Assembly: GCA_913061435.1 (NCBI GenBank)
Contig: CAJXUK010000015.1
Location: 324-64,323 of the forward strand
Direction: 5' to 3'
Length of the DNA: 64,000 bases
Origin: an uncultured Thalassolituus sp.
GTDB lineage: Bacteria; Pseudomonadota; Gammaproteobacteria; Pseudomonadales; Oceanobacteraceae
In this document: in pieces, positions 1-64,000 of the stretch
Layout: each line of letters starts with the position of its first letter
Position numbering within the stretch: the first letter of the stretch is position 1
Made by a program: the position numbers and the translations under genes
The notes under the pieces: generated by a model
Database searches by the model: none
Seen by the model: only the letters and a program-made list of their open reading frames with translations
What the model was told of the DNA's origin: nothing

Positions 1-741
<741 letters not shown>

Positions 742-809
742 TCACTCTCAATCATAAGTTTAAAAAAATGTTAAAAAGCTCTGATCAATTCATTCTTAGA
801 ATAAACTCA

Positions 810-1178
810 TCAGAGCTTCGCAATTCTTGCCATCATCACATGACTAAACTGTACTGTGATGAATACCCCAAACAATGCCCAGGGAATCAAGGGTTTTACT
901 TGTGAGAAAATCACTGCAAACATCACAATGGTTAATATAAATTTCCCACTTTCACCTTGATAAAACGATTGCACGACCCGACCAACAGAGCGTGCACCGC
1001 GATATCTGAACGAGCGCCATATCAAATAACTATTTGGTATGGCACTGGCTAAACCACCTAATAAAGCGGAATAGCTTGCCTCAAAACTGTGTATTAAGGC
1101 TATTAAAGCCAAAATAATACTCAAGCCAAATTGCATCACAATGATGCGATAAGCAGGAGGTCTAGTTATCGATGTCAC
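810..1178 (-). CDS. atpI: ATP synthase protein I
   Basis: 122-aa membrane protein with SFYQGESGKF motif, between parB and atpB. Confidence 0.92.
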   Translation of the reverse strand: MTSITRPPAYRIIVMQFGLSIILALIALIHSFEASYSALLGGLASAIPNSYLIWRSFRYRGARSVGRVVQSFYQGESGKFILTIVMFAVIFSQVKPLIPWALFGVFITVQFSHVMMARIAKL

Positions 1179-1216
1179 AGCCGACCTCTCTTATGCCTAC
1201 TATTTTAGGCGCATGG

Positions 1217-1245
1217 ATTATATTGATTCGCGGCCTATTCTTCAA
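1217..1245 (-). promoter_or_regulatory. sigma70 promoter of atp operon
   Basis: TTGAAG (1245-1240), 17-bp spacer, TATAAT (1222-1217), then GC-rich discriminator CCATGCGCC. Confidence 0.7.
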
Positions 1246-1315
1246 CCTAAAGTGAAAAAATGAAACGATTTAATTGTCTAATAGTGTCTAGATTTTGCTC
1301 TTATTGGCCTTCAAA

Positions 1316-2266
1316 TTATTGTATGTGTTCTAAAATCCCATCTAACTCATCTAGGTTATTATAATTAATCACTAACTTACCTTTACCCTTAGCCGAGTGC
1401 TGAATCGCTACATTGGCCCCTAAACGCTCGCCTAATGTGCGCTCAAGTCTTTGTATATCTGGGTTGGGGCGGAATTTTTCCTTAGCTTTATCCCCTTGCT
1501 GTGCTTTTTCTTGTTGATTACGCACATAGGTTTCGGTTTGGCGAACGGTCATGTCTTTCGCTACAACATGACGGGCTGCTTCACTTTGCACTTGCCCTTG
1601 TAACCCCAGTAAGGCCTTAGCATGACCCATTTCGATATCACCGCGTTCGAGCATGATTTTCACATCCTCGTTCAGCTGCATTAATCTTAATAAGTTTGCC
1701 ACGGTTGCACGGGACTTACCGACAGCATCACCCACTTCTTGCTGTGTTAGTTCAAATTCACTTTGCAAGCGGTGAAGCGCTTGCGCTTCTTCCATCGAAT
1801 TTAAATTTTCGCGCTGAATATTTTCGATCAAGGCCATGGCAATAGCAGCATCGTCTGGAACATCGCGAATAATCACAGGAACGGTATCAAAACCCGCTAA
1901 CTGAGTTGCGCGCCAACGGCGTTCACCGGCAATAATCTCATAACGCTGCGGGCCATTGTGAGTTGCGCTATCGATTGGTCGAATAACAATTGGCTGCATT
2001 AATCCTTGCGCTTTAATAGAAGATGCTAGCTCTTCTAATGCTTCTTGGTGCATATCTTTGCGTGGCTGATATTGACCGGGCTGAATAAACTCAACCGGTA
2101 AATGCTTGATGCCGTTTGTCGAACTTGCAGCACTGTCTTCATGAGGCTGAATACTGACTTTTTGCTCTTGATTAGAAGCGGCCGCATCCGTTGCAGATTT
2201 ATTGTTCGCTAATGCATCACCTAATAATGCATCTAGGCCTCTACCTAGGCCACGTTTCTTTGACAT
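1316..2266 (-). CDS. parB: Chromosome partitioning protein ParB
   Basis: KKRGLGRGLDALL N-terminus, IIAGERRWRA box, HTH. Likely start MSKKRG at 2266 (track ORF starts at 2278). Confidence 0.97.
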   Translation of the reverse strand: MSKKRGLGRGLDALLGDALANNKSATDAAASNQEQKVSIQPHEDSAASSTNGIKHLPVEFIQPGQYQPRKDMHQEALEELASSIKAQGLMQPIVIRPIDSATHNGPQRYEIIAGERRWRATQLAGFDTVPVIIRDVPDDAAIAMALIENIQRENLNSMEEAQALHRLQSEFELTQQEVGDAVGKSRATVANLLRLMQLNEDVKIMLERGDIEMGHAKALLGLQGQVQSEAARHVVAKDMTVRQTETYVRNQQEKAQQGDKAKEKFRPNPDIQRLERTLGERLGANVAIQHSAKGKGKLVINYNNLDELDGILEHIQ

Positions 2267-2290
2267 GCGTTTTTCCAATTTTTCAGAAGC

Positions 2291-3073
2291 TTATGTAGTG
2301 GATTTTTTAGTGTTAGTACGACGATTTATTTCGCCCGCCAGTGCCAAGTAAGCGATTGCACCGCGTGAGTTTTTATCATAAGCCAAGGCGGGTAAACCAT
2401 AACTGGGAGCCTCTGCTAAACGCACGTTACGGGGAATCACTGTGGTATAAACCTTATCACCAAAATGTTCGGTTAATTGATTTGATACATCATTGGTTAA
2501 GCTATTGCGCGGATCGTACATGGTGCGCAAGATACCTTCTATTTCAAGCTCTGGATTGAGATTAGATTGAATTTTGTTAATGGTTTGCATTAATGCCGAC
2601 AGACCTTCCAAAGCATAGTACTCACACTGCATAGGAATCAATACACCTTGTGCAGCCACCATCGCATTTACCGTTAGCATGCTTAACGACGGAGGGCAGT
2701 CAATAATTACGTAATCATAGTCGCCACGAACGCTATCTAAGGCTGATCGTAAGCGAGTCTCTCGTTTTGGTAAATCCATTAACTCAACTTCTGCTGCGGT
2801 TAAGTTAGCATTGGTGGGCAAAACATCAAAACCCGCCTGTTCTGCTAAGACAATAGCGTCTTTAATATCGCTTTGGCCGATTAATACTTCGTATAACGAT
2901 TGTTCTAAGTCGTGTTTATCGATACCACTTCCCATAGTGGCATTACCTTGAGGGTCAAGATCAACCATCAATACTTTGCGCTTTGTAGCCGCAAGAGAAG
3001 CAGACAGATTAACGGCGGTAGTCGTTTTCCCTACACCGCCTTTTTGATTGGCAACGACAATTATTTTGCTCAT
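2291..3073 (-). CDS. parA: Chromosome partitioning ATPase ParA/Soj
   Basis: NQKGGVGKTT deviant Walker A, DLDPQGNAT, IIDCPP. Likely start MSKII at 3073. Confidence 0.97.
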   Translation of the reverse strand: MSKIIVVANQKGGVGKTTTAVNLSASLAATKRKVLMVDLDPQGNATMGSGIDKHDLEQSLYEVLIGQSDIKDAIVLAEQAGFDVLPTNANLTAAEVELMDLPKRETRLRSALDSVRGDYDYVIIDCPPSLSMLTVNAMVAAQGVLIPMQCEYYALEGLSALMQTINKIQSNLNPELEIEGILRTMYDPRNSLTNDVSNQLTEHFGDKVYTTVIPRNVRLAEAPSYGLPALAYDKNSRGAIAYLALAGEINRRTNTKKSTT

Positions 3074-3111
3074 TTCGCTATCCTGCAACCCAGTCAATCG
3101 GGGTATTAAAA

Positions 3112-3741
3112 TTATTTGGGTTTAAAGGCTAAAAGATGACGTTCTGCGTCAACCCCAGGAACATTTAATTCATGGCTTTCTATTAATTCATATTTATCAG
3201 CAACAGCAGCAAACTCTTCTGTTGGGTAAATGCCTTTCATGGCCAAGAATATGCCATCTTTTGCTAATAAATGCGTGCACCAATATGTCATATCGGAAAT
3301 TGAAGCAAAAGCACGAGACACGATCATATCGAAACCTTGCTCGGGTTGATAGGCTTCTACACGTTCATTAATGATGGTGACGTTATCGAGTTTTAAAGCC
3401 AGCTTTGCCTGAAAAAGAAAGCGGGTTTTTTTACCGTTGCTATCAAGCAAAGTGAATTTTTTTTGTGGATTCATTATTGCTAAAACGATCCCTGGCAAAC
3501 CTGGGCCCGTACCGACATCAATGATGTTATCCACAGTTTGAATGTGAGAGTGCACGATGAGGCTGTCTAAAAGATGCAGCGGAATCATTTGCTCGGGATC
3601 GCGGATGGCCGACAAGTTATAGGCTTTATTCCACTTAATGAAGAGTTCTAAATATTGAACCAAAAGCTCAAGTTGCTGATCACTAAGAACAACGCCCATT
3701 TGAGTTGCGCCGGTGGAAATTGCAGAAGAATAATTTGCCAT
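3112..3741 (-). CDS. rsmG: 16S rRNA m7G527 methyltransferase RsmG (GidB)
   Basis: KWNKAYNLSAIRDP, HLLDSL, DVGTGPGLPG, SRAFAS. Likely start MANYSS at 3741. Confidence 0.96.
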   Translation of the reverse strand: MANYSSAISTGATQMGVVLSDQQLELLVQYLELFIKWNKAYNLSAIRDPEQMIPLHLLDSLIVHSHIQTVDNIIDVGTGPGLPGIVLAIMNPQKKFTLLDSNGKKTRFLFQAKLALKLDNVTIINERVEAYQPEQGFDMIVSRAFASISDMTYWCTHLLAKDGIFLAMKGIYPTEEFAAVADKYELIESHELNVPGVDAERHLLAFKPK

Positions 3742-3830
3742 AAGGTATCTGGTGTTAAGATGTTTATAAAGTTGCAGCATTCTATCATAAAAGATTAAAA
3801 GCACTTACCACCGCAAAGCACTCACTTTAT

Positions 3831-4355
3831 TTAGCCCAAAAACCGACTATTAGCAGCCACGTCTTTAATCACAACAGCATTCGCGCCAATAATGGCATTC
3901 TCGCCAATCGTCACTCCTGGTAAGATTTTTACTCCACCGCCAATCCATACGCCATCGCCAATAACCACTGGCTTGGCGATACAGCCCCCCGCTCTTCGCG
4001 CCATGGCATCACGGGGATGATCAACGGTATAGATGTGCACAGCTGGCCCTAGCATAACGTCATTACCAATAATGATGTCGGCACTGTCTAAAAAGACGCA
4101 GTTAAAATTAGCGTAGAAGTTGTCGCCTAAGGAGATTTGACCGCCGTAGTCGCATTGAAATCCAGGTTCAATGACTGCTGTGGATAACTTATTGAATAAA
4201 CGACTGATGTGCTTGAAATTGCCTTTGCTCGGGTGAGCATTGTATTTACCGCAAGCAAGGCGAGCTTTTTCGCGCAATAGACGCAGTTCAAGATCAAGGC
4301 TATTAAAAGGTTGGCCTGAGCGCATTTTATCGAGCTCAGGAATATTGTTATCCAT
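3831..4355 (-). CDS. Sugar (maltose/galactoside-type) O-acetyltransferase, hexapeptide-repeat family
   Basis: IEPGFQCDYG, NFYANFNCVFLD, AKPVVIGDGVWIGGGVKILPGVTIG left-handed beta-helix. Confidence 0.88.
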   Translation of the reverse strand: MDNNIPELDKMRSGQPFNSLDLELRLLREKARLACGKYNAHPSKGNFKHISRLFNKLSTAVIEPGFQCDYGGQISLGDNFYANFNCVFLDSADIIIGNDVMLGPAVHIYTVDHPRDAMARRAGGCIAKPVVIGDGVWIGGGVKILPGVTIGENAIIGANAVVIKDVAANSRFLG

Positions 4356-4369
4356 TCTGAATACTCGTC

Positions 4370-4681
4370 TTAGCTGATCTTATTTGGATTTGCTTGTGAA
4401 TATTTACTGACCAAGCCAACTCTTAAACCAAACAAAGAAAACAGCTGATTAACCGTCTCTAAGGTAGGGTTCGCTTGTCCAGACTCTATTCCAGCTAACG
4501 TTCGTAAAGAAACTCCAGTCAGCTTGGCAAAATCTTTTTGATTTAGACCAGAGATTTCTTTGCGTAAGCGTTGCAAGCCTTCGCCTAACAGTAGGTCTCC
4601 TCTGGCAATTCCTTGTTCGACTTGGGTTAATATTTCACGCCTTGAGAGCTGTTCTTGAGAATTAGCAACTATGTTATTCAT
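4370..4681 (-). CDS. XRE/HipB-like HTH antitoxin/regulator
   Basis: LRKEISGLNQKDFAKLTGVSLRTLAGIESGQANPTLETV is an XRE HTH. Start overlaps the stop of the hipA remnant by 8 nt. Confidence 0.85.
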   Translation of the reverse strand: MNNIVANSQEQLSRREILTQVEQGIARGDLLLGEGLQRLRKEISGLNQKDFAKLTGVSLRTLAGIESGQANPTLETVNQLFSLFGLRVGLVSKYSQANPNKIS

Positions 4682-5223
4682 TTAAATCAAAAACCCACTT
4701 TGCTAATTTTGTGTCGAGCTTGTCTAGGTTTATTTTTGGATGTTGAGTAATTTCAACGGCTAAACCAAATTCCTTGGCTAAACGAGGTATCTTGCGCAGC
4801 TTTTGGGCACATTGCTGTAATCCTTGCCACAGCCATTCTGCTGTTATCTTTATTGATGAAACATCGTTACTCATTTGGCAGGCTCGCTTCTGGATAAAAT
4901 AATCCCCTATCATCTTCTGATAATAAAAACTTAGGTGCTTCTCCTCCTGCACCAGTAGCGCCACCAATCGCTGCACCTGCAATGCTGGCATAATCGATAA
5001 AATCACTATCACGAGTTATTACATCTTTAAGTTCAAAACCTTTCACAATATCTGTTTCTAATTCAATGCCTGCTACGCGTATATTACCGATAGGCGATAG
5101 TGAGCATTCACTAAGCATTGTAAAGTCATATGCATATTCTAATGCCGGGGATAAGTTTTTTTCTGCAGCGGCTGACGAGTTATGATTCATAACAACAACT
5201 TTAATTAATGCATTATATTGCAT
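4674..5223 (-). pseudogene. Internally deleted, frameshifted HipA-family kinase toxin
   Basis: Fragment 4867-5223 has SPIGNIRV and GGATGAGGEAPKFLL (HipA P-loop-like). The reading switches frame near 4870 into a C-terminal helical tail. No catalytic DxHxxN-type motif; the total is about 180 codons versus over 400 expected. Confidence 0.75.
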
Positions 5224-5304
5224 TAATTAAAGCAATAACTTCTAAAAAATGCAATAAAGTACACTAATAACTTTAATTCAACGCTATTAATGCAATAAAT
5301 TGCA
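5199..5304. promoter_or_regulatory. Array of three TGCA-N6-T(G/A)CA operator-like palindromes
   Basis: TGCATTATATTGCA 5209-5222, TGCAATAAAGTACA 5250-5263, TGCAATAAATTGCA 5291-5304 (41-bp period). The first sits in a perfect 14-bp inverted repeat (5199-5212/5219-5232). Confidence 0.65.
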
Positions 5305-5320
5305 CTTTATGCTTCTTTAG

Positions 5321-7204
5321 CTAGGCACTTTTACGCGCAAGTTTTAGCTTTTTCATGTGAACTAGGATCTGGCTAATCGCTGCCGGGGTTACGCCCTGAA
5401 TGCGCGAAGCTGAGCCTAAGGTTTCTGGCTTCATTGTATCGAGTTTCTGAATCACTTCGTTCGATAGACCACCAATTACCGTGTAATCGAAGTTCTCTGG
5501 CAAAGGCGTTTCTTCATAGCGACGCATTTGTTCGATTTCATCTTTTTGGCGCGAGATGTAACCATCGTACTTGGCTTGAATCTCAACTTGCTCAGCAACC
5601 TGTGGATTAGTAACCGGCTCGCCTTTAATACCAGCAACATCCGCATAACTTAAACCCGGGCGTTTTAACAGGTCTTTTAAACTGTATTCACGCATTAATG
5701 GGCTTTCGATCATGGCATTAACCGCGTCGCCTTCTGGGGTTTTTGGTTGAACCCAAGTTGTGGCTAAACGCTGGTTTTCTTTTTCGATGGATTCTTTCTT
5801 TTCACAAAAAGCCGCCCAACGTTCATCGCCTACTAAACCAATATTGCGGCCAATTTCAGTTAAACGTAAATCGGCGTTATCTTCACGCAAAATCAAGCGG
5901 TATTCCGCACGGCTGGTGAACATGCGATACGGTTCTTTAGTACCCATAGTGATTAAGTCGTCGACTAATACACCGATGTAAGCTTCATCACGACGAGGGG
6001 TCCAAGCTTCTTTTTCGAACGCACGCAGCGCCGCATTTGCACCGGCCAATAAACCTTGCGCACCGGCTTCTTCGTAGCCCGTGGTACCGTTGATCTGCCC
6101 AGCGAAATACAAGTTAGGAACAAACTTGGTTTCTAAACTGTGCTTCAAGTCTTGCGGATTAAAATAATCGTATTCAATCGCATAACCTGGGCGAGTAATG
6201 TGAGCTTTTTCAAAACCGACCATACTGTGGATAAGGTCTAGCTGTACATCAAATGGCAAGCTGGTTGAGATACCATTGGGGTATAATTCGTGAGTTCTTA
6301 AACCTTCTGGCTCGACAAAAATCTGGTGGCTGTTTTTATCAGCAAAACGCATCACCTTATCTTCAATCGACGGACAATAACGTGGGCCAATGCCTTCGAT
6401 TACGCCAGAATACATGGGCGAGCGATCTAAGTTAGCGCGAATAATATCGTGAGTACGCTCATTGGTGTGCGTGATGTAGCAATTAACTTGCTCTGGGTGT
6501 TCGTTCACATTGCCCATAAATGACATTACCGGTAACGGTAAATCACCTGGCTGAACTTGCATTACCGAGAAATCAACGCTGCGCGCATCGATGCGAGCAG
6601 GAGTACCGGTTTTTAAACGACCTACGTTAAACGGCATTTCCCGTAAACGGTGTGCCAAAGCTATAGAAGGTGGATCTCCGGCGCGGCCGCCTTTGTGATT
6701 TTCTAAACCAATGTGAATCGTGCCGCCCAAGAATGTACCCGCAGTTAATACAACTGTGGTCGCGTGAATGCGCATATTGGTATTGGTAACTACACCGGCG
6801 GCTTTTTCGCCTTGCATGATGAGGTCATCACACGACGCTTGGAATATATCGAGATTATCTTGGTTTTCTACGATGTCGCGGATTGCGCCGCGATATAACT
6901 GACGATCAGCTTGGGCACGGGTTGCACGCACGGCTGGGCCTTTTCGCGCATTCAAGGTACGAAATTGAATGCCGCCCTTATCGGTAGCTCGGGCCATTGC
7001 GCCGTCTAAAGCATCAATTTCTTTTACTAAATGACTTTTACCAATGCCGCCAATGGCAGGGTTACACGACATAACGCCGATGGTATCGGTATTGTGAGTC
7101 AGTAGCAGAGTTTTTGCCCCCATACGAGCCGACGCAAGCGCAGCCTCTGTTCCCGCATGACCACCACCAACAACAATTACATCATAACGAACCGGATAAT
7201 CCAC
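5321..7204 (-). CDS. mnmG: tRNA uridine 5-carboxymethylaminomethyl modification enzyme MnmG (GidA)
   Basis: [47 protein letters not shown]. Likely GTG start at 7204. Confidence 0.98.
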
Positions 7205-7329
7205 AAGTACAACCTCAAACGGGCTCAATCGAGCACAAAGCTGATTCCACGGTGGGTACAGCCGTTATGCTGCAATCGTGGAATCTTAAAAATGGCGCGC
7301 ATTATACCTGAATTTATAGCCAAAGGCAG

Positions 7330-7650
7330 TGGATAGAAATAGTATTTGGTTAAAAATTGTTCAAATATTTTATTAACTTATTCACATCTGATTTATTGTT
7401 TGTGGGTAGAGTTATAAAGAATATTTAGTAAATAATAAAACTCTTTATAAATCATAGGTTTATATTTTATTTTTCTTTGTATATTTCTGTGCATAAATGT
7501 GGATAAGTATTAAAGTAAAATGTTATACAGTTATTTACTAAGAGGTCATACCGAGATATCCGGAGAGTTATTACACCTAACCCACAGAGTTATCCACAAT
7601 AAAGGCAATACAATTAACTTATACCTCCTTTTTTGTGAATAACTGTGATT
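7330..7650. other. DnaA-box cluster / oriC-like element upstream of mnmG
   Basis: TTWTNCACA boxes at 7378-7386, 7488-7496, 7498-7506, 7590-7598, 7634-7642. AT-rich tract about 7410-7490; no GATC. Confidence 0.75.
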
Positions 7651-7656
7651 TTGTGT

Positions 7657-8496
7657 TTATGGAACCTGTTCGGCTGGGGTTTCTTCTTCTGGTGCGGTTG
7701 TATTATTTGAAGAGGCAGGAGCAGTAAAAGTCATGAAAAGTAGAGAACTTCCCATCTTGCTGTAAAACTCTAACTCGCCATCGGCATTAATCGCTGCATA
7801 ACCGGTTGAGTTGCCGTTAAAACCATCACAGTTTTTTCTATTTATAGTCAAAGAAAGCAAGGATTGTGAAGCATTAATTAATTTAATTTCACCTTCAAAA
7901 GAACAGTCATTTTCAACACCATTATTTACCCCTAGAAATTTACCGTTCTGAGTAATATTTAGCTGTATATCTGCTGTTGTCCACTCCCCAGTTAGTGAAC
8001 TAAGTGATGAAGGGCTGTTGAAACTGAGGTCATTCGTAAGTTGTAATGAACCATATTCTCTATTGCTGGTTTCATAATCACCAACAATTAACGTTTCGTT
8101 AGCTAATAAGCCATTAATTGAATAGTTTGTTGAGTTTCTGTCAGATATGTATTCAAAATTTACTGAATCTTGGTAAGCAAAAGGGTAAGCCGTTAGGGTT
8201 ATTTCCAACTCTTCTGATGCTGGTGATTTAACCGATCCAAACAGAGCTTGGTCGGCATCAAGTCCATAAATATTATTGTTATAAATTAATACTCTCAAGG
8301 TTTCTGTTTGTTCAAAACCTCCATTCCAAAAGCCATTTAGCGCAGAAATACTGGTTTCTGTTACATCGTCATCTTCCTTTTCTTCTGGTAAACAGGCAGA
8401 CAACAACATGAGAGGCGCTACTAGAAATAGAGCTTGAGTTGCTTTCTTCACGCTGGAAGAAAACATAGATAGATTTGGGGACACGGCCGACCTCAC
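7657..8496 (-). CDS. Hypothetical lipoprotein
   Basis: 279-aa ORF with hydrophobic stretch and lipobox LLSAC, acidic segment after the Cys, beta-rich body. Confidence 0.75.
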   Translation of the reverse strand: MRSAVSPNLSMFSSSVKKATQALFLVAPLMLLSACLPEEKEDDDVTETSISALNGFWNGGFEQTETLRVLIYNNNIYGLDADQALFGSVKSPASEELEITLTAYPFAYQDSVNFEYISDRNSTNYSINGLLANETLIVGDYETSNREYGSLQLTNDLSFNSPSSLSSLTGEWTTADIQLNITQNGKFLGVNNGVENDCSFEGEIKLINASQSLLSLTINRKNCDGFNGNSTGYAAINADGELEFYSKMGSSLLFMTFTAPASSNNTTAPEEETPAEQVP

Positions 8497-8602
8497 AAAT
8501 TATATGGCGATTATAACGAACAATATAACTATAGATGTCGGCTGATGTTTTGCAGGCTTTAGTTATTATTCTAGCCTGCTAGTAATCACTTACTTTTAAA
8601 TA

Positions 8603-8630
8603 AAAAGCAGCTTTTAATTTAACTGCTTTT
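8603..8630 (-). terminator. Intrinsic terminator after mnmE
   Basis: AAAAGCAG/CTGCTTTT inverted repeat at the mnmE stop. Confidence 0.5.
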
Positions 8631-10056
8631 ACTTACCAATACAGAAGCTACCAAAGATATTGCCAAGTAAATCATCGGCGGTGAATTCACCGGTGATCTC
8701 GCCTAATGCTTGCTGGGCCATGCGTAGGTCTTCTGCCAGGAGTTCACCAGCCATTGCCCCTAATAGCTGGTCTTCACCCGCCTGAATGGCATCTTGGGCT
8801 TTCTCGAGTGCTTTAATATGGCGGCGGCGGGCTAAAAAGCCACCTTCGTTGGTGGAATTGAATCCCATGACTTCTTTTAAGTGTTCACGTAATTCCAATA
8901 TGCCTAAATTTTGCTTAGCAGAAATAGATAGTGTTGGGAAATCCGCTTCTTTGTGTAAACCGACTTTGGCAGATACATGGTCACTGGCTAATAAATCCGC
9001 TTTGTTGCGGATAACAGTAATGCGGCCACTTTCGATGAGTTTTTCGGTTTCTTCTTTTAAACCTTGTTCATCATAAAGTGCATGTAGCAAGGCTTTAGGA
9101 TCGGTTTTTTGACCATCGCTTTCTAGCGAGCTATCTATCATTAATAAGATACGATCAGCTTGGGATATTTCTGCCCAAGCGCGCTGAATACCAATGCGTT
9201 CAACTTCATCTAGGGCATCGCGTAAGCCTGCGGTATCTATGATGTGCAGCGGCATACCATCAATGTGGATATGCTCTTTTAAAACATCACGGGTTGTACC
9301 GGCAATATCGGTAACAATGGCTTTATCTTGGCCTGCCAACGCATTAAGAAGTGAGGACTTACCAGCGTTAGGACGCCCAGCAATCACGACGTTCATGCCT
9401 TCACGTAAAATCGCGCCTTGATTGGCTTCGGCTAATACACCTGCCACTGCGCTTTTCACGTCTTGCAGCATGGCTGAGACTTTACCGTCGCTTAAAAAGT
9501 CGATCTCTTCTTCTGGAAAGTCGATTGAGGCTTCAACGAAGGTGCGCAAGTGGATAAGTTGGTCAACTAAGCCATGAACTTTGTCGGAGAAAACACCCTG
9601 CAAAGAACGTAACGCACAACGTGCTGCTTGCGCTGATGATGAATCAATCAAATCGGCAATGGCTTCAGCTTGCGCTAAATCGAGCTTGTCGTTTAAAAAA
9701 GCTCGTTCAGAGAATTCACCCGGCCTAGCAATACGAGCACCCAGCTCTACACAGCGTTGTAAAATGAAATCAAGAACAACTGGGCCACCATGTCCTTGCA
9801 GTTCTAAAACGTCTTCACCGGTGAACGAATGTGGGTTGGGGAAGAATATACCTAAGCCTTGATCCAATTCATTACCATCAGCATCCTTAAAAGCCCCATA
9901 ATGCGCGTAACGCGGCTTTGGTAGCAGCCCAAGCACCGCATGAGCGATCTCTTGTGCCTTAGCACCAGATACACGCACAATCCCTACCCCGCCTCGGCCA
10001 GGAGCAGTAGCAATAGCGGCGATGGTATCTTGGTGAACGGATTCGGATACAGACAT
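8629..10056 (-). CDS. mnmE: tRNA modification GTPase MnmE (TrmE)
   Basis: [34 protein letters not shown]-terminal FCIGK. Confidence 0.98.
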
Positions 10057-10312
10057 ATGAAATTCCTAGGATGAAAAAGCTACCAAACTGATTACTAAGT
10101 ATTGCTTCCGCAAAACGGCGTAAATACATCACTCAGTACATCCTGTATTTCGCCCTATGGGCAACTTACAGTTGTGCAAAATATACTCCAGTAATTTTGT
10201 CCCTGTAGCCTTAGCTAAAACATCCATGTTTTAGATATTTGCTCCACAATTACTTCGTAATCAATCGGTTTAAATATTCTGGTGATAATTATATGGATTT
10301 CATTTTATCCAC

Positions 10313-10346
10313 AAAAAAGGCCGCTGTCTTTCAACAGCGGCCTTTT
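10313..10346 (-). terminator. Intrinsic terminator after yidC
   Basis: 13-bp stem AAAAGGCCGCTGT/ACAGCGGCCTTTT with 6-nt loop and U-tract on the minus strand. Confidence 0.8.
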
Positions 10347-10385
10347 ATCGAACACACTCACTAAAACGATCGTTTAAATACAGTC

Positions 10386-12113
10386 TTAGTTATCTGCGTT
10401 CTCAATTTGCTTAGTGATGACATACTGCTGAGAGATCGACAGTAAGTTGTTCACTACCCAGTAAAGCACAAGGCCCGATGGGAAGAACAAGAAGAATACC
10501 GTGAAAATAACAGGCATCAACTTCATAACACGAGCTTGCACAGGATCTGGAGGCGTCGGGTTCAACTGCATCTGAACAAACATACTCGCACCCATTAATA
10601 AAGGTAATACGAAGTAAGGATCAATTGCCGACAAATCGTCAATCCATAAGAAAAACGGGGCTTGGCGCAACTCAACACTTTCTGCAAGTACCCAATACAA
10701 GGCAATAAATACTGGCATCTGTACAAGAATAGGTAAGCAACCACCAAGAGGATTGATCTTCTCTTTCTTATACAAGGCCATCATTTCTTGGCCTAGCTTT
10801 TCTTTATTATCACCGTACTTTTCACGAATCGATGCAAGCTTAGGAGCAACTTTTCGCATATTCGCCATGGAGCGATAGCTGGTTGCAGACAATTTGAAGA
10901 AGGCTAGCTTAATCAGAACCGTTAACAAAATGATCGCTACACCCCAGTTACCTACACCAGCGCCTAGGTCAATTTCTACCATGCCTAAAAAGTTAATATA
11001 GCCAGACTCAATGAAATTCATCACCGCAAACAAGGGTTGAGCAATCCACCATAACCAACCGTAATCTACGGTTAAGTCTAGATTTTCAGCAACATCGGCT
11101 AAAACATATTGTGATTTAGGGCCAACATATAATTTAGCACCCACCGAACCTGTGCCACCGGCCTCAACCTGTAGAGGTGTTTTGCCATCATGGAAACCAA
11201 CTATATATTCACCCTGTTTATTAGGTTTGGCATAAACCGAATGAGTGGTGTCTGGGTCAGCAACCCAAGCCGATACGAAGTAGTGTTGCAACATAGCAAC
11301 CCAACCACCGTCAACAGATTCTGAGAAACGTTTGTCATCAATATCATCGAAGCTGATTTTTTCATACTTAGATAGATTGGTGGTAATTGCAGGCCCTAAA
11401 TACGCCTGCATTCCCATAGAGCTGCCTTGTTGTGGATCTTCGCTGCGGTCACGTTTTAACTGAGCAAAGAAAACACCACGCCATTGGTTATCTGTACCGT
11501 TAGCAATTTGATAATTAACATCGATTAAGTAGTTGTTACGCTGAAAAGTGAATACTTTTTTAACTTCAACGCCATCTAACTGAGTGAATAACTCTACAAC
11601 TAAGGAATCAGCAGATTCATCTAATTGATAATTAACCTGAGAAGTAGAATAAGGCTGCGTTTTTTCCCATTGCTTGCCTTTAGCATCTAACAAACCACTT
11701 TGTGCAACATAGACTCGACGGGCATTGTTTTCCATTAAGACAAATGGAATGTCTTTATTACTGATGTCTGCAGGATAAGCCGGCAAAGACACTTCAACAA
11801 TTTCACCACCAAATGGATTAATTGTTACGTTTAAAACGTCGGTCTTCACTTGTATTAATTGAGTACTAACAGCAGCTTTAACTTCAGGTTCAGCAGCAGG
11901 TATGACATTGGGAATGTCGCTATCATTAGCTGAAGTACTGTCTGCAGTTATGCTGTCATTCGCCATGGGTGAATCACCCATTTCAATTGCAGTATTTTGT
12001 GCAATAGGCGCGTTAGCAGCCGTGTCTTGACCGTAATCGTCATTCCACGCAAGAATTAAAAAATAAGTTGAAATAGCCAGGCCAAATATTATGGCAAAAC
12101 GGCGGATATCCAT
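10386..12113 (-). CDS. yidC: Membrane protein insertase YidC
   Basis: GNWGVAIILLT, NPLGGCLPILVQMPVF, GLVLYWVVNN. Confidence 0.98.
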   Translation of the reverse strand: MDIRRFAIIFGLAISTYFLILAWNDDYGQDTAANAPIAQNTAIEMGDSPMANDSITADSTSANDSDIPNVIPAAEPEVKAAVSTQLIQVKTDVLNVTINPFGGEIVEVSLPAYPADISNKDIPFVLMENNARRVYVAQSGLLDAKGKQWEKTQPYSTSQVNYQLDESADSLVVELFTQLDGVEVKKVFTFQRNNYLIDVNYQIANGTDNQWRGVFFAQLKRDRSEDPQQGSSMGMQAYLGPAITTNLSKYEKISFDDIDDKRFSESVDGGWVAMLQHYFVSAWVADPDTTHSVYAKPNKQGEYIVGFHDGKTPLQVEAGGTGSVGAKLYVGPKSQYVLADVAENLDLTVDYGWLWWIAQPLFAVMNFIESGYINFLGMVEIDLGAGVGNWGVAIILLTVLIKLAFFKLSATSYRSMANMRKVAPKLASIREKYGDNKEKLGQEMMALYKKEKINPLGGCLPILVQMPVFIALYWVLAESVELRQAPFFLWIDDLSAIDPYFVLPLLMGASMFVQMQLNPTPPDPVQARVMKLMPVIFTVFFLFFPSGLVLYWVVNNLLSISQQYVITKQIENADN

Positions 12114-12115
12114 GA

Positions 12116-12364
12116 TTAAGGGTTCCGTCTACAGCATGAGTGGGAAGGGTTAAGATCAGGTACAGGGTCGACACCATGACTTGCCCAAGGATGGCAACGC
12201 AAAATGCGTTTCATGGCCAGCTTTCCGCCAGTCAAAGCACCATATCGTACAATTGCCTCGTGCGCGTACGCAGAGCATGTAGGATAATAACGGCATCGGC
12301 TGGGAAATAAAGGACTGATTGCGTAACGGTAGAAATTAACAGGTAATAAAAGTAATTTTGCCAT
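12116..12364 (-). CDS. yidD: Membrane protein insertion efficiency factor YidD
   Basis: YRYAISP..CRYYPTCS.YA.EAI...RILRCHPW..G.DPVP. Likely start MAKLLL at 12364. Confidence 0.93.
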   Translation of the reverse strand: MAKLLLLPVNFYRYAISPLFPSRCRYYPTCSAYAHEAIVRYGALTGGKLAMKRILRCHPWASHGVDPVPDLNPSHSCCRRNP

Positions 12365-12383
12365 GAAAGACACAGCTTTTGGC

Positions 12384-12767
12384 TTATTTTCTTTTATTTT
12401 TGTTGGGTCGTTTACCATTAGATTGCCTCAGCTTGAACCAGAGACCATCAATCATCTCACGTATTTCGCCGTTCTCAAGATCAGAGATCCCAGGACGAGC
12501 TAAAATTACAAAATCATTGTTAGCCATTTTATGCTGATTCAGGCGAAAAGACTCACGAATAATACGCTTTATACGATTTCTCTGAACAGCATGTTTAACA
12601 TGCTTCTTAGCTATAACAAAGCCTAAGCGAGATACGTCGTTTTTATTCGGAGTAGCCAGAATCAAAAGGTATCGATTACTGGCCTTAAACTCAGTGTTAT
12701 TAAATACTTGGGAGAAATCCCCAGGGCTCAATAAGCGAACGGATCTAGGGAATTCAAAAGTATTCAT
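12384..12767 (-). CDS. rnpA: RNase P protein component
   Basis: RLGFVIAKKHVKHAVQRNRIKRIIRESFR (RNR motif). Confidence 0.97.
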   Translation of the reverse strand: MNTFEFPRSVRLLSPGDFSQVFNNTEFKASNRYLLILATPNKNDVSRLGFVIAKKHVKHAVQRNRIKRIIRESFRLNQHKMANNDFVILARPGISDLENGEIREMIDGLWFKLRQSNGKRPNKNKRK

Positions 12768-12785
12768 ACACTGATTAAAGCGTTA

Positions 12786-12920
12786 TTAAGCTGATAAGCT
12801 TTTACGGCCTTTAGAACGACGAGCAGAAATAATCTGACGACCGCTTTTAGTAGCCATACGGGCACGGAAACCGTGGTTACGCTTACGTTTTAGAACGCTT
12901 GGTTGAAATGTACGTTTCAT
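12786..12920 (-). CDS. rpmH: 50S ribosomal protein L34
   Basis: Below the track cutoff. Translates [44 protein letters not shown]. Confidence 0.98.
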
Positions 12921-12981
12921 AGCAATTACTCATCTAATTCACACAATGTGTGGATTTAGGGGTTTAAAAATTAGGGACGAG

Positions 12982-13010
12982 ATTGTATTGAAATTATTTG
13001 TATTAAGCAA
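12982..13010 (-). promoter_or_regulatory. sigma70 promoter of rpmH operon
   Basis: TTGCTT, 17-bp spacer, TACAAT on the minus strand. Confidence 0.6.
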
Positions 13011-13019
13011 TGGCGAATC

Positions 13020-13430
13020 TGTATTTATTTTAATCACCTGGGATGCAAGTAAATCCAAGTTTTAATTTGTTGTTATTCACTTTCTTATAAAATATTAAAT
13101 TAAGAATATGTATTTATGTATGTAAGTAATGTTTATTTATTCTTATTACTACTATTAGATAAACTAAAATCTGTTGATAACCAAATAAAACCCTTTAAAA
13201 TCAATAATATACAGAAAGTGTAACTCATGTTTTGTTTGCGTTTAACCTGAGTATGAGTACTCTAATAACCAGTGGATAACTCGCGACTTTTACACAAGGT
13301 GATTTTTAGGGTTTTATTTGTACACATTCCATTTTCTACTCTTAAGAGGTTATCCACATCGTTATTATACCTTTTAATAGGCGTTTACGGTGTTATATGT
13401 GGATAACTTTAATGCATTTAGGTTAGAATG
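13020..13430. other. Probable chromosomal origin oriC (rpmH-dnaA intergenic)
   Basis: Very AT-rich tract about 13060-13170. Consensus DnaA boxes at 13288-13296, 13350-13358, 13398-13406; near-matches at 13172-13180, 13271-13279, 13317-13325. No GATC. The box at 13398 overlaps the -35 position for a TAGAAT -10 (13424-13429) of dnaA. Confidence 0.8.
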
Positions 13431-13475
13431 CTGTCTTATTAAATAAGTAACAATTTTATTATGGGATGCTGTTAG

Positions 13476-15032
13476 GTGGCTGAGGCGCTCTGGAATCGCT
13501 GTTTGGATTATTTACAAGATGAATTGCCTTCACAGCAATACAATACTTGGATTCGTCCTCTACAAATAGAAGTAGATGGGGAAGGCCTGCTGCTGCGTGC
13601 ACCAAACCGGTTTGTTAAAGATTGGGTTAAAGATAAGTACCTTCACCGTATCCACGAAATTATTTGTGAAATCAATGATGGGCAATTAATCCAAGTTGAT
13701 ATTGCTATTGGTGCTAAAGCTGCGGCTAGCAGCAACATTGCGCCATTACCTAAAACAGCACCAAAACCCAAAATGCCGCCCTTACCTACAACTAAACCAG
13801 TTATTGGTAATACATCAAGACCCCCTTCATTTATTGATGAAGATTTAAATGAAGACGCTAACGCACCCTTGCAAGGTTCTTTAGATATAGAACAAGCAAC
13901 AATTCCAGTTAGCCAACCCAACTTTGCACTAACACGTAGAGATGTTATTCAGCCAAATACTACTGCGCCATCTGGCCGTCGTGAAGTTCAAGTTGAAGGT
14001 GGAATACAGCATCAAAGTTTCCTCAATAAAACTTTCACGTTTGATACTTTTGTAGAGGGTAAGTCTAACCAACTAGCCCATGCCGCAGCGCAGCAAGTTG
14101 CAGAAAATGCAGGTGGTTCTTACAACCCACTATTTATATACGGTGGTGTAGGATTAGGTAAAACGCATTTAATGCATGCGGTTGGCAACCATTTACAACA
14201 AAAAGACAGTAGTGCGCAGGTCCTGTATGTGCACTCAGAGCGTTTTGTGCAAGATATGGTGAAAGCACTACAATTAAATGCTATTAATGAATTTAAACGT
14301 TTCTATCGCAGCCTAGATGCTTTATTAATTGATGACATTCAATTTTTTGCCGGTAAAGAACGTTCGCAAGAAGAGTTTTTTCACACCTTTAATGCTTTGT
14401 TAGAAGGTGGCCAACAAATGATTTTAACGTGTGATCGTTATCCGCGTGAAATTAATGGTTTAGAAGAACGTCTAAAAAGTCGCTTTGGTTGGGGTTTAAC
14501 CGTTGCAGTTGAACCGCCTGAGTTAGAAACTCGAGTGGCAATATTATTGAAAAAAGCGCAGCAAGCTAATGTAGAATTACCTGACGACGCTGCTTTTTTT
14601 ATTGCACAAAAAATACGTTCTAATGTTCGTGAATTAGAAGGTGCATTAAAACGAGTGATTGCTAACTCGCATTTCACGGGAAGTAAAATTACACTACCCT
14701 TTATTAAAGAGTCTCTGAAAGATTTACTTGCTTTACAAGATAGACAGGTAAGTATTGATAATATCCAGAGAACTGTTGCAGAATACTATAAATTGAAGCT
14801 TTCAGACTTGTTATCTAAAAGACGTACACGCTCTATAGCGCGTCCTAGACAAGTCGCAATGGCATTAAGTAAAGAATTAACCAACCATAGCTTGCCAGAA
14901 ATTGGTGAAGCTTTTGGTGGCCGCGATCATACGACAGTTCTACACGGTTGTCGTAAGGTAAAAGAATTACAAGAAACTATGGCAGACATTAGGGAAGACT
15001 ACAAAAACCTAATGCGCTCACTAACAACCTAG
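13476..15032 (+). CDS. dnaA: Chromosomal replication initiator DnaA
   Basis: [39 protein letters not shown]. Confidence 0.99.
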
Positions 15033-15051
15033 ATGGGTAAAGTGGAGAAAC

Positions 15052-16152
15052 ATGAAGTTCGTAATTTCTAGGGAAGCACTACTGCGCCCATTACAACTTG
15101 TTGCTGGTGTTGTTGAAAAACGCCAAACCTTACCAGTATTGTCTAATATTTTATTGGACATAAAAGGACAGCAATTATCATTAACAGGTACCGACCTTGA
15201 GGTTGAGCTTGTTGGCCGTGTAACTTTGGAAGAAGTTGCAATGGAAGGTGAAATTACCGTACCTGGTAAAAAGCTAATGGATATTGTCCGTTCACTGCCA
15301 GATGGGGCTATGATTGACTTTGAACAAGATGATCAGCGCATTATAGTTCGCTCTGGTCGATCTCGTTTTACCCTATCAAGCTTACCGGCTACGGATTTCC
15401 CAAATATCGAAGACATTGAGGGTGAGCAACCTTTCACTGTTGAGCAAGCTAAATTACGTCGAGTAATAGATCGTGTTGCTTTTGCTATGGCGCAACAAGA
15501 TGTTCGTTATTATCTAAATGGTATGTTGTTAGAAGTTAATGCTTCTTCTTTACGTTCGGTTGCTACAGACGGCCACCGTTTAGCAACGTGTATTGTTGAT
15601 GCTAGTGGGCCTGAAACCCAACTACAACTAATTGTGCCGCGTAAAGGTATCCTTGAGTTAAGTAAGTTACTGACAGAGCCAGAAGATAGTGTAACGCTTC
15701 TTTTAAGCCCAAATCATATTCGTGCTGAAACCGGTGATTTTACGTTTACCTCCAAACTGGTAGACGGTAAATTCCCTGATTATGGCCGCGTTATTCCTAA
15801 AAACGGTAATAAGGTAATTTTTGCTGATCGCCAAGAGCTTCGCCAAGTTTTTGCACGTACTGCTATTTTATCAAACGAAAAATATCGTGGTGTTCGTGTT
15901 GTGCTTAGCTCAGGTAATTTGCAAGTTTTTGCCAACAACCCAGAGCAAGAAGAAGCTGAAGAATCCATCGCTGTTGATTACGAAGGCGATACTTTAGAAG
16001 TCGGTTTTAACGTAAGTTATTTGCAAGATGTATTGGGCGTTATTAATAGCGATCAAGCTAAAATCACCCTATCGGATGCAAACAGCAGTGCGTTATTAGA
16101 AGAAGCAGAAAATAGCGATGCGTTATATGTCGTTATGCCAATGCGTTTATAA
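15052..16152 (+). CDS. dnaN: DNA polymerase III beta clamp
   Basis: LTGTDLEVE, ATDGHRL, C-terminal YVVMPMRL. Confidence 0.99.
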   Translation: MKFVISREALLRPLQLVAGVVEKRQTLPVLSNILLDIKGQQLSLTGTDLEVELVGRVTLEEVAMEGEITVPGKKLMDIVRSLPDGAMIDFEQDDQRIIVRSGRSRFTLSSLPATDFPNIEDIEGEQPFTVEQAKLRRVIDRVAFAMAQQDVRYYLNGMLLEVNASSLRSVATDGHRLATCIVDASGPETQLQLIVPRKGILELSKLLTEPEDSVTLLLSPNHIRAETGDFTFTSKLVDGKFPDYGRVIPKNGNKVIFADRQELRQVFARTAILSNEKYRGVRVVLSSGNLQVFANNPEQEEAEESIAVDYEGDTLEVGFNVSYLQDVLGVINSDQAKITLSDANSSALLEEAENSDALYVVMPMRL

Positions 16153-16186
16153 CCGTTAAACCCTTTCTTCTGATGGCAATTTTTTT

Positions 16187-17284
16187 ATGCCAATAAAGCG
16201 TTTGCAAATTAGTGGTGTACGTAACTTACAGCCACTCTCTTTAACCCCCTCTTTGGGGGTTAATTTTATCTATGGCGAAAATGGTAGTGGTAAAAGCAGT
16301 TTGCTTGAAGCCCTCTATATTCTTGCTAATGGTAAATCTTTCCGACACCACCTTTTAAAACCTGTTATCCAACATAGTATGGATACCTGCGTGTTGTTTT
16401 CTGAAATTGATGATAATCGTATGGGCACAGCTCGCTTAGGGGTTCAACGTAGCCGTAATGGCGAAAAAGCAATTAAGCTCAATGGCGAAGCATTACAATC
16501 ACAAGCAGAAGCTTCTGCTTGGTTGCCAGTGCAAATCATTGAACCTAACACTTTCAAATTACTTTCTGGTTCACCTCAAGAGCGTCGTCAATTTATCGAT
16601 TGGGGAGTGTTCCACGTGGAACATTCTTTTTTGAATCAGTGGCGTGAATTCAAAAAACTACTACTACAAAGAAATGCTGTTTTAAAGAAAGGAGAGCCGG
16701 ACTGGTTGGATGTATGGGACAAAGGATTTGTAAAAGCGGCAAATGCTGTAAACGTAGCAAGGAAAGCGTATATAGAGCGATTACTGCCTGTATTTGAGCA
16801 TACTTTAAGTCGATTAGATGATAATCTAGACATCCAATTAAGCTTCTATCCTGGCTGGGAAAGAAACTCAGATTTAATTGAAATATTAGATAAGCAGCGC
16901 GATCGAGATATACAAATTGGGCATACTCAGTCAGGCCCTCAGCGTGCTGAATTACGCATTAAAACGAATGGTATTAATGCAGCTGATGTTTTATCTAGAG
17001 GTCAACAAAAAGCGGTTGTTGCAGCCCTTAAGTTATCTCAAGGTTTGTTATTTCAGCAAGAAACAGAAAGAAGCACAATTTATTTAGTCGATGATTTAGC
17101 GTCTGAACTCGATGAAACCCATCGTTTTGCTTTATGTCAGCTATTAGAAGATTTAAAATGTCAGGTTTTTATTACTAGTATTGAACACAACAGTATTAGT
17201 GATCAATGGAAACCAAAAGGCAGTAAAATGTTCCACGTGGAACATGGTAATATTACAGATACAACAAATACAGAAAATGAGTGA
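16187..17284 (+). CDS. recF: DNA replication/repair protein RecF
   Basis: GENGSGKSS, LSRGQQK, LVDDLASELD. Confidence 0.97.
   Translation: MPIKRLQISGVRNLQPLSLTPSLGVNFIYGENGSGKSSLLEALYILANGKSFRHHLLKPVIQHSMDTCVLFSEIDDNRMGTARLGVQRSRNGEKAIKLNGEALQSQAEASAWLPVQIIEPNTFKLLSGSPQERRQFIDWGVFHVEHSFLNQWREFKKLLLQRNAVLKKGEPDWLDVWDKGFVKAANAVNVARKAYIERLLPVFEHTLSRLDDNLDIQLSFYPGWERNSDLIEILDKQRDRDIQIGHTQSGPQRAELRIKTNGINAADVLSRGQQKAVVAALKLSQGLLFQQETERSTIYLVDDLASELDETHRFALCQLLEDLKCQVFITSIEHNSISDQWKPKGSKMFHVEHGNITDTTNTENE
16608..16623. promoter_or_regulatory. parS centromere site
   Basis: Perfect palindrome TGTTCCACGTGGAACA inside recF. Confidence 0.92.
17229..17244. promoter_or_regulatory. parS centromere site
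   Basis: Perfect palindrome TGTTCCACGTGGAACA near the recF 3' end. Confidence 0.92.
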
Positions 17285-17366
17285 ATATTCGATAAAAACC
17301 TTATCGAATATTTATTGGTAAAAATAATAAAACAGAATTTTACGCGATCCAGTGCGCAAGCATTGA

Positions 17367-19817
<2,451 letters not shown>

Positions 19818-19866
19818 AGCAGTAAAAGATTTTGATAGTTTAAATACAATTCAAGAAAGCATAAAA

Positions 19867-19902
19867 AGAGAGAAGTACCAGCAATGGGCTTCTCTTTTTT
19901 TT
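19867..19902 (+). terminator. Intrinsic terminator after gyrB
   Basis: AGAGAAG..CCA-GCAA-TGG..CTTCTCT followed by a T7 tract. Confidence 0.75.
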
Positions 19903-20035
19903 GCTTAAAACTCAGGCTGTCACTTATAGCAAAATCCAACAGAAAATAACCTTTTTAATTAAAGCTGTGGTATCTTGCGCGCAAATAACTAAATGGTCAG
20001 CTTTTGATCACTCAGCTAAATAAAGAAGGTCTTAT

Positions 20036-21376
20036 ATGAATGCAGTTTTAATAGCCGTAACATTAATGTTAGTACTCAGTGTGGCGCGCTTACACGTTAT
20101 GCTTTCTATGATAGTTGCTGCCTTTGTGGGTGGTTGGATCGCAGGTATGGACGTTGATACAACGTTAAAAGCATTTAACACAGGTATTGGCGGCGGTGCA
20201 GGCATTGCATTAAGTTATGCCCTATTAGGTGGTTTTGCCGTTGCTATTTCATTATCTGGATTGCCTCATTTATTGGCAAAAAAAATCTTAGCAGTGATTG
20301 GTGATAATGATAACCCGTCAGAAAAAAGCACATTTTGGTTACGCAATGCTCTGCTTATTGGCCTGATGCTAGTTGCGGTTAGTTCACAAAATATCATTCC
20401 TATTCACATCGCATTTATTCCTATTTTAGTTCCTCCTCTATTGTTAGTAATGGCTCGCTTACAGTTAGACCGCCGTCTGGTGGCGTGTGTATTAACTTTT
20501 GGCCTAGTAACGCCTTATATGTTTTTACCGATTGGCTTTGGTAATATCTATTTAAATAATATCCTTTTGTCTAATGTAGGCAGTGCTGGCATTGAAACCG
20601 AAGGGTTATCAGTAATGTCTGCAATGGCTATCCCTGCATTAGGTATGTTGATCGGTCTGCTGATTGCTGCTTTGTTTACTTACCGTAAGCCTCGTCAATA
20701 TAAAGCGCCGAGCGATCAAAACAGTGTGAATCAGGCACCTTCTAACAATCAAGAATACAGTGCAAAATCTTTGTGGGTTGCGGGTGCCGCGATCGTTTTA
20801 GCGTTTGTGGTGCAGCTATACTTGGGCTCAATGGTATTGGGCGCAATGGCGGGTTTCTTATTGTTTTCGGCAACGGGTGTTATTCATTGGCGCGAGTCGG
20901 ATGGAGTATTGGTAGATGGTATGAAAATGATGGCGTCGATTGGCTTTATTATGATCGCAGCGTCGGGTTTTTCAGAAGTAATTAAAACCACTGGCCACAT
21001 AGACAGTCTGGTTAACGGCGCATCTGATTGGTTGGGTGACAACAAAGGTCTGGCAGCGTTCTTATTATTAGTAGTGGGATTGGTACTCACTATGGGGATT
21101 GGCTCGTCGTTTTCGACCATTCCAATTATTGCAGCGATTTATGTGCCTTTGTGTATTCAGTTAGGATTTAGCCCACTGGCGATTGTGGCGTTAGTAGGAA
21201 CAGCGGGCGCATTAGGTGATGCAGGCTCTCCTGCTTCAGACTCTACTTTAGGGCCAACAGCAGGCTTGAACGCCGATGGTCAGCACAACCATATGAGCGA
21301 TACGGTTATCCCAACCTTTTTGCACTTCAACCTACCGTTATTGGCGGCAGGTTGGGTTGCGGCGATGGTATTGTAA
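20036..21376 (+). CDS. Na+/H+ antiporter NhaC-like (YuiF-type) transporter
   Basis: Polytopic membrane protein with QNIIPIHIAFIP, MGIGSSFSTIPII, GDAGSPASDSTLGPT. Confidence 0.8.
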   Translation: MNAVLIAVTLMLVLSVARLHVMLSMIVAAFVGGWIAGMDVDTTLKAFNTGIGGGAGIALSYALLGGFAVAISLSGLPHLLAKKILAVIGDNDNPSEKSTFWLRNALLIGLMLVAVSSQNIIPIHIAFIPILVPPLLLVMARLQLDRRLVACVLTFGLVTPYMFLPIGFGNIYLNNILLSNVGSAGIETEGLSVMSAMAIPALGMLIGLLIAALFTYRKPRQYKAPSDQNSVNQAPSNNQEYSAKSLWVAGAAIVLAFVVQLYLGSMVLGAMAGFLLFSATGVIHWRESDGVLVDGMKMMASIGFIMIAASGFSEVIKTTGHIDSLVNGASDWLGDNKGLAAFLLLVVGLVLTMGIGSSFSTIPIIAAIYVPLCIQLGFSPLAIVALVGTAGALGDAGSPASDSTLGPTAGLNADGQHNHMSDTVIPTFLHFNLPLLAAGWVAAMVL

Positions 21377-21412
21377 TTATAAAAGTGTTGTAAGCAAAAA
21401 ATTAAAAGAATT

Positions 21413-21970
21413 CTAAGCGGTTAGAATTCTTCTGGCAAAATGAGCAAGGTCGGTATACACCGGCGCTTGCTTAATTTCTGCTTCAACTTCTGTTGTAAGC
21501 ATCTTCAATAATGTCTTCTCCCCCTTCCCCGTCATCACTAATACCGGTTTGCAACCCTTGGTTAAACCAGCTTGTAAATCGCGTAATGAATCGCCAATAA
21601 AGAATGCTCCGCCGGCGCTGATGCCGAGTTCCTGTTCTATCTGATCAACAAGGCCAGGTAAAGGTTTGCGGCAATCACAGCCATCGTCAGGGCCGTGTGG
21701 GCAGTATTTAATCGTGGCGATCTTACCGCCGGCTGCTTCAACGAGTGAATTTAAACGGTCGTGCATGGCGTCTAAATCATCAACTGTAAAATAACCACGC
21801 GCTAAACCACTTTGGTTTGTCGCAATGGCGATGGTGTAACCGGCTTTGGATAAATCAGCAATCGCTTCGCAACTGCCTGCAAGCGGAATCCATTCTTCTA
21901 GGCTTTTAACATAGTCGTCGGAGTCTTGGTTAATCACGCCGTCGCGGTCGAGAATAATAAGTTTGCTCAT
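21413..21970 (-). CDS. gmhB: D-glycero-D-manno-heptose-1,7-bisphosphate 7-phosphatase
   Basis: HAD motif LDRDGVIN, ATNQSG, CPHGPDDGCDCRKP, GDSLRD. Confidence 0.92.
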   Translation of the reverse strand: MSKLIILDRDGVINQDSDDYVKSLEEWIPLAGSCEAIADLSKAGYTIAIATNQSGLARGYFTVDDLDAMHDRLNSLVEAAGGKIATIKYCPHGPDDGCDCRKPLPGLVDQIEQELGISAGGAFFIGDSLRDLQAGLTKGCKPVLVMTGKGEKTLLKMLTTEVEAEIKQAPVYTDLAHFARRILTA

Positions 21971-22038
21971 AGTGTTATTACTTGTAATAAAAATTGAAAA
22001 TTAAAAACTTTTTTAAATAAATAAAAAATTTTTGTATA

Positions 22039-22076
22039 AAAAAGCCCCCAGTAGTTTTTACTATTGGAGGCTTTTT
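22039..22076 (-). terminator. Intrinsic terminator after glyS
   Basis: AAAAAGCCCCCAGTAG / CTATTGGAGGCTTTTT imperfect hairpin flanked by A/T tracts. Confidence 0.7.
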
Positions 22077-22110
22077 GACTTTAAAACGAAATTAAATGCA
22101 CAGACTAAAA

Positions 22111-24198
22111 TTAATTTTGCTGTAGCAAAGAAATATCCGCAATCGCAATAAACAAACCTTGCAGCTGTTTTAATAATGCTAAACGATTATTTTTAACGGC
22201 TTCGTCGTCGGCCATCACCATGACATTATCAAAGAATGCATCAACTGCTGCACGCAAATCGGCAAGTGACGCTAACGCTTCTTTATATTTTGCTTCGGCT
22301 AATAAAGGCTGAACTTGAGTTTGCTTAGTCGCGACTTGCTCGGCTAAAACTTTTTCAGCTTCTTCGGTTAATAATGTTGGGTTGATTTCAGCAGAGACTG
22401 ATTCACTACCATTTTTTGCCAAGATATTTGATACACGTTTATTAGCCGCGGCTAATGCTTGTGCTTCGTCCATGCTTGAGAAAATATTAACCGCTTGTAC
22501 GCGATTGTTAATATCCAATGCGTTGGTAACACCTAATGCGCGCACAGCTTGGAACACTTCTGTGGCAATGCCTTGGTCTTTATACCAAGCGCTGAAACGG
22601 TCTAGCATGTATTCCGTTAAGGTCGCTTTGGTTTCTGCCTTAGGCGTAGTTTCCCAAACCGATTCAATACCCCAGTCGATTAACTGAGCTAAATCGATAT
22701 TGATATTTTTTTCTACCAAGATGCGTAATACACCTAATGATGCACGGCGTAAGGCGAACGGATCTTTTGAGCCGGTTGGGATTTGGCCAAGACCAAATAA
22801 ACCGACCAAGCTATCAATGCGGTCGGCTAATGCGACGCAGATACCGGCTTGCGTTACTGGCAAATCATCACCCGCGAAAGACGGCATGTATTGCTCTTGC
22901 ATCGCCGCACACACATCGGCGTGTTCGCCATCGCCTTGGGCATAATACGTTCCTGCAATACCCTGTAGGTCGGTAAATTCATAAACCATGTCGGTTAATA
23001 AATCGGCCTTACAAAGTTTAGCTGCACGCTTTGCTAATTCGCTATCGGCTTGAGTTGCTTGAGCAATTTTGTCAGCCAAAATAATTAAACGATCTGTTTT
23101 TGCTTTAAGCGTTCCGAGTTTATTAACCCAAACAACGGTGTCTAATTTTTGGTAACGGCTTTCAAGTGTGTTTTTACGATCGGTATCCCAGAAGAAAGCA
23201 GCATCGGCTAAACGCGGGCGAATAACTTTTTCGTTGCCTTCGATCACTTGTTGCGGATCTTTTGATTCAATGTTGGTGAGCGTAATAAAAATGGGTTTTA
23301 ACTGACCGTTTTTATCTTCAACGTGAAAGTACTTTTGGTGCTCTTTCATTGAAGAGATTAACGCTTCACTGGGTACGCGTAAAAAGTCTTCATCAAAGTT
23401 ACCAGCCAGCGCCGTTGGCCATTCGTTTAAGCCGGTTACTTCGTCTAATAAATCTTCATCGATATTCGCGATGCCACCAACTTCAATGCCTTTTGCGGTT
23501 ACTTGCGCGCGAATCGATTCTTTACGCTCGTTGTAATCAACAATAACAAAGGCATCTCGCATGGCTTGCTGGTATTCGCCAGCAGAAGAAATCGTAATTT
23601 CTTTATTGGCATGGAAACGGTGACCACGAGAGGTATTACCTGCGGTTAAGCCTAAGACTTCGCCATTAACAACGTCATCACCAAACAGCATGATTAACCA
23701 CTGCACTGGGCGCACAAATTCAATACGGCTAGAACCCCAACGCATACGTTTAGCGATTGGCATTTTTTCGATAGATGTTTGAATAATACCGGCTAATAAT
23801 TCCGTTGTTGCTTGGCCAGCAATACGACGAGATATTTTTAGTTTGCCGTTTTCTTCTGATAAATCTTCAACACTCGCGCCGGATTTTTTAGCAAAACCTA
23901 ACGCAGCCTTGGTTGGCTTGCCATCGTCATCAAAGGCAATGTTAGCCGGTGGGCCAAAGATAACTTCGTCACGATCTTGTTGTTTTTCAGCGAGGTTTTT
24001 AACCATAACTGCCAAACGACGTGGAGCAGCATAAGAAATAACTTGTATGTCCCCATGTTGTTCTGAAGTGCTAAGGCCGGCTTCTTTTAAACCCGCTTCA
24101 ATACCTTGAGTGAAGGCATCGGATAATTTTTTAAGCTGAGTTGGTGGTAGCTCTTCGGTGCCTAGTTCAACCAGAAAATCTTTAGTCATGGTGCTCAT
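22111..24198 (-). CDS. glyS: Glycine-tRNA ligase beta subunit
   Basis: DFLVELGTEELPP, KRMRWG, GSKDPFALRRA, NNRLALL. Confidence 0.98.
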   Translation of the reverse strand: MSTMTKDFLVELGTEELPPTQLKKLSDAFTQGIEAGLKEAGLSTSEQHGDIQVISYAAPRRLAVMVKNLAEKQQDRDEVIFGPPANIAFDDDGKPTKAALGFAKKSGASVEDLSEENGKLKISRRIAGQATTELLAGIIQTSIEKMPIAKRMRWGSSRIEFVRPVQWLIMLFGDDVVNGEVLGLTAGNTSRGHRFHANKEITISSAGEYQQAMRDAFVIVDYNERKESIRAQVTAKGIEVGGIANIDEDLLDEVTGLNEWPTALAGNFDEDFLRVPSEALISSMKEHQKYFHVEDKNGQLKPIFITLTNIESKDPQQVIEGNEKVIRPRLADAAFFWDTDRKNTLESRYQKLDTVVWVNKLGTLKAKTDRLIILADKIAQATQADSELAKRAAKLCKADLLTDMVYEFTDLQGIAGTYYAQGDGEHADVCAAMQEQYMPSFAGDDLPVTQAGICVALADRIDSLVGLFGLGQIPTGSKDPFALRRASLGVLRILVEKNINIDLAQLIDWGIESVWETTPKAETKATLTEYMLDRFSAWYKDQGIATEVFQAVRALGVTNALDINNRVQAVNIFSSMDEAQALAAANKRVSNILAKNGSESVSAEINPTLLTEEAEKVLAEQVATKQTQVQPLLAEAKYKEALASLADLRAAVDAFFDNVMVMADDEAVKNNRLALLKQLQGLFIAIADISLLQQN

Positions 24199-25235
24199 TA
24201 TTTTTTCTCCCCTGCTTTTGCATCTTTAGCGTCTTTTGCTGCTTTTTTGGCAGCCGCTTTTTCTGCTTTTAGAGCGGCTTCTTTGTCAGCGGTTGCAGCC
24301 AGTGCCAGAACTTCTTTACGAAGGTCTGCAGGCGCTAAGGGGAATTCAAGAATACGACGAGATTGGAAATACGCTTCGGCAACACTACGCGCTAAAGTAC
24401 GCACGCGTAAAATATAACCTTGGCGTTCTGTCACAGAAATCGCATGGCGTGCATCTAACATGTTAAATGCATGAGACGCTTTTAACACTTTTTCGTAAGC
24501 GGGTAATGCCAGACCCGCTTCGATTAAACGGGCACAGTCTTTTTCGTGTTGATCAAACGCTTGGAATAAGAAATCTACATCGGCGTGCTCGAAGTTGTAG
24601 GTCGACATTTCCACTTCGTTTTGGTGGAAAACATCGCCATACGTCACGGCTTTGCCATCTGGGCCATAAGTCCAAACAAGGTCGTAGATAGAGTCAACGT
24701 TTTGCAAGTACATGGCAATACGCTCAAGACCGTAGGTGATTTCACCGGTCACGGGGTAGCATTCTAGGCCACCCACTTGCTGGAAGTAGGTGAACTGAGT
24801 CACTTCCATACCGTTTAACCACACTTCCCAACCTAGGCCCCAAGCACCTAATGTCGGTGATTCCCAGTTATCTTCTACGAAACGAACATCGTGAACTAGG
24901 GTGTCGATACCGATCATTTTAAGAGATTCTAAGTACTTCTCTTGAATGTCGAGTGGCGATGGTTTCATGACTACCTGAAATTGGTAGTAGTGTTGTAAGC
25001 GGTTTGGGTTTTCACCGTAGCGGCCATCAGTAGGACGACGACAAGGCTGTACATAAGCGGCGTTCCAAGATTCAGGGCCGATTGCACGTAAGAAAGTCGA
25101 GGTGTGGAAAGTACCGGCCCCTACTTCTAAATCAATAGGTTGGTTAATAACACAGCCCTGTTCGGACCAGAATTCTTGCAAGGCGGCAATTAGGCCTTGA
25201 AAGGTTTTAACGTTATGGCGGCTTTGTTCAGACAC
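24198..25235 (-). CDS. glyQ: Glycine-tRNA ligase alpha subunit
   Basis: [43 protein letters not shown]. Confidence 0.98.
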
Positions 25236-25280
25236 TGCTCGACCTTCTATGTTGAATTTTGGGAAATACGAAAGGCTAGG

Positions 25281-25289
25281 ATTATAGCA
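25281..25289 (-). promoter_or_regulatory. Extended -10 promoter element for glyQS
   Basis: TGCTATAAT on the minus strand, about 45 bp upstream of glyQ. Confidence 0.55.
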
Positions 25290-25314
25290 GTGCTATGCGC
25301 AGACGGCACTAGCT

Positions 25315-25962
25315 TTAAGGCAAAAACAAACGGGCTACTGCACCGGTATTATTGTTACTAAGGCTTAATTTACCTTGTTTGTTTGCACCAAGGTGAGCTT
25401 TACAGATCATTTTAACAAAATGCAGCCCTAGTCCGGTTCCTGCCGCTTTTGTAGTGGAGATTGAACCGTCTAAAATGGCTTTATTAAAACCTGGGCCGTT
25501 ATCTTCAATTATAAAGGTAAGGCTGTCGTCGTCATGTTCTTCGCAGTTAAGGCTTATTTGTGTTGCGCCGGCTTGAACGCTGTTGGTTATAAGAGTAACC
25601 AGAGCTAATTGCGCCAGTTGATCGTTATAAAAACCTTGGCTGTCATTGTCTATTTTGTTGTTAATAATAATACTCGGAAACTGCAGCAAGCAAGATTCGA
25701 TAGCTTGATTAGCGGTGTCATGAGGCCAGGCATCATCGCGATTAATTTGCTGGGTATTTTCCAATCGATACAAGCTTACTAAGCGCAATGTATCTTCTTT
25801 GATTTTATTGGTGTGGCTTATCATCGGAGCCAGCTTAAGCTGATATTCTTTTGGTAAATCAACAACCAGCATTTCTTGTTGTTCGGTTAGCGCTTGCAGT
25901 TGATTTTTAAGATCGTGAGCGTAAGCAGCAACTAATAATTCAAATTTATAATCTGTGTTCAT
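25315..25962 (-). CDS. Sensor-less histidine kinase (HisKA-like plus HATPase)
   Basis: H-box AHDLKN, N-box LITNSVQAG, G1 EDNGPGF, G2 GTGLGL. No TM or input domain. Confidence 0.85.
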   Translation of the reverse strand: MNTDYKFELLVAAYAHDLKNQLQALTEQQEMLVVDLPKEYQLKLAPMISHTNKIKEDTLRLVSLYRLENTQQINRDDAWPHDTANQAIESCLLQFPSIIINNKIDNDSQGFYNDQLAQLALVTLITNSVQAGATQISLNCEEHDDDSLTFIIEDNGPGFNKAILDGSISTTKAAGTGLGLHFVKMICKAHLGANKQGKLSLSNNNTGAVARLFLP

Positions 25963-27586
25963 TTTGCTATCGCTCTACCAAGGCGGTCATAAGTTTTACG
26001 CAAGCGAGCATAACGAGCAAAACGTTCATCATTTTTATCGATCTCACCGATACGTATTAATAATGCTCTGCATTCTTTAAGCATGTCTTTATTGGGTTTT
26101 ACTTTTTCCATAAATGCAATTTTAGCCTGAATAGAATTAAGCATTGCGCTGGTAGTGGCAAATTCATATTGAGTTGCCTGATCAAATGCATCGATGGCAG
26201 CTTCTAAATTACCTTGCTGAAAATGATCAACGCCTTCGTCGTTTAATTGCGAACTGTGGCGTCTGAGTGCTTCTCCATTAAGAGCATGATCAAGATCATT
26301 CAATTTACTGCTCTGTTCTGCCGATAAAGAAATGGTTTTTAAGGCATCAATCATTTGTTGTGCTTTAACCGATTGTTCAGTATCGATATAGGCTTCAACA
26401 ATTTGTAATTGATACTCTATTTCTGGATTTTCTAAGCGGGCATAAACTAATTCGGCATCGGATAAACAGCGACGCGCCTCTTTAACATTATCCATATTGG
26501 TGTGAGTTTTTGATTCCAACATGGAAGCAAAAAATAGTGAATCATTGTCTACTGGATAATCTTGTTTTAATTCGTCCATTGCACGAAGAATTTCACTGGC
26601 TTTATTTTGGGTCGTTCGATCGCCAGGATTTTTTAACAGCACTTGAGCAGAGCGTGCAAATTGTAAATAGTTTTTGACCGACTTATGGCAAGAATATCGG
26701 CCCAGACGAATCGCATTTTTAAATGCATTTTCGGCAACGACTAGGTCGCCATTTTGATAGGCAATACGGCCCAGTTCCATTTGTCTTAAAACCGCTTTGG
26801 GAGATATCGCAATGGCTTTTTCGAGGGCTGTTTGTGCTTCTTCTGAACGCCCTAAAGACAGTAATATTTTTGCTATCCAGTCGTAGCATTGAACATACAA
26901 GGGATGATCAACTAATGTTGAATTCAATATCTCTAAGGCTTTTTCTGGATCACCAAGTTTATATATGCAAATAGCTTGGCCTAATTTTGCCCAAGAAACC
27001 GAACGGTCTATGACCAATTGTGAATAGATATTTAAGGCTTGCTCAAAGTTTTTTTGCTTGAGTAATAATTGCCCTAGCATACGGGAAGCAGGTAAGCGTA
27101 ACCGCTTGTTTTCTTTTAATACCTGCAGGCACAGCTTGATTGCAAGGTTGTAATCTTTTGCATCAATGGCTTCGTTGGCAGGTCGTAATTTTTCTTTTAC
27201 GGTGATGATACGAATCAAGCGCTCTTTGAGCATGTTTAAGGTGTAGGGCTTGGTGATATATCCGTCTGGGTCATATTCTAAAGCCCCCATTACCATATCC
27301 ATTGCATTTTCGCCGGTAATAACGATAAACAAAGAGGTTGCAGGTAAACGGTTAGTAAAGCGAGCTTCTTCCAATACTTGTTGGCCATCTTTGGCGCGCC
27401 CAAGGTTGTAATCGGATAGAACAATATCGTAATCGTGACGATGAATTAAGTTCATCGCTTCGATACCGTCGGTGGCAGAATCTATTTTATCGCCACCAAG
27501 AATACTGGCCATTTTTTTAATGAGCTGCGTGCTTCAACAAGATCGTCGACAATTAAAATTCGTTTTCCCGCTAATGCGTGTTCCAA
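25959..27586 (-). CDS. Receiver-domain plus TPR-repeat response regulator, split by a frameshift at an A7 run (27512-27518)
   Basis: Track ORF 25959-27512 has DIVLSDYNLG, IVITGE, GYITKP and TPR-like helices. The missing REC beta1 (KRILIVDDLVEARSSLKK) lies in a different frame, 27586-27512. Confidence 0.85.
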
Positions 27587-27661
27587 GTTGATTATAATCT
27601 GATGGTGCTTCCTTCGCTCAAAATATAGTGTGCACGCTGAGGCGGTATTCGTTGTTGATGA

Positions 27662-29110
27662 TTAGCTGCGCCAAAAAGCTGGGCTGATCAACACTAAAAA
27701 AGTAAAAATCTCTAATCGGCCTAATAGCATTGTGATCGACAAAATCCATTTAGCAACATCGCTAATATCACCATAATGAGCTGCGACATCGCCTAAACCT
27801 GGGCCCAGGTTATTTAAGCAAGCACCAACCGCAGAGAAGGCTGTTACATGATCTAATCCAGTTGCTAACAGCGCCACCATCATTACCATGTAAGTCAGTA
27901 CATAAACCGAGAAAAACCCCCAAACCGATTCTAAAACGCGATCGTTAACCGAACGTTTATTGATTTTTACTGGGATAATCGCATTTGGATGGATTAAACG
28001 ATGGATTTCACGAATACCCTGCTTATAAATTAATAGAACACGAATTACTTTAATGCCACCGCCTGTAGAACCGGCACAACCCCCTATAAAGGCCATCATA
28101 AATAATAATACCGGCAAAAAGACCGGCCACTCAGCGAAGCCGGATGTTCCAAAACCGGTAGTAGTAGCAACAGATACTAGTTGAAATAAACCATTACGTA
28201 CCGATTCTGTTAAAGAATACGTACCGGTTAACCACAGTGCTGATATGGTTAACAGAGCCCCACCAAACATAATGTAGAGTAAAAATTTAAACTCCGAATC
28301 GACAAAGTAATGAACGATGGATTTATTCTTCCAAGCAAAAAAATGAAGACCAAAGTTTAAGACCGAAATCAGCATAAAAATGATGGCGATGGCTTCAATC
28401 GCTGGGCTATCAAAGTGGCCTAAAGAGGCATCGTAAGTTGAAAATCCACCAATAGCGACAGTGGCAAAACTGTGGCCAATAGCATCGAATACCGACATAC
28501 CGGCAAACCAATAAGCAAGGGCGCAGGCGATCGTGATGGATAAATAAATGTACCAAAGAGCCTTGGCTGTTTCGGTGATTCTGGGGGTTAATTTTGAATC
28601 TTTTACCGGCCCAGGAATTTCGGTACGAAATAACTGCATTCCTCCAATGCCAAGCATTGGTAGTACCGCGACTGCTAATACAATAATACCCATGCCGCCC
28701 AACCATTGTAGTTGTTGGCGATACCATAAAATTGATTTTGGCAGATCGTCTAGGCCGGTAATAACCGTAGCACCTGTGGTTGTCCAGCCAGATAAGGATT
28801 CAAAAAAAGCATCGGTGTAAGAAAGCTCTGGCTGGTCGGCTATATATAAGGGAACGCTACCGGAAAATGCTAGTACCAGCCAGAATAGTACGGTGATAAC
28901 AAAACCGTCACGGGTTTTAAGGTCTTGCTTATGGTTGCGAACCGGTAACCAAACTAAAAACCCGATTCCAAAAGTAATAAATAGCGCATATATAAACGCA
29001 TTTAAAGTGCCATCTTGATAAATGATGGAGACAAGCATGGGTGGCACTAAAGTGAAGCTGAAAATCATCATCAGCAAACCCAGTACGCGGGCAATAACAG
29101 AAAACTGCAT
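27662..29110 (-). CDS. trkH: Trk potassium uptake membrane subunit
   Basis: FESLSGWTTTGAT, QWLGGMGII, GGCAGSTGGGIK, MLLGRLEI. Confidence 0.96.
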   Translation of the reverse strand: MQFSVIARVLGLLMMIFSFTLVPPMLVSIIYQDGTLNAFIYALFITFGIGFLVWLPVRNHKQDLKTRDGFVITVLFWLVLAFSGSVPLYIADQPELSYTDAFFESLSGWTTTGATVITGLDDLPKSILWYRQQLQWLGGMGIIVLAVAVLPMLGIGGMQLFRTEIPGPVKDSKLTPRITETAKALWYIYLSITIACALAYWFAGMSVFDAIGHSFATVAIGGFSTYDASLGHFDSPAIEAIAIIFMLISVLNFGLHFFAWKNKSIVHYFVDSEFKFLLYIMFGGALLTISALWLTGTYSLTESVRNGLFQLVSVATTTGFGTSGFAEWPVFLPVLLFMMAFIGGCAGSTGGGIKVIRVLLIYKQGIREIHRLIHPNAIIPVKINKRSVNDRVLESVWGFFSVYVLTYMVMMVALLATGLDHVTAFSAVGACLNNLGPGLGDVAAHYGDISDVAKWILSITMLLGRLEIFTFLVLISPAFWRS

Positions 29111-29136
29111 TGTTAAAAATCCTTACTAAGGCTGGG

Positions 29137-30510
29137 TTAAAAAAAGCCTAATCCTACTTGGAATAGTCTTTCGACCTCGGGAATGCGACGTTTATCAACT
29201 ACGAACAGAATAACGTGATCATCTGACTCAACCACAATCTCATCGTGGGCGATAATAACCTGCTCGTCACGAACAATAGCGCCAATGGTTGTGCCTTTGG
29301 GAAGATCGATGTCAGCAATGGCTCGGCCTACGACTTTTGAAGTTAGTTTGTCACCGTGAGCAATGGCTTCAATTGCTTCTGCTGCGCCTCTGCGAAGTGA
29401 GTGAACGTTCACTACATCCCCGCGCCTTACGTGTGTTAGTAGGCTACCAATAGTGGTTTGCTGGGGAGAAATCGCAATATCAATCACCCCACCTTGAACA
29501 AGATCAACGTAGGCAGCTTTATTAATTAAGGTCATAACCTTGCGCGCCCCAAGACGTTTAGCCAACATAGATGAAATAATGTTGGACTCGTCGTCGTTAG
29601 TTACCGCGCAGAATACATCGATATTTTCAATATTTTCTTCTTCTAATAACGCTTTGTCAGAAGCACTGCCAATTAAGACAACGGTTTTTGATAGGTTTTC
29701 ACTTAAAAATGTCGCACGTTTGTTATTGTGCTCAATTAATTTAATACGATATTTACTTTCTAAAGCCTTGGCTAAGCGGTAGCCAATATTACCACCACCG
29801 GCAATCATGATGCGTTTGTAAGAGCCTTCTTCACGCCGTAATTCGCTCATTACTTTTTTGATGTGGTTTTTTGCGGCAATGAAGAAAACTTCGTCATCAA
29901 CCTCAATTATAGTATCGGCGGTTGGCAAAATAGCTTGTCCACGTCGATAAATAGCGGCAACCTTGGTATCTGCCGATGGCATATGCTCTTTTAATTTTCT
30001 CAGTTCTTGGCCAACTAATAAGCCACCGTGGTGAGCACGAACTGCTACTAGCTGAACTTTTTCGTCGGCAAAATCGAGCACCTGCAACGTACCTGGGTAC
30101 TCCAGCAAGCGTTTTATGTAGTTAGTAACCACTTGCTCTGGTGAAATTAAAACATCGATTGGAAAAGCGTCGGACTTAAATAAATCTTTTTGTTTAAGGT
30201 AGGCATTAGAACGAATACGACTGATTTTGGTCGGGGTTCGGAACAAGGTATAGGCTACCTGACAAGCCACCATATTCGTTTCGTCAGAATTAGTTACCGC
30301 AATAAGCATGTCAGCGTCATCGGCGCCAGCTGCTTGCAGTACTCTGGGGTAAGAGCCTACACCGGTGATGGTTTTAATATCGATGGTATCTTGCAGTTCA
30401 CGCAGCCGCTGTGAATCGGTATCAATAACGGTAATATCGTTTTGTTCACTGGCGAGGTTTTCTGCCAAGGTGCCACCGACCTGGCCCGCACCTAAAATAA
30501 TGATCTTCAA
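29137..30510 (-). CDS. trkA: Trk potassium uptake NAD-binding subunit
   Basis: [12 protein letters not shown], two RCK domains, [12 protein letters not shown]. Confidence 0.97.
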
Positions 30511-30536
30511 AGCTGTGGTCCTTGTCGCATAACCAT

Positions 30537-31895
30537 CTAATTGTGAGTCTTTTCTAAAACTGCGTAATAAAAGCCATCATGGCCTTGCTCGACGCTGCTG
30601 TCCAATTCCTTGCTGAGTTGAGGAAATAATTGTCGACCTTGGCCACTATTTATACCCCAATTTTCATTTTGCAGACTGTGCACATGGATGTCTTGATGTG
30701 CATCATTTTGTAATTGAATAAAGGTATCAATCACTGCTGCATTTTCCATCGGCATAATAGAGCATGTTGCATAAACAAGACGGCCACCGGGTTTTAAGGT
30801 TTTCCACAATGTTGTTAATAAGCCTAGCTGGACTTCGGCTAATTGCTCAATATCTTCTTTGCGACGAAGTAATTTAATATCCGGGTGACGGCGAATAACA
30901 CCAATGGCAGCGCAAGGTGCATCTAACAAGATACGATCAAATAGCTTCCCGTCCCACCAAGCGTCTAAGTCGTTCGCATCGCAGGCAACGGTTTTAGCCT
31001 TTAACTTTAAGCGCTGTAGATTTTCTGTGACCCGCGCCAAGCGCTTTTCTTCTAAATCGATAGCCGTTACTGATAAATCCACTGCACTCTCAAGAATATG
31101 GCAGGTTTTGCCTCCCGGTGCAGCGCAGGCATCTAAGATATGTTCCCCTGCTTGAGGTGCTAATAATTCTGCCGCAAGCTGAGCGGCTTCATCTTGTACG
31201 CTGCACCAACCGTCTTCAAAGCCCGGTAATTCAAATACATTTATCGCATGATCAAGATAAATGCTGTGCTGGGCAAACTTACCTGCACTCGCTGCTATGC
31301 CTGCTTGTTCTAATAATGCTAAATATTGCTCACGACTGTGATGAAGCTGATTCACACGAATGCAAAACGGAGGGTGTTGGTTGTTTGCCGCCATAATATC
31401 TAGGTAGTTATCTGGCCATGCTTTTTTGAGTGCTTTTACTAACCATTTGGGATGGCTATGAAGAGTCACCGGATTATCTCCTAATGACATAATTAGTTCT
31501 TCTTGTTCGCGTTCGTAGCGGCGCAAACAGGCATTGATAACCCCTTTGCAATAGGGTTTATCAAGACTTACAGCGGCTTGCACGGTTTCAAAAATGGCTG
31601 CGTGTGCGGCTTTTTGCTGAATATTAAGTTGATACAAGCCAATGATTAGTAACTGGTGTAGGTCTTCATCATCTTCGTGAAAGGGCTTTTGCAGCAGCAT
31701 TTTAGCCAAGGCATTTAAGCGGAAATACCAGCGACAGCTGCCGTAACAAAGTTCACGTAAGAAAGGTACGTCATCAAGGCCTATTTTTTCTTCAGCTGCT
31801 GGTAAGCACTGAGCAAGCGATTGGCCATGCTGCACTTGAGTTAATACCCGAGCAGCAATGGCGCGGATATTTTTTGAAACGATTGGATCAGACAT
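30537..31895 (-). CDS. rsmB: 16S rRNA m5C967 methyltransferase RsmB
   Basis: [36 protein letters not shown]. Confidence 0.96.
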
Positions 31896-31901
31896 TTTTG
31901 A

Positions 31902-32855
31902 TTAGGCCTGGCTAGCAAACATGTGCTGTGGCTGAAATAAATTGGGCTGACCATTAATAATGTCGCGGATAGCCATCGGTTTTTTACCAATCAGTTGTAC
32001 GTTAGTTAAGCGCAGCAAGCCTGATTGAGTGGCGACATCAATGCCATCGTTACTGACCTTGGCAATGGTTCCGGGTAATAAAATCGTTGATTTATGCAGC
32101 ACTTCGGCTTGCCAAACTTTAATACGTTGATCGCCGAGCAAGGCATAAGCACCTGGAAATGGGTTAAATGCACGAATATTTAAATCGATTTGCGTGGCAG
32201 GCAATGACCAGTTGATAAGAGCTTCTTCTTTGCTTAGCTTATGCGCATAATTGGCTAACGAATCGTCTTGTTTTTCTGCTACTGCTTCGCCTGCTTGTAA
32301 TAAAGTAAGTGTTTGCAGCAAGGCAGTTGGCCCTTTTTCTAATAAACGGTCATGCAGGCTGGCACCGGTTTCATGGGGGCCAATATCAATTAATGTCTTG
32401 CTGAGCATGTCGCCAGTATCTAAGCCAGCATCCATTTGCATTATGGTAATGCCAGTTTCTGTATCACCCGCTTGTATTGCACGCTGAATAGGAGCTGCAC
32501 CACGCCAGCGGGGTAAAACAGACGCATGTACATTCAAACAACCCATTGTAGGTGTTTCTAATACGGCTGTTGGTAACAATAAGCCATAAGCGACCACGAT
32601 CATAATGTCGGCATTGAGAGCTTTTAATTGATCGATGGCATCGTCTTGTTTGAAATTTAATGGCTGAAATACCGGAATGTCGTGTTCTAGTGCCAGTTTT
32701 TTTACTGGGCTTGGCTGTAGTTTTTTCCCACGACCTGCAGGTCGATCTGGCTGGCTGTATACCGCAATTACATTATGACGGCTGTCGATTAGTGCTTGCA
32801 GGTGACCAGCAGCAAAATCCGGCGTACCGGCAAAAATAATATTCAGAGCGTCCAT
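31902..32855 (-). CDS. fmt: Methionyl-tRNA formyltransferase
   Basis: [34 protein letters not shown]. Confidence 0.98.
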
Positions 32856-32926
32856 AGTTTCTCTTTCAGTAATTTAGCCGGTTAAGCAATTAACCGGCTA
32901 TATACATGTTTAACGACAGTATAGGG

Positions 32927-33448
32927 TTAGCGGCGCTTGCTGCGCGCTTCTAACTTATGCTGTTTCTCTAATTTTGATTTAATTCGGTTACGTTTGAGCG
33001 GAGACAAATAATCCACCATGAGCTTGCCTTCTAGGTGATCAAGCTCGTGCTGAATGCACACCGCTAATAAACCGCGGGCTTCAAGCTCAAAGGGCTTGCC
33101 GTCTCGATCCAGCGCTTTTACTAAACAATGCTCAATACGAGTCACGTCTTCATAAAAACCAGGAACCGACAAGCAACCTTCTTGCATGCTTTCTAACTCA
33201 CCGTCTAAAACCGTGACCTCTGGGTTAATAAACACCCTAGGTTCTGATTTATCTTCCGATAAATCCATGGTGACAATGCGCAAATGAACGTCGACTTGGC
33301 TGGCGGCTAAACCAATACCAGGGGCTTCGTACATGGTTTCGAACATGTCATCGATAATTTTTCGAATTTTATCCGTGACTTCTGTTACGGGTTTTGCAAT
33401 GGTACGCAGACGTTTATCTGGGTACTCTAGTATCTCTAATATGGCCAT
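32927..33448 (-). CDS. def: Peptide deformylase
   Basis: [20 protein letters not shown]. Confidence 0.98.
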
Positions 33449-33593
33449 AGATGTGATGCACTTATAGAACTATTTGGGCTTAACTTGCTACTATGTCATA
33501 GTTAACGTTATTTTTAAGTAAAATAACGTCTTTAATAATAACAAGGCAAACAAAGACTGTTGGCTGATATGCCAATGATAAAGGGATTATAGG

Positions 33594-34634
33594 ATGAGCA
33601 AAACAGTTCGTTACCTAATTACTGCATTTTTTCTAATGCTGAGCACAATTAGTCACTCATTAACGTTAAAACCAGACGCTCCCGAGCGTTATACGGTACA
33701 AAAAGGCGATACTCTATGGGGAATTGCCGAACGTTACACCGATGATGCTTGGCAATGGCCAAATATTTGGTATCAAAACACACAAGTAGCTGATCCTCAC
33801 CTAATTTACCCAGGGGACATCATTGGTTTAATGATGATTGGCGGCGAAGTTAAGGTCACGGTAGTGAAACGTGGTACAGAAAGTCGAACGGTTAAGCTAA
33901 GTCCAACAGCGCGTATTGAACCTATCGAATCTGCAATTCCTACGATTCCTGTTGATGCTATTTTACCTTTTGTTGTTAGCAATCGAATCGTTAAGCCAGG
34001 TGAATTAGAGTCTGCGCCTTACATATTATCTGCTGGCGGTGGTCGCATTATGAACGGTGCCGGTGGCGTTGCTTATGGTCGCGGTGATTTTAAAGATGGA
34101 ATTGCAAATGCTTACGGTATTTTTCGTGCAAGCAAACTGTATCGAGATCCTGTTACCGAAGAAGTGTTAGGTTTAGAAGCCATGGAAGTGGGTTTGGCCA
34201 ATGTTGTCAGCAACGAAAAAGACATGGTTAAGTTGGATTTAGTTAAAACTAGCCAGCAAGTAAAAGAAGGCGATCGCTTACTGACGACAGAAAATCGTAA
34301 AATTGTTGCACGTTTTCAGCCGAAAGCACCGGATCAAGATGTTGATGGGTTTATTATTTCGGTTCCAGGTGGTGTTACTCAAATTGGTCAATACAGCATG
34401 ATTGTGATCAATAAAGGAACTCGTGATGGTGTAACCGAAGGTTCTATTTTAGACATTATGAAGCGCGGTGAAGTTGTAAAAGACCGTACTAGAAAAGAAG
34501 AAGTACGTTTGCCGGCTGAAAAAGGCGGTCAATTAATGGTGTTTAGAGCCTATGAAAAGCTGTCTTATGCCTTAGTTGTTAAGGCAACCCGAGCATTAAA
34601 TGTAGGTGATCAGGTAACAAGCCCGTTTAAATAG
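33594..34634 (+). CDS. LysM peptidoglycan-binding protein (conserved upstream of dprA)
   Basis: Signal peptide, YTVQKGDTLWGIA...WPNIW..N..V.DPHLIYPG LysM. Confidence 0.9.
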   Translation: MSKTVRYLITAFFLMLSTISHSLTLKPDAPERYTVQKGDTLWGIAERYTDDAWQWPNIWYQNTQVADPHLIYPGDIIGLMMIGGEVKVTVVKRGTESRTVKLSPTARIEPIESAIPTIPVDAILPFVVSNRIVKPGELESAPYILSAGGGRIMNGAGGVAYGRGDFKDGIANAYGIFRASKLYRDPVTEEVLGLEAMEVGLANVVSNEKDMVKLDLVKTSQQVKEGDRLLTTENRKIVARFQPKAPDQDVDGFIISVPGGVTQIGQYSMIVINKGTRDGVTEGSILDIMKRGEVVKDRTRKEEVRLPAEKGGQLMVFRAYEKLSYALVVKATRALNVGDQVTSPFK

Positions 34635-34725
34635 CTAGCTCGAAATAAGAAAGTATTTTTAATAAACATCATTAAAAACTTTTAAAATGCACCGTTAACT
34701 CGGTGCCCTAAAAAGAGGAACAAGC

Positions 34726-35940
34726 ATGGTCAAGGATGACGTGCTGTTCGCTTGGTGGTCATTATCAAGCGTTCAAGGTATTGGCAATATCGCTTTAAAC
34801 AAAATAAGAGAGCAGCTTGCCAGTTGTGATGACCTAATAGAGTGTTCTGCTCAAGACTTAATTGTATTTGGACTAAAACCAAAGTTTGCTCATTTGTGGG
34901 CTGAATCTAATTCACTAGAAAAATTAACCACCTCATCCTCGCATAACTTATTTCTATTATCCGGTTGGACAAAAATTCAGCAGTGGTGCCAGCAGCCAAA
35001 TTGCGGTTTATTGCTGCCCAGTGATTCAAACTACCCTGATTCGCTTGGGGTGCTGCGTGATGCGCCCATTTTTTTATTTTATCGCGGTAATCCTAAACTG
35101 CTGGTTGCAAACAGTGTTGCTATTGTCGGTAGTCGCAACCCCACTCATTATGGGCGTGAGCAAGCCTTTATCATTGCTCAGCAATTAATGACTGCTGATT
35201 GGCATGTGGTTAGTGGTTTGGCTATCGGCATTGATGCTGAAGCACACCAAGGGGCTATGAATAATGCAACCGGTATTGGCCAGGGTAAAACCATTGCGGT
35301 TTTAGGTTCGGGGTTAAATCAGATATATCCCAAAAGACATCAAAAGTTAGCTGAACAAATTGTTGATTCTGGGGGTGTACTGCTGTCGGAATATTTGCCT
35401 GATGAAAAAGCACTGGCGCAAAACTTCCCCCGCAGAAACCGTATCGTTAGTGGAATGAGTCGCGGTACTTTAGTGATCGAGGCAGCAATAAAAAGTGGAT
35501 CGCTGATCACTGCCCGCTTAGCTGCAGAACAAGGTCGTGAAGTGTTTGCCTTACCGGGTGCCGTTGTAAATCCGCTTAGTCGAGGATGTCACCAAATGAT
35601 CAAAGAAGGTGCTCACCTCATAGAAAGCGCCGCTGATATTTTGAGATTACTGAATTCTGATTTGGCAATGGATATACACCAAGCTGAAATAGATCATCAA
35701 CAAGATATGTTTGTGCAACGGGCTCATTCATCCACTGCTTCATCTACTACTGCTTCATCCAACACTCAGCTTGAGGGTGTGGGGCAACAAATTTATCAAG
35801 CGTTGGATGTCGTGCCTACGGCTATCGATACCTTGGTTCAGCGCACTGGTTTGTCGGTTGCAGAAATATCTCAGCAGTTAATGTTCATGGAGCTTAAAGG
35901 CCAAGTGTGTCAGGTTCCCGGTGGCTATATCCGCAGCTAA
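34726..35940 (+). CDS. dprA: DNA-processing protein DprA (Smf)
   Basis: AIVGSR, VSGLAIGIDAEAH, NFPRRNRIVSG, SGSLITA, C-terminal winged helix. Confidence 0.96.
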   Translation: MVKDDVLFAWWSLSSVQGIGNIALNKIREQLASCDDLIECSAQDLIVFGLKPKFAHLWAESNSLEKLTTSSSHNLFLLSGWTKIQQWCQQPNCGLLLPSDSNYPDSLGVLRDAPIFLFYRGNPKLLVANSVAIVGSRNPTHYGREQAFIIAQQLMTADWHVVSGLAIGIDAEAHQGAMNNATGIGQGKTIAVLGSGLNQIYPKRHQKLAEQIVDSGGVLLSEYLPDEKALAQNFPRRNRIVSGMSRGTLVIEAAIKSGSLITARLAAEQGREVFALPGAVVNPLSRGCHQMIKEGAHLIESAADILRLLNSDLAMDIHQAEIDHQQDMFVQRAHSSTASSTTASSNTQLEGVGQQIYQALDVVPTAIDTLVQRTGLSVAEISQQLMFMELKGQVCQVPGGYIRS

Positions 35941-36056
35941 CGTTTTGCGCATATGCGCGGTGTAATCTTATGCAAGCAAGGTTGTTGTTTGCTTTTCTCA
36001 TCTACTATACTTTCTCATTTACAATACTTTCATAAACACTGTATTTAATAAGAGAT

Positions 36057-36620
36057 ATGATTTTGTCAGTCAGCAACGTTAATACTGAGCTCCAACAGGC
36101 GGTAAAATGTCTACAATTAGGCGAGGTGATCGCTTATCCAACAGAGGGTGTATGGGGCTTGGGTTGTATTTGGACCGATGAAGCAGCCATTAAAGAAATT
36201 TTACGCTTAAAGCAGCGGCCACTTGAAAAAGGCATGATTGTTTTATGTTCACAAATATCCGATATAGAGCACTATTTATTGCCTTTGAGTGCTCAAGATA
36301 TTGCTCAAATTGAGCAGGATTACCCACACCCAGTGACTTGGATTTTACCGTGTCAATTAACGGTTTCAGAATCGGTGCGTGGTCAGCATTCTAGTATTGC
36401 CGTGCGTTTTAGTCGTCATCCCTTGGTGCAAAAGTTGTGCGCACAAGTTGGGCCTATTATTTCGACTTCAGCTAACCCAGCAGGTTTAGCTGCAGCTATG
36501 TCGTTTCAAGAAGTAGAAGGATATTTTCAGGATCAGTTGGGATACATTCTTCCGGGTGAGTTAGGCGGCTATTCAAAACCTTCAGAAATTCGTACTCTGG
36601 ACGGCCAAAGGGTAAGATAG
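36057..36620 (+). CDS. tsaC: Threonylcarbamoyl-AMP synthase TsaC (YrdC/Sua5)
   Basis: IAYPTEGVWGLGC, LKQRPLEKG, ISTSAN. Confidence 0.9.
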   Translation: MILSVSNVNTELQQAVKCLQLGEVIAYPTEGVWGLGCIWTDEAAIKEILRLKQRPLEKGMIVLCSQISDIEHYLLPLSAQDIAQIEQDYPHPVTWILPCQLTVSESVRGQHSSIAVRFSRHPLVQKLCAQVGPIISTSANPAGLAAAMSFQEVEGYFQDQLGYILPGELGGYSKPSEIRTLDGQRVR

Positions 36621-36664
36621 CGTTCCAGGTTAGGTTACAATTTATTATTTAAAAAGAGTCATAA

Positions 36665-37618
<954 letters not shown>

Positions 37619-37620
37619 TT

Positions 37621-38445
37621 ATGAGTGACTTATACGCGGTGATGGGAAACCCTATCAACCATAGTAAAAGCCCACAGATACACAGTGCTTTTGCTGAGCA
37701 AACCGGGCAAGACCTTATCTACTCGGCGATTTTAGTCCCATTAGAAAAATTCAAAGACGAAGCCGACAGTTTTTTTCGCAATGGTCGTGGTTTAAATGTG
37801 ACTGTGCCGTTTAAAGAAGACGCTTGGCAATACGCTGATACATACTCATCGCGGGCATTGCGAGCTGGAGCAGTAAACACCTTAATTAAAAAAGAAAATG
37901 GTTTAATCCATGCGGACAATACCGATGGTGTTGGCTTAGTGCGCGATATAACTCGTAATCATCTTTGTAGCATCGATGGTAAACGGGTGCTGGTTTTAGG
38001 TGCTGGTGGCGCTGTGCGTGGTATTTTAGAGCCATTACTAGAAGAAAAACCGACCGAAGTGGTTGTTGCTAATAGAACAGTGAGTAAAGCTGAAGCGCTG
38101 GCACAAGATTTTGCCAATATCGGTAAAATATCTGGCTGTGGCTTTGACAAAATTGATGGTCAATTTGATTTAGTAATCAATGGTACATCTGCCAGTCTTG
38201 GTGGTGAATTACCTCCTATACCAGATACCGCGGTTCACTTAGAAACGGTTTGTTACGACATGATGTACGGTGCTGGTTTAACCGTCTTTAATCAATGGGC
38301 GCAAAGTTTAAATGTTGCTGCCACAATCGATGGCTTGGGAATGTTAGTTGAACAGGCGGCAGAATCTTTCAGTATTTGGCGAGGAATTAGTCCAGACAGC
38401 AAAGCGGTTATTGCTAATATTAGAGCCAGCTTAAATCCTAGTTAA
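37621..38445 (+). CDS. aroE: Shikimate dehydrogenase
   Basis: GNPINHSKSP, NVTVPFKE, DNTDG, GAGGA, GLGMLVEQAA. Confidence 0.96.
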   Translation: MSDLYAVMGNPINHSKSPQIHSAFAEQTGQDLIYSAILVPLEKFKDEADSFFRNGRGLNVTVPFKEDAWQYADTYSSRALRAGAVNTLIKKENGLIHADNTDGVGLVRDITRNHLCSIDGKRVLVLGAGGAVRGILEPLLEEKPTEVVVANRTVSKAEALAQDFANIGKISGCGFDKIDGQFDLVINGTSASLGGELPPIPDTAVHLETVCYDMMYGAGLTVFNQWAQSLNVAATIDGLGMLVEQAAESFSIWRGISPDSKAVIANIRASLNPS

Positions 38446-38605
38446 CCTCTAACTAAGCCTTATTTAAAAACCTGACATTTACTGACCAAATTTCTCTCAA
38501 AAAACATTATTAAATGTTGAAAATGCCGTCGTTTGGCGGCATATATACAGCTATCTTCAAACCACCATACATAACATATTACGACTTTTTAAGGAGAATT
38601 CTCAG

Positions 38606-39490
38606 ATGATGAGAATCGTATTATTTTTACTGACAAACTTAGCGGTAATTGCCGTTGCCAGTATCACATTGAGTTTACTAGGCGTAGGAAGTTATCTAGA
38701 GCAAGGTAATAACCTAAACCTAAATAACCTACTTGCTTTCTGTTTAGTATTTGGCATGGCGGGTTCATTTGTTTCTTTGTTGATCTCTAAGTGGATGGCC
38801 AAACGCAGCATGGGCGTTCAGATTATTGAACAACCTCAAAATGCTTCTGAACAGTGGCTATACAGCACAGTACAAGAACTGGCTAATAAAGCAGGCATTG
38901 GTATGCCCGAAGTAGGTATTTTCCATTCGGATGCACCCAACGCATTTGCAACAGGTTGGAATAAAAACAACGCTCTAGTCGCGGTTTCTACCGGTTTACT
39001 GCAGCGTATGAACAAAGAAGAAGTGAAAGCAGTTTTGGGACACGAAATTGGCCACGTTGCCAATGGTGACATGGTGACATTGGCCTTGATTCAAGGTGTA
39101 GTGAATGCTTTTGTAATGTTTTTTGCGCGCATTATCGGTAACTTTGTCGATAAAGCAGTATTCAAAAATGAACATGGACCGGGTATTGCGTTTTACATCA
39201 CGACGTTTGTCGCAGAAATAATACTGGGTATTTTAGCTTCAACCATCGTCGCTTGGTTTAGCCGCCGTCGTGAATATCGTGCTGACGAAGCCGGTGCAGC
39301 GTTAACCAGCCATGCGGCTATGGCAAGTGCATTAATGCGCTTAAAAGAAACCTACGAGCAACCCAGTGAGTTGAGTGGTGAGCTGGTGGCGTTTGGAATT
39401 CGTGGCGAAGGTAAATTATCGGCCTTGTTCTCAACCCATCCTCCACTAGACGATCGCATTGCAGCGTTGCAACGGGCTGCGAAGCAGTAA
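38606..39490 (+). CDS. htpX: Membrane zinc protease HtpX
   Basis: [32 protein letters not shown]. Confidence 0.96.
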
Positions 39491-39520
39491 TTATTGCTGT
39501 TTTTCTAGATCAATACTGCG

Positions 39521-39572
39521 AAGGGCTGAGTATCTGACTGATGATTAAATCAGCTAGATAATCAGCCTTTTT
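39521..39572. terminator. Long imperfect hairpin between convergent htpX and membrane-protein gene
   Basis: AAGGGCTGA...TCAGCCTTTTT with internal pairing (TATCT/AGATA, CTGAT/ATCAG). Confidence 0.55.
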
Positions 39573-40854
39573 ATTTTGCGGCTTGGCTAATTTTAGTATT
39601 CACCGCAAAGTACAGAGACATGATTTTTAACATAATCGCCAATAACCCAATTGATTCTAACGCCAGCGACACAGCAAAGGCAGCGTATAAACTTGGCCAA
39701 GCGAGTACAAAAATCAATAATAAACCGCTAATAATATGTAAATAGAACAGCCACTGCCCATGCTTTTTATTCAAAAATTCATGCATGTTGGGAATGTATT
39801 GCATCGCTTCAAAATTAATTAAGCAGCGTTGTTGTAGATGGGTGTAACTGAGAAAAGGCAGTATCTTTAATAACATGCCTTGGATAATCGACATTAAATA
39901 AAAAAATAGAAACAGCGCTACCAGTAAGTGTGTTTTATTTACCGCTAGGTATCGATTCCAAAGAGTTTCGGGAATAAAAAACAACAGGCTTGATAGCAAC
40001 AATGCTAACGCACCAAGCTGCCAGTAACGAATACTGGTATCAGGTACTTTACGTTTACGCTGATGAATAACAAATAGTAGTACCAAGGCAAATATCGCAT
40101 GCAGGCCGTTAATTGCAGCTAGCCCTAATGTGGGAAAAGCTATGCTAAGTATTAAGGCAATAAAAATTGCAGGAATAAGAAACCGCCTAACCCATAATGG
40201 AAAGGCTGGTGCTACATGAAACATGGGTATAACTTGAAAACTCACCGCAATAATTAATATTCCAGCCCAGCCAGTCAATCCCCAGAGTGCATGAACATTA
40301 GTCACCATTTTAGTTGTAGGTATCCACTCGACACCTAAGTTACGCGCTAATAGTGCCAAGCCTAGCAAGGTTACAACCAGCAACGAAAAAGTGGCTAAGC
40401 GAAATCCCCAAATAGAATCGCCTTGGCTGAGCTTTTTGATTAAAACCCAAATCAATGCCGCTATATATACGCCCAAAGCCAATGCTAACAACAGCATAGC
40501 GCTATAAATAAGTAAGGCATCAAAATACATAAAACCAGCCATTAAGCTCAGAGTTCCTAGTGATAATAATGCATGACTGAAGCAAGCGACGGGGCGCGGT
40601 TTAACAATGCCAATACCGGCGATAACAGGCAGTAGCTGCAGCAGTGCACCCAGCATGACCATGGTTAAAAAGCCTAAGGTAAAACCATGAATCAGTGCCA
40701 GCATTGAAGGTTGCCAGCGACTTAGCCATAAACTTTCTCCCGAAACTAGAATAACGCCGGCGCACAAAAGCATAAAAAAAGGGGCGCAAATAAAGAATCG
40801 AAATGGCAAGTCTATGGGCGGTAAAGCATCGAAAGACAGCCCCGTTAATTTCAT
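39571..40854 (-). CDS. Polytopic membrane protein of hemerythrin/DUF2249 cluster
   Basis: About 12 hydrophobic segments with intramembrane His motifs (HGFTLG, HALWGLTGW). 4-nt overlap with the DUF2249-like gene. Confidence 0.75.
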   Translation of the reverse strand: MKLTGLSFDALPPIDLPFRFFICAPFFMLLCAGVILVSGESLWLSRWQPSMLALIHGFTLGFLTMVMLGALLQLLPVIAGIGIVKPRPVACFSHALLSLGTLSLMAGFMYFDALLIYSAMLLLALALGVYIAALIWVLIKKLSQGDSIWGFRLATFSLLVVTLLGLALLARNLGVEWIPTTKMVTNVHALWGLTGWAGILIIAVSFQVIPMFHVAPAFPLWVRRFLIPAIFIALILSIAFPTLGLAAINGLHAIFALVLLFVIHQRKRKVPDTSIRYWQLGALALLLSSLLFFIPETLWNRYLAVNKTHLLVALFLFFYLMSIIQGMLLKILPFLSYTHLQQRCLINFEAMQYIPNMHEFLNKKHGQWLFYLHIISGLLLIFVLAWPSLYAAFAVSLALESIGLLAIMLKIMSLYFAVNTKISQAAK

Positions 40855-41087
40855 GGTGACGAGTCCAATTGACGGTAAATAGAAATTAAAAAGTAGTGAT
40901 CAGATAGTTGTTCGCATTCATAAGCCCAACCAGCCGCCTCCAGCTTAGCGTAAAGCGGATAAGGCTGGCGACTGTGGTGTACTCGCAGCATCCCTTGTTG
41001 TGGCAGAGTTGATAGGGCCGATAAAATCGCTGTCATAGGTTCTGGCGGCGGCAGTTCGCGAACATCAATTTCGGTTAAAAGCGTCAC
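40851..41087 (-). CDS. DUF2249-like small protein
   Basis: IDVRELPPPEPMTAIL..L..L....LRVHHSRQP.PLY..L, a SirA/TusA-like DUF2249 pattern. Confidence 0.75.
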   Translation of the reverse strand: MTLLTEIDVRELPPPEPMTAILSALSTLPQQGMLRVHHSRQPYPLYAKLEAAGWAYECEQLSDHYFLISIYRQLDSSP

Positions 41088-41102
41088 TATTAATGATTAA
41101 AT

Positions 41103-41531
41103 TTATGCGCTAAACGATGCAATTATTTCATCCCCTTGAGGCAAATTTTTTGCCATCATAGGGTACAACATCATCTCTTCTTTCATATTGTGTTGTTGCA
41201 TCATAACCATCAGTGTTTCAGATAAGCCGAGAAAGCTATCTTTATTTTGTTCGCTCATGGCTTGCTCAAGGTCTGTTACCAAGGAGCGCATTTGCTGGTG
41301 CTCCATTCGCATGACCTGGGTAGGGCCACCTGTCATACCTGTGGCTTGCTCAAAGGCTGGAAACAACGTGTCTTCTTCTTGGCTAAAGTGTGTCAGTAAT
41401 TCATCTTTAAACTGCTGCCAGCTTTCAGCAGCAAGCTCCCAATTACCTTTGGCAACGCTTGCTTCGGCAAGAGTAAATACTTCATCGCAATCGCGATGTT
41501 TGGCGGTCATATAATCAGGGATAGAAGTCAT
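41103..41531 (-). CDS. Hemerythrin (HHE) domain protein
   Basis: H..CD..F, HFSQEE..LFP, EHQQMR, QHNMKEE.MLYP di-iron ligand pattern. Confidence 0.9.
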   Translation of the reverse strand: MTSIPDYMTAKHRDCDEVFTLAEASVAKGNWELAAESWQQFKDELLTHFSQEEDTLFPAFEQATGMTGGPTQVMRMEHQQMRSLVTDLEQAMSEQNKDSFLGLSETLMVMMQQHNMKEEMMLYPMMAKNLPQGDEIIASFSA

Positions 41532-41563
41532 TGCTAATACCTAACGAGGCTTATTAAAAAGCC

Positions 41564-41605
41564 ATCATAAAGTATATTTAGGAGAGTCTATTTGATCTGT
41601 ATTAA
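41564..41605 (-). promoter_or_regulatory. FNR/DNR-type class II promoter of hemerythrin operon
   Basis: TTAAT-ACAG-ATCAA (41605-41592; 1 mismatch to TTGAT-N4-ATCAA), centred 41.5 bp upstream of the start implied by -10 TATGAT (41569-41564). Confidence 0.65.
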
Positions 41606-41622
41606 GAAAATTCTAGATAAAT

Positions 41623-43398
41623 TTAGCCAATCTGAGACTGGTTACGGCCTAACTCTTTTGCCTTGTACAAGGCTTTATCCGCCCGAGCAAAAACTTCTTC
41701 CGGTGATTCATCCTTAGAAAATTGGCTAATGCCAAACGAAATAGTGATTTGCACTGGCTCTTTTTTAAAGTTGAATGGGCTGAGTTCGATGGTTTTACGC
41801 AATTTTTCCGCTGCAATTAGGGCATCTTCTGCACTGGTTCCAGGCATTAAGATCACAAACTCTTCACCGCCAAAACGGGCAATAAAGTCGCTTACGCGTA
41901 ATTTCTTTTGTAGAGAGCGAGCGATAATGGTGAGTACTTTGTCACCGGCAAGATGACCGTAAGAATCATTAATCCGCTTAAAAAGATCTACATCGCATAC
42001 TATTAACGATAATTTGCCGCCGTAACGATCAAGGCGTTGAACTTCTTGCTCTAAACGCTGCTGGTAAGACTCACGATTGGGAAGCCCTGTTAACGGATCG
42101 TGCATGGCTTTTTTACGCTGCTCTTCGAGTGCAACTTGAGCAACTTGAGCTAGATTTTCCATTTCGTCTAGCTTGCTTTGCATTTGTTCTAGTTGTTTTG
42201 TTAGCTCTGTTTCGCGCTCATTTTCTGCCGAGCTATAACTTTGCATCGCTTGTAAGATTAATCCAAGATGTTCGCTAATGCTGTTACTAAGGGCACCCAG
42301 ACTGTTTTTGTTACTGACTTCAGAGCGGATGTCATTAACTTTTTTCTCAAGAATGCCAGCAAATTCATCCCGTGCGTCGCTGCGAGCAAGCTGTCCTTTT
42401 GAGGCGCTATTAACAATATCTTGAATGGTCTCTAAGCGATTATCCAAGCCCTGGAGAAATTGTTCAAACTCGGCTTGGCCGTTGCCGACTGCATCAATAA
42501 CAAGATTGGCGACTTCTTCTAGTGTGGGTACTAAATCATACCAATCAAGTTTAGAGGCTAGTTTTACTTTTAAAGCATTTAAACGATCATGGTAACTGGC
42601 AGGAATAACCAACTGAGCCAACAAGCGGTTGATCATAGCGCTGACATCTTTTTCTATCGCAGAATAAGAGATCCTTTGCTGTTCACCTTCGGTATCTGTT
42701 ACCTCAATAGACACAGAGCCACTGTTTGCAGCTTTTGTGTCAGTACTTGTAACGCCAGCACTGATTTTTTTAAATTCGGTGTCAGAGTCGTTATTTAAAT
42801 CCAGCGAGTCTTCAGTTTCGACAGCAGTTGGTTGGCTAGGCGTTTGTGGTGGACGCTGAAATAAACGACTAAAAAAACCAACGGCTGGGCCAGCACTTTC
42901 ATCAATACTGTCAGTTTGCAAAGGCAATTCAGCAATGAGTTGAGTCCATGATTTTAGCTGCTTGCTGTAACCAGCCCATTGCTCTAATTCATTTTTAGAT
43001 TGATTAAGCACTTTTTTGATATGCTGTTTTTGTGCAAAAGGTAGAGGCAGCTGTAATAAATTTTTTGCAGCTTTTTGCATAGTTTGCAGTATTTCTTCCG
43101 ACTGCATTTGCCACTTGTGCTCAAAGCGGTTCATTTCTGCTTGTAAGGCTTTTACATTCTTTTCTAAGTCAGGATTACTGCTATCGGGTTTAATCGCTTC
43201 ACGCAGGGTTGCAAGCGGTTTATCTATACTATTGGTTTGGCCTTCTGCCAGCAACGCAACAACCATCAAAGCACGACGCATTTGATCCTGCTTACTGTCA
43301 TTACTTTTGATAAGTTGCTCGTGACGCTCGATCAGGTCGAGATACTTATTGCGCCATCTACTAGCATTGTTGTGTGAAAATTCGCCTTCTTGCGACAT
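41623..43398 (-). CDS. Diguanylate cyclase (coiled-coil plus GGDEF)
   Basis: DPLTGLPNR, DVDLFKRINDSYGHLAGD, ARFGGEEF. Confidence 0.93.
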   Translation of the reverse strand: MSQEGEFSHNNASRWRNKYLDLIERHEQLIKSNDSKQDQMRRALMVVALLAEGQTNSIDKPLATLREAIKPDSSNPDLEKNVKALQAEMNRFEHKWQMQSEEILQTMQKAAKNLLQLPLPFAQKQHIKKVLNQSKNELEQWAGYSKQLKSWTQLIAELPLQTDSIDESAGPAVGFFSRLFQRPPQTPSQPTAVETEDSLDLNNDSDTEFKKISAGVTSTDTKAANSGSVSIEVTDTEGEQQRISYSAIEKDVSAMINRLLAQLVIPASYHDRLNALKVKLASKLDWYDLVPTLEEVANLVIDAVGNGQAEFEQFLQGLDNRLETIQDIVNSASKGQLARSDARDEFAGILEKKVNDIRSEVSNKNSLGALSNSISEHLGLILQAMQSYSSAENERETELTKQLEQMQSKLDEMENLAQVAQVALEEQRKKAMHDPLTGLPNRESYQQRLEQEVQRLDRYGGKLSLIVCDVDLFKRINDSYGHLAGDKVLTIIARSLQKKLRVSDFIARFGGEEFVILMPGTSAEDALIAAEKLRKTIELSPFNFKKEPVQITISFGISQFSKDESPEEVFARADKALYKAKELGRNQSQIG

Positions 43399-43495
43399 AG
43401 TCCCTTTACCAACTTTAGTGTTATACCACTCAGTATAGAAAACATGAGCTTACTGATATTATTTATTATTAAATAATTAAACAACAATAAAAACA

Positions 43496-43522
43496 AAAAT
43501 GGCAGCTGTTAAAGCTGCCATT
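43496..43522 (-). terminator. Intrinsic terminator after dsbA
   Basis: AATGGCAGC/GCTGCCATT 9-bp stem with U-tract on the minus strand. Confidence 0.65.
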
Positions 43523-43550
43523 CAAACAATTCTTACTGATAAAAGAACGA

Positions 43551-44195
43551 TTAGTTGCGTTCTTTTTCAATTAAGTAATCAACTACTTTGAACATATTTC
43601 CTTGGCCACCCGCAGAAGAGGCATCTACTAAATATTTGCCATTAACAACCAGTGCCGGAACGCCACTTACACGGAAAGCGCGTATACGCTTATCACCCTG
43701 CTGCATGCGACTCTTAACCGTAAATGAGCTGTAGGCTTTGTCAAAATCTTCTTCACTCACACCATAAGCCGCAAAAAACTCTCGTTGCTCTGATTTGCGC
43801 TGTAAGCGTTTACCATTAATATGAATAGCCTTAAAAATATCACCGTGAGATTGTTCAGTGATACCTAATACTTCACCAATGTAATACAGCTGAGCATGGA
43901 TAACCCAAGATTTGCCAAACATCGCAGGAACGCGAGTAAATTGTACATCGCTTGGAAGTTTAGACGTCCAAGATTCAACGTGTTTTTCTAAAGTAAAGCA
44001 GTGGCCACAGCCATACCAAAATAATTCTTCTACATGAATTTTACCGTTGGCAGGAACTGCCTGAGGTTGCTCAAGTACTTTATAAGTTTTACTCATATCG
44101 GTAAGTGCGGCCTCTTGATGGTTGTGACCATCTGCAGCAAGGCTGTTGAAACTGGCTAAAACAATGGCGGCACTGGTAAGGATACGTCCTAACAT
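43551..44195 (-). CDS. dsbA: Thiol:disulfide oxidoreductase DsbA
   Basis: Signal peptide, EELFWYGCGHC, GVPALVVNGKY. Confidence 0.92.
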   Translation of the reverse strand: MLGRILTSAAIVLASFNSLAADGHNHQEAALTDMSKTYKVLEQPQAVPANGKIHVEELFWYGCGHCFTLEKHVESWTSKLPSDVQFTRVPAMFGKSWVIHAQLYYIGEVLGITEQSHGDIFKAIHINGKRLQRKSEQREFFAAYGVSEEDFDKAYSSFTVKSRMQQGDKRIRAFRVSGVPALVVNGKYLVDASSAGGQGNMFKVVDYLIEKERN

Positions 44196-44341
44196 CTTAA
44201 ACTCCGAAACAAGGGTTTTGATAATTAATAATATTTAACGGATAAGTTCAATTGCGTACTTATTACTTTTATTGACAAGGATTGTGGCACAAAGGTTCAG
44301 CCTTAGGTAGGCGTTAACCACAAAAGAGAGGAATAAAAACC

Positions 44342-44367
44342 AAAAAAAGCGGCCTAAGCCGCTTTTT
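44342..44367 (-). terminator. Intrinsic (possibly bidirectional) terminator after cytochrome c4
   Basis: AAAAAGCGGC-CTAA-GCCGCTTTTT perfect hairpin. Confidence 0.8.
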
Positions 44368-44382
44368 CGTAAACTAAATCAA

Positions 44383-44985
44383 TTACTTCAAACCACGTAT
44401 GTAGCTAGAAACAGCTTTGATTTCATCCATATGCATACGTGAAGCGATATCACGCATTACATTGTTCTCATCGTTATGACGATCGCCGTTGTAAAAATCG
44501 ATTAGTTGCTTTTCGGTATAAGCTTCATGCTGACCAGCAAGGCTTGGGAAGCCGGCTGCTTCAACACCTTTACCATTTGGGCTGTGACAAGCGATGCAAG
44601 CAGGAACGCCTGTTGCTTCGTTACCGCCTAAAAAGATACGTTTACCGAGTTCAACCAATTCTGGATCAACAGAACCGCCCGTTGCTGGCTTTTGCTCTGC
44701 ATAATAAGCAGCAAGGTCAGCAATGTCGGTCTCAGTTAAACCCATAACAAAACCAATCATTTCCGGAACCTGACGGTCACCATTTTTAATTTCGGTGATT
44801 TGCTTCACTAAATAACGTTCACCTTGACCAGCAATATTAGGGAAGTTAGGGGCTAAGCTATTACCGTCAGCGCCGTGGCAGGCACCACAAGTGGCCGCTT
44901 TGGTTTTTCCTGCGACCGGATCGCCTGCTTGGGTAGCAGAGATAAGGCCAACAGAAATGATTAAGCTAATCAGTAGTTTTTTCAT
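44383..44985 (-). CDS. Di-heme cytochrome c4
   Basis: Two heme motifs CGACH and CIACH, signal peptide. Confidence 0.93.
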   Translation of the reverse strand: MKKLLISLIISVGLISATQAGDPVAGKTKAATCGACHGADGNSLAPNFPNIAGQGERYLVKQITEIKNGDRQVPEMIGFVMGLTETDIADLAAYYAEQKPATGGSVDPELVELGKRIFLGGNEATGVPACIACHSPNGKGVEAAGFPSLAGQHEAYTEKQLIDFYNGDRHNDENNVMRDIASRMHMDEIKAVSSYIRGLK

Positions 44986-45013
44986 CGTCAGGTCCAGTTA
45001 TTTAAAAAATTAA

Positions 45014-45310
45014 TTATTTGCTTGTTGCCATGTGGTTGATCAATGCCTTGTACTGGTCGTCAGTACAGTCATTACACAAACCTTTTGGTGGCATTGCGCC
45101 TTTACCATTATTAACGCTAGCAACTAGTGCATCCATGCCAAGTTCAAGGCGTGGAGCCCATGCTGCGGCATCAAATGACTTAGGAGCACCAGCAACACCC
45201 ATGCTGTGGCAAATACTACAAGTTTGTTTGTACTTAGCGTCAACATCAAAAGCATTGGCATTAAAGCTAGTGGCTGCAACAAGAGTTGCAAAAAGTGCTA
45301 GTTTTTTCAT
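45014..45310 (-). CDS. Cytochrome c5-type monoheme cytochrome
   Basis: CSICH, MPPKGLCNDC. Likely start MKKLAL at 45310. Confidence 0.9.
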   Translation of the reverse strand: MKKLALFATLVAATSFNANAFDVDAKYKQTCSICHSMGVAGAPKSFDAAAWAPRLELGMDALVASVNNGKGAMPPKGLCNDCTDDQYKALINHMATSK

Positions 45311-45443
45311 AAGAGAATCCTCTTTGGGAGCTAAATTAAAATGCACGGCTTAGATTAGTCCGACTATGATACAATTACTTGCCGGATTACAAAAGCCGAT
45401 AATTATATACCATTAATTTCCTAACGGTCATTACGTTTACATT

Positions 45444-46106
45444 ATGTTAAATGCACAAACATTGATTTATACCAAGACTCGCTTCATGCAAAGCGCCGCA
45501 AAGTTCACTCAGTGCCCTCAATGGGACGGTGTAGAGATTGCCTTTGCCGGCCGTTCTAACGCTGGTAAATCGAGTGCGCTTAACGCCCTTACCGAACAGA
45601 CAAAACTCGCTCGAACCAGTAAAACCCCGGGTCGAACGCAGTTAATTAACTTTTTCCAAGTTGATGATACTCCTTATCGACTGGTGGATTTACCGGGTTA
45701 TGGCTTCGCAAAAGTACCCAAAGCGATCAAAATCGAGTGGCAAAAGCAGTTAGGCGCGTATTTAGACAAGCGAGATTGTCTTCGTGGCCTGGTTTTAGTG
45801 ATGGATATTCGTCATCCCATGACCGAATTTGACCAAACCATGGTCGACTGGGCACACGAATCCAATATGCCTTTGCATATTTTGTTAACCAAAGCCGACA
45901 AACTAAAGCGTGGCCCCGCCTCTGCCACCATGTTGCAGGTACGTAAAGCCGTTGCCAATATGGGTGATTTAGCGACGGTACAGATGTTTTCATCTTTAAA
46001 AGGTGATGGCGTAAAAGAATTACGCAAGCATTTGACCAAGTGGTTTATGGATAATACTGAGTTTCATGACGAAGATGATGTTGAAGGCAAAAAAGAGCCC
46101 GATTGA
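45444..46106 (+). CDS. engB: Ribosome biogenesis GTPase EngB (YihA/YsxC)
   Basis: [27 protein letters not shown]. Confidence 0.96.
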
Positions 46107-46250
46107 TAATTGGGGAAATCAATCGGGCTAGACTTCGGGTATTGGGGTATACCCGAAGGAAACACAACGTTATTACTAACGTTAAACTAACTAAAAATGT
46201 CTAAAGAAGCGTTTACTGTTTCTATAACTTAACAATAGACGCTTCTTATG
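46089..46250 (-). ncRNA. Candidate structured sRNA or polA 3'-UTR RNA at the Spot 42/ErsA position
   Basis: Four hairpins (46204-46247, 46166-46183, 46133-46158, 46096-46129), the last followed by U6 on the minus strand. The last two loops both contain CCCCAA. Confidence 0.55.
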
Positions 46251-46306
46251 AATATGCCACTTTAGTCTACATGCAAAATACCTTCATACTAAAATCTACG
46301 TAAAAA

Positions 46307-49117
46307 CTAGTGCGCTTCGCCCCAGTTGTTACCAAAGCCCACATCGACAATCAGCGGCACATCAATTTTAACGGCATTTTCCATAATCTCTTTTAGCTTG
46401 GCCGAGAAGGCTTCTAGCTGCTCGGTTTTCACTTCTAATACCAGTTCATCGTGTACTTGCATGATCATTTGCGCATCAAACTCTTGTGTTGCTAACCAGT
46501 CTGCAACCTTAATCATGGCTTTTTTGATGATGTCAGCCGCGGTGCCCTGCATCGGAGCGTTAATCGCGGTGCGTTCGGCGTGTTGGCGGCGCTGGGCACT
46601 TTTGGCTTTAATATCAGGCAGATACAAACGACGGCCAAAGATGGTTTCAACGTAACCGGCATCTGCCGCGTCTGCGCGGGTATTGTCCATGTAGGATTTC
46701 ACCCCAGGATAGCGTTCAAAATACAAATCAACGTATTCTTGCGCTTGGTTTCGGCCAACCCCGAGTTGCTTGGCGAGGCCAAAGGCTGACATACCGTAAA
46801 TCAAGCCGAAGTTAATTGCCTTTGCGCTGCGGCGCATATTCGGTTCGACGTTATCAATGGTCACCCCAAATACTTCGGCGGCCGTTGCTGTATGCACATC
46901 AACGCCGTTGGCAAAAGCGGTTAATAACCCTTTATCTTTAGACAAGTGCGCCATGATGCGTAGTTCGATTTGGCTATAATCGGCGGCCACCATGGTATAG
47001 CCTTGTGGCGCGATAAAGGCATTACGAATGCGACGGCCTTCTTCGCTTTTCACTGGAATGTTTTGTAAATTCGGGTCAGTCGACGATAAGCGCCCTGTTG
47101 CTGCAGTGGCTTGATGATACGAAGTATGCAAACGGCCTGTGCGCTGGCAAATCATTAGCGGTAGCTTGTCGGTGTAGGTCGATTTTAGCTTGCTCAAACT
47201 GCGGTTTTCTAGAATAAGTTTAGGCAGCTCGTAGTCTTCAGCTAATTGAACCAACACTTCTTCGGCAGTCGATGGTGCTCCCTTGGGGGTTTTCTTCACT
47301 ACAGGCAGCTCTAGTTTTTCGAACAAGATTTCAGCCAGCTGCTTAGGAGAACCTAGGTTAAAGACCTGTCCTGCAACATCGTGGGCTTGTTGCTCTAACT
47401 CGGCCAAGCGCGCGCTAAGTTGGCCGCTTTGCTCGTGCAAAATATCAGGGTCTATTAATGCGCCATTGGCTTCGATTTTGGTAAGCACTTGCACTAATGG
47501 CAGCTCGATATCTTCAAAAACTTTTTTGAGGTCGGCTTTGTCACTTTCATTTAGCTGCGCCCAAAGCACTTGATGCAAACGCAAGGTGATGTCGGCATCT
47601 TCAGCGGCGTATGGCCCTGCGATGGCAATTTCGATATTGTCGAAGGTGACTTGTTTAGCGCCCTTGCCTGCTATTTCTTCAAACTTAGTGGTTTTAGTAC
47701 CTAAATAATACGACGCTAGGCTGTCCATATCGTGACGCGTTGCGACCGAGTTAAGAATGTAAGATTCCAGCATGGTATCGAACTGAATGCCTTTCAGCTC
47801 AATGCCGTAATTGGCAAGAACGTGAGCATCGTATTTTAAATGCTGGCCGACTTTTTTATGCTCTGCGCTTTCTAAAATAGGCTTAAACTGGGCTAAAACA
47901 GTATCGCGGTTAAGCTGAGTGGGAGCATCTTCTAAAAGCGTATCGGGGCCAATGTGGGCCAGCGGTACATAAGCCGCAGTTCCCGCTTCGATGGCGAAAG
48001 AGAAACCAACAATTTCGGCTTCCATGTAATTTAGTGACGTTGTTTCGGTATCAAAGGCGAATAATTCGGCTTTTTCTAATTTATCCAGCCATTCATCAAG
48101 CTGAGCTTGATCAAAAATAATTTGGTAATCGGTTTCGATTACATCGACTGGGAACGCAGCAAAGGAACCCGCTTCGCTTGCATCATCTTTAGATGCGTTT
48201 TTAGCATTGTTTTTAGCAAGACTAGCTGGTTTAGCAGTTGCTGTTTTGTCTTCTAAGCTTCCGCCCAGTTCAGCTACCCAGCCTTTAAATTCAAATTCGC
48301 TAAACGACGTTAACAATGCGTCTTTATCGGCAGGCTGGCTTTTAATTTCGGTAATATCTTGTTCAAGCTCAACATCGCACTTAATGGTGGCGAGTTCGTA
48401 AGAAAGTGGCAAAAATTCAATTGCTGCACGTAAATTCTCACCAATCTTTCCTTTAATTGAGTCGGCGTTATCGATCACGCCTTGTAAGGTTTCATGGGCA
48501 TCTAACCATTTAACCGCAGTTTTGGGGCCACACTTTTCAACCCCAGGAATGTTATCAACCTTATCGCCCATCAAAGACAGATAATCGATGATTTGATCCG
48601 GGCGCACACCAAACTTTTCAACAACGCCATCCACATCCATAAAAGTGTCGGTCATGGTGTTGATTAAGCTAATGTGCTCGTTAACCAATTGCGCCATGTC
48701 TTTATCACCGGTCGATATAACCACATCGCGTTTGGCGCTGGTGGCTTGGGCGGCTAACGTACCAATCACATCATCAGCTTCTACGTTATCAATCACCAGC
48801 AAGGGTAAACCCATGGCTTTAATAATGTCGTGAATGGGCTGAATCTGTACCCGTAGTTCGTCTGGCATTGAGGGGCGATTAGCTTTGTATTCTGGGTACA
48901 TGTCGTTGCGGAAGGTTTTACCCTTAGCATCAAAAATTACGATAATTTGCGACTCTGGGTAATCTTTTTGCAGCTTACGCATCATGTTGATTACGCCACG
49001 AATCGCTCCCGTTGGGTGGCCAGCGGAGTTCGTGAGCGGAGGCATGGCGTGGAATGCGCGGAATAAATACGATGAACCATCGACGAGTATAGTTGGGGCT
49101 AATGCAAAATCAGACAT
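46307..49117 (-). CDS. polA: DNA polymerase I
   Basis: LVDGSSYLFRAFHA, FDTETTS, LSSTDPNLQNIP, ADYSQIELR, QVHDELV. Confidence 0.99.
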   Translation of the reverse strand: MSDFALAPTILVDGSSYLFRAFHAMPPLTNSAGHPTGAIRGVINMMRKLQKDYPESQIIVIFDAKGKTFRNDMYPEYKANRPSMPDELRVQIQPIHDIIKAMGLPLLVIDNVEADDVIGTLAAQATSAKRDVVISTGDKDMAQLVNEHISLINTMTDTFMDVDGVVEKFGVRPDQIIDYLSLMGDKVDNIPGVEKCGPKTAVKWLDAHETLQGVIDNADSIKGKIGENLRAAIEFLPLSYELATIKCDVELEQDITEIKSQPADKDALLTSFSEFEFKGWVAELGGSLEDKTATAKPASLAKNNAKNASKDDASEAGSFAAFPVDVIETDYQIIFDQAQLDEWLDKLEKAELFAFDTETTSLNYMEAEIVGFSFAIEAGTAAYVPLAHIGPDTLLEDAPTQLNRDTVLAQFKPILESAEHKKVGQHLKYDAHVLANYGIELKGIQFDTMLESYILNSVATRHDMDSLASYYLGTKTTKFEEIAGKGAKQVTFDNIEIAIAGPYAAEDADITLRLHQVLWAQLNESDKADLKKVFEDIELPLVQVLTKIEANGALIDPDILHEQSGQLSARLAELEQQAHDVAGQVFNLGSPKQLAEILFEKLELPVVKKTPKGAPSTAEEVLVQLAEDYELPKLILENRSLSKLKSTYTDKLPLMICQRTGRLHTSYHQATAATGRLSSTDPNLQNIPVKSEEGRRIRNAFIAPQGYTMVAADYSQIELRIMAHLSKDKGLLTAFANGVDVHTATAAEVFGVTIDNVEPNMRRSAKAINFGLIYGMSAFGLAKQLGVGRNQAQEYVDLYFERYPGVKSYMDNTRADAADAGYVETIFGRRLYLPDIKAKSAQRRQHAERTAINAPMQGTAADIIKKAMIKVADWLATQEFDAQMIMQVHDELVLEVKTEQLEAFSAKLKEIMENAVKIDVPLIVDVGFGNNWGEAH

Positions 49118-49275
49118 AAATGTATCCGTAGCAATCTCTCTATGAGCATATTCTGACTGAGTAAATTTATCCTTGTTTGTTTAAGTTAAATTATACAAAC
49201 GTGCTTAAAAGTACTTAAAAAGAGTACAATGATCTAAGAGAGAGTTTTTAATATTTGAATGAGGCATAGCTTACC

Positions 49276-49575
49276 ATGATGCGCACCTTACTTGTGACTT
49301 TCGTCTGTGCTTTTGCACTGATCGGTTCCCCTGTATTTACCATGAGTGTTGCTGCTCAAACTAGCGGAGAAGAAGTGGTTATCCGTAATGACGGTGATAA
49401 AACATTTTATGAATACCGCCGTGGTGGAGAGATTGTCGAGATCAAGGTAGTGCCTAAATATGGCAAACCCTACTATTTAAAGCCAAGTGATGTGCAAAAT
49501 GCTGAAAATGGCCAGTATGTTCAGTCTGATACCCCCGAGATAGCAGTGCCAAGCTGGGTTATTTTTCGCTGGTAA
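49276..49575 (+). CDS. DUF2782-like small exported protein
   Basis: Signal peptide, EYRRGG....IKV.PK.GKPYYL, C-terminal VPSWVIFRW. Located between polA and thrB. Confidence 0.75.
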   Translation: MMRTLLVTFVCAFALIGSPVFTMSVAAQTSGEEVVIRNDGDKTFYEYRRGGEIVEIKVVPKYGKPYYLKPSDVQNAENGQYVQSDTPEIAVPSWVIFRW

Positions 49576-49680
49576 TTTTTATTAAGACGTTTTGGCTCTT
49601 GGCCTGCCAATGTTCATTTAATGTGAGTGCTCTCTTAACCAGTACTCACCCTTCTTTTGCTCAACCATTAAGTTAATTTC

Positions 49681-50706
49681 ATGTCTGTTTATACCGATCT
49701 TAGTGCCAACGATATTTCTATCTATTTAAAGCAATTTTCATTGGGTGAATATCATAGTCATCAAGGCATCAGTGCGGGGGTCGAGAACACCAACTTTTTT
49801 GTCTTTATAAAATCCGCAGATCAGTCGTTGCAAAAATATGTGTTAACGATTTTTGAACATCATAATACAAATGAAGTAGAAGGCTTTATTCGTATTGGTC
49901 GTCATTTAGCAGAGCAAAAAATTCCTGTGCCCGCCCCTATTGCGGATACGGCGGGTCGATATTTACACGCGTTAAAAAACAAGCCAGCTATTTTATGTGT
50001 GTGCCTACCGGGTTCACACCCTGTTGATATCTGTGCGGATCATTGTTGGCAAATTGGCCAAGCCTTGGCTCAGTTTCATTTGGCTGGGGAAGGTTTATCT
50101 GGATTAGATGAAAACAATCGTGGTTTGCAGTGGTGGCCAGAAATAGGCCGTGAGCTTATTCAATATAGTCTTGCCAGTATGGCTAATGGCAGTGATCCGT
50201 TATTAACTCAAGAACAGCAAGAAATTTTGGTCGATGAAGTTGAATTCCAAGAATCGAATACCGAGCTTTGGTATAGCTTGCCGCGGGGTTTGATTCATGG
50301 TGATTTATTCCACGACAATGTGTTATTCGACATTACCGCAGCACAGGCTCCTAAGCTGGGGGCAATTTTAGATATTTATAATGCCTGCCAAGATGTTTGG
50401 TTGTTTGATTTGGCTATTGTTGCCAACGATTGGTGTGCTAACGCGGTAGGTGACTGGCAGCCCGAACGTTTACCAGCGTTAATGGCGGGTTATCAGTCGG
50501 TGCGTGAATTAACCAAATCAGAACAGCAGTCTTGGGGCATGTGTTTACGCGCTGCGGCGCTGCGTTTTTGGTTAAGTCGGCTCACCACGCAACAGCATCA
50601 GGCTGATGTTATTGCGCAAGATCCCATGGCAGCTTTGGTAACGACAATTAAAGACCCTATGGAGTACTTTTTAAAGTTAGTTCGTCACCGCGATACCCAG
50701 TATTGA
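49681..50706 (+). CDS. thrB: Homoserine kinase type II (phosphotransferase family)
   Basis: MSVYT, GISAGVENTNF, IHGDLFHDN, ALRFWLSRL. Confidence 0.9.
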   Translation: MSVYTDLSANDISIYLKQFSLGEYHSHQGISAGVENTNFFVFIKSADQSLQKYVLTIFEHHNTNEVEGFIRIGRHLAEQKIPVPAPIADTAGRYLHALKNKPAILCVCLPGSHPVDICADHCWQIGQALAQFHLAGEGLSGLDENNRGLQWWPEIGRELIQYSLASMANGSDPLLTQEQQEILVDEVEFQESNTELWYSLPRGLIHGDLFHDNVLFDITAAQAPKLGAILDIYNACQDVWLFDLAIVANDWCANAVGDWQPERLPALMAGYQSVRELTKSEQQSWGMCLRAAALRFWLSRLTTQQHQADVIAQDPMAALVTTIKDPMEYFLKLVRHRDTQY

Positions 50707-50707
50707 G

Positions 50708-51574
50708 CTATTTTAAGCACTTATAAAGCGTGTCAGTGATTTGTGCTAACCACTCTACATAAGCTGTTTTTGTAAGTGTGCTAGAACCCGCTAATGGGTC
50801 TAGTTCGCCTTGATTTATGGGTAAACCATTAACTACTGTGGCAATCAACGCTGGGCTGAATTGAGGCTCTGATAAAACACAACTCACTTCGTTATTCTTT
50901 AATTGGTTGCGCATTCTTTCGATACGTTTAGCCCCAGGTTTACGTTCTGGAGACAAGGTAAATGCGCCTAGCTGCATAACGCCAACCGCTTCAAACCAAT
51001 AATCGTAAGCTTGATGAAAGACAAAAAATCCAGACTGTTTAACCGGTGCTAAAGTGGCTTTGCTTGTAGCCACCAGCTGGTTTAAACGCTGGGTAAATAA
51101 TAAATGATCTTGCATGGCTTGCTTAGTATCACTTGGATGCCAGTTTGCAATGCGCTTGCTGATTTCTATGGCGAGTTCCGGTGACAACCAAACGTGTGGA
51201 TCACTGCCGTAGATTCCCATATCTTCCATTAGGTGCGTAGCGTCTAACCACATTTTTTTATTGGTGGCTTGCTTAGCAAATTTTGCTAAGTAAGGCTCCA
51301 TGTGATGACCCGACCAAAGAATTTTATCGGCTTGGCGAATTTTACCAATGTCGGAAGGTCTTAGGCTGTAGTCGTGTGGCGACATGCCGTCGGGTACCAA
51401 GATATCGATTTGTTCACCGGGATAGGTTGCGGCAGCGATTAGCGCCAAAGGCTTGTTAGATACTAAGATTCTGGCATCTGCAACACTGGCAAAAACACTA
51501 ATGAGCAATAAAGCAGGCAGCATTAGGGTTGTTTTAAATGCAGAAGTTAACAGGTTAGTCGGTTGTTTTTTCAT
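50708..51574 (-). CDS. znuA: Zinc ABC transporter substrate-binding protein
   Basis: SPHDY, DPHVWLSP, VFHQAY, EPQF, ELDPL. Confidence 0.9.
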   Translation of the reverse strand: MKKQPTNLLTSAFKTTLMLPALLLISVFASVADARILVSNKPLALIAAATYPGEQIDILVPDGMSPHDYSLRPSDIGKIRQADKILWSGHHMEPYLAKFAKQATNKKMWLDATHLMEDMGIYGSDPHVWLSPELAIEISKRIANWHPSDTKQAMQDHLLFTQRLNQLVATSKATLAPVKQSGFFVFHQAYDYWFEAVGVMQLGAFTLSPERKPGAKRIERMRNQLKNNEVSCVLSEPQFSPALIATVVNGLPINQGELDPLAGSSTLTKTAYVEWLAQITDTLYKCLK

Positions 51575-51598
51575 AAAGATAAATAGGCAGTTGTGGTC

Positions 51599-51621
51599 AA
51601 AGTGTAATATTATAACCTTAT
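51599..51621. promoter_or_regulatory. Zur box in the znuA/zur divergent promoter
   Basis: AAAGTGTAATATTATAACCTTAT versus gammaproteobacterial consensus GAAATGTTATAnTATAACATTTC. Confidence 0.8.
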
Positions 51622-51668
51622 ATTGATGTGCTATCTGTTTTTTTATGCCAAATTTTGCGAGTTTCTAG

Positions 51669-52169
51669 ATGTCTGCCTCTGCTTACCACCCTCACGATCA
51701 TCAAGGTTGCATTAATACTGCACTGCAACAAGCTACTGAGTTATGCACTCAACAAGGTGTGCGTTTAACCCCTATTCGTAAGCGAGTTTTAGAGTTGGTG
51801 TGGCAAAGTCATAAGCCGATGGGCGCTTATGATTTACTACCAGCGCTGGCAGAAGACGGCTTTAACTCAGCGCCGCCAACGGTTTATAGGGCATTGGATT
51901 TTTTGCTGGATTTGGGTTTAGTGCATCGCTTGGCTACCTTGAATGCTTTTATTGGATGTTCTCATCCCGGGCATGAGCACGACAGCTGTTTTTTGTTGTG
52001 TAAGCACTGTGGTAGAGCACAAGAGATTAACGCAACGGCTTGGTTTTCTGGATTATCCGATGCCGCTAAAACACAAGGCTTTCAGGTTGAGCATCAGATC
52101 ACAGAAGTGATGGGTATTTGCCCTCAGTGTAGTGATTTGCCAGCAACATTATCAGCGGAGCTGGGTTAA
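51669..52169 (+). CDS. zur: Zinc uptake regulator Zur
   Basis: Fur family: RLTPIRKRVL, PPTVYRALDFL, CKHC and CPQC. Sits in the znu locus. Confidence 0.93.
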   Translation: MSASAYHPHDHQGCINTALQQATELCTQQGVRLTPIRKRVLELVWQSHKPMGAYDLLPALAEDGFNSAPPTVYRALDFLLDLGLVHRLATLNAFIGCSHPGHEHDSCFLLCKHCGRAQEINATAWFSGLSDAAKTQGFQVEHQITEVMGICPQCSDLPATLSAELG

Positions 52170-52963
52170 TGAATCCTGAGTTAGTGATCGTCACCCCTGA
52201 GCCCGAGGTGTTAATCAGTGCCCAGGGTATTAACCAAACATGGGGAAATCGCCATGTTTTGCAAAACATCGATATTGCCATTAGTGAGAATGAAATTGTA
52301 ACCATTATTGGCCCTAACGGTTGTGGCAAATCCAGTTTATTAAGAATTCTATTAGGATTAAATACTGCAGACGAGGGCACAGTAACGCGCCGTAAAGGAT
52401 TGCGCATTGGTTATATGCCACAAAAATTGCGTATCGACGAACGCTTACCATTAACCGTAACGGGTTTTTTGATGCTGGCTCCTGGTGCGCGCAAACAGCG
52501 AGTAGCAGAATGGTTAGAGCGTTTGTCGGTAAGCGCTTTGGCTGATCAGCCTGTTCAGCAATTATCTGGTGGTGAGTGGCAGAGGGTTTTATTAGCAAGA
52601 GCTTTATTAATAGAACCCCACTTGTTGGTATTAGATGAACCTGTGCAAGGCGTTGATATTCAGGGCCAGCGAGAGCTGTATCAATTGTTGCCCGAATTAA
52701 GAAATGAATTGGGCTGCGGTATCGTCTTAGTATCTCATGACTTGCACCTAGTGATGGCGGCGACCGATCGTGTGATTTGTCTTAATGGCCATGTATGTTG
52801 CTCAGGACACCCTGACCAAGTAAGTGTCAGTGACGAATACAACACGCTTTTTGGCCGCCAGTTAGTTGTACCCGAAATAGCTCCAGAGCTGGCGCATTAC
52901 ACCCATCACCACGATCATACGCATTGCGCCGATGGTCATATCGAGGATAAGCAAAATGATTAG
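52169..52963 (+). CDS. znuC: Zinc ABC transporter ATPase
   Basis: GPNGCGKS, LSGGEWQR, LDEP, His-rich tail. Confidence 0.95.
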   Translation: MNPELVIVTPEPEVLISAQGINQTWGNRHVLQNIDIAISENEIVTIIGPNGCGKSSLLRILLGLNTADEGTVTRRKGLRIGYMPQKLRIDERLPLTVTGFLMLAPGARKQRVAEWLERLSVSALADQPVQQLSGGEWQRVLLARALLIEPHLLVLDEPVQGVDIQGQRELYQLLPELRNELGCGIVLVSHDLHLVMAATDRVICLNGHVCCSGHPDQVSVSDEYNTLFGRQLVVPEIAPELAHYTHHHDHTHCADGHIEDKQND

Positions 52964-53741
52964 CTGGTGGTTATTACCCTTGTTTGCAGGTTTGGGCGTA
53001 GCCGCGACAGCCGGGCCACTAGGTAGCCTAGTGGTATGGAGAAGGTTGGCTTTTTTTGGCGACACGTTAGCTCATGGTGCCTTGCTGGGCATTACCTTGG
53101 GTATTTTGTTTGAGGTGCATCTAACCTTAGCGCTCATTCTATCTTGTTCAGCGTTAGCACTGATCTTATTGCAGCTTGATAAATACACAGGTATCGCTTC
53201 TGATACCTTGTTAGGTATTTTATCTCATTCATCGCTGGCTATTGGCTTGGTTGTGTTAAGTTTTTTTGATGTTCGTATTGATCTAATGGCTTACCTATTT
53301 GGCGACTTACTGGCAGTGAATCAAACTGATTTATTATGGATATTGATCGGCGGTTCGTGTGTTATAGGGCTCATTGTGTGGCAGTGGCGTGGTTTATTAG
53401 CCTCTACCGTGAGTGAAGAGTTGGCGGCCATTGATGGTTACCCAGTAAGGCGTTTAAAAGCTATGCTGGTTTTGCTGCTAGCATTAGTAGTGGCGATATC
53501 AATGAAAATAGTGGGCGTATTATTGATCAGTGCTTTGTTGATTATACCAGCAGCAGCGGCACGACCATTAGCAAAAAGCCCAGAACAAATGGCCATGCTA
53601 GCGAGTGTTATTGGCATGGTTTCGGTATGTGCCGGAATGGCGATATCATTTGTTTGGGACACGCCTACAGGGCCTAGCATTGTAGTATCTGCAGCAAGTA
53701 TTTTTGTACTTAGCCAGTTGGTTAATTCATATAGGAAATAG
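52956..53741 (+). CDS. znuB: Zinc ABC transporter permease
   Basis: GSLVVWRRLAFFGDTLAHGALLG, YLFGDLL, LLIIPAAAAR. Likely ATG at 52956. Confidence 0.95.
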   Translation: MISWWLLPLFAGLGVAATAGPLGSLVVWRRLAFFGDTLAHGALLGITLGILFEVHLTLALILSCSALALILLQLDKYTGIASDTLLGILSHSSLAIGLVVLSFFDVRIDLMAYLFGDLLAVNQTDLLWILIGGSCVIGLIVWQWRGLLASTVSEELAAIDGYPVRRLKAMLVLLLALVVAISMKIVGVLLISALLIIPAAAARPLAKSPEQMAMLASVIGMVSVCAGMAISFVWDTPTGPSIVVSAASIFVLSQLVNSYRK

Positions 53742-53749
53742 AACGCCTT

Positions 53750-56700
53750 ATGACATTAAGATCATGTTATGGATTATGTTTAATCCTGTTGTCGTCGTTG
53801 TTGCACGGGGCTGATAATCAAGGCCGAATAGTGATTGTACCCAAAACAGGGTTCGATGATGCAACTGCCGCGATGCCAGTAGGAGGAAATAACGGCTTAA
53901 CCATAGGTGAGCAGCGGTTAGAAGTGTTTCAGCGCGCGGCTTTTATTTGGTCTAACATTCTTAATTTGCATTACGACATTACGGTTGAAGCCGAATTTAC
54001 CAATCTTGCTTGTAGTGAAAACTCCACTACCTTGGGGTTTGCTGGTCCAAGTCAAGTTAAAAAAGTTGATAACGTCTGGTACTCAACTGCGCAAGCCAAT
54101 CAGCTGCTAAAACAAGACACCTCTATTAATGCAAATGATATTTACGCAACATTTAACTCGGCTATTGATACCGGCTGTTTTAGTGGTGCTGCAGAAGGCT
54201 GGTATTACGGTTTGGATAACAACGAACCCAATACTAAAGAAGCGCTATTAGATGTGGTATTACACGAAATTGGCCACGGTCTTGGTTTTTTAACTTTTAT
54301 AGAAAAAAACGGCGACCTTTTTAATAACGCAATTGATTCTTATAGCCGTTTTTTACAAGATGTTTCCAGCAATAAAAGTTGGCCTACTATGACCAATGCT
54401 GAACGCAGTATATCGACAAGCAATAATTCATTGATTTGGTCGGGCAGCTTTGCCAATGCTGCCGCTGCAATTGGGGGTAACGATCCTTTAACAGCGGGTT
54501 ATATTGGCCAACCAAACTCGGTTGTTCAAGGCATTAAAATGCACGCTCCTAGTACTTACAATAGTGGTTCTTCGGTGAGTCATATTTCTGTAGATGCCTC
54601 TCCCGATCAATTAATGGAGCCGCTGAATACCGACGATGGTGTGAACCCCGTGTTAGAAATTCAAATGTTCAAAGACATGGGGTATGAATTAAAAGCAGAG
54701 TTAAGCGGAAACAGTAAGCCTGTCGCTACCAATTTTACCTTAGACATTAAGCCCAACCAAAGTATCAATCTTGATGTATTAAGTCGTGCTACGGACTCAG
54801 ATTTAGACATATTGTCTTTGTATACCTATCGAGTACTGCCAAGTAATGGCGTTTTAAGTGATAACTTTGATGCGGATGCAACGTACACACCCAATACTAA
54901 CTTTATTGGCAGCGATACTATTGTTTATCAAGTTTACGATGATCACCTGCAACTAAGTAACGAAGCAACAATCACAATCAATGTGAGCAATGAGCCTCCA
55001 GCTGCAAAACCGCCTACCGCGAATGACGATAGTGTGAGCATTAGCGAAGACAGTATCAATATTGCAATCGATGTCTTACTGAATGATGTTGCAGGTGATC
55101 AGCCGATAGATCTTACAACATTAATGATTGAGCGTGCGCCAGCTCATGGTGAAGCTAGCGTGGTTAATGGAAAAATTCATTACACCCCTGCTGCTAATTT
55201 TTATGGCAGCGACAGCCTAGCGTATTTTGTACGGGACAGTGCCAATGAAAAAAGTAATAGCGCAAATTTAATTATTACCGTTACTAATATTGATGATGAC
55301 AGCGTTGCTACAGCAGATAGTTTTACCTTGCCAGAAGATAGCATCAATTTTGAACTGGATTTAATCAACAACGACAGTGATATTGACTCTACGCTGAGTA
55401 ATGGCCAGGTTGTTATTGTTAGCGAGCCTCAACACGGCGTTGTAGTTTTAAATAATGGTGCGGTCAACTATTCTCCCGATGTAGATTTTTTTGGTAGCGA
55501 TCGTTTTTTATATGAAATTAATATTGGGGGAAACAAAAGTAATATCACAAATGTTGATCTAGAAATAACCAATGTAAATGACTCCCCCGTGACCGTTGCT
55601 GATCAATTCAGCATAACCGAGCAACCTAGCACCTTGGATATTTTGTTAAACGACAGTGATGTTGATGATCAAAAAAGTGATTTAACGATAGTTGTGCAGA
55701 CCCAGCCTAACCATGGGTTGCTAACTGTTAATTTGGGAAATGTAAGCTATCAGGCCGAGCCGGATTTTGTAGGTGAAGACAGTTTTAGTTATCGATTACG
55801 CGACCCTAGTAATGCCAGCAGCAATATCTCAAATGTGAATTTGCAAATTACCCAACTTGATTTACCTGTGGCAAAAAAAGATATTTTTGTGTTTAACGAA
55901 AACAGTTTAGATCAAGTATTAGACCTCACTAAAAACGATACATATACCGGCGAAGTACGCAATATAGTGATTCAGCAGCAACCCACTAATGGCGTCATTA
56001 CCGTTAACTCAAACAATGTGACTTTTAGTGCGTTTGAAAACATATTTGGCCAAAGTGATTTTCAATATTCTTTGATTGACGAAACGGGCCTGCAGTCTGC
56101 TGCAGTTGTAAGTCATATTTATTTAGTGAATAAAAATGATCCGCCGATAGCAACAGACGATGTGTTATCGGTAGTAAGCGATGCTAACAATAAATTAAAT
56201 ATTCTTATTAATGATGCAGGTGAAAAGTTACAAGATTCACAGATCAATATTGTTACAAGTTCACAATACGGCGATCTTACAACAAATGGCAGTGATGTTT
56301 ATTACCGGGTAAATAACATTGCACAAACACAAGATAGCTTTTCTTATTCTATTACTGACTCGCAAGGGTTAGTGAGCAACATCGCCAATGTAACTTTGCA
56401 AATTGTTGATGATTTACCTGTGCCGAATGTGACAGATGATGAATTTAAAATAAAAATAAACTCACAAAAACAATTAAATATTTTAAGTAACGATCAATTT
56501 TTTACTGATGATATCACCATAGAAATAACCCAGTCACCTGCAAGCGGCTTGTTAGTTAATAACGGAAAAGATGTGATTTATAATGCCGGTGCTGTTGTTG
56601 GTGAAGATCAGTTTAGTTACCGCATACAACAACAAAGAGATAATGAAAAAGTATTCAGTGAAAATGCACAGGTAGTTTTAAAAACAGTAATCAAAGCGCC

Positions 56701-57319
56701 ATTATTACTTACAGATGATTATGCTCGGGTAATAGAATCAGATTTAATACGTGTAAATTTAACCAATAACGACAAATTTGAAGATATTAAATTATTAACT
56801 GTGTTTGCTCACGTTGTTGATGGTGGTGCGAGGTTTGAGTTGAGTAGTGATGGCAGCAGCACTATTAATACCAACGACGGTGAAGAAAATGAAGCAAGTG
56901 AAAATAAGTTAAATGAATTAAAAGAGAATTTAAAAATAATTCACAATAACTTAAATGGTTCTGAAAGTGATTATCAGATAGAGCTTAAACTGTTAGCTAA
57001 CTCAAATATTCAAGATAATAAACGAACAGAGTATTTAGTGTACGCCATTGAAGATACTCATGGCAATTTGCAAATGGCGCAAGTAACCATAACGGTTTTA
57101 CCCAGCCAAGAGCCGGACCCAGTGGATATTCCAGAGCAGCCTGAAATTCCTGAATTAATAGAGCCACCTACTATAGAAAATGTGGAAGTGGTTGCCATTG
57201 GCTCAGATGCAAAATCTGGTGGCGTTATAAGCTATGTCTTTATGTTATTTATTATTGTGTTTGTCACCTACTCACGTTTAGCTAAAAATAAAAACCGAGT
57301 TAAGTCAGAAATTATATGA
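53750..57319 (+). CDS. Secreted zinc metallopeptidase-like protein with cadherin-like repeats and GlyGly-CTERM-like anchor
   Basis: Signal peptide, HEIGHGLGF, about 8 P.A.DD...(E)D....DVL.ND repeats, C-terminal SGG plus TM plus basic tail. Confidence 0.8.
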   Translation: MTLRSCYGLCLILLSSLLHGADNQGRIVIVPKTGFDDATAAMPVGGNNGLTIGEQRLEVFQRAAFIWSNILNLHYDITVEAEFTNLACSENSTTLGFAGPSQVKKVDNVWYSTAQANQLLKQDTSINANDIYATFNSAIDTGCFSGAAEGWYYGLDNNEPNTKEALLDVVLHEIGHGLGFLTFIEKNGDLFNNAIDSYSRFLQDVSSNKSWPTMTNAERSISTSNNSLIWSGSFANAAAAIGGNDPLTAGYIGQPNSVVQGIKMHAPSTYNSGSSVSHISVDASPDQLMEPLNTDDGVNPVLEIQMFKDMGYELKAELSGNSKPVATNFTLDIKPNQSINLDVLSRATDSDLDILSLYTYRVLPSNGVLSDNFDADATYTPNTNFIGSDTIVYQVYDDHLQLSNEATITINVSNEPPAAKPPTANDDSVSISEDSINIAIDVLLNDVAGDQPIDLTTLMIERAPAHGEASVVNGKIHYTPAANFYGSDSLAYFVRDSANEKSNSANLIITVTNIDDDSVATADSFTLPEDSINFELDLINNDSDIDSTLSNGQVVIVSEPQHGVVVLNNGAVNYSPDVDFFGSDRFLYEINIGGNKSNITNVDLEITNVNDSPVTVADQFSITEQPSTLDILLNDSDVDDQKSDLTIVVQTQPNHGLLTVNLGNVSYQAEPDFVGEDSFSYRLRDPSNASSNISNVNLQITQLDLPVAKKDIFVFNENSLDQVLDLTKNDTYTGEVRNIVIQQQPTNGVITVNSNNVTFSAFENIFGQSDFQYSLIDETGLQSAAVVSHIYLVNKNDPPIATDDVLSVVSDANNKLNILINDAGEKLQDSQINIVTSSQYGDLTTNGSDVYYRVNNIAQTQDSFSYSITDSQGLVSNIANVTLQIVDDLPVPNVTDDEFKIKINSQKQLNILSNDQFFTDDITIEITQSPASGLLVNNGKDVIYNAGAVVGEDQFSYRIQQQRDNEKVFSENAQVVLKTVIKAPLLLTDDYARVIESDLIRVNLTNNDKFEDIKLLTVFAHVVDGGARFELSSDGSSTINTNDGEENEASENKLNELKENLKIIHNNLNGSESDYQIELKLLANSNIQDNKRTEYLVYAIEDTHGNLQMAQVTITVLPSQEPDPVDIPEQPEIPELIEPPTIENVEVVAIGSDAKSGGVISYVFMLFIIVFVTYSRLAKNKNRVKSEII
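54710..57090 (+). repeat. About 8 diverged roughly 100-aa cadherin-like/Ig repeats
   Basis: Repeat starts NSKPVATN, KPPTANDD, DSVATADS, NDSPVTVAD, DLPVAKKD, NDPPIATDD, PNVTDD, PLLLTDD. Boundaries are approximate. Confidence 0.75.
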
Positions 57320-57741
57320 ATAAAAAAATATCTTTTGTTGCTATTTTATCTGCACTGGTTTTATTTAGCTGGGTAGCTTTTAAGCCTAATAAGGATGCAA
57401 ATAGCACCCCCCAAACAGTTTCTCAAAAGTCAGCAACGGTAGTTGATCCATTAGCGCAAACGGATTTAAAAGCAGCAACTAAATTAGATGATCATCACCA
57501 ACATAACAGCAGCAACAAGAATGACGACAAAGCGTTTGATTTTACAAACTTTGTGACTCCAGAAATGGTTCAAGAACTAAGGCCGTTAACATCGCGCAAA
57601 AGCAGTGATTTAGAAATTAAAAAAGACGCAGATGGACGCGAGTATGTAGACCTTAAAAAGCGCTGGTCACACGCAACGATTGTAGTAAAAGACAAAGAAG
57701 GTAATAAACATTCCGGTGACTGGGCGCCGGAAAAAAAATAA
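57316..57741 (+). CDS. Small membrane-anchored/exported partner protein (post-PEP-CTERM-1-like)
   Basis: N-terminal TM/signal segment. C-terminal SSDLEIKKDADGREYVDLKKRWSHATIVVKDKEG. ATGA overlap with the peptidase stop. Confidence 0.6.
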   Translation: MNKKISFVAILSALVLFSWVAFKPNKDANSTPQTVSQKSATVVDPLAQTDLKAATKLDDHHQHNSSNKNDDKAFDFTNFVTPEMVQELRPLTSRKSSDLEIKKDADGREYVDLKKRWSHATIVVKDKEGNKHSGDWAPEKK

Positions 57742-57744
57742 TGC

Positions 57745-58458
57745 TTATGGTTTTTCTTGATTGTTAATGATGTGCACAATCGACAGCATCTTTTTCGGCG
57801 TAAACGGCGGTTTAATAAAACCATAGTAATTACCATTTGGGTCTAAAATAGCAATGTTGGCGCTGTGGTCCATCAAATAGCCTAAGTCTGGATCAACCTC
57901 ACCCTCACTGTTTAAACGATCTACTTTGGCATACACGGCATTTAACTGTGCAGTAAAACTGTGTAATGACGTTAAGTTACCGCTCAGTGCGGTAAAATCT
58001 GCTTCAAAATAATCCATGTAAGTTTTCAGCTGTTCTGGGGTATCACGCTCAATATCCACACTGACAAATACGATCTGATTTTTTGCTTTAAGTTCTGCAG
58101 AGAGTTGTACCCACATTTGTTGCATGACCGACAAGGTGGTTGGGCAAATATCAGGGCAAAAAGTGTACCCAAAAAAGAGAAAGGACCATTTGCCTAAGTT
58201 GTCTGCTTTGCCAACGGTTTCACCCTCTTCATTAATAAAAGGAACATCCGAAACAGGCAGAGGTTGCGCAAACTTAAAAGCATCCAGATCACTTAGTTGA
58301 GAAGACAGAGACGTTGATTCGTCATTGTTTGAGCTTAATACATACCAACCAGCAAACAAGGCCAGCCCAAGTATTAAACACATAACCAATACAACAGGCA
58401 TAAAGCCCTGTTTACTTTTTTGCGAGGTATTTGCTGGCGTTGACATACGAATTTCCAA
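57745..58458 (-). CDS. SCO1/SenC copper chaperone
   Basis: FFGYTFCPDICP, VSVDIERD, YLMDHSA. Confidence 0.92.
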   Translation of the reverse strand: MEIRMSTPANTSQKSKQGFMPVVLVMCLILGLALFAGWYVLSSNNDESTSLSSQLSDLDAFKFAQPLPVSDVPFINEEGETVGKADNLGKWSFLFFGYTFCPDICPTTLSVMQQMWVQLSAELKAKNQIVFVSVDIERDTPEQLKTYMDYFEADFTALSGNLTSLHSFTAQLNAVYAKVDRLNSEGEVDPDLGYLMDHSANIAILDPNGNYYGFIKPPFTPKKMLSIVHIINNQEKP

Positions 58459-58504
58459 TAAGATAAAACCCTAATGTCTCCATCATACCGAAACTGCCCT
58501 CATC

Positions 58505-59824
58505 ATGCTGCAACTACAAACGCGAATACTACAACTTGCTTGGCCCATTATGCTGAGCAATATTACCGTCCCGTTATTGGGGCTGGTGGATACCGCAGTT
58601 TTAGGGCATTTAGATGATGTGAGTTACTTGGGTGCAGTTGTCTTAGGGAGCCAGGTTGTAACGTTATTGTTATGGAGCTTTGGTTTTTTACGAATGGGCA
58701 CCACGTCGCTCAGTGCGCATGCCACAGGTGCCGGTGAAACCAATACAACCGAACGCATTTTACAAAACGCACTACTCATGGCGTTGATGATTAGTTTTCC
58801 ATTAATGGTCTTTGCGTTTTTTAGCATAGAAAGCATTATCGCTTTAATTGGCGGTAGTCCTGTAGTTCAAGCCCTTGCGGTTGAGTATGTCAATATTCGA
58901 CTGATGGCCACACCAGCGGTATTGGTTCAATACGTACTGATTGGTTGGTTTATTGGTCGTGGCGAAACAAAAGTACCGCTAATGCTGCTTATTATTAGCA
59001 ACAGCATTAATGCCCTACTTGATGTGGTGCTGGTTTATGGTTACGGATTAACCAGCGATGGTGTTGCCTGGGCAACCTTGTGTGCCGACTATAGTGCCGC
59101 TAGTTTGGGCCTGTACTGGGCAATGCGAACCCTTGGGAAAATTAACAAAGCACATAGATCGCCGTTATTGTGGCCAAACTGGCAAGAACTCAAGCCCTTG
59201 GTGAATATTAATCACCAGTTGTTTGTGCGCACTCTATGTTTACTGAGTGTGTTTATTTTCTTTACCTCGCAAGGTGCTCAGCAGGGCGATCTTATTTTAG
59301 CCGTGAATGCCATTATGCTTACCCTGCTTTTGTTAATTTCAAATGCTTTAGACGGCTTCGCCCATGCCGCAGAAACCTTAGTTGGGCAAAGCTTAGGTGC
59401 AAAAAATAGCCAACAACTTCGCCAAAGTATTTGGTTAACAGGTGCCAATGCCTTAGCAATAGCTTTTATTATGGTGCTGGGGTTTGCTTGGCAAAGCGCA
59501 AACTTGCTGGGCTTATTAACCAACCAAGCAGATGTGCTCGCGATGGCGATTGAATACAGCCCTTGGCTAATTTGGTTGCCGCTTATTGGTTGTAGCAGTT
59601 ATTGGTTAGATGGTATTTTTATCGGTTTGCAGGCCAGTGCGGCTATGCGAAATAGCATGTTGTTAGCTGCCGGTGCCATTTTTTTGCCTGTCTGGTTTTT
59701 GACACTCGACTGGGGCAACCATGGCTTATGGTTTGCTTTCTATGCTTTTTTGTTGGCTCGATCGTTATTTATGCTGCCCAAATTCGTCAGATTGTTAGGC
59801 AAAAAACAATTAATTAAGAAATAA
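58505..59824 (+). CDS. MATE family efflux transporter, DinF-like
   Basis: LSNITVPLLGLVDTAVLGHL, FGFLRMGTT, ALDGFAHAAE. Confidence 0.9.
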   Translation: MLQLQTRILQLAWPIMLSNITVPLLGLVDTAVLGHLDDVSYLGAVVLGSQVVTLLLWSFGFLRMGTTSLSAHATGAGETNTTERILQNALLMALMISFPLMVFAFFSIESIIALIGGSPVVQALAVEYVNIRLMATPAVLVQYVLIGWFIGRGETKVPLMLLIISNSINALLDVVLVYGYGLTSDGVAWATLCADYSAASLGLYWAMRTLGKINKAHRSPLLWPNWQELKPLVNINHQLFVRTLCLLSVFIFFTSQGAQQGDLILAVNAIMLTLLLLISNALDGFAHAAETLVGQSLGAKNSQQLRQSIWLTGANALAIAFIMVLGFAWQSANLLGLLTNQADVLAMAIEYSPWLIWLPLIGCSSYWLDGIFIGLQASAAMRNSMLLAAGAIFLPVWFLTLDWGNHGLWFAFYAFLLARSLFMLPKFVRLLGKKQLIKK

Positions 59825-60031
59825 AACTAGCGCATGCGTCAATCTTTACTATAATTTTCTTTGAAAGATAGAGTAATAACACTAAGTTATTGTTTTTATT
59901 GATTATTTTAAAGTAATAACAATTATCATTTTAATAATCAATTGAGCTAATAAGTCATTCAAAACCACTTTATCTTGATATTGAGTGTTTAGTGATCAGA
60001 TTTTTATTTTAAAGTGTTGGAGATTCATCAA

Positions 60032-60682
60032 GTGAATACGCAAGCATTACAACAGCTGATTGAAACCGCCGTCGTTAGCGAACAAGAAACCAAGCACCTT
60101 CATGATTTACTGGCCCAGCGCGTAGAAACGATAGAGCGCATTATTGAATTACCCGAAACAGTAGCGTCAGAGCGCTTGTACGAATTTGTATTGCGTTATA
60201 TTCAACAAGTCCCACAAATGTTAGAAGACTTGCATCATGGTTCTATTGAAGCGGGCTTAACGCAATATATCAGCCCGATTCTCGATGTGGTTGAAAGCTT
60301 GTACATGGCACCACAAAAAGCTTTAGACGGTAAAACTGGTTTAGTGGCATTAATGGGTAGAGCATTTTTAGCACACCGATTATTCGAAGAAGTGAACGAC
60401 ACCTACATTATGCGTGTTGGCCAGCCTATGATTCCATTTGATATGACTATGTCGAATGTGATTGTGCATTCATTAATTGGCGAACCGTTTGCAAACGAGT
60501 TAGATCAAGTGGTTATGGTTGCCGCAAAAGGTATTTTTGGCAGCCATAAAGTCTATGAAAAAAATGATAAGTTTTTAGCCTTTATGAGCAAAAAAGAAAA
60601 CGACAACCTAGTGACAATTGCTCAAAACTGGCCCTGTATGTCGACACAAATGGGCTTAGACAACCACCTACAATTTGCTTAA
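60032..60682 (+). CDS. Conserved-looking hypothetical protein
   Basis: Open frame of over 215 codons. GGAG upstream of GTG 60032 favours that start over 60014. Confidence 0.75.
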   Translation: MNTQALQQLIETAVVSEQETKHLHDLLAQRVETIERIIELPETVASERLYEFVLRYIQQVPQMLEDLHHGSIEAGLTQYISPILDVVESLYMAPQKALDGKTGLVALMGRAFLAHRLFEEVNDTYIMRVGQPMIPFDMTMSNVIVHSLIGEPFANELDQVVMVAAKGIFGSHKVYEKNDKFLAFMSKKENDNLVTIAQNWPCMSTQMGLDNHLQFA

Positions 60683-60704
60683 AGCTGACAGCAGGTCATT
60701 GCAA

Positions 60705-61589
60705 TTATTGAATGGCACTGCCTAGGCTCTGCTCCAAAAAACCAAACAGCGCTTGAATACGAGCGCTGTTTTTTAAATCTTTGTGATAAACAAACCAAAA
60801 ACCGTCTGTGGTTGTGTCCAACGTAATATCCAATATTTGTAAATTATCACATTTACTTGCGTGATGAATGCCCATAGGGCCAATCGCCATACCTTCCATC
60901 ACTGCATTATAAATATCAGGAAAGTGATTACTTTGATAAATAATTTGTTCTTCATCAATATGCTTCAGGATCTGTTTAACAAACGGGATTTTACGTTTTT
61001 CGTTACTGGGCAGCGCCCAAAGATGTTGATTAAACTCAGTCGTTGTCTTGGGTAAACCGTACTCTGCAACATAAGAATCCGCAGCGTAGTAATGAATATT
61101 TGGTGGATTGAGTTTTTTAACGATTAAATCAGGCTCATTGGGCTGACTGCCCGCGCGCAAAGATACATGAGCAGCGCCAGTGGCCAAAGGAATCACATCA
61201 TCGGTCGCAATAATCTGAATACGCAATTTAGGGTAAGCTTTGTGAAACGCTTTTAAAGCAGGGTTCAATAGCGGAGAGAAATCACTCAGGGTCGTAATGC
61301 GCAAATTGCCACTGATATTTTTTTCGGCACTGCTCATTAGATTTTCTAAACGGCTGAAGGATTTTTGAATATCCGGAATTCCTTTCACCATCAACTCACC
61401 GGCATCGGTGAGCTGATAACCACGTTGATGGCGAATAAACAGCTTGGTATCTAAAGCTTCTTCAAGGCGATTAATATGGCGCAAAACCGTAGCGTGATTC
61501 ATCTGTAACAACTTACCCGCTTTGGTTAATGTGCCTGATTTGGCAAGAAGATAAGCAATTCGAAAATCATCCCAGCTTGGTTGTGTCAT
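60705..61589 (-). CDS. LysR family transcriptional regulator
   Basis: WDDFR...HATVLRHINRLEEAL...LFIRHQRGYQLTDAG HTH and linker. Confidence 0.93.
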   Translation of the reverse strand: MTQPSWDDFRIAYLLAKSGTLTKAGKLLQMNHATVLRHINRLEEALDTKLFIRHQRGYQLTDAGELMVKGIPDIQKSFSRLENLMSSAEKNISGNLRITTLSDFSPLLNPALKAFHKAYPKLRIQIIATDDVIPLATGAAHVSLRAGSQPNEPDLIVKKLNPPNIHYYAADSYVAEYGLPKTTTEFNQHLWALPSNEKRKIPFVKQILKHIDEEQIIYQSNHFPDIYNAVMEGMAIGPMGIHHASKCDNLQILDITLDTTTDGFWFVYHKDLKNSARIQALFGFLEQSLGSAIQ

Positions 61590-61725
61590 GAGGAAATACC
61601 GATTTTATGAATTATTGCTTATTCGTACAGTGAATGTGAGTATTGTGATTTAAAGTTGGATAGAAAAAATTATTGAAGGAAACGTTGCTATAAAAGGGCT
61701 GCTCTATGCGAACAGCCCTCTAATT

Positions 61726-62568
61726 TTATAAAACTACGTTTGCAGTAATGGTTATATTAGCAGTACATACTTCAGTGGAGTTGCTATCAACAAAAGTAGT
61801 CTCACTACTAGCCGTGCCAGTTAATTCACCCGTCTCAAAATTAGTTGTGTAGTTCAAAGTAAAATTGCTTTCATAGCTATCACTGCCGTTAGTTTCAGAG
61901 TCAGAGCTTACTGCTGTAAAGCTATCGCCAGATACAGATTTAAAGGAGGTTTTAGATTCACCAGATAAGCTTACAACGTATCCATCTTTCCAGTTTATTA
62001 TTATAGAAGTGTTGTCTGTGTAATTGTATTGATTGGTCTCTCCATTTTCAACACACGTTTCTTTTGTAGTATATTTAGCTTCAACTATATATTCGTTAGC
62101 CGTAAGACCCAATGAAGAACGGTTAGCTTCAACAAGCTTCAGTTCAAACAGTCCTTGTCCTTCGTAAGACTCTACTTCCACACTGTATAACTGGTTAGCA
62201 ATAGCATTAAAAATGATGGCCTCGTTTGAATTACCATCACTGCTATCTAAATTAAGGTCTGTGCTCGATACTTCTAGGTCTAGATCTTTAGCTGCACTAG
62301 ATAGAACTAAAGCCACTTTCTTATTTTCGGTTGGGGTAAAGTTGAATCTTACAGAGCTATCTTCTAAAACATTGCCTGTTAAACGAGTGTTTAGTTCAAC
62401 ATTATCCCCTTCAGAAACAGGATCGTTTTTTAATGCAGGTTCTTGTTCAGCACCGCGGATTCCACTAGCGAAATCTTTGTTGATTCCAAGCGAACTGTCA
62501 CTGCTAGAACTACCACCACAGGCTGCTAAGCTCAACGCTAACAAAGAAATAGAAAATTCCTTTTTCAT
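61726..62568 (-). CDS. Lipoprotein with PPC-like beta-sandwich domain
   Basis: Lipobox LAAC-GGSSSS. DLDL.V....NE.I.F......Y.VEV..Y resembles a pre-peptidase C-terminal domain. Confidence 0.65.
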   Translation of the reverse strand: MKKEFSISLLALSLAACGGSSSSDSSLGINKDFASGIRGAEQEPALKNDPVSEGDNVELNTRLTGNVLEDSSVRFNFTPTENKKVALVLSSAAKDLDLEVSSTDLNLDSSDGNSNEAIIFNAIANQLYSVEVESYEGQGLFELKLVEANRSSLGLTANEYIVEAKYTTKETCVENGETNQYNYTDNTSIIINWKDGYVVSLSGESKTSFKSVSGDSFTAVSSDSETNGSDSYESNFTLNYTTNFETGELTGTASSETTFVDSNSTEVCTANITITANVVL

Positions 62569-62723
62569 TTTATTTACCCTTAAATTTATATTTTAAAAGG
62601 AAGATACTAACGCACTGATCATTACCGGTAAAGAAAATGCCTAATGTCTGCTTGTTACACCACACCCAGTAGTGAGCTTAGTTCACTTATTGAATATCGT
62701 TAATATTTAGTTTTTTATACGAG

Positions 62724-62741
62724 TTGTGCATATTTGCACAA
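62724..62741. promoter_or_regulatory. Palindromic operator upstream of cytochrome b561-yceI
   Basis: TTGTGCA-TATT-TGCACAA, perfect 7-bp arms, 90 bp upstream of the ATG. Confidence 0.55.
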
Positions 62742-62831
62742 TAGTTTCCCCTTTATGTCTATTTTTCAACAAGTTTACTTAGCGTAAAGTAGTTGTAGTC
62801 ATCATTAAACACATCAGTTGTGGGGTAAGTC

Positions 62832-63383
62832 ATGCTTAAAAACACCAACAGCGGTTATGGCTGGGTAGCAATTTCACTTCATTGGTTAATGGCAATAGGT
62901 ATCTTTGGCACCTTTGGTTTGGGTTTATACATGGTAGAGCTAACCTATTACGATACTTGGTATAGAGGATCACTTGATTTGCACAAAAGCATTGGTTTAA
63001 CGCTGATGTTTGTTTGGATACTAAGAATTATCTGGCGCTGGTCCAATACCAGCCCACAGATAACCGGTAATGCGCTAGAGAAAAAAGCCGCGCATACGGT
63101 ACATTTATTACTCTACGTGGTCATGCTGGCGTTAATGATAACAGGGTATTTGATTTCAACAGCTGATGGACGGGGAATTGCAGTATTTGGGTTATTCGAA
63201 ATACCTGCTCTGTCGATTAGTTTTGAAAACCAAGAAGATATTGCGGGTGAGATTCACTGGCTACTTGCTTGGGGATTGATCTTAATGGTTGGCTTACATG
63301 CAATGGCCGCGATTAAACATCACGTTATAAATAAAGATGATACTTTATTGAAAATGATTCGACCTAAAACTGATTTAAAATAA
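62832..63383 (+). CDS. Cytochrome b561 (YceJ-like)
   Basis: YGWVAISLHW, HKSIG, HWLLAW, HAMAAIKHH heme ligands. Lies before yceI. Confidence 0.9.
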   Translation: MLKNTNSGYGWVAISLHWLMAIGIFGTFGLGLYMVELTYYDTWYRGSLDLHKSIGLTLMFVWILRIIWRWSNTSPQITGNALEKKAAHTVHLLLYVVMLALMITGYLISTADGRGIAVFGLFEIPALSISFENQEDIAGEIHWLLAWGLILMVGLHAMAAIKHHVINKDDTLLKMIRPKTDLK

Positions 63384-63404
63384 AACTTATCCTTAGGAGG
63401 ATGC

Positions 63405-63992
63405 ATGAAAAAATTATTACTAACAGCAGTGACAACTTCAGCGTTAACACTGGCTTCATTATTTTCAGTGTCAGCACAAGCAGCAGACTACAAAATTGAT
63501 ACAGCCGGCGCTCATGCCTTTGTTCAATTTAAAATTCAGCACCTAGGTTATAGTTGGTTACTTGGTCGTTTTAATACTTTTGATGGTGAGTTTTCTTATG
63601 ACTCAGCAGCACCAGAAAAATCTGAAATCGAAGTCGTTATCGAAACCGCCAGTATTGATTCAAACCATGCTGAGCGTGATAAGCATCTAAAAGGATCTGA
63701 TTTCTTAGACGTTAAGAAATTCCCAAAAGCGGTTTTCAAAAGCACCAAGTTTGAAGCTAAAGACGCAGACAATGCTATTGTAACCGGTACGTTTAAACTA
63801 CACGGCGTAGAAAAAACAATCTCTTTCCCAGTACAAAAAATTGGTGAAGGTAAAGATCCATGGGGTGGCTACCGCGTAGGCTTTGAAGGTAAGACTTCTT
63901 TAAAACTAGCAGACTACGGTATTACTTATAACTTAGGCCCTGCTTCTACTCATGTAGAAATTGAATTGTACATCGAAGGTATTCGTCAGTAA
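63405..63992 (+). CDS. yceI: YceI family periplasmic polyisoprenoid-binding protein
   Basis: YKID..GAHAFVQFKIQHLG, SIDSNHAERDKHL, DPWGGYRVGF. Confidence 0.93.
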   Translation: MKKLLLTAVTTSALTLASLFSVSAQAADYKIDTAGAHAFVQFKIQHLGYSWLLGRFNTFDGEFSYDSAAPEKSEIEVVIETASIDSNHAERDKHLKGSDFLDVKKFPKAVFKSTKFEAKDADNAIVTGTFKLHGVEKTISFPVQKIGEGKDPWGGYRVGFEGKTSLKLADYGITYNLGPASTHVEIELYIEGIRQ

Positions 63993-64000
63993 TGCCCATC

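Follow-up and report, generated by a model that had tools for sequence, protein, structure and literature searches.

A conserved, structured and ErsA-like candidate small RNA gene with twin C-rich loops in the polA-engB spacer of an Oceanospirillaceae bacterium

In the window (the whole stretch of DNA analyzed here, 64,000 nt), which comes from a marine Oleispira, the polA (nt. 46307–49117, minus strand) and engB (nt. 45444–46106, plus strand) genes converge on a 200-nt spacer, inside which a small RNA (sRNA) gene lies on the minus strand, the same strand as polA. The flanking gene types comprise GGDEF, DsbA, cytochrome c4, engB, polA, DUF2782, and thrB-like; the GGDEF diguanylate cyclase gene is located 3 kb from the sRNA, which may be simple synteny. 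The predicted primary transcript is ~137 nt long (nt. 46089–46225, minus strand), with a putative start at nt. 46225 ± 3 based on the −10 box and an end in the U6 tract. Two covariance models, R1 and R2, matched nt. 46088–46226 at 119.8 and 122.7 bits, respectively, and R1 recovered no further copy elsewhere in the window (the next-best match was 15.3 bits at nt. 11027–11143). A paralogue read from loose ends at nt. 46138 in metatranscriptomes was rejected, as these represent a co-occurring Oleispira strain identical to L011. The sRNA contains no AUG, its sole open reading frame being a TTG-initiated frame of 40 codons that runs through the terminator, and coding was ruled out because loop lengths vary by 1–2 nt between species. 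While a simple scan of the spacer returned no minus-strand promoter or terminator, the terminator described below was missed because its loop is longer than the scanner's limit.

The first-pass annotation, made from the sequence letters, had described four hairpins on the minus strand, with a CCCCAA motif in the loops of the last two and a C-U6 tail, and we recovered all of these in place. The fold of the 222-nt spacer has a free energy of −69.9 kcal/mol, compared to −39.6 ± 4.4 kcal/mol in 200 shuffles (z = −6.9), none of which was as stable. From 5′ to 3′, the long imperfect hairpin HP1 (nt. 46204–46247; 16 pairs and one mismatch, −16.5 kcal/mol) is followed by SL2 (HP2, nt. 46166–46183), with the sequence AACGUUA-GUAA-UAACGUU (7 bp, −5.0 kcal/mol), and by the U-rich linker GUGUUUC (nt. 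46159–46165). Directly 3′ of this linker lies SL3 (HP3, nt. 46133–46158), a perfect 10-bp stem with the loop ACCCCA (nt. 46148–46143; CCCCAA at nt. 46147–46142; −14.1 kcal/mol). SL4 (HP4, nt. 46096–46129), the intrinsic terminator, has a perfect 12-bp stem with the loop UUCCCCAAUU (nt. 46117–46108; CCCCAA at nt. 46115–46110; −18.4 kcal/mol) and is completed by a tail of C and U6 (nt. 46089–46095), the T-run of which is invariant in our alignments. The 5′ region of the transcript (nt. 46184–46225) holds a diverged counterpart of SL1, the first stem-loop of the homologues, and the unpaired linker UAGACAUUUUUAGUUAGUUU. Although the 64 kb contains 29 copies of TTGGGG/CCCCAA, counting both strands, versus 24.8 expected, the twin copies are separated by only 32 nt and both sit in loops closed by perfect stems; they are therefore not an effect of composition.

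Upstream of the predicted start lies an extended −10 box, TCTATTGTTAA (nt. 46229–46239, minus strand), with the core TATTGT at nt. 46237–46232 and an invariant C at nt. 46238. A putative, weak −35-like hexamer (GTGGCA, nt. 46255–46260) sits 17 nt 5′ of the box, and its counterparts in relatives (GTGGAA, ATGGCG, and ATAACA) are loosely conserved. Across the 35 distinct homologues, a C followed by TATAGT, TATAAT, or TATATT is invariant while both flanks vary, and it is this box that places the likely start near nt. 46225. The first-pass annotation had noted a weak TG-N-CATATT at nt. 46259–46251, which is indeed present but occupies the −35 place of this better-supported promoter; the −10 proposed there was misplaced by ~20 nt. 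The homologue consensus, TCTATAGTTAA, fits 10 of the 11 positions of the sigma-S extended −10 consensus TCTATACTTAA, as defined in E. coli (PMC3367168), and the window sequence fits 9 of 11. From these motifs, we infer a promoter that is sigma-S/sigma-70-like with a weak −35 and not sigma-E/AlgU-like as in ErsA, the assignment to a sigma factor being a guess from a motif defined in E. coli. The sigma-E pattern GAACTT-N15-17-TCNNA is absent from the spacer (its sole match in the window is at nt. 58069–58095) and was found in none of 8 Oleispira spacers versus 19–20 of 44 other lineages, L076 included. Promoters of the sigma-54 type (TGGCAT at nt. 46259–46254 is present, without a −12 GC) and of the sigma-32 and sigma-28 types were rejected by eye.

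This promoter bears on HP1, which the first-pass annotation had counted, as a 17-bp hairpin, into the sRNA. The 5′ arm of HP1 consists of the promoter spacer and −10 box, the hairpin also takes in the initial ~20 nt of the RNA, and no equivalent long hairpin is present in other Oleispira. HP1 is window-specific and, given its overlap with the invariant −10 box, probably lies outside the primary sRNA transcript; RNA reading through from polA could fold into it, as could the plus strand within an engB 3′ UTR.

At the other end, the engB stop codon (nt. 46104–46106) falls inside HP4, and with the U-tract reaching down to nt. 46089, the sRNA and engB overlap at their 3′ ends by 17–18 nt. The antisense position of the terminator relative to the engB 3′ end, as first annotated, thus holds for this genome, but not for other Oleispira; nine of these have ~100–130 nt and a separate engB terminator between the sRNA and engB, and in three a whole extra gene intervenes. 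A role as a cis-antisense regulator of engB, acting via this overlap, is therefore extremely improbable. Nor do SL3 and SL4 form a bidirectional terminator, given that no plus-strand T-run follows HP4 or HP3.

The covariation analysis in relatives proposed at the outset was run on 35 distinct homologues that carry the sRNA, in which SL1, SL2, and the terminator covary. As the stems of the 3′ domain are mis-registered when different genera are aligned by plain MAFFT, that alignment was replaced by an N-padded hand alignment, which is biased by construction, and by a model-fitted alignment (A7); the covariation thus comes from alignments fitted, by model or manually, to the structure. In A7, 94.9% of cells pair, double changes occur in 17 of 29 pairs, and the covariation score is 0.392, compared to ≤0.087 for slid partners, with 0 of 500 shuffles reaching 0.392. 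Double changes are found in 6 of 7 pairs of SL1 (GGUAAGCA...UGCUUCC in most Oleispira), in which register the window row pairs poorly. SL2 is longer in most Oleispira, where 4 of its pairs show double changes, and is absent in Thalassolituus-type relatives. The outer stem of SL3, CUUCGG/CCGAAG, is common to all Oleispira- and Thalassolituus-type copies, an invariance that in A7 stems partly from the search pattern, which included this stem. SL4 shows double changes in 9 of its 12 stem pairs, and its loop, which was outside the pattern used for finding sequences, retains CCCC in 34 of the 35. In more distant lineages, the UCCCC(C)A loop is retained on other stems, namely CUCCGG/CCGGAG, GUCUCU/AGAGAC, GCCUCC/GGAGGC, or GUGUUAUU/AAUAGCAC.

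Conservation within the sRNA is highest in the two apical CCCC(C)AA loops, in agreement with their earlier description as its key feature. The sRNA gene is conserved and structured, with covarying stems, which bears out the earlier view that the ErsA/Spot 42 locus holds a candidate sRNA gene here, and it has a conserved −10 box and a terminator of its own.

The arrangement of the locus varies among relatives. In Thalassolituus-type loci, the sRNA unit is found on the engB strand (e.g., polA (+), sRNA (−), and engB (−) in L111), and in L012 its upstream neighbor is a divergent ORF. In the sister lineage, the unit as a whole either has the opposite orientation to polA or stands apart from it, and it keeps the same −10 box. 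These arrangements speak against the hairpins being no separate sRNA but the 3′ UTR and terminator of polA, possibly bidirectional with engB. In favor of this alternative, most Oleispira lack an obvious terminator belonging to polA itself, making read-through likely, the engB stop codon is overlapped by HP4, and metatranscriptomes with abundant Oleispira gave a single unitig over nt. 46086–46420. However, the unit is conserved away from polA, loop conservation exceeds what a terminator needs, a plus-strand T-run is lacking after HP4 and HP3, other Oleispira do not share the engB overlap, and coverage gaps separate polA from the twin hairpins in metatranscriptomes X29 and X30. We consequently regard this alternative as very unlikely.

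Contigs from metatranscriptomes give a clearer picture for the sister lineage than for the window organism. The homologue of L088 (nt. 3998–4113 of its own sequence) is an isolated contig in four metatranscriptomes (X36, nt. 3999–4111 with 0 differences; X38, nt. 3924–4110; X39, nt. 3948–4106; and X40, nt. 3970–4084), in all of which depth is zero over the 370 nt upstream, so that the sister-lineage sRNA is present there as an isolated, relatively abundant RNA. The contigs of the window organism itself are ambiguous. X29 contains an isolated contig (nt. 46086–46200), X13 and X20 contain low-depth contigs reaching up to nt. 46265–46271, 5′ of the predicted start, and X31 takes in polA and engB, but not the sRNA. 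In our assessment, the locus probably encodes an independently transcribed, trans-acting sRNA of ~137 nt running from nt. 46225 to nt. 46089 on the minus strand, the Oleispira counterpart of the ErsA-like sRNAs found between polA and engB in the wider Pseudomonas/Oceanospirillales group.

The Rfam search that had been suggested returned no family at gathering thresholds over the whole window. Below threshold, the Pseudomon-1 (ErsA) model, RF01719, matched nt. 46081–46178 end to end (31.5 bits, E = 2.9e-4; gathering cut-off of 50 bits), with SL3 and SL4 fitting the two model hairpins, no broken pairs in SL3, and 13 model positions deleted. Reciprocally, when 355 kb was searched with R2, a model built without any Pseudomonas sequence, L076's bona fide ErsA was matched at 29.9 bits (E = 1.1e-3, the E-values of R1 and R2 being rough), at the same coordinates as Rfam's own match (72.6 bits); both of these reciprocal, Rfam-type matches lie below family thresholds. 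R1 and R2 also match this spacer, on the corresponding strand, in L073, L027, L016, L024, L045, L014, and L015, and many intermediate lineages have a hairpin with a UCCCCA loop and a terminator in the polA-engB spacer. We therefore replace the description "lineage-specific" of the first-pass annotation; on locus, sequence and structural similarity, the sRNA is a diverged relative of ErsA, of a kind widespread in the polA-engB spacers of its relatives, and not a lineage-specific invention.

With regard to mechanism, analogy with the Xanthomonas sRNA sX13, which lies downstream of polA and carries apical CCCC loops, and in which repression depends on the C-motifs as well as on G-rich motifs close to start codons (PMC3771888), suggests pairing of the C-rich loops with G-rich ribosome-binding sites as the most likely mode of action, in line with the pairing to Shine-Dalgarno regions raised in the first-pass annotation. 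Transcription would start ~7 nt past TATTGT, one or both loops would pair with G-rich (UUGGGG-like) sites at or near ribosome-binding sites, and translation would be repressed as for sX13. Hfq may be contacted by the U-rich tract preceding SL3 and by the terminal U6 tail; the tract may also serve as a seed, and unpaired UAGUUAGUUU may provide a second one, comparable to domain II of ErsA. Among 56 crudely called genes of the 64-kb window, which is too small a sample to mean much, 3 have GGGG within −40 to +20 of the start. The only target lead is the cytochrome b561 gene (nt. 62832–63383), with UUGUGGGGUA at −10 and a predicted duplex with the SL3 loop of −13.8 kcal/mol.

Published work on ErsA places the seed outside the loops, in the U-rich stretch that separates SL1 from SL2; its targets algC, anr, mlaA, fleN, and oprD pair with nt. 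~19–79, mainly the unpaired region after SL1. Regulation by ErsA, which also includes amrZ, is Hfq-dependent. By this model, the unpaired U/G-rich region (nt. 46203–46184 and/or the linker at nt. 46165–46159) would act with Hfq as the effector, and the C-rich loops would be structural or would serve stability and termination only. Consistent with such a mode, the Rfam alignment sets GUUGUGUU of ErsA against nt. 46168–46161, almost all of the 35 homologues have CCUUUUU, GCUUUUU, or UCUUUUU as the linker before SL3, and a UAGGU/UAGUU-like motif recurs in their unpaired region. However, conservation of this region falls far below that of the loops, UCCCC(C)A loops are retained across lineages in which stems and 5′ halves differ completely, and SL2 and a 7-nt linker stand here in place of ErsA's long domain II, so that we consider this mode unlikely.

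A further alternative is bivalent binding of a protein, or of a guanine-rich small molecule (e.g., c-di-GMP), by the loops in place of pairing with mRNAs. It draws on the likeness of two loops on unrelated stems, which fits bivalent recognition, on the nearby GGDEF gene, and on the report that c-di-GMP relieves ErsA repression in vivo and disturbs the ErsA/algC complex in vitro, with direct binding as one listed model (PMC13613067). Against it, ErsA has no mapped c-di-GMP binding site, no known c-di-GMP aptamer family in Rfam matches the sRNA, the C-loops of sX13 are explained by RNA pairing, and the GGDEF neighbor may reflect synteny alone; a ligand- or protein-binding RNA is thus decidedly improbable, and pairing of the loops with mRNAs is the reading we prefer.

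At a larger scale, we tentatively raise the possibility that the twin C-loops are the ancestral effector module of an old polA-linked superfamily, including ErsA, sX13, and the unannotated forms of Halieaceae, Porticoccaceae/SAR92, Oleispira, and Thalassolituus, with control in Oleispira/Thalassolituus rewired from sigma-E to sigma-S-like and a strand flip in one sub-branch. To date, ErsA has been studied as a Pseudomonas-specific regulator of virulence and biofilm, and sX13 as specific to the Xanthomonadaceae, and no paper in the literature searched names both. If the superfamily exists, the ErsA loops would be an overlooked functional site, either a second targeting module or a c-di-GMP site. 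The longest-range conservation is seen in the loops rather than in the published seed of ErsA, a pattern that yields a testable hypothesis for ErsA and suggests a mode of target recognition for this RNA family. C-rich-loop sRNAs, often with a sigma-E-type promoter, fill the polA-engB spacer in many marine gammaproteobacteria, which answers the question in the sX13 paper of whether such sRNAs occur at the polA locus of other bacteria; in practice, RF01719 could be broadened or a clan created. The locus also offers a natural case of an sRNA effector module being kept while its promoter type and orientation change. In Oleispira, a cold-adapted oil degrader, the sRNA would likely act as a stress or stationary-phase riboregulator.

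Among known systems, ErsA shares with the window sRNA the polA-engB spacer, the polA strand, and the flanking gene types, presumably in the same order in P. aeruginosa. The two are also similar in size (~137 nt here, ~130 nt for ErsA, and 116 positions in the Rfam model) and in the 3′ module, in which a short linker joins a C-rich-loop hairpin to a CCCCA-loop terminator hairpin followed by a U-tract. Unlike ErsA, which is encoded in the polA-engB spacer of P. aeruginosa (PMC8575079), the sRNA described here belongs to a member of the Oceanospirillaceae, has the TCTATTGTTAA box in place of a sigma-22/sigma-E promoter (GAACTT-N16-TCTGA), and carries SL2 and the short linker where ErsA has its long unpaired U-rich domain II.

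The sX13 sRNA (RF02232) is likewise always found downstream of polA (PMC3771888) and has stable stem-loops with apical CCCC/CCCCC. It has three C-loops and an unstructured 5′ end; C-loops occur on two of the four hairpins here (SL3 and SL4), with no CCCC in SL1 or SL2 of the window. The sX13 sRNA is also Hfq-independent and restricted to Xanthomonadaceae. While the sX13 model gave no match at E ≤ 10 in nt. 45900–46500, an intermediate relative (L073) scored 33 bits on the sX13 model (cut-off of 50) and 26.5 bits on the ErsA model at the same site; homology of the window sRNA with sX13 is at most a possibility. Spot 42 (spf, RF00021), from Enterobacteria and Vibrionaceae, is similar in its location directly downstream of polA on the same strand. 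Its model gave no match at E ≤ 10 in nt. 45900–46500, however, it is without C-rich loops, the window sRNA has no SpfP-like ORF, and a non-systematic look revealed no recognizable CRP site.

The best sub-threshold Rfam score, 33.4 bits at nt. 46089–46164 (cut-off of 50), belongs to the Betaproteobacteria toxic sRNA family (RF02278). Membership was rejected, as the score is below the cut-off and polA is not among the listed neighbors of four Burkholderia copies; the Burkholderia sRNAs are also multi-copy (PMC4603805). As in RsaE/RoxS, alpha-r7, and other C-rich-loop sRNAs, RF02278 combines two C-loop hairpins, of which the second is the terminator, and its resemblance to the window sRNA is most likely one of design and not of family membership.

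The source of the window is a genome of Oleispira (Oceanospirillaceae in the NCBI taxonomy); the product of its engB shares 97–98% identity with those from several Oleispira MAGs. A 200-nt spacer separates engB (45444-46106, plus strand, Pfam-confirmed) from the convergent polA (46307-49117, minus strand), in a neighbourhood that Pfam assigns as GGDEF cyclase, DsbA, cytochrome c4, engB, polA, DUF2782 and thrB-like kinase. This gene order, with the sRNA between engB and polA and flanks at 41623-44985 and 49276-50706, appears to be that of the P. aeruginosa ersA neighbourhood (PA5487-PA5495). A diguanylate cyclase gene is thereby found close to an sRNA with a c-di-GMP-responsive relative in Pseudomonas. 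On the minus strand of the spacer, all elements listed in the first-pass annotation are present, comprising HP1 (46247-46204; 16 pairs and one mismatch, −16.5 kcal/mol), a U-rich linker, HP2 (46183-46166; 7 bp), HP3 (46158-46133; a perfect 10 bp with loop ACCCCA), HP4 (46129-46096; a perfect 12 bp with loop UUCCCCAAUU), which contains the engB stop codon, and a C-U6 tail (46095-46089). The spacer fold is far more stable than shuffled versions (z = −6.9).

The element lies directly 3′ of polA in ten Oleispira species-level genomes; at loci L005, L006 and L008 an additional gene parts it from engB, so the element travels with polA. The inserted gene in these three spacers is a small lipoprotein-like ORF, and the Thalassolituus locus L012 carries an inserted gene for a 618-codon secreted-looking protein (3242-5098); judged by such extra genes in some species, the polA-engB spacer is a rearrangement hot spot. 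In the alignment of Oleispira copies (A1), a GTCTATAGTTA box marks a sharp onset of conservation, which runs to the terminator; 5′ of the box the sequences diverge. The shared architecture consists of SL1, an unpaired stretch, SL2 (HP2), a U-rich linker, SL3 (HP3) and SL4 (HP4, the terminator). Within Oleispira, SL2 covaries, with double changes at 4 pairs, and SL3 and SL4 are near-invariant. Of all these copies, that of the window has diverged furthest, scoring 119.8 bits on R1, a covariance model built from Oleispira sequences only, versus 133–172 bits for the rest; its SL3 inner stem reads GUAU/AUAC (GAUU/AGAUC in the others), and the longer helix still closes the CCCCA loop. A weak R1 match elsewhere in the window (11027-11143, minus strand; 15.3 bits, E about 1) is probably due to chance.

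HP1, previously regarded as part of the sRNA, probably does not belong to it, as it has no counterpart in other Oleispira species and its 5′ arm is formed by the promoter spacer and −10 box. The antisense overlap of the terminator with the engB 3′ end is present in the window, but in other Oleispira ~100–130 nt and a separate engB terminator lie between the RNA and engB; the overlap is therefore a local accident, which probably arose by deletion. The window genome lacks that separate engB terminator.

Oleispira-type copies sit 3′ of polA on the polA strand, and Thalassolituus-type copies occupy the engB strand, either inverted relative to polA or with no polA nearby. At locus L111 the order is polA (+), sRNA (−), engB (−), and in L012 the upstream neighbour of the sRNA is a divergent 618-codon ORF. 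An element whose sequence survives inversion must be more than the 3′ UTR of polA. An invariant C plus TATAGT, TATAAT or TATATT occurs ~60–110 nt 5′ of SL3 in 35 of 35 sequences, with both flanks variable. The window form of this conserved −10 box, TCTATTGTTAA (46239-46229, minus strand), places the promoter elsewhere than at the weak motif first proposed, and gives a predicted start near 46225 and thus a 137-nt RNA (46225-46089). Compared with the extended −10 consensus for sigma-S, TCTATACTTAA (PMC3367168), the box consensus, TCTATAGTTAA, agrees at 10 of 11 positions, and a weak −35 (GTGGCA) is found at 46260-46255 (minus strand). A sigma-E/AlgU-type promoter (GAACTT-N15/16-GTCTNA), followed ~105–130 nt further on by a T-run, is clear in 19–20 of the 44 spacers from outside Oleispira, the true ErsA locus among them, whereas it is present in none of eight Oleispira spacers. 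Given that ErsA is sigma-22-dependent (PMC13613067), we infer from this contrast in motifs that the promoter type changed in the Oleispira/Thalassolituus branch. The motifs AAGAAAATACAAC and CCTGCAG, which could form a putative regulator binding site, recur ~50–60 nt 5′ of the −10 box in Thalassolituus-type loci (e.g., L084, L099, L109, L112, L120); none were seen in the Oleispira type.

Across related gammaproteobacteria, polA converges on engB in 52 of 80 engB-anchored loci. The spacers of L073, L027, L016, L024, L045, L014 and L015 each contain an R1 match on the strand of polA, and R1 also matches L012 (53.9 bits). By reading, the polA-engB spacers follow a common plan of promoter, small 5′ hairpin, C-loop hairpin and terminator, in which a UCCCC(C)A loop sits atop very different stems (CUUCGG, CUCCGG, GUCUCU, GCCUCC, GUGUUAUU, ACCGGGC) and CCCC is usually found in the terminator loop too. 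Changes on both sides occur in 19 of 25 pairs of a 17-sequence structural alignment, a figure that illustrates the pattern and is no test of it, the alignment being hand-fitted to the hairpins. The polA-engB spacers of L013-L076 (e.g., L033, 3066-3398), from Halieaceae, Porticoccaceae/SAR92, Cellvibrionales and others, hold sRNA candidates that are unannotated and carry a sigma-E-type promoter; of those scanned, none reached an Rfam threshold. In the Porticoccaceae form the loop reads CUCUCCCCCAAC and a second motif, GACUCUCCAAG, is present, but the terminator loop is not C-rich.

A search with the SL3 pattern gave 40 metagenomic loci (36 distinct), which were aligned together with earlier sequences to R2, a covariance model trained on Oleispira, L012, L073 and L027 with zero Pseudomonas sequences, yielding 35 distinct rows. 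In this alignment, which is model-fitted, made of related sequences and has its SL3 stem fixed by the pattern, paired cells amount to 94.9% and double changes occur in 17 of 29 pairs. The covariation score was 0.392, versus ≤0.087 with partners slid by 1–3 columns, and none of 500 shuffles reached the observed values. Compensatory changes were noted in 6/7 pairs of SL1 and 9/12 of SL4, whose loop, outside the search pattern, keeps CCCC in 34 of 35 rows. The first-pass annotation was right about the kind of element, an sRNA with putatively functional C-loops at the ErsA locus.

All expression runs were assembled contigs without strand information. The Thalassolituus-type homologue at L088 (model hit 3998-4113) appears as an isolated RNA contig in four independent metatranscriptomes: X36 (3999-4111, no differences, depth 10.8), X38 (3924-4110), X39 (3948-4106) and X40 (3970-4084), with zero depth over the 370 nt upstream. 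One contig end lies at the terminator U-tract. The other ends cluster 11–17 nt inside the predicted start, a shortfall that k-mer assembly at low depth would produce. These contigs argue well for a discrete, comparatively abundant small transcript in this relative. Directly 3′ of this homologue (L088, 3720-3990, minus strand) some seven terminator-like units, 41–47 nt long (GUCGUUUGCCCACUCUCAAGGGCGACUGGGUCUUUUUUUGCGUAUC), are repeated in tandem, each resembling the 3′ half of the sRNA terminator with a different loop; contigs jump exactly 41 nt here (3899 to 3941), where depth is high, so copy number differs between strains.

Runs rich in Oleispira cover the window locus fully, and one unitig spans 46086-46420. 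Run X29 holds an isolated contig (46086-46200), X30 has a coverage gap at 46173-46274, and X31 covers polA and engB with the RNA uncovered. In X13 and X20, 3x contigs extend to 46265-46271 with engB covered and polA uncovered; these may represent a plus-strand engB 3′ UTR ending past HP1, which may itself mark the 3′ end of the engB transcript in the window genome. Among the low-depth contigs of these two runs (46110-46271), which stop shortly past HP1, one carries a fold-back copy of 46238-46260. The assembly graph forks at the terminator (46086-46138) in X6, X7, X9, X10 and X26; a paralogue was rejected as the source, the branch being a co-occurring second Oleispira strain identical there to L011.

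The best-supported model of mechanism is borrowed, by analogy, from sX13, which always lies 3′ of polA, requires apical CCCC/CCCCC loops for repression and targets G-rich motifs close to the start codon. The same study raised the question of whether similar RNAs exist at the polA locus of other bacteria (PMC3771888). The C-rich loops of the window RNA would likewise pair with UUGGGG-like sites. Within the window, the gene for cytochrome b561 (62832-63383) is a candidate target, though only a lead: its Shine-Dalgarno position reads UUGUGGGGUA, for which pairing with the SL3 loop is predicted at −13.8 kcal/mol. The unpaired U-rich region, the seed of ErsA in published work, remains a rival or additional seed, although it is poorly conserved here. 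c-di-GMP disturbs ErsA/target pairing in vitro (PMC13613067); an involvement of the C-loops in this effect is speculation.

No Rfam family matched at gathering score anywhere in the window. In a permissive search of 45900-46500 (E ≤ 10), the best matches all span the twin hairpins: Betaproteobacteria toxic sRNA (33.4 bits vs. cut-off 50), Pseudomon-1/ErsA (RF01719; 31.5 bits vs. cut-off 50, E = 2.9e-4, full-length model, 46081-46178) and Aar (29.6 bits vs. cut-off 60). Of the families named in the first-pass annotation, Pseudomon-1 is therefore below cut-off and Spot 42 (RF00021) absent; neither the Spot 42 nor the sX13 (RF02232) model matched this region even at E ≤ 10. At the same site, the ErsA model scores 72.6 bits in the Pseudomonadaceae MAG L076, and L073 scores 33 bits with sX13 and 26.5 with ErsA. 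R2 recovers the ErsA of L076 with precisely matching coordinates (29.9 bits; E = 1.1e-3 over 355 kb). With the ErsA model matching the window and with intermediates between them, the relationship is therefore reciprocal, positional and bridged, every single score lying under a curated threshold. The description "lineage-specific" consequently does not hold, as relatives occur in the polA-engB spacer of many gammaproteobacteria. Compared with RF01719, the window element departs in score, promoter type and seed domain, and agrees in locus, in 3′ architecture and in the reciprocity of profile matches. We regard it as a diverged and new form of a known kind of sRNA.
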